From: Hyaloraphidium curvatum SAG 235-1
Lineage: Eukaryota > Fungi > Monoblepharomycota
Length of the DNA stretch: 64,000 bases
Reading direction: 5' to 3'
NCBI GenBank assembly: GCA_025558095.1
Contig: JAIVFI010000001.1
Coordinates: forward strand, 1,178,001-1,242,000
A program made the translations under genes and the position numbers. Below the pieces are notes generated by a model. The model saw nothing but the letters and a program-made list of their open reading frames with translations. It was not told the origin of the DNA and ran no database searches. Below, piece after piece: positions 1 through 64,000 of the stretch. Every line of letters begins with the position of its first letter. The stretch's first letter is position 1.

Positions 1-662
1 CGAGGTTCATGTTGGGATCGTATAGCTGCTGGAACTGCTGGAAGACCGAGACGAGGTCGACGCCGGTGGGGAGGACGACTGGGCGGGCCGTGAGGCGGGA
101 TTGGAGGGGCAGAAGGCAAGAGCCCACGGCAAAAGTTCCGGAACTCTTCGAAGCTGATGTCGCCGCTCCCGTCCCTGTCGACCGTCGCGACGAACTTGGC
201 CAGGTCGTTCTCGGCCAGCTTAATGCCCACCCGGCCCATGGCCGCCACGAGCTCGGCCTTGTCCACCTGGCCATCTTTCGACGTGTCCACGCTGTCGAAA
301 AGCGCCCGAAGCCTCGCTTCCTTCCCGAAAATGAAATCCCGGAACTCATCGCGCGTCACTCTGCCGTCCTTCTTCCCGGACTCGGCGAGGTCGATCAACT
401 CGGCGGCTGCCCCGACGCGTTGAGGCCCAGGGACCCCGACATCGACGTGAAAGCACCCACCGTACTTTGACGCGGCCTCGTCGCTGATCTCCGCCGGGCC
501 CCCGATCGCCCGCGACAGCGCCCTCAGGCGGGGTGCGAGCTCCCGCACCGAGATCGCGCCGTCTTTGTCCTCGTCCAGGAACTGGAACAGGCGGTCGGCC
601 CGCGCCGACTGTTCCTCGGAGAGGTCGAGGTGCGGGGGCGGTTCCGTCGCCGAGGCCGCCAT
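1..662 (-). CDS. EF-hand protein, probably the N-terminus of a Ca2+-binding mitochondrial carrier (SAL1/SCaMC-like); runs off the window
   Basis: Manual minus-strand translation from ATG 662: MAASATEPPPHLDLSEEQSARADRLFQFLDEDKDGAISVRELA..., intron, then DLAESGKKDGRVTRDEF, LFDSVDTSKDGQVDKAEL, VDRDGSGDISFEEFRNF, i.e. four EF-hand-like loops. Not in the ORF track. The carrier domain is not visible in the window. Confidence 0.65.
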   Translation of the reverse strand, partial: MAASATEPPPHLDLSEEQSARADRLFQFLDEDKDGAISVRELAPRLRALSRAIGGPAEISDEAASKYGGCFHVDVGVPGPQRVGAAAELIDLAESGKKDGRVTRDEFRDFIFGKEARLRALFDSVDTSKDGQVDKAELVAAMGRVGIKLAENDLAKFVATVDRDGSGDISFEEFRNFCRGLLPSAPPIPPHGPPSRPPHRRRPRLGLPAVPAAIRSQHEP

Positions 663-1321
663 TCCGGCACGCGCGGCACGCGGGGCCCGCAGGGCGCGGC
701 GTGCCGGGGTGTTCGACGAGAGCTAGGCAGTGCTTTGGAAAGGGAGACGGCCCAGGGTCCACCTCCCTGGATCCACGCGGATCCACCAGCCCAGCATCTC
801 GCATCGGTCCATAAGGCGATGCGAGGCTGATGTAGGGCAATCGCACATATTCAGAGAAGATCGCTAGCAACGAGCGAGTGGATTGGGCACTTTGCACCAT
901 GCGCCATCGGGACGAATGACCCCAGCAGCCTCAGCTACCTTGGAATGCACCAAGGAGGCCCTATGTGACACCGTGCTGATTGAGATCATGATAGGCAATC
1001 CGAGTGCAGGATAGAATTGACCCATTTGTGTTTGACGGGTTGGGCGCACTCGCGAGACTATCGATAGTCACATCGCGAAAACTCGAGTGACTTTGGCGCC
1101 ACGCCAAACTCCCCGGGGGCACCGCCGCGGGCCGGGAACACGCTTTCCTCGCTCCTCGTCCTTCTTTCTCCGCAGCGGGCCGCGGCACGCGCGTGCTGCG
1201 ACTGCGGGCTGCGCGGCAACTCGCGTTTCGCGGTCCCGCGTCTCCGCGCTTCGCTGTCACCAGAGGCCGGAAAGCGCCTTCCGGGGACGCGTTTTTCGTG
1301 CGCGCGCGAGGCGTCTGCCGC

Positions 1322-3113
1322 ATGCCGAAGCTCGCCGCGTTCGTCATCGCACTCGCCGCCGCTGCTCGCCTGAAGAGCAGGAGGGCCCGCGGTCCCAGCG
1401 ACGCGACTCAGAAGATGGCCACGGGAATCAGCGTGGCGCACGCCTCGGGCGGCCCCGGCACCGCGCCGCGCCCGAAGGAGGACCGCGTAGTGCGCATCGA
1501 CGACTTGGAGGCGCACGTGCGCAAGTCGTACTCGCCCGCACTGTCGGAGCCGCCGCCGCCGAGGCCGCCGAGCCAGTTCCCGCCGGGCCCGCTGCGCCTG
1601 TACGCCGTGTTCGACGGGCACTGCGGCTCGCTGGCCGCAACCTTCTGCCAGGCGCGGCTGCCGTACGAGCTGTGCGCCACGGCCGAGTTTGCCCGCGGAG
1701 ACTTCCCGGCCGCTCTCACCCGCACCTTTGCCAATCTCCATGCTGCTCTGCTCGCCGCGCCGGGCTACTCGCCGGAAGCCCCGCTCAACGACTTTTCTTC
1801 GGGCTGCACCGCGAGGTTCGTAGCTCGAATCGCCGCCAAGGCCGGTCGCTGACTCGTTTCGTCCCAGCGTCGCGCTCGTGACCCCCACCGACGCTCACTT
1901 TGCCGCCGTCGGCGACTCCCCGATCCTCGTCTGGCGCCGCTCCGACCCCGCGCCGGACATTCTCCTGCCCGAGATGGACATCGAGAACGCGGACCTGCAC
2001 GAGCACGTGCTCTCTTCCAACATTTTCCTGGTCGCCGCCGTTGATGCCGATTTCGAGGGCACCCACTTCCTCGTCTCAGGATCGCACAGGAAGGCGGTCC
2101 TCGAGGCCGGCAGGCGCAGGGCCGAGGCCGAGGGCGGGGCAGCCGGAAAGTTCGGCACGGGGGACGACGACAACGAGGACGAGGTCACGGGGGACGCCGG
2201 GGAGGACAGGGGCAAGGCCAGGGCGACGGCGGCGAATGAGGGCGACGGGGAGGGAGAGCCCGAGCTGCCGCCGCCGCTGGCGCCCCCGGGGCTGGTCGAA
2301 GACCCGAGCTCGCAGCCTGGAGCGGCCGCTGGCGCGGACGCAGGACCCTCGGCCGCCGCGGACCCGGAAGCCGACGTGCTCGCCCGCCCGTTCGACGACG
2401 TCCGCCTCGGCCTGTCGGCGCTCAATGTCTGGGGCTCGATCGGCGACTCGATCTACGACCCCGATGTCTTCAACCCGCTCGTGAACCTGATCCTCGAGTA
2501 CCGCCGCCTCCGCTCCGAAGCCTGGCACGCCGCGCGCGCCGAGCAGGCCCCGGCCGACACGCGCAAGCGCAAGCGCGCCTTTTCGGCCGCCCCCGGTGCC
2601 CCGCACGCCTTCGACTTCGACACCGACCCGCGCCTCCTCCCCTCCCGCGACCCCCTCGACGACCCCGCCGGCACCCCCTACACGGACTTCCGGCGCTTCG
2701 CCATGGCCCGCCCGGAATGGAAGCGCCTGCGGCACCACGTCTCCCTCCTCCCCAAGGAGTCCTCCATGTCGCGCGTGCTCCTCGCCCTCCTGCGGCACCC
2801 GAACCCCCCGCTCCTCTCGCACCCCGCGCTCGTCCGCGAGCCGTTCACGGCCAGCGTCCCGCTCGCGGACCTGCGCGTGTTCCTGGTCTGCAGCGACGGC
2901 GTGGTCAGGTCGTACCGCCACCGCAAGGCGGCGTTCGACGCGGCGATCGAGAAGGACATGGACGATCCCAGGGCGCTGTGCATGGCGATGATGGGGGGGA
3001 TGAGGTGGTTGGGAGACGACAGGAGCTGCATCGTGGTGCGGATGGCAGACGGGGAGAGCGAGGGTGGGGCGACGGAGGCGGATGCGGCGGGCAAGGGCAA
3101 GAAGAAGGGATGA
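1322..3113 (+). CDS. PP2C-family protein phosphatase (divergent, with insertions); 2 exons
   Basis: Motifs KEDR, AVFDGHCG, SGCTA, AVGDS, GSIGD, VCSDGV, DDRSCIVV. An intron at ~1816-1868 (GTTCGT...CCCAG) joins ORFs 1193..1852 and 1878..3113. Confidence 0.85.
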
Positions 3114-3181
3114 AGCAGGGCTTTCGGGCTGGTTTGGTCTTCCTTTGTCGCGCTTTTCGTTCGATACCAAGTTCATGGCGA

Positions 3182-6100
3182 TCACTCTACGTCCCTAATC
3201 CTCCTCTTTTTCGCCTTCGTCGTCGTCGTCCGCCGGGTCGACGAGGTTCGCGTGGTGCTCGACCTCGTGATAGTCTGCGACCGCGAGGTCGTTGCGGTTC
3301 TCGACTTCGTGGCTGTCGCAGTGCGGCTGGCTGAGCTGGTGGTCCACAGCGTCGTCGACGTGCGCGTGGAGGTCGGCACCGCGGCCGGCGGCACCGGCAC
3401 CCCGGGCTGGGCGGCGCAGCGCGCGGATGCGCACGTGGTGGCGTTGACCGTGACGTAGTAGTTGGTGTACGAATCCCACACGTTCCGCTTGATGTCGGCA
3501 TAGTCCCCGGCGGGCAGGGCGAGCCCGTTGCGCTGGAACATTCCCACGGGCTTGATGTCGGTCCAGGGGGCGTCGGTTCCCGCGGAACCGAGGGAGCCCG
3601 AGTTGCTCCGGAAGACGATGCGCACGTAAAGAACAGAGCCGTCGAAGTGGTAGACGTCGCCGAAGCCCGCGCGGACCTCGTCCGGGGATGCGACGGCGCG
3701 GAAGGGGTGCACGCAGATGCTCCACCGGGGATCGCAGTAGTTGACATAGGCGGCGATCGAGAACTGCGTGCCGGCGGGGTACGGGAAGGCCAGGACCAGG
3801 TTCGTGTCGGCAGCAAGAACCAAGCCCGCGACGGAGAAGGACGACGGGGTGCCGCCGGCGAAGCGCACGAACCAGCCACCCGTCCCAGCGATCAGCGGGC
3901 CCGTGACCTTGGAGTTGACGCCCACGGCGAGCCCCGTGGCCTCGGTGCGACCAAAGTGGGCCGCCGTCGCGGCCACGGGGCACGGCTTGGTCCCGTCCCA
4001 GTTGCCGTTCATGCAAAGCGACGTGCCGATGGTCGACTGCAGCGGCTGGTCGTACAAGAGGGTGACCGAGGCCGAGGCGTCGCCGGGGCGCTGCGGGCAC
4101 GCGATCACGGCGTCCTTCGGCAGGCCCACGCCGGCGGTCGACACGTTGACGCAGTCGTCGCGGTATTTCCACCATTCGCTGGCCCAGTTGGAGCCCAGCA
4201 TCACCGGCGTGCCGCGCAGGGAGGGCAGGTACGGCGCGTACACGGAACCGTCGGCGTCGAACCAGCTCGCCAGGAGGCCAGAGACGGTGTTGCCCATGGC
4301 GTCGGTCAGCTCGGTGGAGAACTTGACGAGGCGGGGCACGAGCACGTTGTCGTAGGTGATGTTGCGCGTCGCCTGCATCACCTCGGGCACGAACTGGTCC
4401 GAGTGCGTCAGGATCGTCCAGATCGAGTTGTCGGAGCACGAGTTGTACTGGCTGGCGTACACGCACGGGCCGTTCCAGTCCGAGCGGCAGTTGCGGAAAG
4501 TAATGTCGGTGATGATGTGGCGTTGGCCCGTGTCGTACCTGCGAGGCGCGACCTGGTCAGGACGACGGATGTATAGAATGGAACGCCGAAGACTCACCAC
4601 TGCCAGCCGTGGAACTCCCTGAAGAAAACCCAATCACGAGCCGCGCCCCCAGGCGATGTTGGGGCTCGGCGAACCCGCGCGGGGGCACCCCGCGAACCAG
4701 GTCGGCTTGTTGGCCGTGCGGCAGGTGTGCAACACGCCCGTCGCGGACACGGATCCGAAAACGTTGGCGGCCAAGTTAATGTCGTGCAGCTCCATCCTGA
4801 TAATGTCGGAGCGGTCGCCCCAGTTCTGCATGCCGCGGTTGGCAAGGAACACCTTGACGTCCTCTAGCTTGAGCCAGAGCTGCTTCGACCTGTCGCACCA
4901 CGTGTTCCCGGGCACCCCCACGGCGGGATCGGAGCACGTCACATGCGAGTCGGAGCGTCCGGGGGTGTAGGTCAGCGGCGACGCGCCCCAGGTGCCCTTG
5001 TACGTGAGCTGACCGCCGACGTAGACCCCCCCCGCGCTGTTGAACCAGAACCCGGTGCTGTGCGCCGAGTTGCCCCGGAACAGGAGGAACGGCCGGCCCT
5101 GCGGGCTCAGGCCGGTCACGTTGGCGTGCAGCTTGACGGGGCGGGAGAGGGTGGGGAAGGAGAAGCCGGTCCAGCCGCCCGAGGCGGCGTTGCCGAGGAA
5201 CGAGTTGTAAGGGTTGGTGCCGTAGAAAACGCCGGCGGAGATGTCGCTCGGGAGGATGAGGTTGGTGGTGTTCTCGTCGACCCAGGGGGTGTACTGGTCG
5301 TAGAAGACGCCGAGGAACGGGGTGACCGAGGGTCCGATCGAGTGCACGTGCGCGCCAAAGTTCCAGTGGAATTCGTTGTTTTCTGAGGTCGGGGAAGTCA
5401 GGTCGGTGGCACGGAATAAAAGGCGCTGTTTCGGGCACCCACCTTCCACGCCGTCCTCAATGAAGTAGCAGTGCCCGGTGGCGTCGTAGGCCGTGTTCTC
5501 GTGCACCCGGGCAAAGTGCGTGCCGTGCACGGCGAAGCACCGGAAGAAGGACCTGTGTACCGAGCAATCGCTGGCCGTGGCGCCGATCGACTTGTTCTGC
5601 TGCGAGCCCATCATGTGGAAATGCAGCGGGTACCGCCCCAGGACGTTCGTTTGTCCCATGCGGTAAAGCTCGACCCCGGAGACGTTGGCCGACGCGGCGG
5701 TGCCCGTCACCAAGACGTGGCCGCCGAAGCCCGTCGGGAACTTGTCCTCGCAGGGGTAGCTGGAGCCGTAGCTGTCCGTGCAGGCGAGTGGGGTGGTGTC
5801 GGTCGGCTCAGAGGTAGCCTCGTTGCCCTGGATGAGGACGTCGCGCGACAGGAGGGCGACCTCGGCCTGGTACTCGGGTCTGTCGGCGGCGCAGAGTCAC
5901 GGGGCGCAGCGCACACGGGGCAGCCGGTGAATGCCAGTCAGAGATGGAAGCGCGCACGGGCGGACTGTCGAACCCACCCTCCATAGTGCGTGAAGTTCAG
6001 AGGCTCGGTCAGGCGCAGGGCGCCTACGTTGGGCCCCAACGTGGTCGTGAAAACCCCAGAAATGGTCCGCACCTCGTTGCGGTGGAAGTCACGGGCGTCC

Positions 6101-6867
6101 TTGAGGTCCGTGGTGGTGAGCACGACCTCCTGGCCGGGCTGCCAGTTGGGCAGGTCCTGAACAAAGATGACCGAATCGCCGGCGCGGGCGGTGGCCGCCA
6201 GCCGGGTCCACGTGGGCGCGTACTGAGTGCCGTGCAGCGAGATCGTGCCGTTCTCGACGTAGATGCCCTTGGTCCAGGGGTCGGGCGCGGGGTTGGTGGG
6301 CTGGTCGCCGCGGGCGCCGTGCAGGGTGATCGAGACGCGGCTGCGGAGGCGGCAGGATGGGCCACCTGCACGCAGGGCGCCGTAGGCCTTTATGCCGGTG
6401 GTGCGGAGCGCGATGGCGGCGTCGCCAAAGATGAGCTCGCTGGTGGCGGGGATCGTGATGGTTCCAAAGACAGTGTCCGAGCCGTTGACGGCGGTGGAGG
6501 AGATGCTGCACGACGACAATAGGATCTTCGAGTTTGCCGGCAGCGTGACGGCGCCCTGCGTGGGCACGACGCCACCCCACGTCGCCGGGCTGTGCCAGTC
6601 CAGCAGTCCCGACTGGAGGTGCGGGCAGCCCGCGGCGTCGAATTGGGGCGGCCCGCGCAGCGGCGGACGCGGCAGCACGACGGCCTCGCTGTTGTGCGAA
6701 TGCGTGATCGGTCGCGCGGCGGTGCCGACGTCCGACGGCACGTCGGAGGGCGGGATGGCTGTGGCGGGGAACGGCGCGCCGCCCGCCGTCGTCGGGAACG
6801 CGTCGCGCGCGCATTGCGCCGCCGCGAACGGCAGCGCGACCAGCAGCGCGGCCACCGCGCGCAGCAT
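3182..6867 (-). CDS. Secreted G8-domain / beta-helix protein (TMEM2/CEMIP/PKHD1-like, Dictyostelium-type) with Ser/Thr-rich tail; apparent frameshift at ~4646-4650
   Basis: Signal peptide MLRAVAALLVALPFAAAQC; G8-like DWHSPATWGG...GALRAGG...; EYQAEVALLSR, FGGHVLV, GVELYRMGQ..LGRYPLHFH, CFAVHGTH, GHCYFIEDGVE, GWQWYDTGQRH. Introns ~5880-5977, ~5384-5440 and 4539-4597. Confidence 0.8.
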
Positions 6868-7179
6868 CGTGCCTGTTTGCAGATGCGGGTGCTGTCGGGG
6901 GTTTCACTCGGCGGGTCCTTGTTTTATGCCTCGGGACACCGCCCTGCGGCACCGACGTCATTTTTGGGGATCCACACTTTCACCCGCATCGAACGATTGA
7001 TTGGACCGCCCATGCATCACGTCCCACATGAACAGTCTCTGTATACAACGAATGAAGCTCTCGATCGTCATCCGCGTGCCTTATACTCCGACGCGCTCGC
7101 ACCGACCCCGCGCGAAAGGGGACTACGCTCCCGCACCGATCCCGCCTCGTCCCGCATGCCCAATTACCCGCACCGGCGA

Positions 7180-8410
7180 CTACGGCCTCGCCGCCATCCA
7201 CGGCAGCGCGTCCAGGTCCACATTGCCACCGCACAGCACAACACCAATGTTGCGGAGGCCCTCGGCGCGGCCAAAGTCTTTGTTGTAGAGCGCGACGGCG
7301 ACGCCGACGGCGGCAGAGGGCTCGATGACCAGTTTGGCCTGTGGGTTCAAAAGAGCGTTGCGATGTCGACGTGAGACGGGTCCCACGTCCACTCTGCGCC
7401 TGCGACTCACCCGCTCAAACACCATCCGCATGGCCTGCACGATCTCCTCCTCCGACACGGTCGCCACGTCCTCTACGCTCGACATGATGATCGGGAAGTT
7501 GGGCATCCCCACGTTGGTCCTCAGCCCGTCCGCGACCGTCTTGGGCCCCCCGACCTCCTCCAGCGTCCGCCGCTCGCCCGCGAGGAAGCCCCTCCTCCCG
7601 TCGTCCGCCCCAGCCGGCTCTGCCGCAAACATCCGCAGCTTCCCGTCCGTAGCCCCCTTGCCCGCCACGCAGCACCCCGCGAGCATCCCGCCCCCGCCCA
7701 GGGGCACCACCACCGCGTCCAGCTCCGCGCCCATCTCCTTCGCCTGCTCCAGCAGTTCCAGCATCAGCGTGCCCTGCCCCGCCATCACCCTCGGGTCCTC
7801 GTATGGGTGCACCAGCACCGCCCCCGTGCGCGCGCGGATCTCCTCTACCGCCGCCTCCCTCGCGCGCTGGTTCGGCTCGCAAAAGACCACCTCGGCGCCG
7901 TACCCCGCGATCGCGTCGACCTTGGCGGCTGGCGAGCCGCGGGGGACGACGACGGTGCAGGGGCAGCCGGCGGCGCGGGCGGCGAGGGCGAGGGCCTGGC
8001 CGTGGTTGCCGCTGCGGGGAACCGGGGCTCAGTATCGGCGATCTGCCTCCTGGGGCTGCAATTCACCTCGAATGGGTGATGAATCCCGCCTTTTTCGCCA
8101 CCTCGGCCGTCTCCGGGTCCTCCAGGCACGATAGTACCGCGTTCGCCGCCCCGCGGGCCTTGAACGCCCCGCCCTTCTGCATGTTCTCGCACTTGAAGAA
8201 CAGCCGCCTCTCCGTCCCGGCGTTCTGCGACGCGACGGCGTCCAGCGCGGCGCAGGTGGCCACGGGGGTGCGGTGAGCGCGGCCGCGGATGCGGTCGGCG
8301 GCGGCGCGGACGTCGGCGAGGGCGATGGCGGGGTCCGAGGGCGGCGGGACGCGGGGACGGGAGGCAGATGCGCTGCCCGACGCGTCGGACGCGTGATCCG
8401 TGGGAGACAT
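7180..8410 (-). CDS. PLP-dependent serine racemase / threonine dehydratase family (SRY1-like)
   Basis: RIRGRAHRTPV, FFKCENMQKGGAFKARGA (PLP lysine), HSSGNHGQA across an intron, VHPYEDPRVMAGQGT, VPLGGGG, TVADGL, KLVIEPSA, VVLCGGNVD. Introns ~8013-8066 and ~7340-7410. Confidence 0.92.
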
Positions 8411-8811
8411 CGCGAGGCGGGAGCGGGAGAAGGTTGCTTGTTTGGAGTCCGATCGGCGAGCTATGGGGTGGGAAGTGGTAGGCGCCAAGTGGAAATGCTC
8501 GCCGAATCTCTCGCTTCTGCTGATGCTCCGCTACATCGTCGCTAGGTTATCATGCGAGCAGCGGACGCACTATCGACTGCGCCGTATCGGATCCTTGTGA
8601 CGTGCCTCAAGTGCCGTGCCGGCTTGCCGATCAGGCCTCGCAGAGAGACGCGCCGCGCGCCATCGTATCTCCACGACAGGAGCCGACAAGTGTCACCGGC
8701 AACCCCTCTGGCGGAGTGCCACCGAGGTTCAGTGCCGAGCGCGACTGTAAGCCGGGTCTATTTGGTGGTCCCTGAGAACCTCGTCCACCATCTCGATCCG
8801 TCCCCGCGCTC

Positions 8812-9879
8812 CTACACCTTGATGTTCCGCACGCACTTCTCCGTCCCACACCAGACGACCTGCATCGCCTTTTCGTACTTCTTTACCAGCGACGACTTCC
8901 TCCCCGTGGTCTGCTCGGCATTGATGGCGTCCAGCAGCACGTTGATGATGGTATCCGGCTGCTCCCACGCCCAGTTAACGTTCCCGCGCTGGCCCGCCGG
9001 CCTGCGGTTCATGGCCGAGTACTCGCGGAGGATGCCGGTGCAGGGGACGTCGACGACCGCGGGCCCGAAGCTGACGGTGTCGTTGCCGAGCCCGGTGACG
9101 GTGTTGATCACTTCGACCCTGTACGGCAGCGCGGACTCGAAGCCGGATTCGAGGAGCTGCTTGACCTTGGCGAACTTGACGTTCATGAGCGGGTCGACCA
9201 TGCCGACGCAGATGAAGATGGGCTGCGTGTCCTTGTTGTACCCGGCGACGTACTGCCAGGCGTAGGAGTTCATCGTTCCGTACTCATGTAGGAACAGGAG
9301 CTTGGCGCCGGGCGTGTGGTAGGCGTCGACGAGCGCGGGCGGGTTGAGCCCGAGCTCGTTGATGACCCCGGTGCTGGGCCAGCCGGAGACCCCGGGAACG
9401 GGAGGGAAGGTGACGAACGAGCCGTCCTTGTTGGCCATGAGCCAGGAGACGTGCAGCGCGTCGTTCAGGCTGCCGTTGTGGTACCACTCGCAGGCGCTGC
9501 CGGAAAACCCGCTGCACGGGCGCAGGCCCCACAGGTTCGACCCCAGCCGGGCGGAGAAGTAGTCCCCCAGGTTCTCGGTGTAGGTGTCCGGGCCCCCGGC
9601 ATGGATAACGATCCAGTTCTTGGTGGCCTTCCTGGCCTTGCCGTCGTAGAGGAGGTAATCGCAGGTAATGTCCCGCCACGCGGCGCTGGAGGTGGCGACC
9701 TTGCCGCGGCACGCCCGGTCGCCCTTGAGCGGGTGTGCGCACTTGTCCGGCGGGCCGTCGTAACAGTCGTGCTCTTCGTAGGAATAGCCGGGAGGGCGCG
9801 TGGGTACGGCGAGGCCGGTCGCCTGGGCCTTGGCGACCAGCTGCAGACCGAGCAGGAGCACCGCAAGCAGGGCGAGCAT
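8812..9879 (-). CDS. Secreted hypothetical protein, 355 aa, intronless, Cys-rich N-terminus
   Basis: Signal peptide MLALLAVLLLGLQLVAKA and a clean ORF with GC3 codon bias. No family recognised. Confidence 0.75.
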   Translation of the reverse strand: MLALLAVLLLGLQLVAKAQATGLAVPTRPPGYSYEEHDCYDGPPDKCAHPLKGDRACRGKVATSSAAWRDITCDYLLYDGKARKATKNWIVIHAGGPDTYTENLGDYFSARLGSNLWGLRPCSGFSGSACEWYHNGSLNDALHVSWLMANKDGSFVTFPPVPGVSGWPSTGVINELGLNPPALVDAYHTPGAKLLFLHEYGTMNSYAWQYVAGYNKDTQPIFICVGMVDPLMNVKFAKVKQLLESGFESALPYRVEVINTVTGLGNDTVSFGPAVVDVPCTGILREYSAMNRRPAGQRGNVNWAWEQPDTIINVLLDAINAEQTTGRKSSLVKKYEKAMQVVWCGTEKCVRNIKV

Positions 9880-10601
9880 CGTGGTGGCGGGCCTCGGTGG
9901 GTCGCCTTACGCGGGTCGCTCCTTGTAAAACTAGTGCGTCGAGCACCCGGAGTGCTCGCGACCGTGCCTCTGGCGGGCGGGGAGCGGAGAATGTTGGGAC
10001 TCGGCAGGGGCTTAGGAACAAAAGCCCCGATTTCTCCGATTTCTCCTCCTGGATTCACTCTTGGCGGGCAGCCCAAACGCGGGAATGCTCATTTGGCATG
10101 CTGATAGCATGCACGTGGGGGGATCGATATCGCATCTGTTCCAGGGCTGCCCACCTGCTGGGAACGGCGCAGGCACTCTGTAGTACGGCAGCCAAGCCGC
10201 AGATCGCGTCCGCAACCGTTAGATCGAATACCAGAAAGGCAAAGCAGTCCTAGTTGAGCACTTTCCGATGTCTATCTCGGCCGCTGTATTCACATCCGGC
10301 TCGTTCCGTCTGGCTTGCTCCAGCGTCGTGTTCGGATTGCAGCCGCAATCGCCCGCACGCAAGCCCAGCAATTTGTATATCATCAGTAGCTCGTACGCCG
10401 ATGGGTCATGCCAATGATCATATGGGCAGCGTTGCGTGATGGGCTACGGGGCAGTCGGGCCAGTGCTGCCCTTCAGGCCGCCTTCAGGTCTGCGAGCCGT
10501 CCAACCGCGCAGCCCTCCCGCGTCCCCCTCCCCCTTCCCCTCCCGCGGATCCGCGCCCGCGCCTCGGTGCCCGGGCCCGCTGAGCCGGATTGCATTCCTC
10601 C

Positions 10602-13600
10602 ATGGAGAGCGTTCTGCTGTCGCCGGCGGCGTACGCGCTGCTCGGCCTCGTCTTTGCGCTCTTCGCGCTCGCGTCGTCGCTGCGCTCGGGAAACGGCCGC
10701 CGCCGCATTGCGGACGCGATGTACGTCGATCCGCCGCCATTCTGCTGTCACGCTGACCGCGTTCCCGCCCTCCCAACCCCGAATACCGTTTTCTGGACCT
10801 CATTTGCCATTTTATTGGAACGCGAAACGCGTCCCTCAACGCACCCCTCCGTCTCCAATTATGGGGTTTCAGACCCCGCAAGCGCATCCTCGTCGGCCCG
10901 TCGGTGCTGCCGCCGTCGTCGGCGCCGCGCCCGCCGCAGCCCGCGGCGCGCCCGCGCCCGCCCGAGTCGCCGTACACGCGCGTGCCCGACCGCGCCCCGA
11001 CCTCGTTCGAGATCCCCGGCCCCGCAAAGCCCGTCAACAGGCAGCTGACGTACGACAGTCCCGTGCCCAAGGTGCACTCGGGCCTGGCGCGGCAGAGCCC
11101 GTGGACGCCAGACAACAGGCGGTCGGGCCCAGAGACGCCGCTCTCGTGGCGCGCGGCGGGGGCCCGCGGGACCGCGGACCAGTGGACCCCGGAGCCGAGG
11201 GCAGGCGGGTCGTGGGACGCGTGGGCTTCGTCGATCAAGCCAAAGTTTGACTCGAGGCTCGCCGAGGTGCGCCGACACGCATCGGTTACGCTTCCCTCAC
11301 TGACCATTCCGCGCTCCTGCGCTCAGGATCTGTACGGCCAGACGCCCGAGCGCCCCGCTCCCGCGCCCGCGCCCACCTACACCCCCGCCCTCCCCGACCC
11401 TGCCCCCCCGCCGGCGCCCGCCGCCCCCTCCCCCTCGCTCGCCGCCGTCCCCGCCCCCCTCGGCCCGGCCCCCGACGCCCCCACCCCCGCGCCCGCCCCG
11501 CTCCCCCCTCCCCCCTCCCAATTCAAGCGCACCCGCATGGACGAGCTCAAGGCCGACGGCATCCTACGCCGGCAGTCGGTCGCCGACACCGTGCAGCCCG
11601 AGCGCGGCTCGCTCTCCCGCCCTCAGACCCCGACCGCCGCCCCGGCCTCCCCCTCGGAAGACCGCAAGCGCAAGCGCCCGTCCAACGCGTACGGGCTCGA
11701 CGACGAGGAGGACCGCCCCGTCCGCGTGCCGAGGCCGCGGGGGACGTACTCCCGCTCCCCCGGGCGGCGGGGACCCAAAGTCACCTACATGCTGTCGAGG
11801 CGGACGGTGACGGAGGAGGCGATCGAGGGGCGGCCGGGAAAGAAGCGGAGGACGGTGGAGGAGGTGTACGAGAGCCCCGAGGTGGTGCTGTTCGAGCTGC
11901 CGCCCGGGCTGGCGGGGATGCCGGTGCGGGACGTGGAGATGGAGGAGGATCTGGCGGTGGAGGAGGTGCGCGAGGTGGTGCCGGCCAGGGAGCCGCCGGC
12001 GGAGGATCCGATCGAGGCAAGGAGGAGGGAGATGGTGCCGGTGCCGGTGCCGCAGGACCAGCTGCTTAAGGCCCGGTCGGAGAAATTCCTCGCAATGCTT
12101 GCGGAACTCGACGACGAGCCCATGGTGCGTTCGCATGCCGCTTGGGCACGCACGTCTGACTTACTCTGTGCACGACCAGAACTCTGCCACGACCGTCACG
12201 GAAGCCGCGGGGCCCGCCCAGCCCAAGAAATCGGCGCTGCAGGAGGAGATCGAGCGCGGCACCAAGGAACTGTGGGACAAGCAAGGTCGCGCGATGGTGG
12301 ACGAGCTGCGCAGGAAGGAGGCGGCGCAGATGGAGCGCGCCGAGCTCGCGAGGCCTTCGCCTTTGCCCGCTGCCGGCGCGAGCGGGATCGCGGTGCCTGC
12401 GCCGGTGCTCACAACGGCGCCGCTGAGCCCCAAGGAGCAGGAGCCCAAGGGGCCGCTGTTCTCGACGCCCGCCAAGCCCGCCGCGCCTGCGTTTTCGTTC
12501 GGCACGCCCGGATCGGAGGCGCCTGCTCCGGCGGACAAGCCTGCGGTGCCACCGCTGTTCAGCTTCGGCAAGCCAGCGGAGCCCGCCAAGCCCGCCGACG
12601 CGGCCGAGCAGCCCAAGCCCGCCGCGCCGGCTGTGCTGTTCGGCAACCCGCCGGCGCCTGCGATCACCACCCCGGCATCGGAGCCGCCCAAGCTTTCGTT
12701 CGGCGCGCCGACGGCCGAGGCGCCCAAGGCCGCCGACAAGCCCACTTTTTCGTTCAACGCTCCCGCGGCTTCTGGTGACAAGCCTTCGTTCTCGTTCGGG
12801 GCCAAGCCCGACGGCGGTGCAGCGCCTGCGTTCTCGTTCGGCGCCCCCAAGCCCGCCGAGGCGCCCGCAGCAGCTCCCGCCTTTGCGTTCGGCGCCAAGC
12901 CAGCCGAGGCGACCGCGGCGCCCACGGCACCGACCACGACAACCGCGGCTCCTGCGGGTCCTACGTTCCAGTTCAATGCTCCTGCAAAGGCGGACGCGGC
13001 GCCCGCAATCTCGACCGCCCCGGTGTTCAGCTTTGCAGCTCCGAAGACGGACTTGGCCGCTTCGACGGCCGCGCCGGCAACGTCGACTGCCGCGCCCAGC
13101 GTGCCCCAGTTCACTTTCGGCGGCAGCACACCGGCGGCGGACAAGCCCGCGCTCCCCGCCTTCGGCGCTTCCACCGGCTCGGCGACGGGATCGGCCCCCG
13201 CATTCACGTTTGGCGGCAGCGCTTCGGGATCCGCTGCCCCCTCGGCACCTCCCTCCGCCCCCGCCACTCCCCCGCTTTTCGGTCAGCCGGTGACCACGTC
13301 GGCTCCAGCGACGACGGCCTCCGCTCCCTCGGTCCCCGCGTTCACTTTCGGTGCAGGATCGGGCGCGCCCGCGGCGACCGCAGCCCCTGCAGCCCCCTCC
13401 TTCGTGTTCAGCCCCGCGAGCAGCGTCGGCAGCCAGGCACCTGGGTTCGGACAGAAGACGGAGGCCCCGGCTGCTACCTCGGCGCCGGCATTTTCGTTTG
13501 GCGGAGCGCCGTCGGGCGGGTTCGGGCAGCCAGCTACGACGGCGGCGCCGTCGGCGCCCGCCTTCACTTTTGGTGCTCCGGCCACGACGCAGCCAGCGTC

Positions 13601-14225
13601 GGGCTTCGGGTCGCAGCCAGCTGCAGCCCCTGCGACGGGCTTCGGGGCTTCAACGGGCGGGTTTGGCAGTGCGGCACCCGCAGGTGGTACTGGCTTCGGC
13701 TTCGGTGCGCAGCCCGCTGCTACGCAGGCACCCGGTTTCGGATTCGGACAGACCGCGGCCCCGACGCAGCCCGCAACCGCGTTTGGGCAGCCCGCCGCGG
13801 CCGCTCCCGCGTTCGGTGGCGGCGGCGGTTTCGGATCCGCAAACGCGGGCACCGGCTTCGGCTTTGGCGGGCAGCCCAACCCCGCGCAGCCGGGCTTCGG
13901 CTTCGGATCCTCTACCGCGGCACCCGCACCCGCGGCGCAACCGCCCTCGCAGCCCTCGTTCACCTTTGGCGGGCCGGCGACCTTTGGTGGCGCCCCCGTG
14001 CAGAACGGCTTCGGGAGCAGCACCAACACCGCCACGGCGCCCGGGTCCCCCGCCCCCGGCGGATTCGGATTCAACGGCCCCGCAGCGCCTGGCGGCATGT
14101 TCCAGTTCGGCGGGGGGGCGCCGCCGGCGAACGCGGCGATGCCCGTGTTCAACATCGGCGCGGGGGCGCCGGACGGGAGAAAGATCGCGGCGCCCAAGAA
14201 GAGGCTTGGGAACAGGCCCAAGTGA
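10602..14225 (+). CDS. FG-repeat nucleoporin with N-terminal transmembrane helix (POM121-like architecture; Nup1/Nup153-like C-terminus)
   Basis: Exon 1 encodes a hydrophobic helix (AYALLGLVFALFALASSL). Introns 10721-10872, ~11266-11327 and ~12125-12179 join the frames. Basic NLS-like clusters RKRKRP and GKKRR; dozens of FSFG/FTFG/GFGFG repeats; C-terminal GRKIAAPKKR. Confidence 0.8.
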
Positions 14226-14584
14226 GGCAAATGGGCGGTGGATGGGCCACCAGGGGACATGAATGCTAGGCTATACCCACTAATCGTGACCTGAGGTGTG
14301 CGCGTAGGGGAGAGATGAAAAAGTAGATCTGAATGCATCTCGCGGAGTTCGCGGCCGGCAGGCGATCCATCCCGCGCCAGACAACGGCCCTCACTATGCA
14401 CCAGGGACCGAAGGGACACTGGGTGCTGTCCTATAGGGGGTTCTTTTTGGAGAGGCGGAAACCACCGAGGTGGTTCGTGGCCGAACAGTCCAGACTCGGA
14501 TGATTCAAGACCCGCGGCCCAGCCCCGGCCGGCTCTCCTCCAGAGAGCGTCCCAAACGCCACAGCAAACCGCCCAGAGGCCCCG

Positions 14585-16798
14585 ATGACGGGCCGCGATG
14601 CCGCGTCGGCGCCTCCGCCCGACATCCCCGCTGCCGAGCGGGCGCACCTCGTCCGCGCCGCCCTGCTGGCTTTGCCGCCGGGCACCGTCGCCACCGATCC
14701 CATCGCGCTCGGTTCCGTCGTCGGCGGAGACCCGCGATCGGCCGGCGCCGACCCGCGGATCGTGGAGTGGATGACGTCGCCGCTCGTCGCCGCGCTGCTG
14801 GACTGGCTGGGGCTGCACGCGGAGCTGGCGCGCTCGGGGGACGAAGGCGACGCAAGGTTCAGCGCGGCGGGGATCCCGCTGGGCCAGCTCGTATCCATTG
14901 CCCGGAAACACTTCGATGCGATGCTGCGCGAGGAGATGGCGTGGATATTGGAGCAGGGGCCGCCGGCAGCTGGCAGGGCCGCGTCTCCGGCCGTCGACCC
15001 GCGGGCGATGGCTCTTGCCTACTCGCTCTTCACCGCCGGGGCGCACTCCGACCTCGGGATGAGCGATTTCGAAGGTGCGCACCTGTACTTTGACCTCCTG
15101 ACCTCGGTGTGGCGCCGCGTGGACGTCGGGCGGTACAGACTCTTGGACGCCAAGGATTTGGACGAGTACCAGCTGATCAACGAGTTCGTCGGCCTCTTTT
15201 GGATCTCGACGGTGTTCACCAGCTGGCAGGCCATGGCTTCCGGTCTGCCGCCGCCCTTTGATCCGGCGCGGGACTTCCCGGACGTGGCGTTCACGGCCCC
15301 GCCGCAGCTCACCATGGCCTTCCTGCCGCCGCTCCTGGAACGAAAGCGCAAGCTGCCCGTTCCCGACATCCTCCGCACCGTGCCGCACATCACCACGCGG
15401 ATGTACTACTCCTGGCTGGACCCGCTCGCGGACCCGCTGCCCGAGGCCGAGCGCGCCGCCGTGCTCAAGCAATGCGTCGCGGGGATCAAGGACTTTGGGC
15501 TCGTGCACTTCGGCAGCCTCCTTCCCTACTTTGGCCTCAAGGTCGGGCAGTTCCACCGCTGGCTGCGCGACGAGGCGGGCATGTCCATGCTGGACCTCGT
15601 GCTGGTGGCTTCCCGCCAGGACCCCGCCGATGAGACGGGAATCTTTGCCCCCGGCTCCCCCTTTTCCTCGCGCGTCCTCTCCAACCCGCACCTCCCCGAA
15701 GCCCTCCGACGGCACTCCTTCTTCCGTGACGTGATGCACCGCATCTTTGCCGCCCTCCCGCCCGACGCGCTCGCGGACTCGGCGTCCGGCAACGTCGCTG
15801 CCCTGCAGGCTTCCTTCCGCCTCCCGCCGCTGCTGGTCCAGCTTCTCCTCTCCTACCTGACCCAGCTGCGGCTCATGAGCGCGTCCTTGTGCGCCCCGGA
15901 GCCCTTTGCGGACCACGACCTGCTCAGCGACGACGAGTCCTCGCCCTCGGCCGAGCTTCTCACGGCCTGGTTCGCCACCCCGGCCTTCATCACGGCCTTT
16001 GCCGACGCGTCGGCCATCTCCTCGGCGGTGCGCGGGTACCTCGCCGCCTTCACCCCCGAGGAGATCCGCGGCAACCTGTTCAACGCCATCATCTGCCACT
16101 CGGCCGTGCAGGCCGCCTGGATCCAGGTCCTCGTGCTCCGGAGGTTCGCGATGCTCATGGGGGGCTCCCCCGAGCGGGAGCTCACCGACGCCGCGGCGCT
16201 GCACGGGGCCATCACGCGGGACGCCCAGACGTGCCTCGATCTCCTCGGGGTGATGGGCAAGGACCCGTTCGCGGAGGCGAGGATGCTGCTGGAAGATTTG
16301 CTCGGGGGGAGGGAGACGGGGCTGAGCCCGGGGGAGCGGGCGGTGCTCCGCGCCGCGCGGCAGACGTTTTCGACGTGCGCGCACGGCGCGGGGATGCCGG
16401 GACGGTGCTGGCTGTGCGCCGCGTGGAGGGCGGATCGGGACAACGACGGTAGGGACGCCCAGGGGTCGGAGAGCAGCCTGGAGCCGGGGGAGCTGCGGAC
16501 CGAGCTCGCGTGGCTGTCGCTGTCGGACGCCACGGCCGTCAGCAGCGCGGAGGACGTCGGCAAGACCGCTTCGCCGGCGCCTGCCGGAAGGAATAAGCGC
16601 GTGCGGTTCAGCAAGGACGTCGCGGTGCACGAGACCTACTCGGCAGACGAGTACCGCCGAGGGAGGCTCGCGCTGGATGACGTCGAGGACGCGGGCGGGG
16701 TGGGCGCGCCGATCGGGGCCGCGGGGCACGTCAGCCTCGGCATGCTCAACGCGATACGGGATCCGTCGCAGTATCCGGACCTGAGGCGGTTCTGGTAG
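14585..16798 (+). CDS. Hypothetical helical protein, 737 aa, with C-terminal PP1-docking RVxF motif
   Basis: Intronless ORF with coding-like codon use. KRVRFSKDVAVHETYSADEYRR near the C-terminus. Confidence 0.75.
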   Translation: MTGRDAASAPPPDIPAAERAHLVRAALLALPPGTVATDPIALGSVVGGDPRSAGADPRIVEWMTSPLVAALLDWLGLHAELARSGDEGDARFSAAGIPLGQLVSIARKHFDAMLREEMAWILEQGPPAAGRAASPAVDPRAMALAYSLFTAGAHSDLGMSDFEGAHLYFDLLTSVWRRVDVGRYRLLDAKDLDEYQLINEFVGLFWISTVFTSWQAMASGLPPPFDPARDFPDVAFTAPPQLTMAFLPPLLERKRKLPVPDILRTVPHITTRMYYSWLDPLADPLPEAERAAVLKQCVAGIKDFGLVHFGSLLPYFGLKVGQFHRWLRDEAGMSMLDLVLVASRQDPADETGIFAPGSPFSSRVLSNPHLPEALRRHSFFRDVMHRIFAALPPDALADSASGNVAALQASFRLPPLLVQLLLSYLTQLRLMSASLCAPEPFADHDLLSDDESSPSAELLTAWFATPAFITAFADASAISSAVRGYLAAFTPEEIRGNLFNAIICHSAVQAAWIQVLVLRRFAMLMGGSPERELTDAAALHGAITRDAQTCLDLLGVMGKDPFAEARMLLEDLLGGRETGLSPGERAVLRAARQTFSTCAHGAGMPGRCWLCAAWRADRDNDGRDAQGSESSLEPGELRTELAWLSLSDATAVSSAEDVGKTASPAPAGRNKRVRFSKDVAVHETYSADEYRRGRLALDDVEDAGGVGAPIGAAGHVSLGMLNAIRDPSQYPDLRRFW

Positions 16799-16941
16799 TG
16801 GAGTGCATCCGTGGAGAGTAACGGTGGTCGCGTCGGATTGTGGCCCCTGATCGTCCGGAGATTCGGAACCTAAGGCGGTCCGTTTGTTGATGGATGTTGG
16901 CCGGTGAGTGTCAACGACAGCTCCACCCCACCTCCACCGCG

Positions 16942-19900
16942 ATGTCGGGCCGCCCGGCCGCGTCGCCCGCCAGCACGCCGCAGAGCGGGTCGCCGGCGGG
17001 CGCCGAGGCCGACGCGCCGGTGCCGAGTGCCGACTTTGTGGTGCGGCTGCTCTCCGCGGCGGCCGACGCGCCGATCGCCGACGCGGACGCCGACGCGCTC
17101 GATCGCTTCGCGGTCGCGTTCGCGTTCGCGTTTGAGCCGCGGCCGCCGGCGGGGAAGCGGCGCGGCTCGGCGTCGCCCGGGCGGGCGCCCCCCGCGGGCA
17201 CCGCGTCGTCGCGCGCGCCGCCGCCGCCCCCCGCCGCGTACGCGCTGCCCGCCGACGCCGCGCGCGCGATCGCCGAGCTGCGGCGGGCTTACGTGGGGAC
17301 GGTGGTCGGCGACCCGCACGCCGCGGCACAGCTGCCCGAGCCGCCCGCGGTGGCGACGGCGCCGGCCGGCCTGCAGAGGACACCCGCGCCGTCGGGCGCC
17401 CCGGCGGCACAGCTGTTTGTCACGCGGGCGCAGCTGCCCGCGCTCTTTGTGGCGCCGTTTGCCGCGCCCGGCGCCCTGCCGCGCTTCCTCGCGCTGCTGC
17501 GCCATCTGCGGCCCGTGTACCCGCCCGAGCTGTTCTCCGCCGACTGGTGGGAGCCGCTGCTGCTGCCCGTGCTGCTCGGCTCGCGCTGGCGCCCCGCCTC
17601 CGACGCCGCCTCGGCCCTGGTCGGGGACATGCTCGCCGCTGAGCCCGGCGACCCGGACCTGGTGCGCGCCGCCGTCGCCGCCTACGTCGACGAGGCCGGC
17701 CGCGCCGAGGACCTCTTTTCGCGCGGCGAGGCCGGCGCCCGCCCGCCCGGCGAGGCCAACATCGAGGCCGCCGCCCGCGAGGCCTCGCTCGCCCGCCCGC
17801 GCGACTTTTTCGCCGCCCTCGCGCCCTTCTTCTCCGACCCCTCCACCCGCATCCGCGCAGCAGGCCTGCTCGCCCGCGCCCTGCGCCGGGAAAACGTCTC
17901 GGCGCACCTGCTCGCCGGCACCCCGCTCCTCGACCTGGTCCTCGCCTCCCTCCAGACCGACGTCCACCCGGCCCTCGTAGCCTCCCTCCTCTCCACCCTC
18001 GTCTTCCTCCTCCCGCGCATCCCGACCTCCCTGCCCCCGCTGCTCCCGCGGCTGTTCCGGATCATGGCCCGCGCGGCGCTGTGGGAGGACGCGCTGGCCC
18101 GCGGGCTGGCCCGCGCGGGCGGGCAGGGCGCCGGGGCCGAGGTGCGCGCGGGGGCAGAGTACGCGCGCAGGTCCGCGCGGCGGTGCGCGGGGATGCTGTT
18201 CACCCACCTGTACGGCATGTGGCCGTGCGGGCTGGCGGAGTTTTGCCGGGAGATGCTGGCGGGCGGCGGGGAGCCCAGGGAGGGGGGTGGGGGAGGGCTG
18301 GCGGGGCTGCTGGGGTTCGGAAAGGGGGAGCAGGCGCCGGTGCTGGAGAGGGTGCAGGGGATGGAGGAGCTGGTGGGGGATTTCGAGGGGGCAGAGTGGG
18401 CGGAGCGGAGGGCCGTGCTGGAGCGCGTGTTCGGGGTGGGTTCCGAGTCGGGACAGGCGGGAATTCGAACGCCTCTGACAGTTGTCGACGTGGAATCCCA
18501 CAGGAATACTTCAGGCAGCACACGGTGCACCCGTCGCTCTTCTCGACCACCGCCGCCGCCGAGCTCGCGGCCAACGCCGAGCGCTTCGCCAAGATGGACC
18601 CCGACGAGATCGCCGCCGAGTGCCTCGGCCGGCGCAACCGCACCGCCGGCTTCCTGGACGACGACGGCGCCGGCGCCGCGGAACCCGAAGCCGGCTCCCC
18701 CGCCGAGATCGCCGGCGTCTCGGAACCCGGCGACCCCCCCGCCGTGCCCGCCCCCCCAGCCGCCGACGCCCGCGCGGCCGTGAGCCTCGGCGACGTGCTC
18801 GCGCAGTACGAGCACCTCCGCGGCCTCACGGACCACCGCCGCGACCCCCTGTCCTCCGCCGCGGAGGACGCCGACGCGGCGCCGCGCAACGCCGTGCTCC
18901 CGCTGCTGCTCCTCCTCAACGAGCTCAACCTCGAGCTGTACCTCCGGCAGGTGCACCTCGCGTGGATCCGCCGCCTGCGGCGCGGGGCGAGGGACGGGGA
19001 GGCCGTCGCGGCCGAGGTGGAGGGGATGCGGGGCAAGCTGCGCGCGGCCGAGGCGGCGGTCCGCGCCGCCGAGGTGCTGCTCGGTGCAGAGAGGGCGGCC
19101 CGCGAGGCGGAGAGGGAGCGGGCGGCGGGGATGGTGGCCGAGGCGAGGGCAGAGGCGGCGCGGGCGCGGGGCGAGGCGGCCGAGGGTGGGAGGAGGGAGC
19201 AGGCGCTGCGCGAGGCCGCAGCGGCCGCAGCGGCCGACACCGACGCGGTGCGCGCGCGGCTGGAGGAGGCTAACGGGCGGATATTCGAGCTCGAGACGCG
19301 CATCTCGGTGCTGGAGCCGCGGGCGGCCAAGGCAGGGGAGAGCGAGGCGCAGGCGGCGCAGATGGTGCGGCAGCTGGCCATGTGGGAGCTGGACACCAAG
19401 GCGGGGAGGGCGGCGGCGCAGAGGGCCAGGGAGCTGGAGGGGGAGAAGGCCAACGCGGAGCTGGCGGCGCTCGACCAGGGGAAGGAGGTTGTGGAGCGGG
19501 AGAGGGCGCTGGCGTGGGTGGATCCGCCACGGCGCGAATCTGGTTGCCCTTGCTTACTACCTGCACAGCGAGAGCAGGACTTTTGCGGCGGCGCTGGCGA
19601 GCAAGCTCGAGAGCGCAGAGAAGCGGCTGGAGAAGGTGGACCTCGCCATGAAGGAACAGGTAAGGCAATTCGCGTTCGCACCTCTGTTTGCCAAGCGTGA
19701 CGCGTTTGCAACAGAACACGGCGCTTTCGAGGCTACGGTTGGGCGAAAGCGAGAAGCTCAAGGTGCTGGAGGAAAAGTACCAGACCGTCCGTGGTATCAA
19801 TCTGCAGCTTCAGGTTGGTCGACCTCGGCTCGATGCCCGTGATTTGTTGGTCTCACCCGCCATTTGCGCAAATCGCAGAGCCGAATCGGGTCTCTCATGG

Positions 19901-20250
19901 CCGAGATGGAACAGATCAAGGCCAGCGTTGCCGCCCCGGCCCCGCCCGCGCCCTCGCCGTCACTCCCTTCCAAATCCCTCTCGGACTCTTCCCTGCTGCC
20001 CAACCCCCGCGCCCCCTCCCCTCTTTCCTCCGGCTCGACGGGCAGGCCATCCCCGCGCACGCAGTCGCCCTCGGCGCCGCCGAAATCCCCCTCGAGCGCG
20101 GCGATCCGCGCGAGCCAGGTGCTCCCCTCGCTGCCGGACGAGAAGAAGCCCAGCCGGACGCCGTCGATGGGGAGCGGGCCGCAGCAGTCGCAGCTCTCGG
20201 CCGGGCTGGCGGGGCTGACGAGGCAGGGATCGGACCGGAGCGATGCGTGA
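16942..20250 (+). CDS. TSC1: Hamartin (TSC1)
   Basis: LLSTLVFLLPRIPTSLPPLLPRLFRIMARAALW and LFTHLYGMWPCGL motifs, LLLLNELNLELYLRQVH, then a long coiled coil. Several introns (~18437-18502, ~19514-19569, ~19660-19713, ~19813-19879). Confidence 0.85.
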
Positions 20251-20273
20251 GGGTATTGTATTGCTCAACAAAA

Positions 20274-21770
20274 TCACGCCGAAGCTCCGCCATCGGTGGT
20301 CCCATCGTTGGCGCCCTGCGCCCCACCCTCCATCCTGCGCTCGAGCCGCTCCAGCCTCGCATTCATCGCCCGCGTCTCCCGCAGGAGCGCCGCGAGCATG
20401 CCCGCCACGTCATCCCCCTCCGTCTCGGCGCCTTCCTCCCCATCAGCCGATTCTTCCCCGACCTCGTCCGCGAACCGGATCGAAGACCTTCCCTTGCGCA
20501 CGGGGAGCACCGTCACCCTGTCCATCGAGTTCGGGGGGCCGGCGTGGTGGTGCCACTCGGTCGGCGACTCGGGCACGTCGATACTCGGCACCCCCCTCCT
20601 GTCGCCCGTCTCGGGGTCCACCCAGCCCTCCGTGTCCGTGGGGTTGAGGTACCACCACGCCGCCTCCTCGATCGATGCGCGCCATTGCTCGTCCGACTTG
20701 CCGAGGACCGAGAGGAGCTCGGCCAGCCAGATAGCGACGAGGAACGGGGCGCAGACGATCTTGAGGAGGCCGCGGGTGAGGGGTTCGTACGAATGGTGCG
20801 GGAGCACCAGCTTCAGGGGGAGAATCGCGAGCTCGACGAGGTTGAAGGGTGGGAGGAAGGGGTACAGAACGTCTGCGAGGGCGTGCTCGACGACGCGGAG
20901 GGCGAGGCTGAACTGGAACTCGGCCTCGGCGTTCTCGATCACTTTGGAGAAAGACTGGGCAAAGATGGAAATGAGGAGGTTCAGGAGCAGGAGATTCGTG
21001 ATGGCCAGGAACACGACAATGAGGATGGAGCCGAAGACAGGGTCGAGGGCGACAGCTGGAGGCGTTGACAGCTCAGCGATTGCGGTCGCACCTGTGCCAA
21101 AGATCACCCACCGAAGTCAAGAGCACGGAAGTAGAAGCCGATCCATACGAGAATCAGCTCGTAAAGGATCTCGAACCAGCTCGGATGCGGCGTGTCACCC
21201 GGGTCCGCGTCCGGATCGTCCGGCCTCGAGACGGCATACAGCCCTTGCGTAAAGCCCAACAAGTTCACGCCCATGAGGACGAAGAAAAGTGAGGAATCGT
21301 AGACCATCGATCGAACGATGATGATCATGGTGCCGAAGTACCGGAACCGGTCGAGCGCAGCGAAGGCGCGTGGCCACACGATGCAGTTGGCGACCGCAAG
21401 CAAGTCAAAGGCCAGCTTGCGCAGCTCCTGCGAACCCTGCGCGATCGCGACCCAGCGGACGGCAAAGAAGGCGGCGAGGAGACCGAGAGTTGCGACATCG
21501 AACCAGTTCCAGATGCTGCTCAGGTAGATGCGGAGACCCGAATCGATGGCTGCCTTTGCCTCGTCGCAGAAGTACGCCAAACTGAGCACGAGCAGGGTCC
21601 ACTCGACGACTGTGGGTTCAAGAGGGCGTGCGAAGACTTCGACGGTGAGATCAGCTGCTACAGCGGCATTTCGAGGCTCTGGCGTACTGCGGACGAGCTG
21701 AAAACAGCTTGTCTCCCATGGGGTTGCCGACGCCACAGAGGGGCAACAAAGGTTGGTGCGATCACGCAAG
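20274..21770 (-). CDS. TRP-family cation channel (YVC1/TRPY1-like) transmembrane region; 5' end unclear or truncated
   Basis: YLSSIWNWFDV, AFDLLAVANCIVWPRAF, YFGTMIIIVRSM, GFTQGLYA, FLAITNLLLLNLLISIFAQSFSKVIENAEAEFQF, FLPPFNLVE. Intron ~21056-21111 (GTGGGT...CCAG). Confidence 0.8.
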
Positions 21771-22262
21771 GCAGATGAGGGACGTCGCGGCGGAAGTCAC
21801 GCTCAACGCCACCGCTTCAACCGCTGCATCTCCATTTCATTTCAGGTCGGCCGAATGTAGGTTGGGAGTTTTGGAGAACTTCACCGAGTGCCGCACCCGG
21901 GACCCGGGGAGCGGCCCGGAAGGGTGTGTGATGCAAGCGAGTCGGGAAGCCACAACTGCGTGGCGCGCCCCACCGGGGCAGGATGGCCTCAAGTAGCTCT
22001 CTGCTGACTGTCGGACGCAAAGCCTGCACATCTGGAGCACAGGAGGGGGGTATCCACCAAAAAAGGGTCCCGGGGCCTGGTCCAGGCTATGAGCACGCCA
22101 TAAGTTTTCCCCGCGGGGATTCATCCGACAAAGCATTGTTTCCAAAGCACACCGCCGTTTCCCCGGGAATCCGCAGCAGCGCGCCGGCATTTCATCAGCG
22201 TGAGCCGATGCATCCCATCGCCGCCGCAGGCGATTGACCATTCCCGGCGCAGCGCGAGCGAC

Positions 22263-24915
22263 ATGCATCCCGAAGTCCCCGCCGCGGCGAGGCTCCCCCT
22301 CGACGCGGGCGACGACGAGTCGGAGGTCCTCGTCAGCCGCAAGGATGTTGCCGAGTTTGCTCGCAACTTCCCGCGTGCTGCCAAGCGCTACGTCGCCGAG
22401 CTGTTCCCCATCGCGAGCTGGATACCACACTACAACTTGCGATGGGCCCTCGGCGACGCCATAGCCGGCACCACGATCGGCTTAATGGTCGTCCCGCAGG
22501 CTCTTGCTTACGCCAAGCTCGCCGGGCTTCCGCCCGAGTACGGCCTCTACAGCTCGGTAAGCATCCACAACTCCCCCCACGCCGCATAGAACAATACTGA
22601 CCCTCGTGCCGCCTACCCGCCTACAGTTCACCGGAGTCCTCATATACTGCCTCTTCGCCACCTCCAAGGACGTGACAATTGGTCCCACGGCCGTCATGGC
22701 CCTTGCTACGGGACAGATCTTGGCCCGCGTCAACCCCAGCAACTCGGTGCAGGGCAACGTCGCCATCGCCACAACCCTCGCGCTCATGGCCGGCCTCACA
22801 ATGCTCGGCGTCGGCCTCTTTCGCCTGGGCTTCATCCTCGAGTTCATCCCTGGGCCGGTCGTGGCCGGTTTTACCACCGGCGGCGCCGTGACCGTCGTCA
22901 TCTCGCAGATCCCCGCCTTGTTTGGCATCAAGGGGGTCAACACGCGTGCCGACACCTACGTCGTCGTCCAGGGCATCTTCCAGAACATCGGCACCGCCAA
23001 CTGGATCGACTGCATCTTTGGACTCGTCTCCGCCGCCGTCTTGGTCGGGCTCAAGCTGCTGTCGCGGCGATACGCGAGGCGCAGCATCTCCGTGTGGTAC
23101 CTCGGCGTGTCGAGGTTCGCCCTCGTCGTGCTCGTCTCGATCCTCGCCTCGTGGCTCGTCAACCACTCGAATCCTACCTCGCCTCCAATGTCGATCCTCA
23201 AGACGGTGCCCTCGGGGTTCACGTATGTCGCCGTGCCGCCCATAACGGACCCCGCCGTTGCTTCGGCGGCTGCTTCCGGCCTCCCCGTCGTCGTGCTGCT
23301 CGCCCTTCTGGAGCACATTTCCATCGCCAAGTCGTTCGGGAGGATCAACGGCTACCGCATCAACCCGAGCCAGGAGGCGGTCGCGCTCGGTGTCACCAAC
23401 GTCGCGGCCAGCTTCTTCGGCGGTTTCCCTGCGACGGGCAGCTTCTCGCGCACGGCCGTCAAGAGCCAGGCCGGGGTCCGCACCCCGCTTGCCGGCATCC
23501 TCACGGGCCTCATCGTGCTCCTGGCTATCTTCGTCCTCGGACCGATGTTCTACTGGATCCCCAATGCGACGCTCGCCGCGGTCATCATGCACGGCATCAC
23601 CGAGCTCGTGAGCCCCCCCAGCTACTTCAAGCGTCTCTGGGGCATCAGCGTCACGGACTTCATCGTCGCGGCGGTCACGATCCTTCTCTCGTGCGTCATG
23701 ACCATTGAGTTGGCCATTGAGGTCGCCGTCTGCCTCGCCCTTGCTTTCCTCCTCCTCCGCCTCGCCTTCCCCTCCTTCTCCCTCCTCTTCCGCGATTCCG
23801 CGACGGGCGAGTGGATCCCCTCGCGGAACCGCACCCCGAACACCCGGGCTCCCCCGCCCGGCGTGATCGTCTTCCGCCCCGAGGAATCCATGATCTACCC
23901 CAACTCGGACCGCATCCGCGGCGAGATCTGGGACACCATCGCCGCCACCACCAAGGACCAGACCCCGCACACCGTCGAGATCTCCGGCCGCCTGACGGAG
24001 GGCAAGGGGTGGAACGAGTACGCGGGCGTGTCCAAACGCTGGGCTGTTGACTCCAAGTTCGAGGCGTCTGTGGCACCAATGGTGGCGGAATGGAACACCA
24101 GCGTTCGACTTGGTGGCGAGAGCGAAAAGGCGCCGCGTGCGCAGATCGAGGTCACCCTCGCGGACAGCCCGGACAAGAAGCAGGACCTCACGCTAATGGT
24201 TCCAGGGAGCGCAGATCCTCTGCACAACTCCGGAACTGTTTCGACGGTCTCGACGGTCGTGACCCCGGCTACGGCGCCTGTTCTTGCTGCACCGTCGTTC
24301 GAGCAGGCGGATCTCCCGAGCCTCCGAGCGATCGTTTTGGATCTCTCTGCCGTCAACGACGTGGACTCCACCGGGGCCCAGGCGCTCCTCGACCTGTTGG
24401 CGGATGCGGATCGGCGTAGCGGAGCGAGCGGCGTGCGGATGTACTTTGTGCATGCCAGGCGGCGCGTGCGGCGCGTGCTTGTCAGGGCTGGCTTGGTCGC
24501 TGCCCAGATCGCCGTGCCTGTCGTCGAGGCACCGGGCGAGGATCCTGTGCTGGAGAAGCCCGAGATTGCCTTGACCGAGGGCTACGAGGGCAAGGGGGCG
24601 GCGACCTTCGACATGTGGCGCACCATCCGAGGGCTTCGCTTCGGAGCCGTCAAGCAGGCTGTCGATGCCGTCAAGGAGCTCCCCCCTCCCGATCTGGAAG
24701 CCGGCACCGGATCTGCGGTGCCTCAAGAGATTCCCGACGCCTCGGCGGAGACTCCTCGCATTTCGGTCTCGCACCGACCTGCCACCGGCCTCCTCACCCA
24801 CGAGGGCGGGGCCACGACGGCGGAGGAGGTGATCGAGGCGGCCGCGCCTTTCGCAAACGAGTACTTCTACTCCAACATGGACGATGCCCTGGAAGCAGCC
24901 GCGGCGGACCGTTGA
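22263..24915 (+). CDS. SulP/SLC26 sulfate permease with STAS domain
   Basis: [102 protein letters not shown]. Intron ~22557-22626. Confidence 0.95.
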
Positions 24916-25204
24916 TCGATTCGCATGGCGGATGAATGAAAAAGGAACACAAGGGTAGCATCTTGGGTCTTTGCACGGTGTAGCTTGGGCAACGGGTGGA
25001 ATGAAGGAGGGGAGAACCTAAGCATCATTCGCCCTCCCGGACCCTCCACATGAAGACGCATCCATCAACCGTAACTGCGCATTGCTGTAGCTCCCAGCGC
25101 GTTCTTCACGCTCGCAGATCGGACGATGTTGGGTCAGATACCGGAAATTCGTCAGTCAGGTTGGTCGGATAGGAAAACTCGCGCGTCCCAAATCGACGCG
25201 GGCC

Positions 25205-28200
25205 ATGGCGACGCCGTCGCCGATCCGCACGCTGCCGGCGAAGCTGAGCGTCGCGGTGAACGCGGTCAGCTCGCCGGCGACCGCGGGCGCGGACACGGTG
25301 GCCAAGTTCGCGGCGTTTGCCGCGCCGGACTGGAGCGTGCAAGAATGGGTCAACCGCGAGCTTGCCGCCGCGAAACCCGTCGAATGGGCCGGCGAGAAGG
25401 GCGGAGGCGTGGCGGACATCGGCGGGTCGGCCGTGTCGCAGCAGGAGCTGGACGGTTTCGCGACCACCGTGCTGGAGGAGGAGGGGGCACGCGACGCGCG
25501 AAAGGAGTCGCCGCTGTCGGCGCCGGCCGGCCAGCTCACGAGTGAGCAGCTGGCGTCGGCGCTCGTGACGAAGCTGCAGAGCATTGCTTCCGAGATTTCG
25601 GCCGCAATCGACAAGGTGGGTCGCGGAGCACCTCCGCGAACGCATCTCTCCGGCCCGAGCTGATTGCATTCCGGGCCGTGCCCGTTTCGACGCTATCCAG
25701 GTTTGCGAGGACTCTCTGAAGAACGTTCCGCGGGTTCTGTACGATCTCGACGCCGTGCGGACCGAGGCCGGAGCCATCAAGGATACCCTGAAGAAGGCCC
25801 AGCGGACATTCGACAGCCCGGCCTATGCCGACGTTGGCAGAGGTCCTTCGCAGGCCATCGTTGCCAACGGTTCCCATGTTCCAGACGCGGCTCTCGCAAA
25901 CGGCTCCCTTCCTTCGCCGGTGTCTCCCCAGGTCGCGCCACAGCAGTCGGCCTTTGCTTCCCTCGTCTCGCTCGACACGGTGCTCTCGCGCATGCTGCAA
26001 TCTCTGGCCGCGCTACAGGAGACGGAGCACTGGACCACGCTGGGCCCCGAAATGGACTCGATCTTTGCCTCGGGCGACCTGGACCGCGCGGCGACGCGCC
26101 TGCTCGAAGCGCAGCGGTCGCTGTCGCTGCTGGAATCCACCGCGGGCTACGAGGAACGCAAGCAGCTCCTCACGGACCTGTGCGACAGGCTGGAGACCGA
26201 GGTCGTGCCGAAGCTCGTGGACGCGATCGAGAAGCGTGACATCGACGTGACGAAAAAGATGAAGGGCGTGCTGGCGCGCATGGGCCGCGCGGGGGAGCTT
26301 TTCGGGCGGCATTACTCCGCGGCGAGGAAACAGGCGCTGGTGGAGATGTGGAAGGGGTGGAGTGCGGGCACCGTGGAACTGGACGTGTTCTTGATCGAGT
26401 TCTACGACGCGGTGCTCACCATGGTCAACAAGGAACTGTCGTGGGCTTCGGGACTGTTTGGAGACGTCGTCGGTGCGATGCACGATTTGTTGGGGCAGGT
26501 TTTCGGCAGCCTGGAACCCGAGCCAGGCGCGCGATTGGGGGAGTTCCTCACGAAAGAAGGTATGTTGGCACGCGGCGCAGCACCGCCCTCCCGCATCTAA
26601 TTTTCATTTCGCTGAAGGCGCGGCTGCGCTTCCGACCCTCGTTCACATCTACACCGTCACGGCTGGCTTTTCCCTGACGATGGAATCGCAGCTTTCCGGC
26701 TTTTCCGAATCCTGGTCGCTGCCCCTGCTCCAGCCTTTCCTGAGCCATCAATCCAACTACGGCACCCTTGAGCAAAGATACCTCCTTTCGCTGCTCGAAG
26801 ACCCGAAGCGGGAGTACTTCGTTGGCCTCAAGGCGCCGCCCTTTTCGCGCGACGTGTCGTCGTCGATGGAGGCCTACGCCGAGACCGTGCAAAAGGTCGC
26901 CGACTCGGTCGTGCCCTTCGCCTTTCAGGCGGCGGAGGCAGCCGTTCACCGCTGCGAGCAGTTCACGTACGGCTTTGCGGACGTGGCGCTCCTCGAGTCG
27001 CTCGACCTGCTGTTCCAAAAGCTGGTAAGGGACGGCATTGGCAGCGTTCTGGCCGGAGTGCGCCGTGCGGCGGGCATGGAACCGCCCGTCGGCGGCGGCC
27101 CGCGGCCCAAGCTGGCCATGGCGGACGGCGGCGAGTGGGAGGTGTTCCAGCTCGGCCTCAAGATCCTCGTGGTGTGCGCCAACCTCGACAGGAGGTTCGC
27201 CGAGTTTGAGCACGGCGTGGTGCGGCCGACGCTCAAGAAGGCGGCGCACCTGTTGGAGCTCGTGGACGTGGACGCGGAAACGGAGCCCGAGAGCGGCACG
27301 CCTGTTTCCAAGGGCGAGCCCAAGGGCCAGGGCAAGTCGCCGCTTGCCACGGCCGTTGCCAACTCGCTCGCGACGCCGTCGTCCAAAGCTACCTTCGACG
27401 CTGTGCCCCAGGCGGCGCTTTCCTTGCTGCGAAGATCGGCGCTCAATTCGCCGCAGCTCCGCGTCCTCCTCACGGACCCTCCTGCAAAGCTCGTCGATCC
27501 GCCGTTGGAGCAGCTCACGCGCTCGGCGCACCGCCTAGTGTTCGACGCCAGCTTCATGCCGATCGAGCGGGAGTTCGAGACCTTTGCTTCGCTTCCCTGG
27601 AGTGCGAACGAGGCTTCCCCCGTGGCGGGCAGCCGCAGGGGCATGATGGAGCTACCGCAGTTTTCCCTCAACCCGTCGCCGTACATCACCAGGATCGGGG
27701 AGCACCTCCTCACGCTTCCGCAGCAGATGGAGCTGTACCAGGACGACGAAGGGCTCTGCTACCGCGCGGAACTGCTGCCGCACCTGGAGCTGCTCAAGCC
27801 CGCAGCGGAGGCCGAATCGGCCCCCACCGATCCGGATGCCGGGGGGGAACCCACGACGCCCGTGCAGGAGGACCCGCTGGCCCTGCCTCCGGCCGCGCTG
27901 TACCTCACAGCGCTCGCCCTCGGCACGCAGCAGCTTCTTGTCAAGTCGGTCGTCGCCCTGCCCGCCCTGTCGGACAAGGGCGCGCGGCAGCTGTCAGCCG
28001 ACGCGGGGTACCTGGCCAACGTCGTTTCTGCGCTGGACGTGGAGGTCCTCCCAACCGTCAAGGCGATCGAGGACATGTGCGGGTGCCCGGCTGCGGAGGC
28101 GGGCAAGAAACTTGAGGCGAAGATGGCGGAGGGGTGCGGCAGGGAGGAGGAAGATCTGCGGAGGAGGCTGCTCGGGCTCCGCACGGGGGCGGCATCGCCG

Positions 28201-28212
28201 ATCAGGGGCTGA
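25205..28212 (+). CDS. COG7: Conserved oligomeric Golgi complex subunit 7
   Basis: FAAPDWSVQEWVN, LVTKLQ, LKNVPRVLYDL, LPQFSLNPSPYITRIGEHLLTLPQQME, ARQLSADAGYLANVVSALD. Introns ~25616-25700 and ~26560-26617. Confidence 0.85.
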
Positions 28213-28502
28213 TCAGAAGCTTTACCATCCTAGAAATACTGTAAGCTTATTACACTGGGATTTGCATGCTCTCTTGATCCGCGCCCAGGTGGAAGATCGT
28301 GTGGAAAATCCTCCTCCCGCCGAAGGCACCGCCACAGCGTGGGGACGGACCCCTGTGCAAGCGCCACTTCGTCACACAAACATCGGGCGTTTCTCGAGTA
28401 GAGAGGCCGGTGCCGAACGCATCGGGCCTGCTACCGACTTCTCGAAGGTCGCGGCGCTTTCGCCTTCGCCGCTTCTCTCTGCGGCTGCAGGTTTCGGCCG
28501 CA

Positions 28503-30179
28503 ATGTCTAAGGCCTCTGCGGCATCCCCGGTCGACGAGCGCACCATGGCCGAACCACGGCCAATCTTCTCCCTCCAGCCGGTCTCCGCCGACTCGGCCGA
28601 CTCGCGGGTCTTCGGCGGCCCGCGGCCGCAGCGCTTCAACCTGGCGGTCTTTGACCCTTCCAACGATTACGCTCCGCTGAAGTGGTCGCAGCTGCTCCCC
28701 TCGCACATGCGCCGCATCCACGTGGCCTTTGCCAGCTCGGACCTCTCCTCCCTGGTCCACGTGCACCCCGAGGACTTTGCCGCGCTCAACGCCGGGGACC
28801 CGGACGCGGCTTCCTGGGCGATCGAGGCGACCTTCAACAGGGCGGGCAAGTGGGGCGTGCTCGTCGAGTACGACACTTCCGGCGGTGAGGAGGACGGGAT
28901 GGAAGAGGGGGAAGAGCATGGGCACGGCGGCGCGCACCACCACCACCGCCGGCACGGCCACGACGGGGATAGCGCGGACTATCGGAGGACGTACACGGGC
29001 ACCGCATTGATCGACGTGCTGGAGCCCGCTGATTCGTTGGAAAGCGGGGCGGACCAGGAAGACGACTGGCCCAAAGCGACTTTGATGGACGCAGACCTGC
29101 CGCCGGTCGCCGGCTCCGTGCAGTTCAGAGGCCTGATGCTGGCCCCGGCACCGGACGACCACAAGTGGACCCTGCCGATCATCGCTCCGGACCTGCAGCT
29201 GGACAAGCCGACAACGCCGCGGTCGACGGCATTGGTTAACCAGACCTTCCTCGCCACGTTGAGGACGGTGCCGGCTGTGATCCCAACCAACTCTTGCGTC
29301 ACTGCCATTCTTGAGTTCTTTTTCGCGTCGGGCGACAAGTGGGCGCCCGTCACCACTCTCGCACCATTCCTCGAAGCTTCGGGACACATCACCACGGTGC
29401 ATTCGTCGCTGGGCGAAGTCGGCCATTCGCACACCACCGTCTTCAAGCCTTCCTCGGTTGACGACTCGGCCGCTAGACCCGACGCCCCGATCGACGCCTC
29501 CCTCGTCCCCGACATGTGCTCGTCCGACGACGCCGCGCACTCCCACAAGCCCGACCCCGTCTTTGGCCCCCGGCTCGCCGCCCCGCTCCGCTTCTCCACC
29601 CCGGGCAAGCACGCCGTCTTCCTTCAGTCCGCGCGGCTGCAGGACGGCGGCTTCGTGATGCCTGTCGGCGGAATCGGCCGGGTGATGCTGGCCCCGCGGT
29701 TCGTGGTCGAGGTTGGGAGCGGGAAGGAGGCGACCACGGGGAGGGAGCTCTCCGAAGCCGAAGCCAGGGGTTTGGGTGGGGTTGGAGAGATTCCGCAGGC
29801 ATGGGGGCCGGACGACGGGATGAAAGGGAGGCCCGTGGGGCAGGCCGGATCTGTGCAGGAGGAGGCGGCCGTTCCCCCGAGCCAAGGATCTGGAGGGAAC
29901 AACGCCGCCGCGATCGCCGTCGCCCTGCTCTTCGCCCTCGCGGCGATCGGCGGCGTTTTCCTCTACCGCCGAACCAAGCGGCGGTCGTCCCAAGCTCGCA
30001 GGTACGGCGACGAGTCGCTCCTGCCGACAAACATCTCGCCCATCTTTGCGGGCGGCTTGGGCACGTCGCCGATCGGGTACGAGCAGCTGATGGCTGACCT
30101 TGATTTTCTCGACGACGACGAAAACGCAGAAAAGGGGAGCATGACCATGGAGGCTTTGCAGCAGCATGATGAGAAATAG
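28503..30179 (+). CDS. Single-pass membrane protein with tandem 'HVHP'-type putative metal-binding domains and a His-rich loop
   Basis: HMRRIHVAFASSDLSSLVHVHP...ATFNRAGKWGVLVEY; second copy LAPFLEASGHITTVHSSLGEVGHSH...FSTPGKHAVFLQ; HGHGGAHHHHRRHGH; TM AIAVALLFALAAIGGVFLY followed by RRTKRR. Start uncertain. Confidence 0.7.
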   Translation: MSKASAASPVDERTMAEPRPIFSLQPVSADSADSRVFGGPRPQRFNLAVFDPSNDYAPLKWSQLLPSHMRRIHVAFASSDLSSLVHVHPEDFAALNAGDPDAASWAIEATFNRAGKWGVLVEYDTSGGEEDGMEEGEEHGHGGAHHHHRRHGHDGDSADYRRTYTGTALIDVLEPADSLESGADQEDDWPKATLMDADLPPVAGSVQFRGLMLAPAPDDHKWTLPIIAPDLQLDKPTTPRSTALVNQTFLATLRTVPAVIPTNSCVTAILEFFFASGDKWAPVTTLAPFLEASGHITTVHSSLGEVGHSHTTVFKPSSVDDSAARPDAPIDASLVPDMCSSDDAAHSHKPDPVFGPRLAAPLRFSTPGKHAVFLQSARLQDGGFVMPVGGIGRVMLAPRFVVEVGSGKEATTGRELSEAEARGLGGVGEIPQAWGPDDGMKGRPVGQAGSVQEEAAVPPSQGSGGNNAAAIAVALLFALAAIGGVFLYRRTKRRSSQARRYGDESLLPTNISPIFAGGLGTSPIGYEQLMADLDFLDDDENAEKGSMTMEALQQHDEK

Positions 30180-30207
30180 ACGGTTTGTGATATGCCTTGA
30201 TACTTCC

Positions 30208-30450
30208 ATGGAGCAGCAAATGGATTACGGCAAAGCCCTCGGAAGAACGCTTGCGGACCGGGCCAAGACCAAAGGGCAGAGATGGGAACTTACGGGACCC
30301 ATATGCGGGGGGTGCGGGCTCATAGCTCAATCGTTCGCGCAGTTCAAAGCTTGCTCGAGGTGCCGGACCGCGTGGTACTGCTCGAAGGAGTGTCAACGGC
30401 AGCACCGGCCCGTTCATCGCCAGATCTGCGCGCCGTCGGCCAAGGACTAA
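30208..30450 (+). CDS. Small stand-alone MYND zinc-finger ORF (80 aa), possibly a fragment
   Basis: CGGCG...FKACSRCRTAWYCSKECQRQHRPVHRQIC is a complete MYND ligand set. Confidence 0.6.
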   Translation: MEQQMDYGKALGRTLADRAKTKGQRWELTGPICGGCGLIAQSFAQFKACSRCRTAWYCSKECQRQHRPVHRQICAPSAKD

Positions 30451-30754
30451 TCACTGAGAGTTTCGGATCCAAAGCACTGCACGCGAAAAAGGAGAACGTG
30501 CTGGAGTCAGCGGCCACTTCGCGAAATGGGCTTCTCTACTATGCCGAGGGGAGATCGCGTCTGGGACACGCGATCGCCGGCAAGAGGCACCGATTCGAAG
30601 GTTCCTGTTGTAGAATGGAGCTTGTAAAGCCAGAAATTGGCGTCATCAAGGCACAATCTGCGTTGCCGAGTGTGTTCGAAGATGGGGCGGGAGTAATGGC
30701 CGTCCGCTCCTTTGGCCGCGGAACTGCGTCGCCTGTCACCCAAATCGGTTCAAC

Positions 30755-31847
30755 ATGGCCTCGCCTTTCGCGGCCCTGGACGACCCGACCATGGACGATG
30801 CGACGCGGGCGATGATCCTCTCTATGCTGCAGGAGGAGCACGCCGCCCTGGCGCAGCAGGCCACAGCTCAGGCCGCGCCGGGGCCGGCGTCCCTCTTGGT
30901 GCCCGGGCCCGCCGCCGCCGCAAACGCCGCCGGAAACGCCGCCGCAAACGCCGTCGTCGTCCACGGGGAGGGCAACCGGTTCCTGACGTACGACGCCGCG
31001 GTGGACGGGTCGCTGGACGACTTCCTGGAGGACAACAAGCCGACGAAAGTGACGCGGGACGAATACGATTGGATTTCCGTCGTCTCGCCCTCGCACAAGC
31101 CGCAGCGGCCCGACGCGATTCTGGACGCCGTCGCGGCCGCGCAGGAGGAGCTCGCGCAGCCGGGAACGGGCACGGCCAAGGCGAAAAAGGTGCTCGAGGC
31201 CGCAAGGAGGTCCGGCGTCGTGTCAGGAAAATGGCTCGTTTTCTACGACGCGGACGGGTTCGAGATGAACAAGGCGTGGGCGAGGATTGCCAAGGCGACC
31301 GTGAAGGGCGAGCTGGGCAGCGCCGCCAAGATCGCGACCAAGTCTCGTGGGTCCTCCCGATGATTCGGTGCTCCGAGTGCCAATACCTCTGCCAGCGACC
31401 GAGTCGATGCACCTGATTTGCGTCTATGTGGAAGACTTTGACAACAAGCGGACCGTCGGAAGGTTGGTTCATCTATCCGGGCGATGACGGCGACTTAAAG
31501 TGGCTCAACCACGCTCCGCCAGGGTGAAACAGCAGCTCGACGCCTTCGGCCTCCGCTCCAACTCCTTCAAGCCCGATATTTACACCTACATGGGCCTGAT
31601 GTCCAAAAACGACCACGGCATCCCGATCTCGATGTGGAAACCGAAGGACGTGGTCGGATGGGCCAAGGAGTGGGAGGCCGAGGACAAACGGAAGGCGAAG
31701 CGCGCGGCCGACGACGAGGCGGTGGATTTCGACGAGGACCCGGCGCGGAAGGAGGCCCCGAAGGCCAAGAAGAAGAAGCCCGAGCCGCTGCCCAAGTGGA
31801 AGCGCCGCAAGCGCCAGGAGGACCTGTTCGTCGACTCGGTGCAGTAG
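30755..31847 (+). CDS. BLES03/DUF1917 (C11orf68-like, eIF4E-like fold) protein
   Basis: SGKWLVFY...AWARIAKATVKGELGSAAKIAT, HLICVYVEDFDN, FKPDIYTYMGL. Introns ~31348-31395 and ~31463-31522. Confidence 0.85.
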
Positions 31848-32014
31848 GGCTCTTTCCAGCATTTCATTCTTTGTCGGTGTAATGGATCTTGCGCATTCGT
31901 CGCTCATATCGATTAGTTTCGGGTAACCCCTGCGCGGCCGTCTTGATGGGCCTTTGCGATGGCTCGAGCGGGCGAGGCGGATGAAGAGCGTCCAAAACCT
32001 TGCCCCTTCCCACG

Positions 32015-34402
32015 ATGAAGGTCCGCTGGGGCGGCCTCCTTAACATTGCCCTGCTATTGGTGATTATATGGCAGGCGAAACAAGGCGTGCTGTCGCCCCC
32101 GCCGGCGCCCCTGCCGCCGCTGCCGACCCCGTTGCCCGAGCGGACTTTTGAGGACGCACCGCTCGTGCCGCGGGGCGAGGTCGCCCTGCCGCCGCCACCC
32201 GAGCCCGAAAAGATCGATCCGCGCGACGAGACGCTCGTGATCCTTCGGACGTGGGGCGACATCGGCCACCGCAAGCGCGCGCTCATAAAGCGCTACCTCG
32301 CCGGCACGGACGGCATCGCGCGCTTCGCGGTCAACCACGACGCCACGCGGGCGGGCAACCAGAGCTCGATCGAGGAGAGCGTGGCGCACCTGCAGGAGCT
32401 GGCGGCGGGTCCCGACGGCGGGTTCGACCTATACGTCTACAACGAGACTGATGTCAAGGCCCGTTTCCCCCACACGACCTTTGACATCGGGTTCCTGACC
32501 AACTACAACCCGTGGAAGAAGACGGGCACGCAGGTGCTCGCCACCTATCAGGGCGCGGCGCCGTCGACGGTGCTCTTCCTGCGGACATTCCCCACCTCGC
32601 GACTTGAAAAACTAAAGAACGTCTGGATCATCGAGGACGACGTCATGTTCACTGGCGACCTGAAGCAGTTCTTCGGGCGGTACGTGGACGACGAGTCGCA
32701 CATCATCACCAGCAGGTTCAGGGACATGCCCATGGGTTGGTGGTGGGAGCACTCGTTCACCTGGAACGCCACCAAGGCGCACAAGACGGTGCAGGAGGAC
32801 CACGTGACCCGCTACTCGATGCGGCTGCTGAAGCTGCTGGACGACCTGGTGTCGGTCGGCGTGTACGCCCTGGGCGTGCACTTTCCGACGACAGTGTGCT
32901 CTAGCCTCGTCTGGTGCCGCGAGTCGATCCGCAATTTGGACCCCGACGGCGTCATCGCCGAGGAAAAGTACTACGCCGCCTCGGCCCGCGTTTCCGAGGA
33001 TGTGTGGAACGACGCCGTGGCCGGCAAGATCCCCGAGTTGTCGGGCAAGTGGGTCCACGCGACCAAGTGGGACGACGTGCCCGGCAAGGCGGGCGCTGCG
33101 GGCTCCTCGGCGACGCGGCAACCGCCTGCTCGACGATCTCCGCCGGAACAGGTGGCCGTTGCCCCTCTGCCGCAGGTCGACGGCTCGCCTTTGGACCTGA
33201 ACCTCCATCCGACCGTCGTGAATGTCGGCGGGGTGGAGTTTGCATACGAGCTGCCCCCGGGCACCAAGCCCACGGCGGTGCTGCTCATCTTCCCGTCGTG
33301 TCGCTTCGTGCACTTTGATTTTTGGATCCTGGGCCAGCTCCGCGAGATGGTGCACTTTTTCGTCGGCAAGGGGTACGCCGTCATCTCGATCAACGGGCCC
33401 AGGCAGTCCAAGGCCGACAAGGTGGTCAGCTGCCCCGATTACATGGGGACCAGCGACAACCGGCAGGTCAAGGAGTTCCCTGGGGCCCTGTCGAAGCTGT
33501 TTGACCTGTTGGGAAAGGACAAGCCCGAGCTGGCTGGCTTGTCGAGCGTTCCCCTATACGCCTACGGCATTTCCGCGGGCGGCTTCGTCATCTCGATGGT
33601 GACCAAGGAGGTCCCGATGACCGCGGCCGTCTACCAGGTCGCCATCCCCGAGCAGAACTCGGTCCACGCCAAGCACCCGCCGACTCTGTTCCAGCGGATG
33701 GCCGAGGACTTCCACGCGACGGCGGCCAAGGTCGCTGACGCGCGCGCCAAGTTCGCGGCGCTGGGCGTGGAGACCGACGAGCTGGTGCAAGCGCGGACGT
33801 TCGAGATCTCGAGGGATCCGGCGACGGGGCGCCAGGAGCTCTCGTGGTTCTTCGAGGGCATCACGCCCAAGCACTCGCAGGAGCTGATCAAGCTGTACTG
33901 CGACACGTCGCCCAAGCTGTGCAACGTCACCGGGACGGACGCCAAGGGCGTGGAGACCTTCACGCTGGAGCACATCCTCGCCGAGGACCGGCGCAAGGTG
34001 TTTGTGCCCAAACAGGCCGAGTTCCTGGGGGGCATCATGGACTATGCGCTCGCGTTCTACCGCCGCGTGGTGGTTTCGGACGTCGTGGCGTGGCACACGA
34101 CCGCGAAGGACGACGCGGATGCCAAGCTGCTTTGGGACTTCCTGGTCGGCAAGGGGTACATTGTCTGCTGGACCGTGGACGGGTCCAAGCTGTGCCACCT
34201 GGCCAAGGCCGAGGTGTCGAAAGCGGACTGGGCGGAGCTTCTTGCCAACGACGCCCTGGCATCTGCCGCGCGCAAGAAGCTCCTGGACTACTACGACTTT
34301 GTGCTGGAAATGACGTTCCAGCTGCTGGTGCACGAGCACTGCGCTTGGACTCGCGGTCTTCTGCAAGGTTGGCACGAGTGGTACGGGAAGCACGAAAAGT
34401 GA
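32015..34402 (+). CDS. Type II membrane protein: GT-A-like glycosyltransferase domain fused to an alpha/beta-hydrolase
   Basis: N-terminal anchor LLNIALLLVIIW, Pro-rich stem, VWIIEDDVMFTG and WVHATKW. After a linker: AVLLIFPSC, GYAVISI, nucleophile elbow YGISAGG, late HEH. Intronless. Confidence 0.7.
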   Translation: MKVRWGGLLNIALLLVIIWQAKQGVLSPPPAPLPPLPTPLPERTFEDAPLVPRGEVALPPPPEPEKIDPRDETLVILRTWGDIGHRKRALIKRYLAGTDGIARFAVNHDATRAGNQSSIEESVAHLQELAAGPDGGFDLYVYNETDVKARFPHTTFDIGFLTNYNPWKKTGTQVLATYQGAAPSTVLFLRTFPTSRLEKLKNVWIIEDDVMFTGDLKQFFGRYVDDESHIITSRFRDMPMGWWWEHSFTWNATKAHKTVQEDHVTRYSMRLLKLLDDLVSVGVYALGVHFPTTVCSSLVWCRESIRNLDPDGVIAEEKYYAASARVSEDVWNDAVAGKIPELSGKWVHATKWDDVPGKAGAAGSSATRQPPARRSPPEQVAVAPLPQVDGSPLDLNLHPTVVNVGGVEFAYELPPGTKPTAVLLIFPSCRFVHFDFWILGQLREMVHFFVGKGYAVISINGPRQSKADKVVSCPDYMGTSDNRQVKEFPGALSKLFDLLGKDKPELAGLSSVPLYAYGISAGGFVISMVTKEVPMTAAVYQVAIPEQNSVHAKHPPTLFQRMAEDFHATAAKVADARAKFAALGVETDELVQARTFEISRDPATGRQELSWFFEGITPKHSQELIKLYCDTSPKLCNVTGTDAKGVETFTLEHILAEDRRKVFVPKQAEFLGGIMDYALAFYRRVVVSDVVAWHTTAKDDADAKLLWDFLVGKGYIVCWTVDGSKLCHLAKAEVSKADWAELLANDALASAARKKLLDYYDFVLEMTFQLLVHEHCAWTRGLLQGWHEWYGKHEK

Positions 34403-34481
34403 GGGTGCAGAGGGTATCGCATGTCTAGGTTCCTCTCCGTACATGGCCGCCATGTCAACAATGCGCCACCACTACGTCTCG

Positions 34482-37400
34482 TCACGTTGCCGAGAACCCC
34501 CACCCGGGCTTGACGCCCTTGCGCTGTCCCGCCCCGCCGTACTGCATGTCCCACTTCCTGAGCTCCGCGAGGCTCTCCATATCGTCCGTTAGCGACGCCG
34601 GGATCTCCTTGAGCGCGATCTCAAAGTGCTCCTTTGTCAGCAGCCGCTGCGATCCGCCGGGGCTCTGCGCCTGTGCCGTGCCGTCGCCCACGACCGAGCT
34701 CCACTCGTCGATCTCGTCCATCTCCTTGAGGATCCGCGCGCGGAGCTCCGGGTCCTCGGCGGCAGGGTCCGTGAGCGGCGGCAGGCCGTGCCTCGCTTCG
34801 CGGACGACGTTCTCCTTGACGCTGGCCAGCGCCGCCGAGATGCAGAGGTTGCGGAGGTCGGAGCCGCTGTAGAGCTCCGTGCGCTTGGCGAGGTCCACCA
34901 GCGAGATTGAATCGTGTAGCTGCTCGTCCTTGAGGTGGACCCCGAGGATCTTGGCCCGCGACTCCTCGTTCGGCAGGTCCACTAAACGAGCTGTTCAGAA
35001 ACGAACAACAGAGGACGGACACGACGCAGCCCACCGAGGATCCGCCGCGGCATCCGCCTCAGGATCGCGTCGTCCAGGTCGAACGGCCGGTTCGTCGCGG
35101 CCATGATGATGACGCCGCTGTTTCCGCCGCCGATCCCGTCCCACTCGCCCATGAACTCGTTCATGACCTCCCTCCGGCTGGCAAAGGTGTCGCCCTTCCG
35201 GCGGCCAAACAGCGCGTCGACTGCGGAAGCGACATGGATCAGACTCGTCGACAGGCAGGCCGATCGGACGCCGACCTTCGTCAATGAACACGACGCAGGG
35301 CGCCAGCTTCCTGGCCAGGGTGAAGACGGCCTTGACGTTCTTCTCGCCCTCGCCGACGTACTTGTCGAACACGTCCGACAGGGCCACGTTCATGAAGCGC
35401 GCGCCGCCCGAGCGGGCGACGCACTTGGCGAGGAAGGTCTTTCCGGTGCCGGGCTGTGGGAGGAGATCACAATGGAATGTCAGACAACGGACTTGCCCGA
35501 CGGCGGCGCCGACCACCCACCGGCCCGAAAAGCAGCACCCCGGTGAAGCTCGACTTCTGCAATATCCCGTGCGAAAACAGCTTGGGCCTCAGCAGCGGCA
35601 GCGTCACCAGCGTCTGCAGCGCCAGCTTGGTCGACGGCGGCAGGATCAGGTCCGAAAAGCCGACGCCGATGGCCGAGGGATCCACCACGCACGAGAGCAG
35701 CTTCTTCTCGTACGTGTTGGGCTTGTACCCGCGCTCCTGGAGGAAATCCCTGATGGCCCCCTGGTCGTTCCGCCCCTCCTCCGCTCCCGAAGGAGGGTAC
35801 GCCTGCTGCTGCGCCGCCCGCGGCGGGGAAACCTGCGCCTCCTCCCTGTTGTCCACGGTGTCCGCCAAGGCGGCCAGCCCGCCGTCCCCCCGCCCCCCCG
35901 CCGCGCCGCGCGATTCGAGGTGCGCCTCGGCCTCGCGCCGGTGCCGCGCGGCGATCCGCGCTTCGTCCTTCTGCTCCCTGTACTCGGGGTCGTTCATCCG
36001 CTCGTTCTCGATGCCCTCCATCAGGTGGCGCAGGGACAGGGTGGCGGGGACCGAGACGGGCGCGGCGCCGCCGAGCAGCGCCTCGTGCCGCAGCCGCACC
36101 CCGTTGGCGTTGTTGACCGTCTCGCGGATGAAGCTCGGTTCCCACAGCTTGGCCCTGAGCGCGCCCAGGAACGCCGCGAGCTCCGCGTCCGTGGGCTGCA
36201 GGTCCCCGGACCCGCCCGAGACGAGCTCGGCCCACCGCTCGGCGCACATGTCCGCCGTCCGCGAGCCCACGAACGATGCGACGTCGTCCCACGCGCACCC
36301 GAACCGCTGGAACCCGCGCGCCAGCAGCGCGTCCTCGGCCCCGGTCCACCCCCTGCTCCCCTGCGCCCCGCGGAACACCTTGGCCGCGTCGGCGCCCCCG
36401 AGCAGCGCGCCGAGCGGGTGCGCCTCGAGCGGCCGGCCGCGGTCCGAGCACTCGATCGCCGTGGAGCGCCAGTTGATCTCGGCGACGCGGCGCTGCTGGT
36501 CCAGCCGCATGGCGCGCTCCCATTCCAGGAAGCGCGATTCGACGGCGGCGGGGGAGTCGTCGTCGCTGCGCGGGATCGAGGTCGTGGTGTTGGATGTGAG
36601 GGGGTGCTTGGGGAGCGGCGGGGGAGAGAGGTTGATGGTCGCCACGGGGTTGCTTTTGGAGGAGAGGATGTGGCGGTAGGGGAGCAGGCGGAGCTCGTCG
36701 TCGGCAAAGCCGATGCCGGCCTTGGGCGTCTTTTCCCCGGCGAGGATGGCGCGCAGCTCCTCGGCGCCTTCGATGGCCGCCTTCTGCGCCTTGTACTCGT
36801 CCTCGGAGCTGACGGCCGGGTCGATGGCGGAGTAGATCACGGAGGGGCAGGCGCCGGCGGTCAGGACCACGGGCAGACCGGCGCCCCGGAGGCCGTCGAC
36901 GCAGCCCAGGACCGATTCCAGTATCTGCGGGCCGTACGGCCGCGAGCGCTCCGTGTCAAAGTCGTTCAGGTCCTTGAGGTAGACGACCAGGGGAGCTTTC
37001 GAGCCCCTGACGCGGGCGAAGCGGGCCAGGTGCGAGGCCAGCGCCGCGCAGGCCGCGGACAGATCGCCCGCCGCGGCGGCCGCGGATTCACCGGGAGGCA
37101 CGGCATCTTGGCTGTCGTGCCTATGGGGCGCCCGGTCGCCCTGGCGGTACCCACGGTGAGACGGGGCCGGCACCGCCGCCCTCTCGGGCCTGGGGACGTC
37201 GTCCGCGGGGGCCACCCTGCCCCCGCTCCACGACATGTCGGAGGCGGGCGGCTCCATGTCCACGTCCGGCTCGTCGTCGGGGTGCGCGTCGTCGAACGAG
37301 CTGCTGTAGCCGCCGTACCGGTCGTCCTCGTCCTCCTCGCCCTCCTCGTACGGCTCGCTGGCGGCGGTGCCGTCGTCATGGGCCGCGATACGCCGGTCGT

Positions 37401-38070
37401 CGTAGTGCGAGAGGCGGAACACGCGGGCGCCGAACGTGAGCGGGCGCGGGCGGAAGGCCGGGTCGTCCAGGGCCGCCTCGTGGGAGCCCCGCCCGGGCTC
37501 GTGCACGTAGTCATACAGGTCCTTCAGATCGAGGGACAGAAAATCGGCGCCCGCGGCATGGGCCGTCCGCCGCACCAGGTCCTCCAGGTAGTACACGGCG
37601 CCGGGGTGCGGGCACGCCACGACCAGCGCGTTTGCGGGCGGCGGCGGGCTCCGGCCGGGGTCGAATGCCGAGAGCAGCTTGACGTGCAGCCGCTGCGCGG
37701 CGTGCTCGTCGACGTACGGCTGCGGGAAAGAAGGCGGCGCGCCGTCGTCGAACGCCGCGTACTTCGGGGAGAAGAACGGGTCGCCTCCGCCGGGCGGCAC
37801 CGCACCCGATGGCTCTTTCGCGCCCTTCGCCGCTGCGTTCGATGTCCGGAACAGCGCGTAGCCGCGGATCTGCCGCGCATTCGGAGACATCGCGATCGGC
37901 CGGCCCTGTGGGAGTGAGGGGCAAGCCGAGAATGAACGGCCGGAAACGCAGCCGGATCGGGCCGCAGCGGCCGAAAGAGCCGCGATGCGGAGAGTCCATC
38001 GCGTCTGCGGGAAGATCCGGACGACCGAATCGGCCGCGAGGGCCCGAACGGGGCCGGAGACGCGACGCAT
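34482..38070 (-). CDS. Msp1/ATAD1-like (meiotic clade) AAA ATPase with long N-terminal extension and embedded Myb/SANT domain
   Basis: YEKKLLSCVVDP, LPLLRPKLFSHGIL, GVLLFGP|PGTGKT, YVGEGEKNVKAVFTLARKLAPCVVFIDE, NEFMGEWDG, AATNRPFDLDDAILRR, YSGSDLRNLC, LRKWDMQYG. Arg/Ser-rich mitochondrial-presequence-like N-terminus. Three introns in the AAA domain. Confidence 0.9.
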
Positions 38071-38183
38071 CTACGCTCAATGTGGCGGCACCTCGCACCC
38101 GGCTCCCAGCCAGAGGAGGCGCTCGCAGCTATCGAAAGAATGCCCTGATCGCGGTTTCCTTGTCCCAATACATTGATGCGAAG

Positions 38184-39362
38184 CTACCATGTAACCATTG
38201 AGATAGCATTCGAGGCACCTTGCTTGACGTAGGAAGCCGCCGCCGACGCTACACCCCAGAAGGTCCTTCTCGCCTTAACGGTCGCTTCGGCCCTTGCTCT
38301 AAAGATACGTTGTAGCTCCTTAAGTTGCTTGGAGATATCCTCCTTGTTCTTGATCATTGAGCGGATTTCCTTGAGCTTCTCCTCAAGCTCGTCCTTTTCC
38401 TTCTTCTTCTTGGCCTTCTTTGACTCGGAGCACCACCAAGACCTGAGATTGGGAATCTGCTTCTCGATCTCTTGAATCCGTGCTTCCAGCTCTTCAGGGG
38501 AAGCTCCTCCATCGCGCAACAGAGCATCCAGCTCATCGATCTTGGTGCTAAGCACGTTGATAGCGTCCTCAAGTTGCGTTCGCGTAAGCACTTGGATTGG
38601 CAACTGATCAACATCAAGGACTTGTTCAGAGGGCCGTTTGAGCCACTCCTGCATTCTTTCCATCCGGTCCTCCCCAGTCGGAATGATGATGTCGGGCTCG
38701 AAAGCTTTGACAAGGTTCTCCATAAACTCCGTGCTTCGTTTCTCTTGTTTCGGTGTGTTGAGCTTCGTGAGGACAACAGCCAATTCGGTCTGGTGCCTGA
38801 ACAAGGCCAAAATGATCTGCAGGTACTCCTCAGCTTCCGGGAGCATTCTGTCCGTTCCATCCGTCACGAAGCAAATTTTGGAGATGCGTTTCGTGCTCTT
38901 TCTTAGGAAATCCACGGTTCGCTGGATCAGTTGCTCACGCACGCCCTCTTCGACGTTTGTGTCAAGAAAACCAGGCATGTCTGCGATGTAGTACGGCCCT
39001 AAAGATGAAACAACGACGTCGCATCAATGTTCTCAACTGGAGCAGCAATCAACTTACGTCCGTCGATGATGATGGCTTGCATGTTGGCTTCGGCCGTGTC
39101 CGACTTTCCCGTGTTCCTAGTCGGATCCTCTTCCCGCAGGAGATGAATCAGGGACGTCTTGCCGCTTCCGGTCATGCCAAAAAGCAGAGTGCACTCGGGC
39201 ACCGGGAACTCGGATGAAGGAACTGTTGGATTGGTCAGCGCGAAGCGACAAAGCAGTATCGGCACTCCCACCCGGACCGCCTCGACTGCCTCGCTCGGAT
39301 GTGGCGCCGTCCTCATCTGCATGAAGCCATTGGGGCCGCGAAGCACGCGTACGCAATCGCAT
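38184..39362 (-). CDS. P-loop GTPase (TRAFAC, AIG1/GIMAP/septin-like G domain) with C-terminal coiled coil
   Basis: G1 LLFGMTGSGKTS; G2-like SDT; G3 IADMPGFLDT after splicing intron 38999-39057 (GTAAGT...TTTAG); G4-like VVLTKL; heptad-rich C-terminus. Start uncertain, with a probable first intron ~39223-39271. Confidence 0.85.
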
Positions 39363-39641
39363 AGAGAGACCCTGTGAGATCTTCGGGCGCGGCACAGCGG
39401 AAGGCGCGACATACGGATCGGGGCACCGCTGAGCATGGTCTCAAGAAACCGTGCCGAACGACGGCTCCGTTAAGATCCCCAGGCGCGTTTTCTGCAATTG
39501 TGCGCCGATGATGGCGGCGCAGGCGTTTGCTCGTTCGAAGTCGCGGCATTCAGGGTCCGGCTGAGATGCACACACCCCGGGTTGAGTGCCGAGACGGCCG
39601 TGCTGCAAGCACAGTCCCAGACAAGCGCCCACAGGCGCCAC

Positions 39642-41494
39642 ATGCCGCCGCGGCTCTCGGGCAAAGCCTCCGCTGCTGCTGCAGTGCTTTGCGCCGTGTC
39701 ATCTTTCGTCGAGTGTGTGCCGCTCAGCGAGATGTCAGCCGTGTGTCGCGACACGGTGCTGCTTGTGGGAGATGGACACCGATCCCTGAAGGATCTCGTC
39801 TGCTCTCTACGCGGAGAAGAGTCAGAGAGTGTGGACGGTCGACACGATGACGAGTTCGGTCCTAAAGAGGACCATGTTATCCTCAATAGTCGGTGCATTT
39901 GGCCAGTAAAGCGCTCTTCATCTGACGATGACATAGGAAACGCGGTGAACATCGTCACCCACGGAATTGAGGGATCCATCGCTCGTGTTGATGAGCTGAT
40001 GAAATATCTGCGGGCGACGCCACGGATCATTACTCGGGTTTACTTTTGCCAAGACCTTTCACACCGCCTGAGTTCCTCGACTGAAGCGAATGTCGGCGCT
40101 TTGCTTGGATTGTTCCGAAGCCGTGTGCATTTTGGTCTCATCATTGCCGGGGTCACGAGCCAGAAGGCACGGACACGGGCTGAGGAACTTGCACAAACGC
40201 TTCGAAGCAAGTTCGATCCCGAAGAAACCATCTTCGCTGGCGAAGACACCATCGAAGAGCTGAGAAGTGCTCTGATGGTAGAGCCGACTCGAATGATGCT
40301 CGTGGCCAATCTCCCGTCGCTCTCGCTCGAGAACACCACCAGCCTCAAGGTCCGCATCGAGCAGCTGGAGAAGGAGAGGGACCTGCTCGCGAAGGAGCTG
40401 CGAATTGCAAAAGACGAGGTGTTCAAATTGAAGCTGGCCCACCCGGTGGACACCTCAGGCGTTGATGTCGACTTGGCACCAGAGCTGAGGGAGCTGCTGG
40501 GCCATGTGGTCGGCATGCGTGCTGTCGGTGCCTCCTGTCTTGCCACGACGAATCCTTCCTGACAGAAAGTGCTCCTCCAACAGCTCAAGAGCGAAGTTCA
40601 GAACTTCTACGTTGCACAGAAAGTGAACGCCCGGCGCCGCACAATGGGAGTTCCCGTCAAGACTCCTCATCCGTCGATTCTCTTTCGCGGAAATCCTGGA
40701 ACGGGGAAAACTAAAGTTGCACGCATTATCAGGGACGTTCTTGTCAAGGTATGATCACAGATTTTTGCCTTTAGTACATTGGCAACTGAGCGATGGCTAT
40801 TAGGCAGGCATACTGCCACCCAATGCGCCGTTCCAAGAGTCATCTCGTGATGATCTTGTCGGCAAGTACATTGGACACACGGAAGCTAATATGGCCATGA
40901 TATTCGAACGCTTGCGCAACGGAGGCGTCCTCTTCATCGATGAAGCCTACCGACTCGTTCAAGCAGATTCCGATAAAGACTTCGGGAAGATTGCTCTTGA
41001 AGCAATCATGACGCAGATGACGAAATCGGACAACAAGATATCATTCATCTTTGCAGGTGATGGCTCGCCGGGGAGACCTGATTGGATGACATCTGACACC
41101 TCCTGCAGGCTACCCGAAAGAGATGGCTCGGATGCTTGATTCCAACCCCGGAATATCGTCAAGGATCTCTTACACCTTCGATTTCGAGGACTACAGTCCC
41201 GCCGACCTGGCAAAGATCTTCCAGCTACACGCCCAGGAGCAAGGCTTCGTCCTCGACGAAGGGACCCTTCCGCCTTCGCGCCTGGCCCAGTGTTTCGAGC
41301 AACACTTTTCGGGAATTCAACGAAGCAGATCGAACGGTCGCCTGGCGGAGCGCCTCTTCCAGCGGACCCAACTTGTGCAGACGAACCGGATTGCTGGATT
41401 GGGCGACGATACGAGCGCCGAGGTCATGCAGACGATCACTCTCAGCGATGTAGAAACCGCCGCGAAGGAGTTGGGAGAGACGGGGAACATTTAG
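39642..41494 (+). CDS. Degenerate GTPase domain + coiled coil + CbbX/SpoVK/EccA-clade AAA+ ATPase fusion
   Basis: AAA motifs: HVVGM, ILFRGNPGTGKTKVARII, SSRDDLVGKYIGHTE, GGVLFIDEAYRL, DFGKIALEAI, FAGYPKEMARMLDSNPGISSRISYTFDFEDYS, SNGR. Introns 39889-39936, 40524-40565, 40749-40803 and 41057-41108 keep frame. The N-terminus aligns by eye to the neighbouring GTPase. Confidence 0.85.
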
Positions 41495-41719
41495 CTCGGC
41501 AGGTGTGTCGTGGGATGGTAATGAACGGCACGACCAGGTGTCCGCGACGGCCCGTGATCCAACAACAAAACTGGCATGCCATTTGCCCGTGACAGAGACA
41601 CCAAACCGCGGAATAGTCCGCGGGAATCAAACCACCTTGCCGCCTCCGGCTGGCGTCAATCGGCCGCCTCGCCGGCGCCTCCGCCGTCCACCAGGAAGTT
41701 CCCCTCCAAATCGAGTCCA

Positions 41720-42380
41720 TCACAGCTCCCTCTGCGGCGTCTGCGTCAGCAGCAGCCCGAACCGCTTCTTGAGGGTGACCCGGTGCCGCGAGTACTTGTC
41801 GTCGGGCGAGAACCGTGCTGCAGACGGAAAGAAGCGAGGTCAGCACCACTCCTCAAACCCATCCCGCCCTCCTCCGCAATCCGGCAGAATGTCTCAACGC
41901 TACTATCCAATCACAGATATGGAGCGCATCTGTAGATTAGCGATACGGAGATGTTTGCTCTCTGCCGCTTAGAGTGGCCCCCGCCGCCATCCCGCCCCGA
42001 AACCCGTAGGAAACGGGGCGGTCGGTGGGGGCTAAATGGCGGCATTCCGGTCCGTCCGCATTCCCACGGGGAGGGCTCAAGATGTCGGCCGGAGGCGGTC
42101 GCCGCCACCTCCTCCGGCCGGCACCCGGGAAGGCCGCGGGCAGCGGTCGTTCCGCACAACCACCTCCACCCATCGCAGCCCCACCACGCTTCCCCACCCT
42201 CCACACGCCCCGTTGCGCCAATCAACTGACCAGGATGCGCGGATTTGGTAGCGTTCCCGTCCGGCGTCAGTTTCTGTCCGGGCAGTCAGCTCCTTCCTCC
42301 GGGGCGAAAGGGCGGCGCGAACCGACCTTGAGCGTGTAGACGCGCCGCCCGTTGGCGTCGAGGTAGTACATCAGGTGCAT
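41720..42380 (-). CDS. NOP10: H/ACA snoRNP subunit Nop10 (64 aa; exons 42380-42327, 42273-42231, 41817-41720)
   Basis: Spliced translation [64 protein letters not shown]. Canonical GT-AG introns of 53 and 413 nt. Missing from the ORF track. Confidence 0.97.
41887..42045 (-). ncRNA. Intronic box H/ACA snoRNA in NOP10 intron 2
   Basis: Hairpin 1 (TGCCGC/GCGGCA lower stem, GCCCCC/GGGGGC upper stem); box H AGAGCA (41961-41956); hairpin 2 (CTC/GAG; CTAATC-ACAGAT/ATCTGT-GATTGG); ACA (41892-41890) plus 3 nt. Pocket-to-box spacings are 15 and 14 nt. Confidence 0.85.
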
Positions 42381-42525
42381 CGCGGCGGGAAGGGGGGGAG
42401 CGTCGACTGTTTTTCGCTCGTCAAGTTCGCCAAGGGCTTTCGGAAGGAGCAGCTAGCGCAGGCACCGGCCGGTGGGGGTCATTCGGCTTCGATCGGGCAG
42501 CAACGCCTCCGTTTCCAGCGCATCG

Positions 42526-44022
42526 ATGTCCTCCGCGCCCGACCTCCCCGTGCTGGACGCGTCCGACGCGTTCGCCGCGCTCCCGCCCGAACCCAACCTC
42601 GACACTCTGGGGGATATCCGCCGCCGCCTCCCCACCGCTCCGTGCCTCGTCGTGCTCGACGACGACCCGACCGGCACCCAGACGTGCCACGACATCTCCG
42701 TTCTGACCTCGTGGTCGGTCGACGAGCTCGAGCGGGAGCTGCGCGAGGGCACCCCCGGCTTCTTCGTCCTGACGAACTCGCGCGCGTTCCCCCCGGAACC
42801 CGCACGCGAGCTGATGCGGGGTATCTGCGCCAACCTCCGCGCCGCCGCCTCCCGCGCGGACAGGGAGGTCCGCGTCGTGCTCAGGGGGGACTCGACCCTG
42901 CGGGGGCACTTTCCCCTCGAACCCGAGGCGGCGGAGGAGGGCCTGGGCGTGCGGCACGACGGCTGGGTGCTGCTCCCGTTCTTTCTGCAGGGAAACAGGT
43001 ACACGATCGGGGACGTGCATTACCTGGGGAAGGAGGGGAAGCTGGTGCCCGTGGGGCAGACCGAGTTTGCAAAGGACAAGGCGTTCGGGTACCGCTCCTC
43101 CGACCTGAAGGACTACGTGGAGGAGAAAACCGGGGGCGCGATCAAGGCGTCGGAGGTGGCCACGATTTCGATCGACGACCTGCGGCTCGGCGGCCCGGGA
43201 AAGGTCGCCTCGATCCTGTCCTCCCTCCCCCCGCGGACCGTAATTGCGGTCAACGCGGCCTCGGAGCAGGACGTCCGCATCTTCGTGCTCGGCCTGCTGG
43301 ACTGCGAGCAGCGCACGGGGAAGAGGTTCCTTTACCGCACCGCGGCGGCGTTCGTTTCCGCGCGGCTGGGGATGCCGCCAAAGAAGCCCGTCGGGCCGGC
43401 CGAGTTTGGCCTGCGGCCGGAGCAGGCGGCTGCGGGGGGCCTCATCGTTGTCGGCAGCTACGTGCCAACCACAACCTCCCAAGTAGAGGCGCTGACGAGG
43501 GACAACGATGAATTGGAGGTGATCACGCTCGACGTCGGGCAGATCGCCGCGCTCGACCCCGACTCGCCCGAACTCGCCGCCCTGGTCGACTCGGTATCCC
43601 AGCGCGCCCGGGACCGCATCATCGACGGCCGGGACTGCCTCATCCTCACCAGCCGCTCCCTCGTCTCGGGCCCCGACGCCGCCTCCAGCCTCGCCATCGG
43701 CTCCCAGGCCAGCGCCGCGCTGGTCCGCATCGTGCGCGGGATCGCCGTGCGTCCGCGGTATCTGGTGGCCAAGGGCGGGATCACCTCGAGCGATCTGGCC
43801 ACCAAGGCGCTGGGGATGCGCAGGGCGGCGGTGGTGGGGCAGGCGGCGCCGGGGATCCCGCTGTGGAGGGGGGACGCGGGGAGCCTCTGGCCCGGGGTGC
43901 CGTACATTGTTTTTCCGGGCAACACGGGGGGGACGGAGACGCTGAGGGAGGTGTACGAGAAGTGGAAGGCCGGCGCAGAGGGTGTGCCGGAGCCGCGGGC
44001 GCCGTTCTCGAAAGGGCGGTGA
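42526..44022 (+). CDS. Four-carbon acid sugar kinase family (DUF1537 / SBD_N + NBD_C)
   Basis: LVVLDDDPTGTQTCHD, LTNSRA, RGDSTLRGHF, TEFAKDKAFGY, GLIVVGSYV, AKGGITSSD, IVFPGNTG. Confidence 0.9.
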   Translation: MSSAPDLPVLDASDAFAALPPEPNLDTLGDIRRRLPTAPCLVVLDDDPTGTQTCHDISVLTSWSVDELERELREGTPGFFVLTNSRAFPPEPARELMRGICANLRAAASRADREVRVVLRGDSTLRGHFPLEPEAAEEGLGVRHDGWVLLPFFLQGNRYTIGDVHYLGKEGKLVPVGQTEFAKDKAFGYRSSDLKDYVEEKTGGAIKASEVATISIDDLRLGGPGKVASILSSLPPRTVIAVNAASEQDVRIFVLGLLDCEQRTGKRFLYRTAAAFVSARLGMPPKKPVGPAEFGLRPEQAAAGGLIVVGSYVPTTTSQVEALTRDNDELEVITLDVGQIAALDPDSPELAALVDSVSQRARDRIIDGRDCLILTSRSLVSGPDAASSLAIGSQASAALVRIVRGIAVRPRYLVAKGGITSSDLATKALGMRRAAVVGQAAPGIPLWRGDAGSLWPGVPYIVFPGNTGGTETLREVYEKWKAGAEGVPEPRAPFSKGR

Positions 44023-44120
44023 ATCAATGAGCAAGATCTACTTCTCGACGTGCAAATGTCAAAACAAAAAAGACGGTGCCTTCCGGGGCTTCCATAGCTC
44101 GCATCTTCCACATCGCCGGC

Positions 44121-45872
44121 TTAGCACAGGTAGTTTTTGGGAACTGTGGAGCCGTACGCATCAGCAAACCGAAGAGTTGCGTCGTCAACCGAAGCCGTCG
44201 ACCCACCCGTGCCGCTCGTCGCGCCCTTCTTCTCCTGCTTGCCCGGTATCCCCTTCTTGAGCCAGCACTCCCCGCCCGCCGAGTCCGTGTTGTTCTCCCA
44301 CGTCCACGACTTGCACCTCGCCTCCCCGTGGCACAGCTCCGCGCACGCCTGCGGGGTGTCGGAGAACTGGTGGCGGTAGTCCATGCCCTGCCTGTTGACG
44401 TCCCTGTCCACGCGCGTGGCCATCTCCTTGCGCTCCTTTTCCGAGAGGAAGTTGGAGAAGATGCCGCCGTACGTGGTCGGCTGCCGCGCCTCGAGCTGCA
44501 CGCGGTCCACGTCGTAGAGCTTCTGGATCTGCCACGTCAGGAGGTGGTGGAACGTCGTGGGGCGGGAACACGGGTCTTCGGGCCACCACGACTTGGAGTT
44601 GGGCGGCTCGTTGTGGAAGTTGAGGTCCCTGTGGCCCTGCAGCAGGATCCCGGCGTCGCGGAGGCACAGCGCCGTGCGCACGTCGCCGGCCCAGCAGTCG
44701 CGGTAGCGCGCGATGCAGGCGTCGGCGATGGTGAGCATGCGGACGAGGGAGCCGCGGGACATCATGATGCCGGAGCCGCCGTGGGCAAACTGCGGGCCTT
44801 CGCCGTACTTGGAGACGCCGTCGCAGCCGACAAAGAGCTATAGAGACGGGCGGATGGTGAGTTGCGGGTCGGGCCCCGCGCAGGTAACGGGGCAGCTCAC
44901 CGTCGGGGCGCCAAAGTAGTACGAGCTGTCGGGATTCAGGCCCTCGACAGCCTTGGCGATGTTTTCGAGGAACAGATACGTGTCGTCGTCGATCATGAAG
45001 TACCAGTCCGCGTTGGGGAAGGCGTTCCACAGGTGCACGAACCCCGGCAGGTTCTTGTGCGCGTCCTTTTTCCACCCCTCGGCGGCATTGTCCGGCACGA
45101 TCGCGTCTTCCTTGCCGTGGTCCTCGTGCCGCCGGCGCAGCCGCTTGGCGCCCTTTGGCAGCTCGAGCTTCGGGGCGTGGAAGAAGGTCCGGTTCTCGGG
45201 CCGGTCCGCGTGCGGATCCAAGAAATCCGGGTGCGGCGGCTCCGTGTAGAGTGTGGAAAACACGTCGATCACGGGCCGCTCGCCGACGACGACGCCGGGC
45301 GCCTCGCCGATGAGGATCCAGTTGCGCACGTGGCGCAGGAACGAGGCGGCCTGAACCGGCACGCGCTGGTGGGCCGTGGCCGCGCCGGTCTTTACTGCGA
45401 TCGCAAACGAATCGTAGTTGGCGGCCTGCGGCACGAAGGTTGCCGGCCGCACGTGCTGTGCGAGGCGGGCGAGGAGCGCCTCCCTGGCCTTTTCCGAGCC
45501 CTTTGTCCGCAGCGACGCGTTGCGCCCGCCGCCGTCGCCAAGATCGAGCACGGCGTCCAGCCAGCCGTCGGCGAGGATCGCGTCGATGTCCGCGTCTGCC
45601 AGCGGCGGCGGGCGCCTCTCGCGCTCCTCGGCCGCGAGCAGCCGCCCCGCGATGCCGGCGACCCAGCTGCGCCCGTCCGCCGCGGCGCGCACATCGTCGA
45701 TGCTGAGACTGCGCCGCACGAGCAGCCACGCGACGGCGCCGGCCGTGATACACGCGGCAAAGAGCAGCCACGTCCGCACGGTTCCCCGCGACGACGGCCG
45801 CGACGACCGCCGCGGCGGCACGACCGGGCCGACGGTGTACTGCATCGGCAGGATCGGCCGCGCCCCCGACAT
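44121..45872 (-). CDS. GT31 (Fringe / beta-1,3-galactosyltransferase-like) glycosyltransferase with C-terminal PAN/Apple domain
   Basis: TM anchor, AIAVKTG, GWKKDAHKNLPG, DWYFMIDDDTYLFLEN, FAHGGSGIMMSR, AGDVRTALCL, PTTFHH. PAN-like ACAELC...CKSWTW...CWLK. Intron ~44839-44898. Confidence 0.88.
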
Positions 45873-46027
45873 GGCGGCGGGCGGCCGGAGCGACCGGGGT
45901 CAACGGGAAGGGGCGGTGAGCGTGCGCGGTTTCGCGGCGGTCCCGCGCCTCCTCCAAAGCGCGTCTTCTGGTCAACACACCCGGTATTTGAAGGCTGATC
46001 AGAGTTCGATTTTATTGCAAACACGCG

Positions 46028-47071
46028 ATGCGGATCGTGGCGAAGGACGCCGTGCCCGGCCTGCTGGACGTCGACGCGACGCTGCGGGCCAATGCGCTCG
46101 CGCTCCGTGCTTTGCACCTGCAGGAAGCACAGGTGCCGCTGCGGACCGTGTTGGACGTCAGAGACGGCACATCGCTGTTCATGCCCGCGTGCTACGCGCC
46201 GGCGGGCGGCGGAGGTTCCTCCGGCGACGTGCTGGGCGTCAAGATCGTCTCGGTCATGCCCCGCAACGCGGAGCGCGGCCTCCCGCCCGTCACGGGCACC
46301 CTGATCGTGATGGACCCCACCACCGGCGCGATCCGCGGGCTCGTGGACGCGGAGGAGTCCACGGCGTGGCGGACGGCGGCCGGCTCGGCGCTCTCTGCCC
46401 TCGCCTTCTTCCGGGGGCGAGAATCCGAGGCGCGGAAGCTCGTGGTCTTTGGCGCGGGGCCGCAGTCCCATGCCCACGTGAAGTTCCTGCTGCACGTGCT
46501 GCCCTCGATCGCCTCCGTCGCGGTCGTCGGGCGGTCCGCGGAAAAGCTGGCCGAGTTCGTCACCCATCTCGCCCCGGAGCACCCCGGGGCGTCCTTCGCC
46601 CACCTCCTCGCCTCTGACCCCTCCCTCACCCCCACCATCTCTGACGCCGACATCATTGCCGCATGCACCTCCAGCTCCGCCCCCCTGTTCGACGGCTCCC
46701 TCCCCAAGCCGGGCTGTCACGTTATTGCGGTTGGGGCATACCGCCCCACCACGCGGGAACTGGACGTCGCGCTGATGCAGCGGGCGTGGTGCGTCGCGTG
46801 CGACTCGGCGGCGGCGTGTGGGAAGGAGGCGGGGGAGCTGCAGGGCCTGGGCGAGCCGGGGAGGGCCGTCGATTTGGGGTCGCTCTACGGCGTCGAGGAC
46901 GGGCGCGCGGTGCCGGATGCCGCCAAGTTGGAGGGGCTACGGGCGAAGTACGGCGGAGCGGGGCGGGACCTGTCGGTGTACAAGTCGGTCGGGGTGGCCG
47001 TGCAGGACGTGTTCATGGGCGAGATGCTGCTCTCGCGGGCGGAGGAGCGCGGGATCGGGAACGTGGTGTGA
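46028..47071 (+). CDS. Ornithine cyclodeaminase / mu-crystallin family
   Basis: LFMPA, GVKIVSVMPRN, TAWRTAAGSA, FGAGPQS, ADIIAACTSS, HVIAVGAY, YKSVGVAVQD. Confidence 0.93.
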   Translation: MRIVAKDAVPGLLDVDATLRANALALRALHLQEAQVPLRTVLDVRDGTSLFMPACYAPAGGGGSSGDVLGVKIVSVMPRNAERGLPPVTGTLIVMDPTTGAIRGLVDAEESTAWRTAAGSALSALAFFRGRESEARKLVVFGAGPQSHAHVKFLLHVLPSIASVAVVGRSAEKLAEFVTHLAPEHPGASFAHLLASDPSLTPTISDADIIAACTSSSAPLFDGSLPKPGCHVIAVGAYRPTTRELDVALMQRAWCVACDSAAACGKEAGELQGLGEPGRAVDLGSLYGVEDGRAVPDAAKLEGLRAKYGGAGRDLSVYKSVGVAVQDVFMGEMLLSRAEERGIGNVV

Positions 47072-47154
47072 TGGTGTCGGATCAGGTGGCACGCGTGTGT
47101 ATCTGGATCGCCAAGAGAGCGATCCGCACGGGCTTTTGTCTACATCTACGGAAT

Positions 47155-48437
47155 CTAGAGGTTCGGGGTCTCGGCGATGCGGTCTGGAAGCTGTGTCACC
47201 AGACAGATCTCGGCGACCGCCGGGAAGCCACTCACAGACGCACTTCTCGCCGCTGATCTTGCCCTCTTCCAGGAGCTTGAGGCCCTCCTTGACGCCGGCG
47301 AGGCCGCCGGGGACAACGCGGACGACGTTGGGCTTGAACTTGCCCTCCTCGAGCCACTTGCCCTGCGAACGCGGTTCAGTCAACGCTCGCCCTCCCACAC
47401 ACGCGCAACACACCCACCAGCTGCCTGAACCACCGCTCGGCAAACTTGTCTTCCTTTCCGACCTCGTGCGCGGTTCCCACCATGGTCCAGCCCGTCGAGA
47501 TGACGTTCTTGGGCAGCGTGGCCTCGGCGTCGGGCTGCAGCGGCAGCACCGTCGTGATCTTGCCGCCCTGGGGCTGCATCGCCTCCCCGAGGTCCTTGAA
47601 CGACGTCGAGTCGCCCGAGGGTGCCGCGTGCGCGTCGTAGGCGACGGTGACCGAGGTGCCCGAGGTGGCGATGGCGGCCTTGAGCTGGCCGACGACGTCG
47701 GGGGTGCGGTAGTCGATCACGGCGTCGCAGCCGAGCTCCTTGGCGAGCTTGGCGCCCGAGCCGGCCACGCCGATCCTGCAACGAACGGTCGATCAGCTTT
47801 GCTGGGGCTAGAAAACGGCGGGAGGCTTTTCGCACACGTAGTACCCGGCGAGCTTCGCCAGTTGCACGGTGAAGGCGCCCACGCTCGAGCTGGCCGCCCA
47901 CACGAGCACACCCTTGCCCTTGGCCTCGGGGTTAGGCTTGCCGTCCGCCGTGGGCTCGACCATGCCGAGTTTTACAAAGAGGCCGATCGCAGCCGTCATC
48001 GCGGCCAGTGGGAGCGTGGCCGCGTCCTCGAAGGTGGTCTTGGGGCCAAGCGGGAAGGTCGTCCACGCCGGGCAGACGGACAGGGTCTGGTACGCGCCGT
48101 ACTGGTTGCCGGAGGCCATTTTGGTGAAGCCGGCCACCTTGTCGCCCTTCTTGAACTCGGTCACGCCCTCGCCGACGGCCTCGATGTGGCCCGCGACGTC
48201 GTTGCCCTACGATGGCCGTATGAGCTGTCGCCAGGTCGCTCGGAAGACAGAAGGTACCTCAATTCCCTCGTAGAACTTGAACTTGCTCAGCTTCCAGTCC
48301 TTGGGGTTCGATGCGACGGCCACGTTGCGGATCAGAACTTCATTCTTGCCGGGAACGGGCGGGAACGGCGTCTGCGGGTTGGGCTGCAGGACGGCACCCT
48401 CGGCCTGGGTGAGGACGACGGCGGGAGGGGCAGCCAT
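47155..48437 (-). CDS. MDR-superfamily enoyl-reductase-like oxidoreductase (zinc-type ADH-like)
   Basis: EVLIRNVAVASNPKDWK, GNDVAGHIEAVG, FEDAATLPLAAMTAAIGLF, VLVWAASSSVG, VIDYR, GKISGEK. About four short introns. Confidence 0.9.
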
Positions 48438-48646
48438 TGGGTCGACGGTTGCGAGGGTTGCGGAGGAGACGGCGACGGGACTAGGAATGCTTTGGGAGAA
48501 TAACGTGCCACGGGCTGTTCTTTGGGAGATGGTGCCACGGGCCGGGCCCGCTGTTTACCCGACTGCGAGGCGTCCGCCGTCGCTCACACGACCATGTCTC
48601 GGTCAGGAGGTATAATCAGCACACCAATACACGCTACATCAGCACG

Positions 48647-50434
48647 TCACGCCCTCCTCGACGCCTTTTTGGATGTCGCCTGCGGCTTCGCGATCCGCCA
48701 CAGTTCCGCCTCCCCGCTCTCGTCAGCATTATCCTCGTCGTCCGCGTCTGCGGGCGCCGGTTGATCGCGCCCGGATTCCTCCGACGTATCGTCCGCGAAA
48801 GCGGCTCCGTTGCCCGCGAGCTCCACGTCCGCGAGGTGTCCCGTCGAGGAGGCCGATTCGGCGCCGTCGAGGCGCAGTGGAGGCTTCTTCTTGCTCTTGG
48901 CCTTCTTCTTCTTCGCTTTAGCTGCCGCAACCCCGGGAGCATCGGCGGGCGCCGATTCCTGTCCGGTGACGGTCTCCTGCTCCTCGAGAGCAGCCACAAC
49001 CATCTTCTCTCTTTCCTCTTCCGTAATCGTTCGCACCACGTAGCCCTCCGAGCCTCTCCGCACATGTCGCGGGCCTTCGTCGGCCGCCTTCGCGCTCCCA
49101 AGCTCAACGTCCGCATCCAGCTGGACCGGCGCCGCCGGATCGTCGTACCGCGGTGGCGGGGGGGGAGCCGCGCCGTGGCCTTTCTTCTTCCCGTAAAAGT
49201 CGTAGTACTCGGGCGGCGGGTACATGACCACGACGTGCTTCCGCCCGCCGTGCTCCACGATGGTTCCGTTGCGCCGCGCCGTCTCGTTGACCTCGAACTG
49301 GATCCCGTCGCCCTCGGGGGCCTGCGGCAGGAACCACAGCCACGGGTTTGAGCCGAGGACCTGCTTGAAATTGCGGTACCAGCCCAGGTCGTAGGGTACG
49401 CGGGCGCGCTCGGCAGGCAGCCGGCCCTTTTCGACCAGCTTGTCCATGCGCTCCTTCTCGAACGTCTCGATGGTCGTCGTGTTGACGCCGAGGTAGTAGG
49501 TCTGGAACAGCGTGAGGATAAAGACCGTGAAAAGGAGGACGGCGCAGAGGATGATGTTGCAGATCATGAAGACGAGCTCCGAGAGTCCCGCCTGGGGAGT
49601 CGCGTACTTGGCCAGGTCCGCGGCGCCCTCCGTGTGTGGCCACGGGGTGCGGTAGTACCGGTCGAGGGCGTTGTTGAGGCTCACGAGCGCGTAGATCCGC
49701 ATGCCGATGAGGGAAAGGTTGTAGATGACGCCGAACGAGGTAAAGACGAGGAAACGATAGAAGTGGCCCAGGTTGTTTTGGCCGACGCACACGTTGACCC
49801 AAGGGCCTGCGAGACGAAAGTTAGCAGGCACCAGGCCCATTTCGGTGATACACCCACAGTGGTGGTCCATTTTCAGAACGCAAATATTGCAGTCGCTACA
49901 GTGGTGCGAGCGCGGAGGCTTGTAGCACTGGCAGGTCTTGCAGTACCGCGGCTCGCTCGTGCTCTTCTTGAGCTCCAGCACCATGGCAACAATCTCCTCC
50001 CCCTGCGACTCCCGGCGAGACCCGTCGCCCTTCTTCCCCTTGTTCTTGCGCCGCATGGTCCCATCCCGATCAGCTTTTCCGTTGCCGGTCGCGCTCTCCA
50101 CCAGCGGCTTGTCCGGCGCGTCGTCGTCCGAGACCTCGGCCTCCTCGTCGTCCTTGCTGTGGGCGACCCTGCCTCGCCACGGATCGTAGCCCTTCGGCGT
50201 CGTGCCAGGACCCGTGTACATGGTCAACCAGTAGTACACCCAGAGCGCAAACACGGCGACGTGGAACGGCAAGGTCAGCTTGAAGTAGGTCCCGACCGAG
50301 TAGTAGGTGAGCCAGGGCCAGAAGATGTACACATTCGACGTGACGGGGATAAAGGTAATGAGGAAGAGGACGAACGTGACAAAGCCGAAACCCTCCCAGG
50401 TCTTGAACCCGAGCGGCGGTCGGCAGCAACCCAT
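48647..50434 (-). CDS. DHHC palmitoyltransferase (PFA4/ZDHHC6-like)
   Basis: RYCKTCQCYKPPRSHHCSDCNICVLKMDHHC|PWVNVCVG (in-frame intron), NTTTIE, PYDLGWYRNFKQVLG, GDGIQF. Confidence 0.93.
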   Translation of the reverse strand: MGCCRPPLGFKTWEGFGFVTFVLFLITFIPVTSNVYIFWPWLTYYSVGTYFKLTLPFHVAVFALWVYYWLTMYTGPGTTPKGYDPWRGRVAHSKDDEEAEVSDDDAPDKPLVESATGNGKADRDGTMRRKNKGKKGDGSRRESQGEEIVAMVLELKKSTSEPRYCKTCQCYKPPRSHHCSDCNICVLKMDHHCGCITEMGLVPANFRLAGPWVNVCVGQNNLGHFYRFLVFTSFGVIYNLSLIGMRIYALVSLNNALDRYYRTPWPHTEGAADLAKYATPQAGLSELVFMICNIILCAVLLFTVFILTLFQTYYLGVNTTTIETFEKERMDKLVEKGRLPAERARVPYDLGWYRNFKQVLGSNPWLWFLPQAPEGDGIQFEVNETARRNGTIVEHGGRKHVVVMYPPPEYYDFYGKKKGHGAAPPPPPRYDDPAAPVQLDADVELGSAKAADEGPRHVRRGSEGYVVRTITEEEREKMVVAALEEQETVTGQESAPADAPGVAAAKAKKKKAKSKKKPPLRLDGAESASSTGHLADVELAGNGAAFADDTSEESGRDQPAPADADDEDNADESGEAELWRIAKPQATSKKASRRA

Positions 50435-50734
50435 GGCTCGTCAAGGGCGCGACCAGAGTGGCTCAGGTCCAAACACGAGCGCCGAATGGCACGGGGAAAG
50501 CAGTAGCGCCGCTGAGCCGGAAACACGGATTTGATCCGCAGAGGGCCCCCACGCAGGCCCACGGCCGCGCTCCGAACTACCAGAACGATTTGCAGCTGTC
50601 CACTGGAGGCCGCAGGAACAAAGAAATCGGAAGTTCGGCCGACGCGCGACGGCGCCTGGAACTGGCGAGGGATTTCGCGGGCGCAAGCACTCACGCCGAC
50701 GGCAGCGGAGTTGGCGCAAAGAAACAACTACTGA

Positions 50735-52528
50735 ATGCAAATGGACGCAGAGGATGGCGACGGGATCGTCGAGGTGGCCCCTACGCGGCCGGCTGCCTCG
50801 CTGCCGATCGAAGTCCTCCTCAACTGTTTCGGACGCCTGGGCAAGCGGGACGTATTCGCTATCGCAACTGTCAACCGGCATTGGAGCAGTGCAGCCGTAC
50901 TGATGCTTTGGGCGGAGGTGGATCTATCCTCCGTGTCGACGACAAAGGCCGGGATCCGTTTGAGCCTGCTCGACCGCGTGGGCAAACCTCTTTCGGGCCC
51001 TTCGAGCCCGCAAAAGACGGAGTCGTCGCCGACCACGGATGCACCGGCAAGCCTGCCGCCAGATCCGTCGGGCGGACTGGACTACGGCTCAATCGTGAAG
51101 GTGCTCACGGCCCGCAGCTGCGATGTCGGGTCCTTGAAGGGCATCTTTGCCAAATGCCGTGCGATTACGCGCCTCGATCTCGCGAGATCAACATTCCGAT
51201 CCCTGCCGAAATCGTTCGACGACGTGTCGGCGTCGCCGTTTGCCTGTTTCGCCGCGACGCTGCGCGCGCTCGACGTCTCCCAGTGCGTCCTCCCCGGGGG
51301 CCGCGAGCATGCCATCCTCGGACTGCTCGCGCTGCATGCGGGGACGCTGGAGAGTCTTAAGATGCACTACACCAGCCTGCGCACATCGGACATCGTCGAC
51401 TTCTTCTGTGGCCCACAGGGAGGCGAATCGGACGAATCGGAAGCCGAGACGCCGAGTTCGGGGCCCCCGCACTTCCGCTCGCTCAACGAGCTTTTCATCG
51501 GCGCGCACCGGGCCAGGTTCACCCCGGAGCAGGGACTGCGGCTCGCCGAGCGCCTGACACCGCGGCTGAAGTCGCTGGGCCTTTTTGGCCAGGACAGGGC
51601 CCTCCTCAAGGACTTTCTTCCGCGCTGCGCGGATCTGGAGACTCTTACCCTGGGGGCCACCGAGTTTCGTCCGCTCGGACGGTTCGCCGAGGCGGCGCAG
51701 GGAATCATTGGGCTCATGACGCAGGCTTTCCGCGCCGAGCTGCCTTGTTCCGACGGGTCTGGCGAGGGCAAAGCGGACAACGTCCCTGCCGAACTTGTTC
51801 CTGAGCCGCCCGTCGTGCCGCCGATCAAGCGGCTCTTTCTTTTCGGCGGGTACTGGACGCTCCCCCTCCTGGAAGCCATGGCCGATCGCCTCCGCGGCTC
51901 GCTACGTCACCTCGCCGTCTCCAACTTCACCTCCGTTTTCCGCGAGCGCGCGGGAAGTTATTTTTGCCGCAACTCTTTGGACGGCGTGAGCGCAATGGCG
52001 GCGTACCTGAACCGGCTCGAGATCCTCGACGTGCACGTGCCGAAAGACCTCCTCCCCTCGGGCGTGCAGGGCCTCGTTGCGATCGCGGCCGGGGCGGGAG
52101 CGAAGCTATCCACGGCACGTTTCCGCAGCGCGATTGAAGACGGCTCTGACGGCTTCGGCGAGCTGGACGAGGGGATCGCGGGCCTCCAACCCGAGGCGCT
52201 CGAACCGATTGCTGCAACGCTCGAAACGCTCGAGCTGCCCGCGCTGTTCTTTGACGGTCCACCGGCGTTCCTCGCGGCCGTAAAGCCGCTGGCGCGGCTG
52301 CGGGAGCTGTCCCTGCGGGACGTCAACAAGGACACGTACGATTCGATCCTCGCCGTGTTTGAGGACGGGGCGGAGGAGGCGAGGAGGTTCCGCGGGGACG
52401 CGGTGTTTGCGAGGAAGCAGGTGCTGAACCGTTTCGGCGCGATCGCAAAGGAAAGGACCGTGGCGATCAGGAGCAGGGGTGCGATCGAGCAGCTCCTTTT
52501 GGAATTGTCAGCGACCGACGATGAATGA
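50735..52528 (+). CDS. F-box / RNI-like leucine-rich repeat protein
   Basis: SLPIEVLLNCF...ATVNRHWSSAAVLMLW, DYGSIVKVL, repeated LxxLxL units. Confidence 0.75.
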   Translation: MQMDAEDGDGIVEVAPTRPAASLPIEVLLNCFGRLGKRDVFAIATVNRHWSSAAVLMLWAEVDLSSVSTTKAGIRLSLLDRVGKPLSGPSSPQKTESSPTTDAPASLPPDPSGGLDYGSIVKVLTARSCDVGSLKGIFAKCRAITRLDLARSTFRSLPKSFDDVSASPFACFAATLRALDVSQCVLPGGREHAILGLLALHAGTLESLKMHYTSLRTSDIVDFFCGPQGGESDESEAETPSSGPPHFRSLNELFIGAHRARFTPEQGLRLAERLTPRLKSLGLFGQDRALLKDFLPRCADLETLTLGATEFRPLGRFAEAAQGIIGLMTQAFRAELPCSDGSGEGKADNVPAELVPEPPVVPPIKRLFLFGGYWTLPLLEAMADRLRGSLRHLAVSNFTSVFRERAGSYFCRNSLDGVSAMAAYLNRLEILDVHVPKDLLPSGVQGLVAIAAGAGAKLSTARFRSAIEDGSDGFGELDEGIAGLQPEALEPIAATLETLELPALFFDGPPAFLAAVKPLARLRELSLRDVNKDTYDSILAVFEDGAEEARRFRGDAVFARKQVLNRFGAIAKERTVAIRSRGAIEQLLLELSATDDE

Positions 52529-52592
52529 GATTCTTGATCCTCGGGCGGTGCAATGAGTCTGTGATCGACACGCGACGTGTCAACATCTCGAG

Positions 52593-53907
52593 ATGGCCGC
52601 GACTCCGAGCCCGACTGAGGTCCTGCTCGTCGAGAAACACGTCAAGTACATTCAGGAACTCGACACGGTGCTCCCTGCTGCCCGGAACGCGCAACGCCGG
52701 GGGTCCTGACGCGCAGTTTCTCGACAGCGGACGGATGAGTTCGAGTACTGGCTCGCAGAGCACCTCCGCCTTAGCGGCCTATATTGGGGTCTGACAGCGC
52801 TCGATTTGATGGACCGAGCGGACGCGCTGGACCGCGTTGCCGTGGTGGACTTCGTTCGGAGGTGCCAGCACCCCGGCGGCGGATTCGGCGGCAGCCCGGG
52901 GCACGACCCGCACATGCTGTACACGCTGAGCGCGCTTCAAGTACTGGCCATTCTGGACGCGTTGGACGGCGTGGACGCGGAGAAGGCGGCAGAGTGTGGG
53001 TGGTGTCCCTTGAGGGGACGCGGGCAACCAACCTGGGCGCCTTTCGCAGACATCCTGGGGCTGCAGCAGCCCGACGGCACGTTCGCCGGGGACAAATGGG
53101 GCGAGATCGACACCCGCTTCACGTACTGCGCGCTGCAGGCGCTGGCGATCCTGGGGAAGCTCGGGGAGCTGGACCTGGCCAAGATCGCGGCGCGGCTGCG
53201 CGAGTGCATGAATTTTGACGGGGGTTTCGGCAACGTGCCGGGGGCCGAGAGCCATGCCGGCCACAGTGGGTCGCTTCGTTGGCGGTGGAGGCGGGGATCA
53301 CTGACCATTTGCCACCACCGACCAAACCCAGTATTTACGTGCGTCGGGGCGCTCGCCATCGCGGAACGGCTCGAGTTGGTGGACGCAGATCTGCTCGGAT
53401 GGTGGCTCGCCGAGCGGCAGCTCCCCAACGGCGGCCTGAACGGCCGGCCGGAGAAGCTCGAGGACGTGTGCTACTCGTGGTGGGTCCTGTCCTCCCTCAG
53501 CGTGCTGGACAGGCTCGGATGGATCGACGGGGGCAAGCTCAAGCGGTTCATACTGTCGTGCCAGGTGGGGATCGCCGTCCGGTGCGGTGCGTCGGATCTC
53601 CGCCTTCCCGCTAAGATTAGTCACCCCATTTGGTTTTGGGGTCCTCGTCCGGCCACCAGGACGGCGAGGCCGGCGGCATCGCAGACCGACCGGGCGACAT
53701 GCCCGATGTGTTCCACACGCTTTTCGGCGTCGCTGGTGGGTTTTGTGCGCGGTTGTTCAGTCAGGGGTCCTTAGCGCCACTCCGCCAGGGCTCTCGCTTC
53801 TAGGGTACCCGGGCCTGAAGGCGGTTGACCCCGTGTACTGCCTGCCGGCCCACGTGGTTGATCGGATGGGGCTCCGAAAGAGCTCTTGGAGCGAGTACTT
53901 TGCATAG
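52593..53907 (+). CDS. BET2: Rab geranylgeranyltransferase (type II) beta subunit
   Basis: [95 protein letters not shown]. Five short introns. Confidence 0.95.
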
Positions 53908-54404
53908 ACGTGGTTCGTCCGTTGGCTTTGCGTGGTCGGCAGAGGGGTCGGGTGGAAATCTCGGCCCGCCCCTGCCGACCGCCCGAGTCTATTGCTTGCG
54001 CTGACTCGCACGGCCTGCACCATTTTCGCGCCGCCGCCCCGCGCTAGCCCGTCGCTTTAGGGCGGACCGATATAAGAAGCCTGCTGCGCGGCGTGAGCCG
54101 GCTCCGTGCCGCCGCCGGACTCTCCAATCTCGCGGCATCTCCCGCGGACCGCATAGATCCGTGACGCGGTCCCGCAGGTCAGTGCCCGCCGGCCGCCGCC
54201 GCTCCGCATTTTATTCGGCCGATATTGACATTCGTCCCGCCGCTCCGCCCGCCGCCGCCCGCCGCTGCCACGCAGGCCGGTCGCCGCTCCGGAACATTGC
54301 CCCCGCAGAAAACGGCGTCCCCCACCGCCGCCCGCCTCGTGTGCCGCGCCCGGATGCGCCTGCCCCGGCAATTTTAGCCTTTCTCCGAGCCGATCCGTAC
54401 CGCA

Positions 54405-55924
54405 ATGGGCGACGTGGCGGTGTTCGCGCCCGCTCCGCCGGGTGCCCGCCCCCCAATCGCCACAACCGGAGATCTGGGCGCATTTCCGTACCCGCATGCC
54501 GCCGATGAGAAGCTCCGCACCCATCTGCCGTCATTCGATCACCTGCTGAGCCCCGGCTGGGGCACCGGGGTCCAGATGCCCCCGCACTCGGGACTGTTCC
54601 CCGGACCGCATCCTCCGCCGCACCCGAACCCCTACCCCGCGGGATCTCCCGCTGCCTACTCGTATCCCGGACCCGCGGACAATGCTCCCTCCCCACTCGA
54701 GAGCATCCGCAACCTCGTCGCCGCCGGCGCCATCCGCAGCCCCGCCTCCCAGCCGCGCGATGCCTTCTCCGACACCGAGAGCGCCGGCAACCCGCCTCCC
54801 TTCCCGCGGCGCGGCTCCTCCGCGATGCACGAAAACACGGTCTGCAGCTACTGCGCCACGACCAAAACGCCGCTGTGGAGGCGGTGCCCCGTGTCCGGGG
54901 AACCGATATGCAACGCGTGCGGGCTGTCGGTCAAGGCCAGGGGCGGGCAGCCGCCCGCGAGGCGCGACGTGCCGGCGCCGCGGCTCGAGGGGGCGGTGGC
55001 GCTGGCGGCGGATGCGGTGCCGGGGCCGAACGGCGGGGATGCGCCCGTGCCGCGGAGGGGCACGCCCAAGCCGCGCAGGCGCAAGCGGGCTGACGACGAG
55101 TCGGTCCAGGGCTCGGGGAGCGCCGAGTCGGTCGCCAGCGGCGAGCAATCGGATGCTTCGCCCAAGCCCAAGAAGCAGAGGCGGAAGAAGTTCGACGCCT
55201 CTAGCATGGTGAGCCCCGCTCTCGCGGACGGCCAGCCGTACGAGGCGCCCAAGAGCGAGGAAAAGCTGTGCCACAACTGCGGTGCGACCAACACCCCGCT
55301 TTGGCGAAGGGATGACGACGGGAGCACGATCTGGTGCGTTGCGATCCGCTACAGTTTCGCACCGACTCTTGGTAACCTTGTGTTTTTCCTTCCAGCAACG
55401 CCTGCGGGCTGTGGAAAAAGCTGCACAACGCCGACAGGCCGGTGACGGGCGAGAACAAGCCCATCAAGCGCCGGCGCAGGTTCCCCGCCGGGGTCGTGGA
55501 CCCGCTCCGCCCCGGGGGCGCGCCGCAGAAAAAGGCCCGCAAGGGGGCCGCCTCCCAGCCCGATGCGATGCACAAGCTCGAGCACCTTGAATCCTACGCC
55601 AAACCGCGCCGCACCTCTCCCGGCGCCCCCTCGGAGGCCTCCTCCTGGGGCGGCCACGGCGTGGAGGATTATCCCTCCCCCAGCACCTCGGCTGCCTCCC
55701 TCGCCGGATACCCGCAGCACAACGCGATGCGGAACCGGTACTCCCTGCCCGCCGCGCCTCCGTTCCCTCCGCCCATGACGCCTCCGCGGTCGCCCTCGGA
55801 CCGGTCGTCGCTGGGCGAGCCCCCGGTCACGGGAGCGCCGCCGCAGGGCATGTTCCACCCGATCCCGGAGGTGGACCCGCTGGCGATGCTGGCGAGCGTG
55901 TCGATGGCGATCCTGTCGGCGTGA
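54405..55924 (+). CDS. GATA transcription factor with two zinc fingers
   Basis: CSYCATTKTPLWRRCPVSGEPICNAC (C-x2-C-x18-C-x2-C) and CHNCGATNTPLWRRDDDGSTI|CNACGLW (x17, split by intron ~55333-55396); basic tail IKRRRR. Confidence 0.9.
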
Positions 55925-56233
55925 TCGGCCGTTTGCGGACGGTTGTACATATCGTACATAGCACCCCGGATCCCCCGTGGGCCGGGGCGAAAAAGCGGCG
56001 GCGCCGCACGAAAAAGCATTCTGTATTCCTAGAGCACGAATGCACTGTACAGTCTTTTCCTGCTGCTTTGTTCCGTTCCGGGCAAAGATCGACGTTGATG
56101 GATGACACGCGCCAATCTCTGCGCCACCGCGTCCTCGCCCACCTGACCTCTTGGAACCCCGCTCCTGCGTTCTGCATAGCCCCTAACCGCTCGAGATATC
56201 GAGTGGACGACGGCGCTCCTCTCTGCGGGCCGT

Positions 56234-57478
56234 ATGCGCGCGCCCCTGCTCCGCGCCGCCGCCCCGCTCCGCTCCCGCCTCCCCGCGCGGCGCGCCTTCG
56301 CGACCGCCGTCGACGACTTCTTCCAGCGGATCCGCGCGCAGAAGCCGCAGCAGACCGCCTCCGCTCGGGCGCGCGACGCGGAGCTCCGCGCCGTCGCGGA
56401 CGAAATCATCGCCATGAGCAGGCCGGAGTACCTGCAGCGCTACGGCGACCGCATAAACGAGCGGCTGAAGCAGCTGGGCTTCGAGTCGCTCGAGGACTTT
56501 GAGAGATACACGGAGGGGAAGAGGAAGGAGGAGCAGGCACGGGTGCTGTTGGGGCTGCGGAAGCCCGGAGATAGGGAGGACGTGCTCAAGGTCAAGGAGA
56601 TGGGCGCCGGCGGGGCCTCTGGGCGGCCGAAATCTTCCTCGACCGGAGCAGGTGCGGCGTCGCACTCTGGAGCAGGGGCCCCTGGGCGGGGCGGGGCGGG
56701 AGGCGGCGCGCCGTCGGCGGCCAAGCCGCTGTCGTCGATCGTGCAGCTCGAAAAGTTCGCGCAGCTCGACGCAAAGGCGATCGAGGAGCTGTGGACCGCG
56801 TACCACGCCGACAAGGACTGCCTGAGCGCCGTCGTGCCGGCCGCGACGTACGAGAAGCTGATGAAGAACGGGGGCGAGTTTCCCATGGTGAGTACCGTGT
56901 GCCGATTCGGCAGGGCGGACAAGCGCCTTGCAGGGTCGTTGCCGAGCGCAGAAGTTGCTGACTCTGTCTCTTTCCCACTCATCCAGTTCATTCTCCCCCT
57001 GCCCCGGGACAAGGGCTTCGAATTCTTCCTCCTCCAGTTCCAGCCCCCGCAGCAGATCCTCTTCACCTCCCTGCACGCTTACCAGACCCTCGGTCCGTCA
57101 TGCCGCCCGTATCTCACCCTGACGCTGTACCCGGACCTGTTGGACGCCAAGGGCATTGCGCTGATGCGGGGCGAGGTCGACGCCGAGGTGCTGGGGAAGC
57201 AGATGGGCGTGGAGGAGGCGCGGATGCTCGCCCTGTACATGCAGGCGTACTACGTAGAGGTAGGTCGGGCGCTGGCGGGCCAGCTGCTCTTGCAAGTCTG
57301 ACTGGTTTCCTCCCCACAGCCCAACGAGAGGAAGAAGGAGCTACTGCGGACTTTCCACCAAGAGCCGGCCAAGTTCAACTACCAGGTAAACTTGGAACAT
57401 GACATGCTGCACAAAACCCCAACGTGCTGATCGGTGTTGGCGTAGGACGTGCTGGACGAGATCGAGAAGCTCGTGTGA
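56234..57478 (+). CDS. ATP11: Mitochondrial F1-ATPase assembly chaperone Atp11 (ATPAF1)
   Basis: Mitochondrial presequence; KPLSSIVQLEK, IEELWTAYH, FPM|FILPLPR, LFTSLHAYQ, KGIALMRGEV, LLRTFHQEPAKFNYQDVL. Three introns. Confidence 0.92.
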
Positions 57479-57787
57479 TACCCGGATGTGGTCGGCCCCC
57501 CTGGCGCTGGCAGCGAGATTGCTCATGCATGGTAGAATGGACGTACTGTAGGCTGGATTTGAATGGAAATGAATCAGTTCGCTTGGTGTGCTGCTCTCGT
57601 GACGCGTGGGCAAGGAGGGACGCGGCCGCCCGTGTTCCTCACCAGGCCTTCTGTGAATCGCACCTTATACGCGGAATCCCGGCCCGGAGCCGGCTCATTC
57701 GCGCTCAGTCGCGGGCGCCAGTCACTGGCGGCCGGCCGGCGGTCCTCGGCAGCGAGCCGCGCCCCCTAGGCGACCGCCCGCGGCGCA

Positions 57788-59237
57788 ATGCAGCCCGAGT
57801 TCAACGCCCCGCCGCAACAGCGGCACAAGGAGGTCTATTCACACCGGGCGCCGTGGCCGATCTATTCGCTGCACTGGTCGCAGCGCCCCGGCGTGTTCCG
57901 CCTCGGACTCGGGTCGTGCGTGGAGGAGTATGGCAACAGGCTGCAGGTCGTGCAGCTCCCCGCAAAGGGCGAGCCGCTGGTGCCCGTCGCCTCGGCGGAC
58001 CACCCCTATCCGGCGACGAAGCTCATGTGGACGCCGGCAAAGGGCCAGGCGCCGGAGCTCATGGCCACGACGGGGGATTACCTCCGCATATGGGACTTTC
58101 GGGAACGGACCGACATGGTCGACCCGCCGCCTGATCCGGCGGGGAGGAGGGAGCAGGTGGAGCCTTGCGTGCTGACGATGAAAGCGACGCTGGCAAATAT
58201 TCGGCGGAGTGGTCAATCGGTGGGTAGGGCATTCCGGGGGGGAGGATCCACACCTCCCTGGGAACGCGTCCTTGGGACTGGAACGAAATCACTGCTGGGA
58301 AAATCTGCTCGCGGCGAGTGGCACACGACGCCTGACACTCGCGTTTCAGCAGGGCAAGAAGGACCTGTGTGCGCCACTGACGAGCTTTGACTGGAACGAC
58401 ACCGACCCGTCCATGATCGTGACGAGCAGCATTGACACGACGTGTACCGTCTGGGACATTAACGTGAGCTGAAGCTGTGGCTTTTCGGTTTCAAACCGGG
58501 TTTTGAACCAGATTTTGCCTTACAGGCACAACAAGCAAAGACGCAGCTCATCGCCCACGACAAGGAGGTGTTCGATGTCGCTTTTGCCCGCGGGACCGAC
58601 ATTTTTGCCAGTGTGGGCGCCGACGGCTCTGTGCGGATGTTTGATCTCCGGTAGGGACAGAGAGTGCCGCCTGCTAGACGCGAGATCTGACCGCTTGCCA
58701 CGCAGGTCACTGGAGCACTCCACCATCATGTACGAGACCCCTCCCCTCAGCTATCCCTCCTCCTCGCCCCAGGCGACCTCGAGCGCCGGCGCCCCCGCGG
58801 CGCCGGACAACTCCCCCCTCCTCCGGATATCCTGGAACAAGCAGGACCCCAACTACATCGCCACCTTCCAGATCGACAGCCCGCAGGTCATCATCCTGGA
58901 CATCCGCGTGCCGGCGGTGCCCGTAACGGAGCTCGTGGGCCACGTAGGCTACGTGAACGCGGTGCAGTGGGCGCCGCAGAGCAGCGGGCACATCGTCACC
59001 GCGGGTTCGTGGACCCAGCCTGCCGGGCATGGATCCTTCGCTCATATTCCTCCTACAGGCGACGACGCGCAGGCTCTGGTCTGGGAGATCGTCGCGGCGA
59101 CAAAGGGCAAGCCGATCCACGACCCCATCCTGGCCTACACGGCCGAGTCTGAGATCAACCAGCTGAGCTGGAACGCCTCGCAGCCCGAGTGGATCGCGGT
59201 CGCGTTCGGGGACACGGTACAGGCGTTGAGGGTCTAG
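57788..59237 (+). CDS. WD40 scaffold DCAF7/WDR68/AN11-like
   Basis: [80 protein letters not shown]|[24 protein letters not shown]. Confidence 0.95.
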
Positions 59238-59359
59238 TTTGGCAGGGAGTATGATCTGATACCGTAGATGAAGTGGATATACCGTCTGACGTGGCTGGGA
59301 ATCGTAATGACAAAGAGGCTACATTGCCAGGTATCAAGAAATCAGACCCTCGCTCCGCC

Positions 59360-61080
59360 CTACTTGGACCACGGCAGCCTCGCCGTGCACACGCGCTCCT
59401 TGTGCTCCAGCTTGCGCCTCTCCATCTCCCACTTGGGCCACATCCCGCTGAAGGGGTGCGTGAACCACGACGCGCCAGCGTCACCCCTGATGTCGTAGGC
59501 GACGTCCATGAGCCGGTGCGCGAGCTCCTCGCGGCCGTTGCTGAGGTAGAACTCCGCGAGCGCGTCGAGGGCGTCGATGGCGGCCTCTGCGGGCAAGTGG
59601 CCGTCAGCACCGCGAAAGCCGACGGCTCGGAAGAGATGGCAACTTACCGTAGACGAGCGCCCGGCCGTGCTTCTTACGCGTCGTGTCCGAGCCGCTCTTC
59701 TCCGGGATCTGAAAGCCGATCCCAGGGAGGTGGTCGAGCCAGTGGTCGAACTGGGGCTTGTGCGAGACGGGGATGGCCGATCCCGTCCTGAGGGGTTCTT
59801 CCGCAGCGGGTTCGCGGACAAGGTCGGTGCGGCTGGCGATGAGGAGGGCGGCCATGGCGAGGCGTTCGGGGGAAAAGCGGACGTTGAGTTCGGTGCACTT
59901 GTTCCTGAGCACGAAAAGGCCAGTCAGACGCAAATCGGCACGCGGACCGCGACCGACGCACATTTCGGGTATCGCCATCCAAGCACGCCTTGCCAACTCC
60001 TTGGCACCCGCCTGGTCGACGCACTCTTTCGCTAACCAGAGCGAAATGAGTCGACGCCACAAGCCAAACGGACGATTCAACCAACCAGCAAGATGCTTGG
60101 CGTACTTTATGACAAACTTCTGCGGCTGGTGAGAGTGAAACTCGAAACCGACGACCTCGAGTATTTGCTGCTCGCATTCCTGGAACACGGGCTTCTTCTG
60201 CTCGACCAAGGCCTGGATCTCCTGCTTGGGACAAAATCAGCCCGAATCAGACCACCGCTGTAAAATACTGCTCACAGCTGTGGATTCCTCGCCTGTCGCG
60301 CGGCCCTCGGCACGGTCGAGCCGCAGCAGCTCAGTGATGAGCTCGCGCGACTTTTTCATCGTCTCCTCGGTCTTGGTGGCCAGCAAAAACGCCGTCTGTC
60401 CCACATCCTGTCCATTCGCGTCCTTCAATGGCTGGTCTGCAGTTCGTTGGATTTTGCAGCTCACCGAGGGGATCGCTTTGTAGTCCTGTCCCTGTCGCGG
60501 CGGAAAGGTGGCGTAGAACCGATTGTACAGCAGCTCCGTCGTGTAAATCGTTCGATATGGTCTGTCGCCCGCCAAAATTGAGCTTCGGACCCGAATCCGG
60601 CGAGCCGTCGTAGCCCTACAATCGCATCTTCTTCCCGACGATCCTGAGTTTCCTGTAAATCTCCCAGCGCGTCTGCTTGTCGAACGACCACGCCGTCGAC
60701 AGCTGCCCCGACATGCTCTCCAGTTGGAACCGGTGGTAGTAGTGCCTCGGGTGGTATTCGTCCGAGATCCAAGGGCACCGCAGCATCGAGTGGGCCGGGG
60801 ACGCCGACCCGCCCTCGTCGGGCGAAGTTCCGCCCGAGCGGCGCGAGGAACCGGGCACAGATTTTGACGCCTGACCCGAGATCTTCGGCGTGGGCGTCGC
60901 CTGGCGCGCCGGGGCGCCGGGCTTCGGCACCTCGATCCGCGGCGGCGGCGCGCCCGGGGGGAGCACGGGGCGGAAAATGCCCCGCGCATCCTGCCGCTGC
61001 TCGACGACCTTCGCGCCCGGAAACGGCCCGCCGCTCGGATACGCGCCTCCCCCGGGCGGCGGCGCCGGGTAGGCCGACAT
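59360..61080 (-). CDS. Transcriptional cyclin (cyclin K/T, Ctk2-like)
   Basis: KLRIVGKKMRL|PYRTIYTTELLYNRFY, AFLLATKTEETMKKSRELI, EQQILEVVGFEFHSHQPQKFVIKYAK. Multiple introns. Confidence 0.82.
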
Positions 61081-61146
61081 GCTCGCGAGTCGAGAGACGG
61101 TGAAGGCGTGACTGTGGCAAGGGCGAGCACATTCGAAAGTCGAAAG

Positions 61147-61230
61147 CAAGGTCTCTAAGGCCAAGTCCCATATAAATATATTATCCCATCAGTAAATGTA
61201 TTTATATGGGACCTGGCCTTAGAGACCTTG
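61147..61230. mobile_element. 84-bp MITE (non-autonomous DNA transposon; P-element- or hAT-type)
   Basis: TIRs 61147-61178 and 61199-61230 (CAAGGTCTCTAAGGCCA[A/G]GTCCCATATAAATA, 31/32 match). Flanked by an exact 8-bp direct repeat GTCGAAAG at 61139-61146 and 61231-61238. AT-rich core. Confidence 0.9.
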
Positions 61231-61307
61231 GTCGAAAGAACTGCACGCTACATTGTCCGCCGCTGTGATGGCCTCCTGCATTATTCTTCGAGAGCTCCCT
61301 TTCGACT

Positions 61308-62828
61308 TCATACGGCAGTCGGGGGCTTGCACACCGTCTTGTGCTTCTTCCACGCCGCGATCTGGCAAGCCTCGAACAGTACCAAGCGAGCTTGCAACGT
61401 CCGCACCGCTGAAGCTTGTTGGTTTCCGATCCTGTCCCGCACTCGTCGCAGCGTGCCTGTCCCGCGGCGCCTTCTTTCCGAACACTGGTCAACAGGCGAG
61501 CGAGAGCGGCATCCACGCCACCGAGCTTCTCGAACTCCGGATCGGCCAAGGCGCTGAGGGAGAACATGCGGGACGAGATGCGAATGTCCGTCTTGAACTG
61601 GAGTTTCAAAGCGGAATCAATACGGTAGACCAACGGAGCGAGCATGGCTTCCGCGAGGGTGTGCTCTCCGCGTCCTTGAAGATCAGCGGAACAGTGGCCG
61701 AACAAAGAGATAATCGGGAGGCCCTTCCCCTTTCGATCAGGCTGACGGACGTGAGAGCTCCATTCCGCCTTGTTTTGCATCACGCAGTGGTGGAGCAAAT
61801 TCAGCACTTCCAGGATGTCCGTGGGCAAACCGGTCTCCACCAGTTCCGCGACCGAGCGCGTAAGGCAGAAAGCGCGAGAATAGTCAATCAGCAACGCAAC
61901 GAGCCCGTCCAGCAAATTCAAATCATTCGAGATGCGCTTGCGCGCGGGCTTCGACGCCACCATGGCGTTCAGCAAGGGGACGATCGAGGTTGCGATTCGG
62001 AGAAGAGGATGCTGCATGTACTTCCGCAGAGCCTCTTTGTTGTGCGACGTGGCGTCCAAATGGTCCTTGGCCGGGCGCCCAGCGAAGAGCGGCTCCCACG
62101 CGGTCCCGATCGATGCGCCAGCAGGGAGTCCTAGATTCCGGTACACCGTGGAGCTCATGATTCGGAGCACGAGCTTGCGGAGCGTGGCGTAGCTTTCGGC
62201 CATGAGATCAGAAAGCAGGTCGAGGCCTTCGCGATCAACGTCTTTCGCGAGATCATTGTACTCGTCGGGATCTTCAGGAACGTGACGTGGCGGAAAGGGC
62301 AGCAGGATTTCCGGCCAGATGCTCAACCTTGCCTCGTCCCAGGCCGCCAATCGTTTGCAGAGATCCTTTTCGGAGATAGCCAGAATCATGGTCGACACGA
62401 TTTCGAAGTGGGGGACGAGCTGGTCGAGTTGCGCGAACGCCCCCTTGGCCCACAGGTCCTCGTAGGAGTGCCTCCCGCTGTCTTTCGTCATCTCCACAAA
62501 AAGGCGGTCAACGCCGGCGTCGAGGGACTTTAGGGTGTGAGCGAAGAGCGAAAGCACCGCCGGACGCGCGGACGCCCAGGAGCGCGGGCGCGGGTCGTCG
62601 AAGCCCCGTTCCGCGAAACGAATGTCGCCGGGCTCCGCGCTGGGACAGGAGGCGAGGTGCTTGCGAATGTAGATCGAGTTCATTGCTGTGGCCACAGAAG
62701 CAGGGGAGTCGTGGGGGTCGGTGCACAAATTCATGTCCATGTCCTGTCGCACAAAGCAGGACCAAATCTTCGGGCAAGATCTTCGGGCAAATCCTGCCAT
62801 ACAGATCTTTCTCCTCCCTTTTCGCCAT
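61308..62828 (-). CDS. Helical protein with C-terminal MYND zinc finger; 1-nt frameshift inside the finger (error or pseudogene)
   Basis: CDECG...LQRCGRCKLAWYCS continues in another frame as EACQIAAWKKHKTVCKPPTAV* (stop 61310-61308). Confidence 0.7.
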
Positions 62829-62857
62829 GGCCCAGATCCCTGGCTTACTTTCTCAAT

Positions 62858-64000
62858 TCAGACCCCGTTGGGGCACACAACAACGAGCTCCAAAGGCCCC
62901 GTCCGCGCCGCATGCTCCACGGCTTCCACGGCCTTCTCAAGCGGGTACTTGTGCACGTCAATCAGCGAGAGATCCAGCTGCCCGGAAACAACAAGTGGGG
63001 CCAGATCAGCGATGCTGGTTGCCGGATACATGTACTTCGAATACGAAGTCAGACAGAGCGAGATACAAGAGGCCGTTCGAGAGCCCCTTACGTTGCCAAT
63101 AATGGTCCAGTTATTGATCATGATCTCGCCGTAATGGAACTGTAACGGGCTCGACATGCTGCCTTCCAACACCATCGCTCCTCCCCGCCTGAGCAGCCGC
63201 ATGCACGCGACCGTCGCCTCGCTGCTCGTTGCGTTCCCGACAAGATCAATGACCACGTGCGCGCCCGTGTTGGCATCCGACGGGTCCTTGCCGGCGGCCG
63301 CCGCCAGTTTGTCGCCTTCCGAAGAAGGAATGACCTCGCATCTCCGGCCGAATTTGGTGAGCTTGGCCGAGAGCGTCGCGAGGCTGGTCGGGCTGCGTCC
63401 CGTGGCGATCACCTTTCCCGCCCCCAACGCCAGCGCCACGAGGACCGCGCACGACCCGAAGTAGCCCGTCGAACCGTTCACGATGACCACCTGACCCGCC
63501 CGGATGTTGGCGCGGACGAGGCCATGGTAGGCCAGCGCGAGCGCCGCGTTGGTAGCCCACAGGGCCGGGTCGATTTCCGAGTGGGGGAGGGCAGTGACGC
63601 TGCGGATCGGGGCGACGTGCTGTTGGCGCCAGGTTCCTTCGTTCCATATCTCTTGGACTGTAGCGGGACGTCAACACCTTCTGTCCACTGCAAATGCGAG
63701 CAAGCGATACGTACCCCGTCCGCTTTTCTCTCCAAACCGCGTCAACCCGACCAGTACTTCATCGTAAGTTCCCCCATTCTGCCTAGAACCGATCTGCGGA
63801 TCCACGTCCACCAGTTGCCCCGCGGCGAGGTCGAACACGTCCCCCGACGTCTCCCTGACTTTTCCCACGCAACCTGGGCCGAACGTCGTGGGGAACGGCG
63901 GGAGCAGGTAGCGTGGTAGGTCGCCGACGATGACTTGGCCAGCGTATGTCAACACCGGGGCGTAGAGCACGTCGACTAGCACAGCGCCGGAAGCCGGCAG
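62858..64000 (-). CDS. MDR / zinc-binding alcohol dehydrogenase family (5' end outside the window)
   Basis: FPTTFGPGCVGKV, LAAGQLVDVDP, VIVNGSTGYFGS, ALALGAGKVIATGR, VVIDLVG, LRRGGAMVLEG, YPLEKAVEAVEHA. Introns present. Confidence 0.88.

Follow-up and report, generated by a model that had tools for sequence, protein, structure and literature searches.

Next to each other in the genome of Hyaloraphidium curvatum, an early-diverging, non-photosynthetic fungus, lie a gene for a GTPase (gene A) and a gene for a putatively dead GTPase joined to an AAA+ ATPase (gene B). This arrangement raises the question of whether the degenerate domain of B serves to bring its motor to A, or whether the two genes are neighbors by descent only.

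Organization and transcription of the gene pair

Within the window (the whole 64,000-nucleotide stretch that was analyzed), the pair comprises the following features.

38184..39549, minus strand: gene A, P0001, hypothetical protein DFJ74DRAFT_649776 (annotated model and RNA)
39437..39641: shared divergent promoter and 5′ region (cDNA contig unbroken across the region)
39642..41494, plus strand: gene B, P0002 = KAI9034523.1, 545 aa (annotation and cDNA)

The stop codon of gene A is at 38184-38186, and its start is the ATG at 39436 in an RNA isoform (348 aa) or at 39549 in the annotated model P0001 (402 aa). Three introns of gene A have RNA support (38998-39056, 39223-39271, and 39317-39414); the annotated model retains 39223-39271, which is removed in the RNA isoform. 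The exons of gene B (39642-39888, 39937-40523, 40584-40748, 40804-41056, and 41109-41494) give a joined translation that is exactly P0002. The original prediction placed two divergent genes close together with NOP10 adjoining them, and this layout is present, with 92-205 bp between the two start codons and with NOP10 (41759-41887, minus strand) just past gene B. The neighbor on the other side is an AAA/Myb gene. For similarity searches, the spliced products were represented by the database proteins P0001 and P0002, and other loci were searched one exon at a time. Exons of the window were joined in scripts for the P0002 identity, ORFs and GC3 counts.

One cDNA contig spans 38143-41818. It covers both genes, has all seven canonical introns removed (7/7) and is unbroken between A and B. 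Thus, both genes are expressed, and the fusion in B, proposed from the genomic sequence, is a single spliced transcript. Given that the contig is continuous through 39437..39641, the 5′ ends of the A and B transcripts abut or overlap. The library from which the cDNA derives appears to be an ordinary culture.

Gene A encodes a GTPase with a GIMAP/Toc-like fold

The product of gene A can be divided as follows.

38610..39217, minus strand: G domain (P0001 residues 80-262), with G1, switch I, G3, the R182 loop and G4
38268..38594, minus strand: coiled-coil/helical region (residues ~268-376), with a conserved SW(W) turn
38187..38267, minus strand: C-terminal TFWG motif and small-residue (Ala/Ser/Gly) tail

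The G1 (GMTGSGKT), G3 (DMPG) and G4 (TKLN) motifs are all intact, as had been quoted, with DMPG assembled by splicing across a 59-nt intron. The protein also has a switch I of RNTGKSDT and a conserved-box-like loop, DGTDRMLPE, that includes R182. Together with a Ras-like alpha/beta fold, the G1, G3 and G4-like motifs identify A as a TRAFAC-class P-loop GTPase. Its best Foldseek match is GIMAP7 and it is closest to GIMAP7/Toc34, with weaker fold matches to the IRG structures 4lv5 and 1tq6; its language-model features are GIMAP/AIG1-like. Membership of the AIG1 family by sequence, which had been suggested, was not borne out. Pfam AIG1 is absent among the best 25 families listed for A, whose sequence reaches MMR_HSR1 only, and a scan of the whole genome with PF04548 (AIG1) returned nothing at the locus and nothing above the cut-off elsewhere. 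The GIMAP/Toc likeness of A therefore rests on its fold and language-model features.

An arginine after beta4, between G3 and G4 (R182 in A and R126 in B), is carried by seven of the eight family members. By its position, it may be the counterpart of the arginine finger of GIMAP7 (R103) and Toc33 (R130).

The anticipated coiled coil follows the G domain, and the Ala/Ser/Gly tail was found in four of five A-like proteins. We considered the tail as a transmembrane anchor and rejected this, as it is rich in small residues yet insufficiently hydrophobic. A link to pore-forming toxins was also rejected: the coiled coil matches XaxA (PDB profile, E 0.0011), and we read this match as coiled-coil composition, given that GCN4, a tape-measure protein and apolipophorin are matched alongside.

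Gene B fuses a candidate pseudo-GTPase to a CbbX-type AAA+ module

The product of gene B contains the following parts.

39747..40325, plus strand: pseudo-GTPase domain (residues 36-212), a paralogue of the G domain of A
40326..40439, plus strand: linker helix/coiled coil (residues 213-250)
40485..41491, plus strand: CbbX/EccA-type AAA+ (residues ~266-545)
40689-40712, plus strand: Walker A
40927-40944, plus strand: Walker B

The N-terminus of B had been proposed to be colinear with A. In the C-terminal half of the G domain, the homology is supported by both BLASTP (E 9e-12, 25% over 104 aa, gapless) and hhalign of the A family against the B N-domain (98.1%, E 8.9e-14, 125 columns), whereas the P-loop half fits by position and predicted secondary structure only. 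In the AF2 model of the B domain, the beta1-alpha1 and beta4-alpha5 core is preserved, and EngB and Rho come out as the closest matches in fold. The predicted loss of the P-loop, G3 and G4 holds in H. curvatum and also in the orthologue from a related organism described below. In H. curvatum, G1 is replaced by VGDGHRS in a loop that is two residues shorter, and a disordered acidic segment stands in for the beta2-beta3/switch region; the conserved R126 is kept. Judged from sequence, this domain is a pseudo-GTPase, with the homology and fold of a G domain and its nucleotide-binding motifs lost, and the motif loss is ancient, being common to both B orthologues.

The AAA+ part of B was described as CbbX/SpoVK-type with complete motifs, and its Walker A (GNPGTGKT) and Walker B (VLFIDE) align to CbbX, as do the pore loop (VGKYIGHT), the arginine of SRI and sensor 2 (NGR). 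Residues 266-545 align end-to-end with CbbX (3zuh, E 1e-35 to 3e-36) and EccA1 (9lur, E 2e-33 to 6e-34). Pfam AAA scores 58.3 bits on B. The AAA_lid_6 score is above the cut-off of 24.3 bits for the last exon (24.7) and below it for the full protein (22.0). These features place the C-terminal module of B in the CbbX/SpoVK/EccA clade. B is not a red-type Rubisco activase (CbbX proper), as its host is a non-photosynthetic fungus, it has a 265-residue N-terminal extension and its neighbors are the AAA/Myb gene and NOP10.

The genome encodes another CbbX-type AAA+ (G000:C6:851460-852159) that has ankyrin repeats at the position of the N-domain, which indicates that the N-domain acts as an adaptor that can be exchanged.

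Distribution, conservation and base composition

The head-to-head pair recurs on a Logan contig from a related organism (L015), where the divergent arrangement is kept next to different flanking genes. In this second pair the P-loop is intact in A and dead in B, and three intron positions in B are shared with H. curvatum. Between the two organisms, the pair is 34-50% identical, compared with 63-81% for two housekeeping proteins from the flanks. Some A-like genes lack a B partner, namely two H. curvatum paralogues (C27 and C5) and one gene on another contig (L016), which indicates that proteins of the A type are able to function without B.

Other searches returned little. Word-indexed searches with the last exon of A and with an A-family profile gave no new family members, only H. 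curvatum P0001 and P0127. The same type of search with whole B retrieved ~2000 CbbX/SpoVK-type proteins, mostly unnamed or bacterial, that match the AAA+ half only. Exhaustive phmmer with the B N-domain against 1.84 billion representatives gave five matches, one of which (P0005) is an Ig-repeat protein and was rejected as spurious. Scans of JGI metagenome contigs with A motifs and then B AAA+ motifs found nothing, and a scan of IMG/VR likewise found nothing. As far as these sequence collections indicate, the A/B pair is rare, being confined to two related organisms plus the A-only copies. A maximum-likelihood tree of eight G-like domains had zero supported branches and does not give the order of duplication.

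The pair was predicted to lie in a low-GC island, and the direction of this difference was right. Its size was overstated: 47-48% versus 77% had been noted, and we measured 54-59% per kb for the pair versus 64-73% for the flanks. GC3 is 0.61-0.67 in the pair versus 0.89-0.92 in its neighbors. The proposed insertion of the locus between housekeeping genes was not supported. The L015 orthologues are also below their neighbors in GC3, which speaks against the locus being of recent foreign origin, and we disfavor recent horizontal acquisition as the source of the low GC. In combination, the low GC3, the rapid divergence and the patchy distribution point to a function that is accessory and not core.

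A predicted complex of A and B

We predicted the A–B complex using ESMFold2 with three controls; the method was calibrated without riding ligands, and family alignments were not used. The ipSAE of A–B, which is a measure of model confidence and not a physical measurement, was 0.69 (0.69, 0.73 and 0.68) versus 0.02 for the best of the three controls, a margin of 0.67 over every control. Among solved complexes, 51 of 78 attained the ipSAE mark, as did 2 of 108 mismatched pairs; among blind neighbor pairs, 7 of 44 pass the same test. The A–B runs have at least 73% of contacts in common, with a partner pLDDT of at least 76.

In line with the original prediction of an A/B interface, the model puts the pseudo-G domain on the G-face of A. 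The predicted A side consists of G95 in the P-loop, residues 109-118 of switch I, the loop with R182, and G4 up to and including the next helix, and the predicted B side consists of residues 45-47, 61-69, 121-127 (including R126) and 154-171. Both R182 and R126 are in the predicted interface, each beside the P-loop of the partner, and the TFWG motif of A also contacts B. The model thus suggests that A and the B N-domain pair G-face to G-face, as GIMAP heterodimers do. Because many solved structures are G-domain dimers, resemblance to the family may account for the high score, and an A–A homodimer could score equally high.

Conservation was compared with the predicted interface. In the L015 orthologue of A, interface residues are 64% identical versus 36% elsewhere in the G domain. 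The interface is conserved in this B-partnered orthologue and in L016, and not in the H. curvatum paralogues; in the partner-less C27 and C5, conservation is not enriched at the interface. Neither is it enriched among the interface residues of B (2 of 10 alignable).

Possible function of the pair

We give about an even chance to a two-gene module in which B docks on A via the pseudo-GTPase domain and remodels or regulates A. Both genes would be expressed from the shared divergent promoter region. A would be a GIMAP/Toc-like GTPase of the dimerization type, in which a coiled coil is followed by a flexible C-terminal tail rich in Ala and Ser, and B a CbbX-type AAA+ remodeler whose substrate recognition falls to a nucleotide-dead copy of the G domain of A. 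The pseudo-GTPase would sit on the nucleotide-binding face of A as a pseudo-homodimer, comparable to GIMAP6 on GIMAP7, with R126 of B placed beside the P-loop and switch I of A. Docking would deliver A to a hexameric B motor, which would hold, reset or disassemble it, possibly by threading its C-terminal tail, as CbbX does with the tail of RbcL. We infer the role of the arginine, the threading of the tail and the direction of regulation.

Alternatively, A and B could be relics of a tandem duplication that share a promoter and do not bind each other. The dead domain of B would then be a scaffold, an oligomerization or autoinhibitory domain, or a recognizer of other clients such as C27 and C5. 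Adjacent duplicates are common, some blind neighbor pairs pass the complex test, the B interface is poorly conserved and A-like paralogues are available as clients. However, the divergent order is kept in the second organism despite different flanks, the A interface is conserved only in the B-partnered orthologue and L016, and the complex score exceeds that of all controls by a wide margin. We consider this explanation unlikely.

A further reading concerns the role of the pair and is compatible with the docking mechanism. The pair could be an innate-immunity, allorecognition or conflict module in which A is a GIMAP-like effector assembling on a membrane or an invader and B guards or disarms A. 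The GIMAP/AIG1-like fold and language-model features of A fit this role, as do the faster divergence of the pair compared with the two housekeeping proteins, the low GC3 in both organisms, and a small, variable paralogue family with a very patchy distribution. Prokaryotic MoxR AAA+ conflict systems with AIG-type GTPase effectors have also been described (PMC7159879). However, we found no HET, NACHT, TIR, pore-forming or other immune domain; in particular, Pfam searches of A, B and their orthologues detected no NACHT, NB-ARC, HET, HeLo or similar death domains, so the pair lacks the features of fungal NLR/HET proteins. PADLOC gave weak matches only (mad8, 28.6 bits; IetA, 31 bits) on P-loop/AAA cores and no specific defense profile. 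MAD7-MAD8 has been described as an ATPase-nuclease module of the MADS system, and we rejected mad8, IetA, LmuB and JetC as defense identities since the matches are generic to P-loops or coiled coils. The locus also has no mobile-element or virus link and is transcribed in what is apparently an ordinary culture library. An immune role is improbable on our assessment, to about the same degree as the absence of mutual binding.

Somewhat more doubtful still is a new eukaryotic design for conflict or self-control, in which an AAA+ unfoldase whose effector is a GTPase would carry a catalytically dead decoy of that effector, sense the nucleotide state of the effector by pseudo-homodimerization, feed the effector tail into its pore, and license or dismantle a GIMAP-like assembly, the pair being inherited and moved together.

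Decay or neutrality of the locus, for instance as a defunct foreign insertion with accidental frames, might be thought from its GC below the surroundings and the near absence of homologues from very large protein collections, but this very improbable reading is already contradicted by the transcription of both genes with seven canonical introns correctly spliced, by intact frames with every AAA+ catalytic motif present, and by orthologues that retain frames, introns and gene order at 34-50% identity.

Comparison with known systems

In the literature searched, we found no description of a pseudo-GTPase and an AAA+ motor in one polypeptide, and A and B appear to be a regulator and an effector of a rare kind not described so far. 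The principles it would combine are known: control of active paralogues by pseudo-GTPases (GIMAP6/7, IRG GMS/GKS) and client choice by AAA+ proteins via N-terminal adaptors. If G-face docking is true, the pair would be a compact, tractable case of paralogue substrate mimicry as an AAA+ targeting domain, and GIMAP/Toc-like regulatory heterodimers would extend into early-diverging fungi. The reach of this is limited by rarity, with two related organisms and A-only copies.

In the mouse IRG system, GMS regulators with a degenerate P-loop restrain their GKS effector paralogues via G-domain contacts; GMS proteins differ from B in that they still bind nucleotide and have no motor fusion. The dimerizing receptor GTPases Toc33/Toc34-Toc159 are also among the nearest known systems. 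Paralogous G domains pair by the G-interface in GIMAP6-GIMAP7 and GIMAP7-GIMAP2, and GIMAP6, which neither binds nor hydrolyzes GTP, inhibits its active partner GIMAP7 via this interface (P-loop, switches and conserved box), while GIMAP7 activates GIMAP2 (PMC9111091). The GIMAP regulator is free-standing, whereas that of B is fused to an AAA+ motor; moreover, GIMAPs are from vertebrate or plant lineages, whereas the host here is a fungus and A falls outside Pfam AIG1 by sequence.

For the motor, the nearest relatives are EccA1 (type VII secretion), SpoVK and the red-type Rubisco activase CbbX; over residues 266-545, B aligns in full with CbbX and EccA1, and the YIGHT pore loop is present. As in EccA, where it is a TPR domain, the N-terminal domain would choose the client. 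B differs from this clade in having a pseudo-GTPase at the N-terminus, where others have a TPR or nothing, and in having no Rubisco or secretion context; threading of the A tail is an analogy to CbbX and RbcL only. The ankyrin-coiled coil-CbbX paralogue is of the same AAA+ clade (47-51% core identity) and likewise has a coiled coil between its N-domain and the motor, whereas its GC3 of 0.95 is typical of the genome and no A-like neighbor was detected. Finally, the vWA-MoxR "iSTAND" ternary systems resemble the pair in the genomic coupling of an AAA+ ATPase with a GIMAP/AIG-like GTPase, but they are prokaryotic, with a MoxR-clade AAA+, vWA and STAND partners, and no pseudo-GTPase fusion (Kaur et al. 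2020, PMC7159879).

Gene models and transcription

The pair and its neighbours in the window are arranged as follows:

34482-38070, minus strand: left neighbour, a classic-clade AAA ATPase (AAA + AAA_lid_3)
38184-39549, minus strand: gene A, GTPase (P0001)
39642-41494, plus strand: gene B, pseudo-GTPase fused to an AAA+ domain (P0002)
41759-41887, minus strand: NOP10, convergent with gene B
42472-44022, plus strand: intron-less ORF of 516 amino acids (SBD_N, E 1.8e-51; NBD_C, E 3.1e-34), four-carbon acid sugar kinase type

The left neighbour has a long, very GC-rich N-terminal extension with a Myb-like DNA-binding domain (E 5.6e-8). The SBD_N/NBD_C kinase family is mostly bacterial.

The last exon of A matched only one database protein, P0001 (hypothetical protein DFJ74DRAFT_649776), from Hyaloraphidium curvatum, a fungus of the Monoblepharomycota in whose genome the window lies at G000:C1:1178001-1242000. 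The first exon of B led to P0002 (KAI9034523.1, annotated as “P-loop containing nucleoside triphosphate hydrolase protein”), which is reproduced exactly by splicing exons 39642-39888, 39937-40523, 40584-40748, 40804-41056 and 41109-41494.

A 3276-nt contig in one public run maps to 38143-41818 with seven segments skipped. Each is bounded by GT..AG (in the three minus-strand cases, CT..AC), and the record is therefore cDNA. Genes A and B are both expressed and spliced. The G-like and AAA+ parts of B lie in one in-frame transcript, so the fusion read from the genomic sequence is real and not two separate transcripts. As the record is unbroken between A and B, the two genes meet or overlap at their 5′ ends; a contig cannot prove one transcript spanning the two. 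In the cDNA a 49-nt intron (39223-39271, minus strand) is removed that the annotated P0001 retains. Splicing it out moves the start of A from the ATG at 39549 to that at 39436 and gives 348 rather than 402 amino acids, the two versions being identical from residue 77 on. Either A is alternatively spliced or its N-terminus is wrongly annotated. The contig extends to 41818, inside the NOP10 match.

Gene B carries a degenerate copy of the gene A G domain

CbbX (E 3e-36) and EccA1 (E 6e-34) both align with the whole of B residues 266-545, where Walker A, the VGKYIGHT pore loop, Walker B, the SRI arginine and the NGR sensor 2 are all present. The N-terminal 262 residues matched no Pfam family. The original prediction that this region is a paralogue of A that has lost its nucleotide-binding motifs held on both counts. 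Homology to A was found by BLASTP (E 9e-12) and by hhalign of the two sub-families (98.1%, E 8.9e-14, 125 columns), and phmmer with the B N-domain recovered A-like proteins from 1.84 billion proteins. In the family alignment, GMTGSGKTS of A stands against VGDGHRS in B, two residues shorter, and DMPG and TKLN have no counterpart. In the AlphaFold2 model of the B N-domain, the beta1-alpha1 and beta4-to-alpha5 core is kept, residues 62-95 form a disordered acidic segment in place of the beta2-beta3/switch region, and the folds that match the model best are those of G domains.

Gene A

The whole P0001 passed Pfam MMR_HSR1 (32.5 bits, cut-off 21.9) and did not pass AIG1. An AlphaFold2 model built from a 7-row family alignment had pLDDT of 70-86 across residues 80-260, and human GIMAP7 (3zjc) ranked first in Foldseek (E 9e-8). 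By language-model features, the nearest clusters are eukaryotic AIG1/MMR_HSR1 (score 0.94). Thus, A is a TRAFAC G domain, likest the GIMAP/Toc group, with no AIG1 membership at sequence level.

Past the G domain, A continues with ~110 helical residues, then a conserved TFWG motif and finally a small-residue tail; Ala, Gly, Ser and Thr make up 52-65% of the tail in four of five A-like proteins. We rejected a membrane anchor, as the hydrophobicity of the tail is insufficient. The best PDB sequence match of the A-family profile is XaxA, a pore-forming toxin subunit (6gy8/6gy6, E 0.0011; YaxA, 6ek7, is also listed), over the helical hairpin around a conserved SW motif in the coiled coil (38268-38594). 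This match probably reflects coiled-coil composition.

The G4 motif of A is TKLN (38552-38563, residues 209-212), in which Asn replaces the guanine-specifying Asp. The Asp is kept in the A-like copies of L015 (a Logan contig, TKVD) and L016 (a metagenome contig, TKAD) and in both H. curvatum contig 27 paralogues (TRLD and TQAD). In Ras-like GTPases and EF-Tu, Asp to Asn at G4 shifts specificity towards xanthine nucleotides.

The pair in a second organism, and its paralogues

The representative library contains just one more B-like protein, P0003, encoded on the 60.7-kb contig L015 (4196-5925, plus strand), facing A-like exons at 4001-3056 (minus strand). The head-to-head arrangement therefore recurs in a second organism. 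The A-like motifs are intact (GVTGSGKT, DMPGFLDT, TKVD), and the B-like protein has a dead P-loop (IADDDEV) and intact AAA+ motifs. Three intron positions in B, and the one before DMPGF in A, are common to both organisms. L015 also encodes two flanking housekeeping proteins with 63% and 81% identity to proteins of H. curvatum, so its organism is a relative; these counterparts lie on other H. curvatum contigs, and the flanks are thus not syntenic. The pair, at 34-50% identity, has diverged faster than these proteins.

H. curvatum has three A-like copies that lack a B: a tandem of two on contig 27 and a single one on contig 5. On L016 the A-like gene adjoins a PQ-loop-like membrane gene. An A-family profile protein search, JGI metagenome contigs and IMG/VR yielded no additional family members.

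The contig 27 tandem (L013 7068-9112 = G000:C27:263067-265111, minus strand) may represent two genes or a single two-domain gene, and would be another way to pair two paralogous G domains. In its upstream copy the P-loop is intact (GPRGTGKS), with ADLPG and TQAD also present; this copy lacks the conserved-box Arg and the coiled coil, and stops one base ahead of the start of the downstream copy, which has GLAGSGKT, DTPA, TRLD, the coiled coil and a small-residue tail of 74 residues. The contig 5 copy, P0127 (L014 7853-8938 = G000:C5:753852-754937, minus strand, GC3 0.72), has an intact P-loop exon (GATGSGKT) with degenerate G3 (DTEG) and G4 (TYNY), and lacks the FW motif and Ala/Ser tail.

The pair has 54-59% GC per kb against 64-73% in its surroundings, and GC3 of 0.64 (A) and 0.61-0.67 (B) against 0.89-0.92 in four neighbours. 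Because the L015 pair is also lower (0.50-0.57 versus 0.62-0.76 in its neighbours), low GC3 appears to be characteristic of these genes and not a sign of recent import.

Predicted complex and proposed working

The interface between A and B that had been anticipated was also predicted. ESMFold2, run on A (residues 80-402) and B (residues 30-262) together with GTP and Mg, returned an ipSAE (interface confidence score) of 0.69 (runs 0.69, 0.73 and 0.68) against 0.02 for the best of three controls, with the caveat that ESMFold2 may be reproducing G-domain dimers that it had learned. In a calibration without ligands, 51 of 78 solved complexes attained this mark, as did 2 of 108 mismatched pairs. 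The runs had 73% or more of their contacts in common, and partner pLDDT was at least 76. The predicted contacts are:

A side: G95 (P-loop); D109-D118 (switch I); D178-P185 (loop with R182); K210-N226 (G4 and next helix); E241-D242; T377-G380
B side: G45/R47; S61-D69; Q121-L127 (with R126); G154-L171

The tightest predicted pairs set G95, N113, D178 and K210 of A against B 124-127, and N212 of A falls within the predicted interface. Interface residues of A are 64% identical in the L015 copy and 56% in the L016 copy, where the remainder of the G domain reaches 36-41%; the paralogues that have no partner show 32% (contig 27) and 19% (contig 5) identity at these residues. Those of B, with only ten comparable positions, had no conservation enrichment.

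The results fit a regulator-effector pair. The dead G domain of B would bind the client for a CbbX-type motor, this client being the adjoining active paralogue, A. The genome encodes a further CbbX-type AAA+ (L018 3768-5834 = G000:C6:850267-852333, plus strand, GC3 0.95) that has ankyrin repeats at its N-terminus and a linker of coiled coil; it supports the idea of the N-domain as an exchangeable adaptor. B could stimulate, block or dismantle A, R126 of B may act as a finger, and the tail of A may be threaded by the motor. An immune or allorecognition role is conceivable for the pair.

The GIMAP6-GIMAP7 interface is built from the P-loop, switches and conserved box (PMC9111091), and the predicted A-B contacts appear to resemble it in using these same elements.
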